DNA of 12,590 nt, taken from the NCBI GenBank assembly GCA_029856105.1, contig JAHQWH010000235.1, positions 1-12,590 on the forward strand, read 5' to 3'. Position numbers and translations under genes: made by a program. The DNA is from Promethearchaeia archaeon. Its GTDB lineage: Archaea > Asgardarchaeota > Lokiarchaeia > Sigyniarchaeales > SOKP01. Below the pieces are notes generated by a model that worked only from the letters and a program-made list of their open reading frames with translations, was not told where the DNA came from and searched no databases. Positions 1-12,590 of the stretch are shown in pieces; within the stretch, counting starts at the first letter, position 1; every line of letters begins with the position of its first letter.

Positions 1-56
1 ATGAATATTGGAGTAATCGTTATGGTAAATCTTGGCGTGGAACTACGCCGATGTGA
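1..56 (+). CDS. C-terminal end of the group II intron-encoded reverse transcriptase/maturase (partial; frame 3: EYWSNRYGKSWRGTTPM*)
   Basis: The frame starting at base 3 is open to TGA at 54-56, 18 nt before domain V, where an intron ORF would end. 'EYWxxR' resembles the YW..R motif that follows the maturase X domain in many intron-encoded proteins. Only 17 codons are visible. Confidence 0.6.
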   Translation, partial: EYWSNRYGKSWRGTTPM

Positions 57-74
57 TCAGGGGTTTTGGGGCGC

Positions 75-150
75 GAGCCCCGTGCGGGGAAACTCGCACG
101 CGGGGTTCCTAAAAGAGGAAGAGGATAATAATATCCTCTCCTTATTTAAC
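75..150 (+). ncRNA. Group II intron catalytic domain V and branch-point domain VI
   Basis: Base pairing read directly from the sequence. Branch A144 lies 7 nt from the predicted 3' splice site (AAC|TTG), consistent with the AY-ending consensus. Confidence 0.92.
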
Positions 151-251
151 TTGAAGAGTTGCAAAATTCTGAAATCCAAAATTTTTCTTAAATTTTCTTT
201 TAAATAGCTTCACTAGTTAAGCAATGAAAACACCAAAATAGTTTAATAAAG

Positions 252-1112
252 ATGTATGTCAATCAAAAATTAGATGTTTGGTCAAATTTTTATTGGGAAC
301 GCGTTTCTCGAAACATTGGCCCCATAACTTATCAAGAACAAGAAACGATTAGGACTTCAAGGGTCGCAGTTCTCGGAGTTGGTGGGTTAGGCGGACCACT
401 TGCCGAGAACCTCGTGAGAGCGGGGTGTCAAAACTTAATAATTTGCGATTTCGATGTTTTTGACGAGTCTAATTTGAACCGTCAAAATTGTACCATTGAA
501 GACATCGGTAAAAGAAAAATTGATGTTATGGAAAATTTCTTGCGAAAAATTGACCCTGAAGTTAATATTAAGAAATATTTTAAAATTAGTGAAGGAAACA
601 TAAATTCCGTACTTAAAGGCGTGAAGGTGGTGGCATTAACTTTAGACGACCCCGCAACTTCGATCTTTATCGCTAGAGAGTGTCGGAAACGAATGATTCC
701 CATGATTGAATCTTGGGGGGTCCCTTTTCTTTTTACTTGGTGGTTCACTCCCAATAGCGTTGATTATGAGAACTGCTACGGTTTAGACACATATCATTAC
801 AATTATTCCGAGCTTGCAAACATGAAAAAGGAGGTAAATTTCGCCGTCTACCAAGCCTTATTACCGAAAGTTTTTCGAATGCCAGGTGTCAGAGAAAAGT
901 ACGACCGAGAGCCTGGGGCATTTGAAATGATGATGTCTGGGGAAATTGGAGCTCGCTCGTTTGCACCATATGTAAGAATAACTTCTGACTTTCTTTCGGT
1001 GGATGTAATTTTTTCTGGCATTCTTAAATTAAAGCCAATGAATTTAGCTCCTAACCTTAAGGGATTTGATTACATACAAATGAAAGTTCACGATTCTGTA
1101 TTAATAAATTAA
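252..1112 (+). CDS. ThiF/MoeB/E1-like adenylyltransferase family protein
   Basis: SRNIG...EQETIRTSRVAVLGVGGLGG (GxGxxG nucleotide-binding loop), DFDVFDESNLNRQ (ThiF signature), IGKRK. No CxxC zinc motifs. Confidence 0.92.
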   Translation: MYVNQKLDVWSNFYWERVSRNIGPITYQEQETIRTSRVAVLGVGGLGGPLAENLVRAGCQNLIICDFDVFDESNLNRQNCTIEDIGKRKIDVMENFLRKIDPEVNIKKYFKISEGNINSVLKGVKVVALTLDDPATSIFIARECRKRMIPMIESWGVPFLFTWWFTPNSVDYENCYGLDTYHYNYSELANMKKEVNFAVYQALLPKVFRMPGVREKYDREPGAFEMMMSGEIGARSFAPYVRITSDFLSVDVIFSGILKLKPMNLAPNLKGFDYIQMKVHDSVLIN

Positions 1113-1115
1113 GTT

Positions 1116-1451
1116 TTAATCTTTTCTTAATTTCGCTTCTAATTGGTTAACTCGATTTGCTAAGATTTCTAAAAGTTCGTTTCTCTCTTCTAATTTTTGT
1201 TTTAACTCGAAATCCACTGTTTCAGGTTCTTTCTCTCGTTTTTTGCTATTGATATAAAAAAGCACGAATTCCTTAAGATCCTCAAGCATTCGAGACCGAC
1301 ATAAAAGAATTTCTTTTTTCAATTGCCTAGGTTGGACTTTTCCTTTAGCAAACTCACCAACAATGTTTTTGAGCTCAGATAGCTCGTCCTCGTCGAATAT
1401 TATTTTTTCTAGTACCTGCTCGAAATCTTCGGTTTTTTGACTTTTCGCCAT
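1116..1451 (-). CDS. Small helical protein with C-terminal coiled coil; last gene of four-gene operon
   Basis: 111-aa ORF. Its start overlaps the upstream stop (TAATG) and is preceded by a GGAGG-rich tract. Heptad pattern LKQKLEERNELLEILANRVNQLEAKL. Confidence 0.8.
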   Translation of the reverse strand: MAKSQKTEDFEQVLEKIIFDEDELSELKNIVGEFAKGKVQPRQLKKEILLCRSRMLEDLKEFVLFYINSKKREKEPETVDFELKQKLEERNELLEILANRVNQLEAKLRKD

Positions 1452-4400
1452 TAAAACGCTTCCTCCTCCTCTCCTTCTAAGTATTGCTTGAACTTAGCAA
1501 ATAGTTCCGAATACTTTTCAAAAATCTCGTTGTTATTCGTTTCTATATTATGTTCTTCGAACTTAGTCTCTTCGCATTTTATTAAAAATTCCTTTAAATA
1601 TTCTTCAGAGAACGGAAATTGTTCTATTTTTGTTATGGAACCGATAAACTTTTCTATATCGGCGCTAGTAATCGCGTAGTTAACGCTATAATAAGAATTG
1701 TATGTAGCGTGAAGGAACTTTCTCAAGAGATTCTTACCGATTTTTAGCGATTTTTCGAATTTTTCGCTTTTAACAGATTGATGCATTTTAAAATATTCGT
1801 AGTAGAAGATTGGGGCGAAATGTTCGGCAAAAGCGTTCTTTAGGTTTTTAGCGTTAATTCGTTCTCTCTGTAAAGAATTTTCGGAACTATCGGATTCCAC
1901 ATCGAGTGGTTCATACGAGACCACAGCGTTTCTTTGGGCTTCGTAGTAATCTTCTAAAGCTTCCTTGTAGTGCGGTCCGACCGCGAAAGAAGTTTGTAGC
2001 GATTCTGAACCGCTTGCTCTTTGAGGATGGCTCTCAACCAAGTATCGATGTCTTACCAAAATATCAAACGTTTTATTTTTGATCTCTTTTTCCCTTTTTT
2101 TATCTTTCGTTATTTTTAAAATGTACGGATGCAACCATTCCGTTAGCTCCTTTCTAACTTTTTGCTCGTAAAGGTTACCTACTTGGTCTAACTTTTTCAA
2201 GTTGTTTAGAAATTTTATTATCCCCTCGATTAACACGCTATACTCTCCGAAATCTTTCTGGAACAAAGTCTTTTCTGCCCTTTGGATTATTTGTTTCTCG
2301 GTGTTTTCCAAGTCGTAGCCTTGATTTCCCATGTAGGTCACTATTTCTTCCCAAGACAGTGGACTCGTTTCTCTAAAACCTTTCAAGTCGAATTCTACAG
2401 GAAAAGGTTGATAAATGTCCTCTCGTTTAACCACAGCCTCGTTTTTTTTCATGCTCTCAATGTACCTCAATTGGTAGCCTTCGTTTCTACTGTGACTATA
2501 GTACCCCGTCCCGTGAAGAGCTTCCAAGTTCATTAGAGAACTAAATACTGCGCTATCTCTTTTATCGGTCGCTTTAAAAGTAACTATGTTCTCGAAATAA
2601 TTGAACGCGTTAGGATGTATATATCTAATTTGAGAAATCGAACAGATCGTCCCAAAACCTTTTTGTACGAAAGGTTCGAGAAACTTATCGATTTTACCGT
2701 AATGCATTTTTTTGTCTAGAAAAAACCCATCGAAAAGTACATCTAAATGCGGTACAATCAAAAACTTAGGGTAATAAGTTTTGTCTGTTTTTAAGTAGTG
2801 AATAAATTTAGATATAACTACGAACGCGAAGTAGCACTGTTTGTCGTAATCCTTTACTTCCGAAAGATCTATAATTATTGTTTTGTCGTGTGTTATAAAC
2901 TCGTAAGAAGGAGTAATTTCTTGCTTCTGTTGCTGTTGGTGGTGAATGAAGCTCATATCTTGGGGAGTAAATTCCTTGAAAAATGTTAGTAGCGTATCGG
3001 TAATAGGTGACTTCTCCCACTCCTTCATGGTAGTTAGGTCTAAAATTAAAGTAGATATGTCTATATCGGGATTGCGCAAGATAGTATTTTTAAAGGTCTC
3101 GATCGTCCTCTCGTCTTTTTTGAAACATAACGCGTAAGCATCGAACATGTAGTCTAAATAGCCTGGGTTGTCTTTGTCGTAGGGAATTTCCGAATGAAGA
3201 GGGTTAATTACGAAAGTTTTTCCAAGTTTGTGGTACAAAACATTTTTCTCGTATATCGTACCTTCGAAAACGCGCATTAATTTAGACCAATTACCGGTGA
3301 AATCGAAAACTATTGAGGGATACCCCGCTCTCACGAGTTCCGCAACGATTTTCTGACACAAAACTTCTCTACTCGAATTTTTCCCGTTTGTTATTAATAG
3401 GGTGCGTAACTGCTCGAGAGTGAACCCCATTGGAACTTCGTTTTCTAAGAACTCAGTGTTTATGGTGTGCCCAATAGTAATAAAGTTGGTTAATTGTAAG
3501 GGGGAGTTAAATTCTGCGGCTAACCTCGTCTCGACTCCCTTTTTGAATTGGTCAGAAACTTCTGTTATAAACTGAAGGGTTTTTCCTTGAAACATCAAAT
3601 AGTTTAAGTGAGTACCGTTCCTCCTATAAAACTTGTTTTTGAGCGTTTCGAACAAGAGGCCTGATTCTAACTCGTTTCTTCTAAGCTGTTTTAACTCGTA
3701 AGTAACAAAAAATTGTTTAAAGCTTTTTCGCAACACCAAATTTTGACTTTTTAACTTCTGCTCTATCTCGTCAATAATCTCATAGTCGAGAGCAAGAGCT
3801 TTTAAGACTACCGAAGTAGAATAAGTTATTATTGTGCTCCAGATGCCCGAGCGAGAGTTTAGCCAATTGTTTCCATCTATAACCGATTCCGTTCTCATTA
3901 ACAATTTTTTCTGCTCTACATCTTTTAGGAACTTAAAGCCTTCTTTATCGAACTGATGGAAAGTTAAAGGGGTTAGTTGAATCGTGGTGGTAAAAGGCAT
4001 TTTTTTGTGAATGAGTGCTTCGTAATACTTACTTGCAGAGCAATAAGGCGGTGGGTGGGTGAAATACATATTGTTTATTTTTATTCCGCCTATTATTTTT
4101 CCTTCGACTTGATAAAAAATAGTCTCAGGCGCTTCTGATACATTGAAAAACTTAACATCAGAAAAGGGATCGATGATTTGGATATCGTTCGATTTAAATA
4201 ATTTGTTTTTAATTAAAAAGAAAAATAACTCGCGCCACCAAATTACTACTATTGTTATAAGAATTGTAAAAGTCGCTAAAGAATGTATTACTACGGTTAA
4301 ATTAAATGTTAAAAGCAACCGATCCAAGCATATAACAATCGCTAAAATGTAGCTTGCTTTCAACACCGTAGGGATTGTTTTTGGTTTTATCGTTTTACAA

Positions 4401-5218
4401 CTAATTTTTTTCGAGTCTTCTTCGCTTTCTATGTCTTGCTTTAAAACCGCAATTCTATAGGCTTTTATCAACTCTTTTTCGGAAAGCTGAACTATGTTAA
4501 AGTGGTGGAAGTTGGAAGCAAACGCCGATTCTAAGGAGATCGCATAATCTCGGAGCTTCTCAACCATTTTTATTAATTTTGATTCGGTAATTCTCCCCTT
4601 GATGTTGTAAAAAGTGCTGAAGTAAATTATCGTTTCAAAAGCCGAAGTTTCAGAAGTATCGCTGTTATTTCTTGATTGAAGCGATCTTTGAATTACTTGA
4701 TACGAGAACGGCACTTTGAGAGCGTGTAATCCTTTAAAAAACCGGTTTGTGTTAGCGTGAACATTTTCTGGAATAACATTTATCTTAAAAATCCGAACCC
4801 CGGTAGTGCTGAGCTCTTTGTGGTTCGTAAAAAACAACACGGACTTGTCGTATTTAGCCTGCCAAAAGATGAAGTCCCCAAATGGCTCAAATGAGCGAGA
4901 ATCAAATAAGTGGCGCAAGCTAAAGAAATTCCTGTGGAACGCCATAATAAAACTAATCGTCACAATCCCTGCAATTCCGATGGAAAGCGCGAGGTTATAA
5001 GTCGCGTATAGCACAGAGGTAAAGAATAACAGTCCTATTACTACTAAGGAAACTGCTTTGAGAATAGTCTCGCTCGTGCTAACGTCTTTGTAAGAAGGAT
5101 TTACCTTCCACACGTCTAAATAGGCGGTATTGTCTTTTTTTTCGTTAGCGTCAGTATTTGGTCTAAACTTATTATTACTGTTTGAATCGTTCAAAAAATC
5201 TCTGTATGATTTTGCCAT
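1451..5218 (-). CDS. Large membrane-anchored HerA/VirB4/FtsK-superfamily ATPase-like protein with degenerate catalytic motifs and duplicated N-terminal TM+alpha/beta modules
   Basis: 1255-aa ORF with TM hairpins at about aa 53-95 and 285-335. ATPase-fold landmarks appear in the right order: TLLITNGKNSSRE (Walker A position), GYPSIVFDFTGNW, GKTFVINPL, IIIDLSE, FLIVPHLD (Walker B position), QKGFGTICSISQ, IVTFK...D, MKKNEAVV...QPFPV. AGGTGA RBS lies 9 nt upstream. Confidence 0.8.
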   Translation of the reverse strand: MAKSYRDFLNDSNSNNKFRPNTDANEKKDNTAYLDVWKVNPSYKDVSTSETILKAVSLVVIGLLFFTSVLYATYNLALSIGIAGIVTISFIMAFHRNFFSLRHLFDSRSFEPFGDFIFWQAKYDKSVLFFTNHKELSTTGVRIFKINVIPENVHANTNRFFKGLHALKVPFSYQVIQRSLQSRNNSDTSETSAFETIIYFSTFYNIKGRITESKLIKMVEKLRDYAISLESAFASNFHHFNIVQLSEKELIKAYRIAVLKQDIESEEDSKKISCKTIKPKTIPTVLKASYILAIVICLDRLLLTFNLTVVIHSLATFTILITIVVIWWRELFFFLIKNKLFKSNDIQIIDPFSDVKFFNVSEAPETIFYQVEGKIIGGIKINNMYFTHPPPYCSASKYYEALIHKKMPFTTTIQLTPLTFHQFDKEGFKFLKDVEQKKLLMRTESVIDGNNWLNSRSGIWSTIITYSTSVVLKALALDYEIIDEIEQKLKSQNLVLRKSFKQFFVTYELKQLRRNELESGLLFETLKNKFYRRNGTHLNYLMFQGKTLQFITEVSDQFKKGVETRLAAEFNSPLQLTNFITIGHTINTEFLENEVPMGFTLEQLRTLLITNGKNSSREVLCQKIVAELVRAGYPSIVFDFTGNWSKLMRVFEGTIYEKNVLYHKLGKTFVINPLHSEIPYDKDNPGYLDYMFDAYALCFKKDERTIETFKNTILRNPDIDISTLILDLTTMKEWEKSPITDTLLTFFKEFTPQDMSFIHHQQQQKQEITPSYEFITHDKTIIIDLSEVKDYDKQCYFAFVVISKFIHYLKTDKTYYPKFLIVPHLDVLFDGFFLDKKMHYGKIDKFLEPFVQKGFGTICSISQIRYIHPNAFNYFENIVTFKATDKRDSAVFSSLMNLEALHGTGYYSHSRNEGYQLRYIESMKKNEAVVKREDIYQPFPVEFDLKGFRETSPLSWEEIVTYMGNQGYDLENTEKQIIQRAEKTLFQKDFGEYSVLIEGIIKFLNNLKKLDQVGNLYEQKVRKELTEWLHPYILKITKDKKREKEIKNKTFDILVRHRYLVESHPQRASGSESLQTSFAVGPHYKEALEDYYEAQRNAVVSYEPLDVESDSSENSLQRERINAKNLKNAFAEHFAPIFYYEYFKMHQSVKSEKFEKSLKIGKNLLRKFLHATYNSYYSVNYAITSADIEKFIGSITKIEQFPFSEEYLKEFLIKCEETKFEEHNIETNNNEIFEKYSELFAKFKQYLEGEEEEAF

Positions 5219-5227
5219 TTTTTATAA

Positions 5228-6082
5228 TCACCTATTATTAAAATAAGTTTTATTTACGAAATATAGCACAACGATGGCCCCAAAACAAATGAGTAAGTTG
5301 TAGCTAATAGCCACAGATAAGAATCCGTACATTAAAGCCTCAATTAAAGATACGGTACCAACCATGGCAAACAAAATTATAATCCCGATAACTAAGAATT
5401 GCCCAACATGTTCCTTTGATTGCTTGTAAGAAATATTGTCTTTTAACGACCCCGATATAACGATTTTTCCACTTTTTTTTTGCTCGATACCTTTCCTAAT
5501 GGTTTTAAGTTGTAGAATTTTCTCAAATGTGTTCTTGTCGAATTTTTTATTTAGTTGATATTGAAGCGATTTTTCTTCTTCTTTAAATTTGTGAAGCAGA
5601 ATTGGGTTAAACAAGTTTTCTTTTTTATGTTTTGCTTTTTGACCACCCGATAAGAAAGAAAATAAGGAGATCGTGCGATTCCTATCTATAGACTCCGGAT
5701 TTATGTTGTCATGTAAGTTAGGAACATCTAACTTGCGAAGTTCGTAATATATTTCGAAAATTTCTTTAATATATTCTAAACGAAGCTCCCCTTCTTTTTT
5801 CAGGAATAAAAGTTCTATTCTCTTTAATATGTTGATAAATTCTAGTCTAAACACATCAACGCTAAAGTTTACCCTAAAAACCTTGTTTATGAGCTCCATG
5901 TATTCAAATATTTTTTCCCCTGAGTTTTTCTCTCTTGGGCGCATTCCTAATTTGATTCCAATTTCGTCGACTGTGTTGCTCGTAAGCACGAAGCTTACTA
6001 CAGCTAGCTTTTTATAATTGCGAGTTTCTTTACAGAGCTGAATCAAACGTTTGAGCTTTATGTCTAACAATTGCTCTTTCAC
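5228..6082 (-). CDS. Hypothetical membrane protein: soluble helical N-domain plus C-terminal TM hairpin (GTG start)
   Basis: 284-aa ORF starting 1 nt after the upstream stop. Two hydrophobic segments at the C-terminus (FLVIGIIILFAMVGTVSLI; AISYNLLICFGAIVVLYFV). Confidence 0.8.
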   Translation of the reverse strand: MKEQLLDIKLKRLIQLCKETRNYKKLAVVSFVLTSNTVDEIGIKLGMRPREKNSGEKIFEYMELINKVFRVNFSVDVFRLEFINILKRIELLFLKKEGELRLEYIKEIFEIYYELRKLDVPNLHDNINPESIDRNRTISLFSFLSGGQKAKHKKENLFNPILLHKFKEEEKSLQYQLNKKFDKNTFEKILQLKTIRKGIEQKKSGKIVISGSLKDNISYKQSKEHVGQFLVIGIIILFAMVGTVSLIEALMYGFLSVAISYNLLICFGAIVVLYFVNKTYFNNR

Positions 6083-6083
6083 T

Positions 6084-6842
6084 TTATCTTTTTCGCCCCC
6101 GAACTAATAAGAAATCGTCGTAAATCTTTTCTGCTTCGCTTTTAATTGTCGAAACCTCTTTTAAGGAATCGTTCGTAGATTCTAGTTTCAACTCTTCTCG
6201 AGCTATTAACTTGTCTAAATCCAAATCTTCTCGAGTGCTATTGATATATTGATTAATCTTATTTTCCACGCTGTTTTGTTCTTTTTCAAAAGTATTTATT
6301 ATTGAATGATTGAACATAGCGTAAGGAAAAGTACAAGCGAACGAGATTAGTTGGAGAAAGTATCCAGGACCTAACGAGTAGCTTAAGGTAATTTCTAATT
6401 CGTAATTGTAATAAACTAAAAAAGGGTAGTAAAGTCCATTAGGGAGCAAGAAAAACAACGGGTAGATTAAAACAAAAAAACCAATTAAAGTTAACAAAGA
6501 TAAGTTGACGAACCCGAAATTCTTTAATCTAGAAAGGTTTTCTTTGCGTTCCGCGTCGAGAAATAACGCCGAATAAGCGGACAATAAAAGAACGACTAAG
6601 AAAGCGATAACAATGGCAATAGGCAAGGAAGCGTTGTTAGGCTCGTAAAAATCGTTAATGCCGGCGCCTTGAGAAAACGCGGTGCTCCAATCAAACAACA
6701 CGTTGTAAACCCAAGATATCACGACCTCGCCAGAATCGTTTACTCCTTGAAAGTAATACCAATCCAAAAAGACTGAAACAAAACCGAACAGTAGACCAAT
6801 CATAAAAATAATTTTGTATCCTGATTTAAAATATATCGTCAT
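6084..6842 (-). CDS. Four-TM integral membrane protein with charged helical C-terminal tail; first gene of operon
   Basis: 252-aa ORF with four hydrophobic segments. TM1 ends in FLDWY and TM4 is preceded by YSLGPGYFL, followed by a hydrophilic tail of about 70 aa. Confidence 0.82.
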   Translation of the reverse strand: MTIYFKSGYKIIFMIGLLFGFVSVFLDWYYFQGVNDSGEVVISWVYNVLFDWSTAFSQGAGINDFYEPNNASLPIAIVIAFLVVLLLSAYSALFLDAERKENLSRLKNFGFVNLSLLTLIGFFVLIYPLFFLLPNGLYYPFLVYYNYELEITLSYSLGPGYFLQLISFACTFPYAMFNHSIINTFEKEQNSVENKINQYINSTREDLDLDKLIAREELKLESTNDSLKEVSTIKSEAEKIYDDFLLVRGRKR

Positions 6843-6983
6843 ATTAGCTTAGACTCTAATAATTCATACTTATAGAATTAAAAAGAAAACAAGGTTTTAT
6901 AAAGAAAAAATTGAGTTTTTACATAATTAGATGTTATGAAAATGTGAAACTTAAAAAACAATTAGGTAACTTATGTATACAAT

Positions 6984-7002
6984 GATGTAAATTTTTTACA
7001 TC
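6984..7002. promoter_or_regulatory. Perfect palindrome, candidate transcription-factor operator in divergent promoter region
   Basis: GATGTAAA-TTT-TTTACATC (8-bp arms, 3-nt spacer) between divergent starts at 6842 (-) and 7055 (+). Confidence 0.45.
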
Positions 7003-7054
7003 GGAATTCAAAATAAATTATTACAAACAATTTTACAAAAAAAGGTTTAGATTT

Positions 7055-7423
7055 ATGAATATTAAAGTAAAATATTTTTTTACTATAAATTCTATATTAG
7101 CATTATTCTTCGGTCTTGGTTTTTTAATCGTTCCTGATTTCTTAATACCTCTATTTGGATTTCCAGATGATTCTCTTGGTTTTAGATTTTTCGGAGCTCT
7201 CGTTCTTGGAATTGGCATTCTTGCATTTGCAGTTCGAAATGAAGGTCCTTCTCCTGCAAGGCGAGCCATCATCTTTGACTTGTTCGTAGTTTATATACTA
7301 TTAGATATATTGAAACTTTTTTTCTGTGATCTTACAAACGCAATGATTTGGATTATGTTTGTCATCCATACAATATTCGTTGTAGCTTATGGAAATTTCT
7401 TACTTCATCCGGAAGAAGAATAA
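7055..7423 (+). CDS. Small four-TM hypothetical membrane protein
   Basis: 122-aa ORF, almost entirely hydrophobic helices (LFFGLGFLIVP, RFFGALVLGIGILAF...). Confidence 0.8.
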   Translation: MNIKVKYFFTINSILALFFGLGFLIVPDFLIPLFGFPDDSLGFRFFGALVLGIGILAFAVRNEGPSPARRAIIFDLFVVYILLDILKLFFCDLTNAMIWIMFVIHTIFVVAYGNFLLHPEEE

Positions 7424-7510
7424 AAACAATAAAGTAAGATTTTATATTAAAATTCTTTCTATTTTTTTTTATTATTCTTCTTATAGTATTTTTAATCCTT
7501 GTATAAATTG

Positions 7511-7529
7511 ATGTGGAGTAACTCCATAT
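7511..7529. terminator. Hairpin between convergent genes, possible terminator element
   Basis: ATGTGGAG-TAA-CTCCATAT (one G-T pair) between stops at 7423 (+) and 7547 (-). A T-rich tract at about 7455-7485 could also act as an archaeal oligo-T terminator. Confidence 0.3.
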
Positions 7530-7546
7530 AAAATTGTTGTAAATTG

Positions 7547-9415
7547 TTAATCATCTAAAAACGAGCTGTATTTTACCTCGTGTTTATGTTTCTCTATCGT
7601 TGAGTTAGAGTCTGGTTCAGAATCCCACTCGTATAATTGTGATGTTTTTTGCTCTTGTTTCTTTGTTACGACGCTTTCTTTGATAGTTTTTTTTTCTATT
7701 TGTTTGAGCACCTCGAAATCGTTATCTTTTCCGAAACACTCGTAGCCAAATTGAACCATCTGCTCGCTTGTGAATTCTTCTTTAATGTATAATAAATCGG
7801 TCTCGCTAAATGGTGTGCTCTGCAAGTAATAGGGGGTCTTAAATTCGGTCGTTAACTCTTTTTTAGTATTGTAAAATTTAAGGTAGAAATATGCAATGAT
7901 GAAAAGATAAATCCCTATGACAGCGAACGCGATGTTATTGAACAACCTCAGGAGGAAATGCAATTGCGAAAAATAGATAACAAACAGTACTATAGAATAT
8001 CCGAGAAACGGAAGGGAAGCCATCCTTAGATTCGAACGAAATCTATTATCTGTGTTTTGGTATAACTCGATTAAATTAGTTTTTTTATCGCGAGATTCGA
8101 TTAGTTGGTACTTTTTCTCCAAGAATCTTAGTAAATTGGCGATGTTAGTTCGATCGATAATGTGTAAATTTGTCTTTCTTTGGTATGGAAAAAGAATCGA
8201 TTTTTCCAGACATTTAGCGGGAATTTTGGTAACAAAAATGGGTTCGATTAAAACTTTGTATTGAGTCTGTCCTGAAACGAAAAATAGTTTGTTGTTTTTT
8301 GCGCTTTTTTCGGCCGTAAATCTTACTTGCAAGTATTTTTGAAAGAAATTTCGAAATTTATTGCCGTTAACGACGTCTTCAAATATAGCGTCTTTGGTTC
8401 TTAAAAGATCATCCGTATAATGGTTCGCAGTAAGCATTGAGTCCGATTCTTGGCCATTCGAGTAAATCTTATAGCCTATTTTCTCTTCGTCTACAAGTAT
8501 CGTTCCTTCTAAGTCGCAAAGTTTTATTGGTACTAGAAATATAAGTTTCAAATTGTTGTTAACGCTTACGATCTTGAACCCGATGTAATCGATATTCTGG
8601 AAAAATGGCATTAAAACGCTTAATGTATTTGGAATTATGTAATACCCTGAATTTTTTAACAATTCTTCGATTTTTGTTTTAGTTTCTTCCCGTTCATCTC
8701 GTATTTTTGATGTTTTTGGAACATTTTCAACTTCAAAAGTCTCACTTATCTCCGGAACAAAAGAGCTTTCTTCCCGGGAATCTTCTTCTAGTGATTTAGG
8801 TTTTTCAACCACAAAAGATTCTTCATTGAATGTATTATCTATCTGTTCCTGAAGTGGTTCTTCGATTTTTTCAATCTCTACTTTAGATTCTTTTAACGTT
8901 TTTTCTAAGATGGGGGGATGAGAAGCTGTAAGTCGAGAATAATTAAATTTATCACTAAACCACTGTTTTTGGAAAGTTTCGAGGGGTTTTTCTTCTCTTT
9001 GCACCTTTTCCTGTGGGAGTTCCTCCTCAACAATTACATCAGTAACTTCAAAGGTTTCACTATTATCAAATTCGGTTTTCTTTTCTTTCTTTAATATTTC
9101 AGTAGTTTTTTCTATTACATGATTCTGTTTATCGACAGAATTTTGTTCTTGAAATTCACCAAGAAGATTTTTCGCTTCCTCTATAAATTTCCTAGCCGTA
9201 GCTATACCAACTCCAGGAGCTTCAGATAGTTTCTCGGGCGTTAGTTCGGCAAGTTGTCGATAGGTGTAAATTCTCCTAGCGTTTAACTTTTCGACAGTAC
9301 CAGGGCCAATGCCTTTAATCTTAGTGAGGTCATTGGTAGATTGAGGTAGTTTATCCGTTAGTTCTTCGGGAACATCGAGAATTATTTCCGGCGATTTTTG
9401 ATATACATTTGTCAT
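7547..9415 (-). CDS. Membrane-anchored helix-hairpin-helix protein: N-terminal (HhH)2, acidic linker, degenerate PD-(D/E)XK-like domain, TM hairpin, C-terminal domain
   Basis: DLTKIKGIGPGTVEKL...LSEAPGVGIATARKF gives two HhH motifs. E/K-rich linker at about aa 90-245. KIEELLKNSGYYII...NIDYIGFK...IFLVPIK matches the restriction-endonuclease-like pattern. Two TM segments at about 7875-8017. Confidence 0.82.
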   Translation of the reverse strand: MTNVYQKSPEIILDVPEELTDKLPQSTNDLTKIKGIGPGTVEKLNARRIYTYRQLAELTPEKLSEAPGVGIATARKFIEEAKNLLGEFQEQNSVDKQNHVIEKTTEILKKEKKTEFDNSETFEVTDVIVEEELPQEKVQREEKPLETFQKQWFSDKFNYSRLTASHPPILEKTLKESKVEIEKIEEPLQEQIDNTFNEESFVVEKPKSLEEDSREESSFVPEISETFEVENVPKTSKIRDEREETKTKIEELLKNSGYYIIPNTLSVLMPFFQNIDYIGFKIVSVNNNLKLIFLVPIKLCDLEGTILVDEEKIGYKIYSNGQESDSMLTANHYTDDLLRTKDAIFEDVVNGNKFRNFFQKYLQVRFTAEKSAKNNKLFFVSGQTQYKVLIEPIFVTKIPAKCLEKSILFPYQRKTNLHIIDRTNIANLLRFLEKKYQLIESRDKKTNLIELYQNTDNRFRSNLRMASLPFLGYSIVLFVIYFSQLHFLLRLFNNIAFAVIGIYLFIIAYFYLKFYNTKKELTTEFKTPYYLQSTPFSETDLLYIKEEFTSEQMVQFGYECFGKDNDFEVLKQIEKKTIKESVVTKKQEQKTSQLYEWDSEPDSNSTIEKHKHEVKYSSFLDD

Positions 9416-9492
9416 AGGGATCTGATTGAAAAAAATAATCCCAGATATTTAAATAAAAAATTAGCTATGTTTAATTAACAACGAAAAATTTC

Positions 9493-9500
9493 AGGTGAGG
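9493..9500 (+). promoter_or_regulatory. Shine-Dalgarno site for hydrolase gene
   Basis: AGGTGAGG 6 nt upstream of ATG 9507. Confidence 0.6.
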
Positions 9501-9506
9501 TAAAAA

Positions 9507-10403
9507 ATGAATGTGGTAGAGATGAAAAATCAAAGGAATTCCAAATTTTATAAGGATGTAACCCCGAAACTTTATCAACGCCTTGTGGATTATAGAAAAA
9601 ATCATCCCATAAAAACTATTAAGTTCAGAAATAAGGAACTAGAATATATTAGCTGTGGAACTGGTGAAAAAACAGTTCTTACCTTTCATGGAGCACTTGG
9701 AAATGCCGAGGGTAATTTTCAAGCTATACAATTTTTTGAAAAAAAATATAGGGTTATCGCCCCTTCAATTATCAATTTTGAAAGTTTGGATGAATTTAGT
9801 GAAGGAGTGAATGATATTCTAAAAAAAGAATATGTGAAAAAATATATTTTAATAGGTCAGAGTTTTGGAAGTTTTATGGCTCAACCGTATTTCCATAGAA
9901 ATTATTCAAATATAGAGGCGCTTATTCTTGTCAATAGTTATCCTCCAAAATATGAATGGGTAAAAGATTTTGAAAAATCGAATAAGATGCTTAAATTCAT
10001 ACCGGCTTTTCTATTAAGGAAGTTGATATCAAAAAAACTTTTAAAATTAGCCAATGAAGATAAAGAAATGAGTACTAGAATTCGGGAGGAGTATAATTTT
10101 TCAATGGCATTTATAAAAGAAAGATTTAGTAAAATAGAGAAAAGTGTTATATTATTCCAATCAATTCTCACAGGTGAATTCAATGGTGAAAAATACAATA
10201 TAGAAGATTATTACGGGTGGGATGGTAAAGTTCTTATTTTTACGGCAAATGATGATCATGGATTTCCTTATCATGAGGAATTAAAAAGTCAATATCCTAA
10301 TGTGGAAGAAGTAATATTTGAGAATGTAGGGCATATGGGCACTTTGCTTAAAAGAGATGAATATCATGCTATTTTGAACAGATTTTTAGATTTATTAAAT
10401 TAA
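9507..10403 (+). CDS. Alpha/beta-fold hydrolase
   Basis: FHG oxyanion motif, GQSFG nucleophile elbow, candidate acid in TANDD, catalytic His in NVGHM. Confidence 0.92.
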   Translation: MNVVEMKNQRNSKFYKDVTPKLYQRLVDYRKNHPIKTIKFRNKELEYISCGTGEKTVLTFHGALGNAEGNFQAIQFFEKKYRVIAPSIINFESLDEFSEGVNDILKKEYVKKYILIGQSFGSFMAQPYFHRNYSNIEALILVNSYPPKYEWVKDFEKSNKMLKFIPAFLLRKLISKKLLKLANEDKEMSTRIREEYNFSMAFIKERFSKIEKSVILFQSILTGEFNGEKYNIEDYYGWDGKVLIFTANDDHGFPYHEELKSQYPNVEEVIFENVGHMGTLLKRDEYHAILNRFLDLLN

Positions 10404-10626
10404 AAAAATTTAGATTCTTCTCGTTGTATTTCAAATAGAGCAATTTTCGTAATTTATCAAAAAAACAATTTTTTATTTAAATAAGGTTATCGGATTAGTT
10501 AATAGATATACTATTTTAACAAAGTTTTTGTCAAATTAAAGCCCCCAAAACACCCAGTGTTGTTATAAACAAGTCTCCCCTTGCTGTTTCTGACGAGTAA
10601 GGCATGCAATTAGACAAAAACGACTC

Positions 10627-10644
10627 TTTTTTTCCTTTATATTT
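10627..10644 (+). repeat. Direct repeat copy 1 (TTTTTTTCCTTTATATTT), left flank of methyltransferase gene
   Basis: 18/18 identical to 11325-11342. Both copies are followed by GAACAT (after 8 extra nt in copy 1). Confidence 0.6.
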
Positions 10645-10689
10645 ATTATATTGAACATCTAGATTTTTAGAGGGAAAAAAATAATTCTT

Positions 10690-11244
10690 TTATTGATTCT
10701 TTAAATAATTTAAAATTAAAGAGTCTTCAATCCATGCCCAGTGGAACATAGGTCTTTTAAACTCTGCATTAAAATACAAACCATTTGCTTTCATTTTATT
10801 ATGAATTTTATCCAAATTAAAGTGTTCATTTCCTCCTCGGTGTGTTGCATGATATGATACAAATCCTCCTTTTATCAAAACTCGGGATGCTTCCATGAAT
10901 AATTTATTTCTCTCATCATCATCTAATAAATGAAGGATATCATACATCAACACGACATCCATAGATTCATCAGATAAAGGGAATTCAATCTCACCTGAGG
11001 TCTTGATGATTTCTATGTTTTTTATTTTTTCTTTTTCTATTTTGCTAATTAAATCTCTAAGCAAACCTTCCTCGTCTGAATCTAAGGCATAAACTTTTCC
11101 AGAACCACCAACAATCCTAGAAGCGAACACGGTATACACTCCAGTTCCACATCCAAAATCTAAGATTTGCTGTCCCTTCTTTATTCCTATTTCTCGAAGG
11201 ATTATTTCCCCTTCTTTATCCATCCAATCTTGTAAATGTGTCAT
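10690..11244 (-). CDS. Class I SAM-dependent methyltransferase
   Basis: ILDFGCGTG motif I, VYALDSD acidic motif, FPLSDESMDVV, ASRVLIKGG. Confidence 0.93.
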   Translation of the reverse strand: MTHLQDWMDKEGEIILREIGIKKGQQILDFGCGTGVYTVFASRIVGGSGKVYALDSDEEGLLRDLISKIEKEKIKNIEIIKTSGEIEFPLSDESMDVVLMYDILHLLDDDERNKLFMEASRVLIKGGFVSYHATHRGGNEHFNLDKIHNKMKANGLYFNAEFKRPMFHWAWIEDSLILNYLKNQ

Positions 11245-11324
11245 TAACTCTAATAAAATAAATTATTTCAAAATATTAAATCTAATCCCTTAAAAGGATT
11301 TTTTAGATACAAGAACTTTTCTCA

Positions 11325-11342
11325 TTTTTTTCCTTTATATTT
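11325..11342 (+). repeat. Direct repeat copy 2, right flank of methyltransferase gene; contains TATA-like TTTATA
   Basis: Identical to 10627-10644. Lies in the divergent methyltransferase/helicase intergenic region. Confidence 0.6.
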
Positions 11343-11473
11343 GAACATAAGTAAGTTTTTGCATGGCAATCAACAGCGTAGGTATAGATTGGTGATAAAT
11401 AATTTCTTTAATTAACTTTACAAACGCCCTAAAGGATAAGGAAGACATTAAAGACGAGGAGATATTTCGGTAC

Positions 11474-12590
11474 GTGCAAGACGAAAGGATCCTTCGAGTA
11501 CTGTTTGAGCTAAAAATATTTAAATTGCGAGAAATCCAGAAAGAAGCGATTCAGAAGGGATTGTTTTTTCAAAAGTCTTTTTTAGTGTGTGCTCCCTCTG
11601 GAAGCGGTAAGACCTTAATTGGAGAAGTGTGTGCCGTAAACAATGTATTTCAAAGGTTTGGCAAATCTATCTATCTCGTACCATATAAAGCTTTAGCCAC
11701 CGAGAAATATTTTCATTTTAAAAAAAGCTACGAGCGGTTTGGAGTTAAAACCGAATTATCGATCGGCGATTATGATGTGGATGACGACAAGTTAGAACAA
11801 GCAGATATAGTAGTAACCACTTACGAAAAGATGGATTCGATTCTTAGAAATTTTTATGATAAAGATTGGATTTTCGACATCACTACTATAATTATTGATG
11901 AGATACATATAATTGGAGAGTCCGATCGAGGCCCGCGCTTAGAATCTCTTATAGTGAGAATGAACGAATTCTTACGCAACCCACAAATTATCGGACTTTC
12001 GGCAACCATCGCAAATCCTGAGTTTTTTAATGATTGGCTCTCTTCTTTAGGAAATCAAACGACACTTATTATCTCGGACGAACGACCGGTACCGCTCCAC
12101 TATAGAATTGAAGTGAGTCAAAACAAAGATTCTACCATTAAAAAAATAGTTAAATCAACTTTAGAGGATCGCGGTCAGATATTAATATTTCTAAACAGAA
12201 GGAAGGCAACCCAACAAGTCGCTCAGAACTTAAAAAACTTAATAAAAGTACACATCTCCGAAAACGAGCTAAAAGCGTGTAAAAATATAGGCGATAAACT
12301 CAACAAGATTAAGGGAAGGCATAACGAGCTAAAGAAGGTCGTAAAGTGCGGGGTTGCGTTTCATCACGCGGGATTACTTTCCAAAGAAAGAAGACTCATT
12401 GAGGACGCTTATCGGAAACACATGTTAAAAGTTATATGCTGTACTACCACTTTAAGTGCGGGCATAAATGTCCCTGCTCGGGTGGTGATAGTAAAAGACT
12501 TCAAAAAATATGTTACTTCAGGACACAACATAAGAAATTTTAAGGGCTTTTATGAAAACGGAGACGGATTTTCCTACTTTAAAGCTTTTT
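11474..12590 (+). CDS. Ski2/Hel308-like SF2 DExH-box helicase (partial, runs off window end; start uncertain, frame open from 11399)
   Basis: Not in the supplied ORF track; translated by hand. Q motif LREIQKEAI, I APSGSGKT (11591), Ia VPYKALATEK, Ib TTYEK, II DEIH, RGPRLE, III GLSAT, RPVPL, IV IFLNRRK, FHHAGL, V CCTTTLSAGINVPA. First in-frame GTG is at 11474. Confidence 0.93.
   Translation, partial: MQDERILRVLFELKIFKLREIQKEAIQKGLFFQKSFLVCAPSGSGKTLIGEVCAVNNVFQRFGKSIYLVPYKALATEKYFHFKKSYERFGVKTELSIGDYDVDDDKLEQADIVVTTYEKMDSILRNFYDKDWIFDITTIIIDEIHIIGESDRGPRLESLIVRMNEFLRNPQIIGLSATIANPEFFNDWLSSLGNQTTLIISDERPVPLHYRIEVSQNKDSTIKKIVKSTLEDRGQILIFLNRRKATQQVAQNLKNLIKVHISENELKACKNIGDKLNKIKGRHNELKKVVKCGVAFHHAGLLSKERRLIEDAYRKHMLKVICCTTTLSAGINVPARVVIVKDFKKYVTSGHNIRNFKGFYENGDGFSYFKAF

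Follow-up and report, generated by a model that had tools for sequence, protein, structure and literature searches.

What would an archaeal cell keep an ATPase-like domain for, if that domain no longer carries the motifs for ATP hydrolysis? The question is raised by P0001, a putative membrane-anchored, VirB4-like pseudo-ATPase whose whole gene lies on the reverse strand at 1451-5218 of the window, by which we mean the entire 12,590 nt analysed here (GCA_029856105.1, contig JAHQWH010000235.1, positions 1 to 12,590, forward strand). The initial annotation described an intact reading frame of 1255 aa, and the 3.8-kb frame is indeed open throughout. P0001 has no match in Pfam, NCBIfam (E up to 0.1), PADLOC or PHROGs, and this includes the Pfam models CagE_TrbE_VirB, AAA_10 and DUF87, which do not match it at E up to 0.1. 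Its 275 homologs come from Loki-, Hermod-, Thor- and Hodarchaeota records, and all are either unnamed or called 'hypothetical'. Neither the family nor its linkage to Hel308 helicase genes turned up in a full-text search covering part of the literature.

The fold of the protein is the first part of an answer. An AlphaFold2 model of aa 556-1130 (pLDDT 80.9) contains a RecA-like alpha/beta core with insertions of the HerA/VirB4/TraG type, and aa 556-960 take the HerA/VirB4/TrwB fold at Z 24; we place the ATPase-like C-terminal domain at aa 560-960 (2339-3541, reverse strand, as are all features of P0001) from the model, the fold search and profile matches to the PDB. VIA-align scores are 24.5 for the C-terminal domain of DndH, 24.4 for VirB4 (4ag5), 24.0 for HerA (4d2i) and 21.7 for TrwB, with 321-349 residues aligned in these matches, and EccC appears in the same list at Z 13; Foldseek matches the model to HerA at E 1e-11. 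The FtsK-HerA RecA-like fold that had been set beforehand as the structural check is thus the one predicted. A phmmer search of PDB sequences with P0001 itself gave no match, and HerA was reached only with the family profile, whose best PDB sequence match is the HerA subunit of E. coli Sir2-HerA (E 8e-7). Ahead of this domain, aa 336-560 (3539-4213; pLDDT 93.6) are predicted to fold as a VirB4 N-terminal domain: the first eleven Foldseek matches are TrwK/VirB4 without exception (best E 1.8e-4), and an independent scan of 48,161 chains places TrwK residues 21-402 on top (Z 11.5, rmsd 4.1, 185 aligned), with the next-best chain at Z 7.0. Because a VirB4-type N-domain precedes the ATPase-like domain, we regard the family as specifically VirB4-like.

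P0001 appears to carry this N-terminal unit twice. The copy just described is the second; the profile of the first (aa ~100-285; 4364-4921) matches separate 220-300-aa TM proteins encoded upstream of shorter members of the family in other Asgard classes, at E 1e-7 to 1e-15. Since these short-form, single N-domain proteins match both aa 100-285 and aa 340-560 of P0001, the two copies are taken to be homologous, although in a 61-row alignment of the N-domains the short-form proteins fell on copy 1 and were of no help for copy 2. Each copy follows a TM hairpin predicted from hydropathy, one at aa ~48-96 (4931-5077), in the position of VirB3, and one at aa ~284-337 (4208-4369). Behind the ATPase-like domain, aa ~1018-1098 (1925-2167) probably form a winged helix: the model has a helix-helix-strand-strand-helix order there, and the region is collinear with a C-terminal wHTH of the short forms that matches Pfam HTH_24/PadR, to which hhalign aligns it weakly (E 0.0014, probability 17%). 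A helical extension peculiar to the long forms (aa ~1100-1255; 1454-1921), which has no counterpart in the short-form loci, completes the protein. The predicted layout is therefore that of a VirB4-type protein: a TM hairpin and VirB4 N-domain, present together in two copies, lead into the ATPase-like domain, behind which come a probable winged helix and a helical tail.

Within this architecture the catalytic motifs have been rewritten. The motif strings and landmarks reported in the initial annotation all occur in the translation at, or a few bases from, the positions it gave, including IVFDFTGNW (3287-3313), INPL (3197-3208), IIIDLS (2861-2878), IVTFK (2573-2587) and EAVV (2429-2440), and its reading of both Walker motifs as non-canonical is correct. 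The Walker A position reads LLITNGKNSSRE (aa 607-618; 3365-3400), so that GxxGxGK[ST] is replaced by NGKNSSRE in the window and by NGxxxSRE across 102 full-length homologs. The Walker B position reads FLIVPHLD (aa 819-826; 2741-2764), in which P823-H824 stand in place of the acidic pair and D826 is conserved; the profile-to-PDB alignment puts 'LLLEEAH' of HerA on the same columns, with its 'EE' on P823-H824, and the consensus of the 102 homologous long forms is hhhhP[HN]hD. In an hmmalign alignment of 145 representatives, drawn from the best 150 of a search of 1.84 billion proteins, two canonical sequences, P0267 ('AGITGSGKT ... VVEEAH') and P0269 ('AGSTGTGKT ... IVEESH'), share their columns one by one with 'TNGKNSSRE ... 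IVPHLD'. This homology-based register puts R617 where the Walker A Lys would be and E618 at Ser/Thr, and it sets P823-H824 on the acidic pair of Walker B. Walker A has thus exchanged Lys for Arg and Ser/Thr for Glu, lost two of its three glycines and shortened its loop, to 3 residues between strand and helix by DSSP of the model, where a P-loop needs about 7.

These substitutions are shared by the family. Among the 102 full-length homologs, residue 611 is N in 99, residue 612 is G in all, residue 617 is R in 101 and residue 618 is E in 90, while residue 613, a Lys in P0001, is Thr in 66, for which reason we consider the 'GK' within NGKNSS incidental. Across the aligned representatives the Walker A Lys column holds R in 97/130 and K in only 6, and the D826 column D or E in 110/130. 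In the second check set beforehand, on orthologs, an intact GxxGxGK/DE was absent from 102/102 full-length homologs and from nearly all of the 145 representatives; canonical relatives appear only far down the representative search, at E about 1e-24, and the canonical Walker A pattern was sought in distant relatives and not found. The split and single-fusion short forms are also without GK[ST], and unlike the long forms the short forms keep an acidic Walker B, hhhhD[DE]. QKGFG (aa 852-856; 2651-2665) had been proposed as the arginine-finger site, which is one residue out of register, since the HMM alignment places 'GRKYG' of HerA on F850-G854 and its Arg on V851; the absence of Arg holds in either register, and R or K occurs in this column in 35/128 representatives. 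The description of the motifs as eroded likewise needs amending: the canonical motifs are absent, but a new conserved motif has replaced them, so that they are not merely eroded.

The gene is under selection and widely kept. The dN/dS of P0001 against an 82%-identical ortholog is 0.155, and pN is only 0.15-0.18 in comparisons where synonymous sites are saturated, in agreement with the earlier judgement that this is not pseudogene decay. The P0001 family is carried by 97/134 genomes of the window's taxonomic family, counts across such related genomes not being independent of one another, and a divergent form occurs in a family that includes closed genomes of 6.04 Mb and 4.32 Mb. Among the 'hypothetical' membrane proteins of Lokiarchaeia it ranks with the better conserved, and its relatives spread over other Asgard classes as well. 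Genomic context was taken from a genome search, as a locus search with the single P0001 sequence returned only 3 loci. Five membrane/HhH genes including P0001, all on the reverse strand, form a cluster conserved in the window's Lokiarchaeial family, and the gene set persists down to 20-40% identity. Four of them make a tight run, spaced by a TAATG overlap, a 9-nt gap and a 1-nt gap: a 252-aa four-TM protein comes first (6084-6842; kept in 12 of the 14 wide loci from this family), followed by a 284-aa protein with a C-terminal TM pair (5228-6082; 12/14), which ends 9 nt upstream of P0001, then P0001 itself, and a 111-aa coiled-coil protein (1116-1451; downstream partner in 11/14) whose ATG overlaps the P0001 stop. 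The fifth, P0005 (7547-9415; 622 aa; 12/14), is co-oriented and carries an N-terminal (HhH)2 region (Pfam HHH_5, E 1.5e-11) and a TM hairpin. DNA-binding modules are present as the HhH of P0005 and the wHTH of the short forms. Apart from this HhH, searches of Pfam, NCBIfam, PADLOC and PHROGs returned nothing informative for the four operon partners of P0001, and they picked out no VirB2, VirB6 or further T4SS component among the neighbours. No active ATPase partner was found in the cluster; six canonical DUF87/HerA-like ATPases are encoded elsewhere in the genome, on other contigs and with no sign of linkage to P0001. The GC content of the cluster resembles that of its flanks. A group II intron remnant lies at 73-150 of the window.

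A helicase gene is a conserved neighbour of the cluster. The 5' part of a Hel308 gene (11474-12589, forward strand; NCBIfam Hel308 models, E 2e-90) lies divergent to the cluster and runs off the window. An adjacent helicase had been suggested as the supplier of the motor; the two genes are not adjacent, their starts being 6.2 kb apart with five ORFs between, but linkage at the level of the family is found across Asgard classes, and this lends comparative support to the idea of the helicase as a partner. Members of the P0001 family lie within 2-9 kb of Hel308 in seven taxonomic families, and in 2/7 the genes form one operon. In about 60 genomes of the window's own family one contig carries both genes, mostly at a distance of 5-9 kb; in families f5, f7, f10, f11, f19 and f21 the distance is 2.4-8.6 kb, and in genomes G005 and G006 Hel308 is co-directional and contiguous with the P0001 relatives. 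The Lokiarchaeum-like family f3 has Hef and another SF2 helicase as neighbours, with the orthologous Hel308 14-25 kb from the P0001 relative. ThiF is a recurrent neighbour within the genus. The tie between P0001 and Hel308 is conserved synteny, which is not in itself interaction; a physical coupling of the two proteins may be suspected.

We lean, somewhat beyond an even balance, towards the reading that P0001 is a chromosomally fixed, non-hydrolysing descendant of VirB3-VirB4 that serves as the membrane scaffold of a DNA-handling complex working with Hel308. Of this, the analysis shows the fold and the order of domains, the replaced motifs, the selection, the conserved operon and the linkage to Hel308, whereas inactivity, oligomer state, DNA as the substrate and physical coupling to Hel308 are inferred. 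The ancestor would have been the VirB3-VirB4 unit of a type IV secretion or conjugation-like machine, whose nucleotide site was rebuilt into NGxxxSRE and hhhhP[HN]hD; with this rebuilding ATP hydrolysis, and probably ATP binding, would have been lost, while purifying selection on the ATPase-like domain is still strong. Because each membrane anchor is a hairpin, all soluble parts of P0001 are expected on the cytoplasmic side. P0001 would act as an oligomeric scaffold whose complex also takes in the 4-TM, 2-TM and coiled-coil proteins of the shared transcript and the HhH protein anchored in the membrane; this complex may hold or pass DNA at the inner membrane face, and Hel308 would be its energy-using partner. 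It is also conceivable, though on balance doubtful, that we are looking at an undescribed, vertically inherited Asgard membrane machine built from a VirB3-VirB4 core with its motor switched off and Hel308 in the energy-using role, in which a pseudo-VirB4 ring with wHTH, HhH anchor and small TM proteins tethers or moves DNA at the cytoplasmic membrane face, and which is spread over the phylum in split, fused and double-fused versions. If true, such a machine might act in DNA exchange, in fork rescue at the membrane or in chromosome anchoring.

Other explanations need to be weighed against the scaffold. The domain could bind nucleotide after all, as a slow NTPase or an ATP-bound switch, with Arg617 standing in for the Lys of the P-loop and the metal held by Glu618 or Asp826, and P0001 would then be a non-canonical enzyme. 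The near-invariance of the replacement residues (R617 in 101/102, E618 in 90/102, D or E at 826 in 110/130) does argue for a working site, as might the hhhhD[DE] of the short forms and the strand-loop-helix geometry at Walker A, which is kept in the model at pLDDT above 95, and in other P-loop ATPases nucleotide binding often survives a Lys-to-Arg mutation in Walker A. We nevertheless think this unlikely, since only one of the three P-loop glycines is left and the loop is predicted at 3 residues, both long-form Walker B acids are replaced by Pro-His/Asn, the arginine-finger position is without Arg, and no Pfam P-loop model detects the domain. Simple decay of the gene, or a mis-called ORF, would account for the missing motifs and for nothing else, and is rejected with near certainty: the frame is open over 3.8 kb, dN/dS is 0.155, the same substitutions recur in 102 full-length homologs, and the folds are predicted with high confidence.

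The remaining alternatives accept the architecture and assign it elsewhere. The locus might belong to an integrated plasmid or virus, as a degenerate conjugation/T4SS or Ced/Ted-like DNA-transfer apparatus and not a host machine, as the VirB3-VirB4-like build, the membrane-protein neighbours, the two or three copies that some bins carry and the intron remnant could suggest. This seems to us very improbable: the locus keeps one chromosomal neighbourhood across genera and classes, with Hel308 throughout and ThiF inside the genus, the family occurs in 97/134 genomes of the window's taxonomic family, the searches returned no integrase, relaxase, pilin, PHROGs or PADLOC match, and the GC content of the cluster is like that of the flanks. 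In one three-copy bin, G249 (9% contamination), every copy has its own Hel308 and ThiF, which fits a bin of mixed strains. P0001 might instead work in defence against viruses, as sensor or scaffold in a HerA/DndH-type system (Sir2-HerA, DUF4297-HerA, DndFGH) whose HerA-like ring controls an effector, and its top structural matches do include the DndH C-terminal domain and several defence HerA complexes. We hold this to be very improbable too, given that no cluster protein has a PADLOC match, that the partners in the window show no nuclease, Sir2 or HEPN signature and His is absent from the 111-aa protein, that synteny with housekeeping repair genes is stable, unlike in defence islands, and that the domain ahead of the ATPase-like core, where a HerA would have its HAS barrel, matches the VirB4 N-domain.

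If the scaffold reading is right, why would it matter? VirB4 is the one ATPase that, to our knowledge, no type IV secretion or conjugation system lacks, and a large, strongly conserved VirB4 lineage without catalytic motifs would show that this architecture serves for more than hydrolysing ATP. As a Lys-to-Arg P-loop held by selection, the family would moreover be a clean example from nature. It would also be a concrete candidate partner for helicases of the Hel308/HELQ type, which in archaea still lack a well-defined place in the cell.

Among known systems, the ATPase-domain fold is shared with HerA proteins (HerA-NurA, Sir2-HerA, DUF4297-HerA and the DndH C-domain; Z 20-24.5), and HerA too has a link to DNA repair, but P0001 has a VirB4-type N-domain where HerA sensu stricto has a HAS barrel, is membrane-anchored and lacks the catalytic motifs; Pfam and PADLOC searches found no NurA, Sir2 or DUF4297 in the window. 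In EccC of the T7SS, RecA-like domains related to FtsK-HerA are kept as structural or regulatory modules without canonical catalysis, and P0001 similarly retains a degenerate RecA-like domain of this superfamily. The degenerate domains of EccC share a chain with an active one, whereas the only such domain of P0001 is degenerate and the cluster holds no active paralog. VirB4/TrwK/TraC are matched in domain order, with a VirB4-type N-domain (Z 11.5 to TrwK 21-402) followed by an FtsK-HerA-fold C-domain (Z 24.4 to 4ag5), and in membrane association, and the TM hairpin ahead of the N-domain sits where VirB3 does in VirB3-VirB4 fusions. P0001 differs from VirB4 in that other residues have taken the place of Walker A, Walker B and the arginine finger, the unit of TM hairpin and N-domain is duplicated, the protein is extended by a probable wHTH and a helical tail of 150 aa, Pfam CagE_TrbE_VirB and AAA_10 do not match, VirB2, B6, B8 and B10 are not recognisable nearby, and the gene is chromosomal and syntenic with Hel308. 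The closest archaeal analogues would appear to be CedB/TedB of the Ced (Sulfolobales) and Ted (Thermoproteales) DNA-import systems, domesticated VirB4-like proteins whose genes lie with those for small and polytopic membrane proteins and which are described as ATPases powering import (PMC9905601). Unlike them, the P0001 family is without ATPase motifs, belongs to a different phylum and is linked to Hel308 and not to HerA/Rad50, and Pfam and NCBIfam searches found no pilin or CedA-like 6-7-TM channel nearby. As a lead only, the nearest ESM Atlas cluster to P0001 is annotated 'DNA import protein CedB family' (score 0.97). Like CedB, CedD and TedB, P0001 is an archaeal VirB4-like protein set among membrane-protein genes (PMC9905601), and the separate N-domain gene of the short forms is a further likeness to Ced/Ted, in keeping with the finding that parts of the VirB4 N-domain can sit on separate polypeptides (PMC11868833).

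P0001, the 1255-aa product of an ORF at 1451-5218 on the minus strand, contains the whole feature of interest and lies in archaeal, AT-rich DNA (GC across the window is 0.28-0.40). As a single sequence it has no match among Pfam, NCBIfam, PADLOC and PHROGs models or PDB sequences; its close homologs carry Loki/Promethearchaeota record names, and all homologs are named 'hypothetical' in the databases. The initial annotation had proposed a pseudo-ATPase of the HerA/VirB4/FtsK fold, and each motif string it quoted is found in P0001 where it had been placed. The fold assignment holds, because the structural matches of a model and the match of a family profile both fall in the HerA/VirB4 group. The AlphaFold2 model, which spans aa 556-1130 and was built from an alignment of 96 rows, has a mean pLDDT of 80.9 (above 95 in the P-loop and Walker B regions) and a pTM of 0.76. 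Foldseek matched it in the PDB to HerA of S. solfataricus (E 1.1e-11), and further to several Sir2-HerA and DUF4297-HerA complexes, DndH-C, VirB4 and TrwB. On structural re-alignment, Z scores were 24.5 for DndH-C (321 aligned), 24.4 for VirB4 4ag5 (331), 24.0 for HerA 4d2i (321) and 21.7 for TrwB (349), with FtsK and EccC lower, at about 13. A profile from 35 family members matches HerA by sequence over the Walker B-to-sensor stretch (E 8e-7).

The initial annotation also described the nucleotide-site motifs as eroded. The canonical motifs are indeed absent, but they have been rewritten into a new conserved set rather than merely eroded: over 102 full-length homologs, the consensus at the Walker A position is LLI[TV]NGxxxSRE, with N611 kept in 99, G612 in 102, R617 in 101 and E618 in 90. 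The local 'GK' in the window is accidental, since K613 is Thr in 66 of these 102 homologs. In the register set by two canonical relatives from far down the representative search, the first Gly of Walker A corresponds to N611, the Lys to R617, the Ser/Thr to E618, and the acidic pair of Walker B to P823-H824; the HerA alignment gives the same Walker B register and places the arginine finger at V851. Across 145 aligned representatives, the Walker A Lys column is Arg in 97/130 and Lys in only 6/130, the D826 column is Asp or Glu in 110/130, and R911 (122/127) and R932 (114/126), downstream of the Walker motifs, are near-invariant. DSSP of the model predicts a loop of only 3 residues between the strand at aa 606-610 and the helix; a phosphate-binding loop is about 7 residues long. 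Decay of the site, which had been argued against from the outset, is ruled out by a dN/dS of 0.155 for the ATPase-like domain against an 82%-identical ortholog, and by a pN of still 0.15-0.18 against more distant orthologs, where synonymous sites are saturated. The nucleotide site of P0001 is thus remodelled and under selection.

Hydropathy places two TM hairpins ahead of this domain, at aa ~48-96 and ~284-337. In short-form relatives, the gene directly upstream codes for a protein of 220-300 aa that has a TM segment at its N-terminus, and profiles of P0001 aa 100-285 and aa 340-560 both match these same proteins (E 1e-5 to 1e-15), so the unit of TM hairpin and N-domain is present twice in the long protein, as homologous copies. 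For the second N-domain copy (aa 336-560; model pLDDT 93.6), Foldseek ranks 1-11 are TrwK chains only (best E 1.8e-4), and an independent scan of 48,161 chains found TrwK residues 21-402, the TrwK N-terminal domain, at Z 11.5 with 185 aligned, the runner-up reaching Z 7.0. P0001 is therefore VirB4-type, the model of its copy 2 matching TrwK/VirB4 only. A TM hairpin ahead of a VirB4 N-domain stands where VirB3 would be; in some systems VirB3 is fused to VirB4. Past the ATPase-like domain, the model contains a helix-helix-strand-strand-helix unit, collinear with the winged helix that lies at the C-terminus of the short forms and matches HTH_24 and PadR there; because direct profile comparison of the two is weak, we grade a winged-helix domain in P0001 as probable.

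The domain is present in 137/400 Asgard genomes in a P0001-based query and in 97/134 genomes of the window's family, and 1.84 billion representatives searched with a profile gave 2813 proteins at E <=1e-3 and 621 at 1e-10. P0001's own genome yielded no second family member; its six canonical DUF87 ATPases are all on other contigs. The double-fused form of the window's family (~1255 aa) has P-loop NGxxxSRE and Walker B PH.D, and that of family f3, which includes closed 6.04-Mb and 4.32-Mb genomes (1240-1270 aa, 23-27% identity), has P-loops such as 'LAGDNHRQN' and Walker B 'LPHLH' or 'LPALD'. A single-fused form of ~770-850 aa, made up of a TM hairpin, a single N-domain and the C-domain, whose taxon is known for P0234 only (Sigynarchaeota), has P-loop GG[ST]xx[EQ]R and in most cases a Walker B acidic pair; some members have it displaced or degenerate (D.xD, PExD, IEDxx). 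Other Asgard classes have a split form, an N-domain gene and a 506-535-aa C-domain-wHTH gene, with P-loop GG[ST]xx[EQ]R and Walker B D[DE]. Source names among the relatives are Promethearchaeota, Sigynarchaeota and one Bathyarchaeia, the last combining a degenerate P-loop that lacks the Arg with a canonical Walker B, DEAH. Judged from these motifs, the Lys-to-Arg P-loop is common to every form but f3, and the long forms went one step further, losing the Walker B acids too.

The P0001 stop codon shares bases with the start codon of the next gene, for a coiled-coil protein of 111 aa (TAATG). Upstream, 9 nt separate P0001 from the gene for a 284-aa protein with a C-terminal TM pair, and 1 nt separates that gene from the one for a 252-aa protein with four TMs; farther upstream, a co-oriented gene (7547..9415, minus strand) encodes a 622-aa protein that combines (HhH)2 at its N-terminus with a TM hairpin. 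Of 14 wide loci from the same family, 11 keep this five-gene set, the partners being as little as 20-40% identical; L067, a twelfth, is complete but for the adjacent coiled-coil gene. The downstream partner (1116-1451, minus strand) is 111 aa here versus about 300 aa in the close relatives L001, L003, L059 and L061, whose versions align to it only in part (31-40% identity); an HEPN-like Rx4H motif is impossible in the 111-aa protein, which has no His. In one short-form locus each of two families, a NifH/frxC-family P-loop gene (Pfam Fer4_NifH, E 1e-96 to 1e-100; L037:6308-7186 (+) in genome G006, L043:2803-3729 (-) in G005) directly follows the pseudo-ATPase-wHTH gene and might supply an active NTPase partner. 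At 73-150 (+), the window also matches Rfam Intron_gpII, the model of domains V/VI of group II introns, over its full length (E 1.8e-8; 53.8 bits, the gathering score being 40); the body of the intron would be upstream, outside the window.

Hel308 adjoins the cluster, in several loci (e.g. L060, L064, L066) directly divergent from the HhH gene across 255-650 bp. In the window, two genes lie between them at 9507-11244, one for an alpha/beta-hydrolase (+) and one for a SAM methyltransferase (-); both are missing from all other loci compared, which would fit a later insertion but does not establish one. GC is also at its minimum there (0.28-0.29). In about 60 genomes of the window's family, one contig carries both pseudo-ATPase and Hel308, usually separated by 5-9 kb and in a few by 14-30 kb, but because related genomes are not independent we rest the linkage argument on recurrence in seven families. 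Near short forms, a Hel308-like gene lies 2.4-8.6 kb away in f5, f7, f10, f11, f19 and f21, and in G005 and G006 the helicase, small TM, N-domain and C-domain protein genes are contiguous and co-directional. In f3 a distance of 14-25 kb separates the Hel308 ortholog from the divergent long form, but two other helicase genes are only 2-4 kb from it, a second, different repair-helicase neighbourhood of the same protein family. In the closed 6.04-Mb Lokiarchaeial genome, these two (L034:11637-13784 (-) and L034:13859-16000 (+)) are a Hef-like helicase/nuclease (NCBIfam E 3e-124) and another Hel308-like SF2 helicase (E 2e-43). Some bins, G249 (contigs C12, C20, C49; 9% contamination) and G242 (C32, C68), hold two or three full cluster copies at 70-73% identity, with their own Hel308 beside each copy checked and, in G249, ThiF alongside both copies examined. 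Strains mixed within a bin seem a better account of these copies than paralogy, and per-genome copy numbers should not be taken for gene duplication.

The system is a membrane-protein operon with two kinds of DNA-binding module (HhH, wHTH) and a lasting linkage to fork-repair helicases. P0001 has a VirB3-VirB4-like architecture, is under strong selection and carries a nucleotide site rebuilt in a form that should preclude hydrolysis. On the VirB4 pattern it may form a membrane-attached oligomer, with its soluble domains probably cytoplasmic, given that both anchors are hairpins and that a signal peptide is absent; it could act as a scaffold holding DNA or DNA-bound partners, while Hel308 would supply ATP-driven translocation. 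We lean modestly towards this reading, a non-hydrolysing VirB4-derived membrane scaffold with Hel308 as motor. Its main rival, a nucleotide-binding switch that would use the conserved Arg617, seems unlikely to us. The full-text literature searched contained no description of the family or its Hel308 link; what appears new here is a VirB4/HerA-fold protein, probably turned pseudo-enzyme, in a new architecture and context. Archaea do have VirB4-based machines that were domesticated to exchange chromosomal DNA, the Ced and Ted systems (PMC9905601), in which the VirB4 N-domain parts can be split between two proteins (PMC11868833). Unlike them, the P0001 family lacks the motor motifs and would have a different partner.
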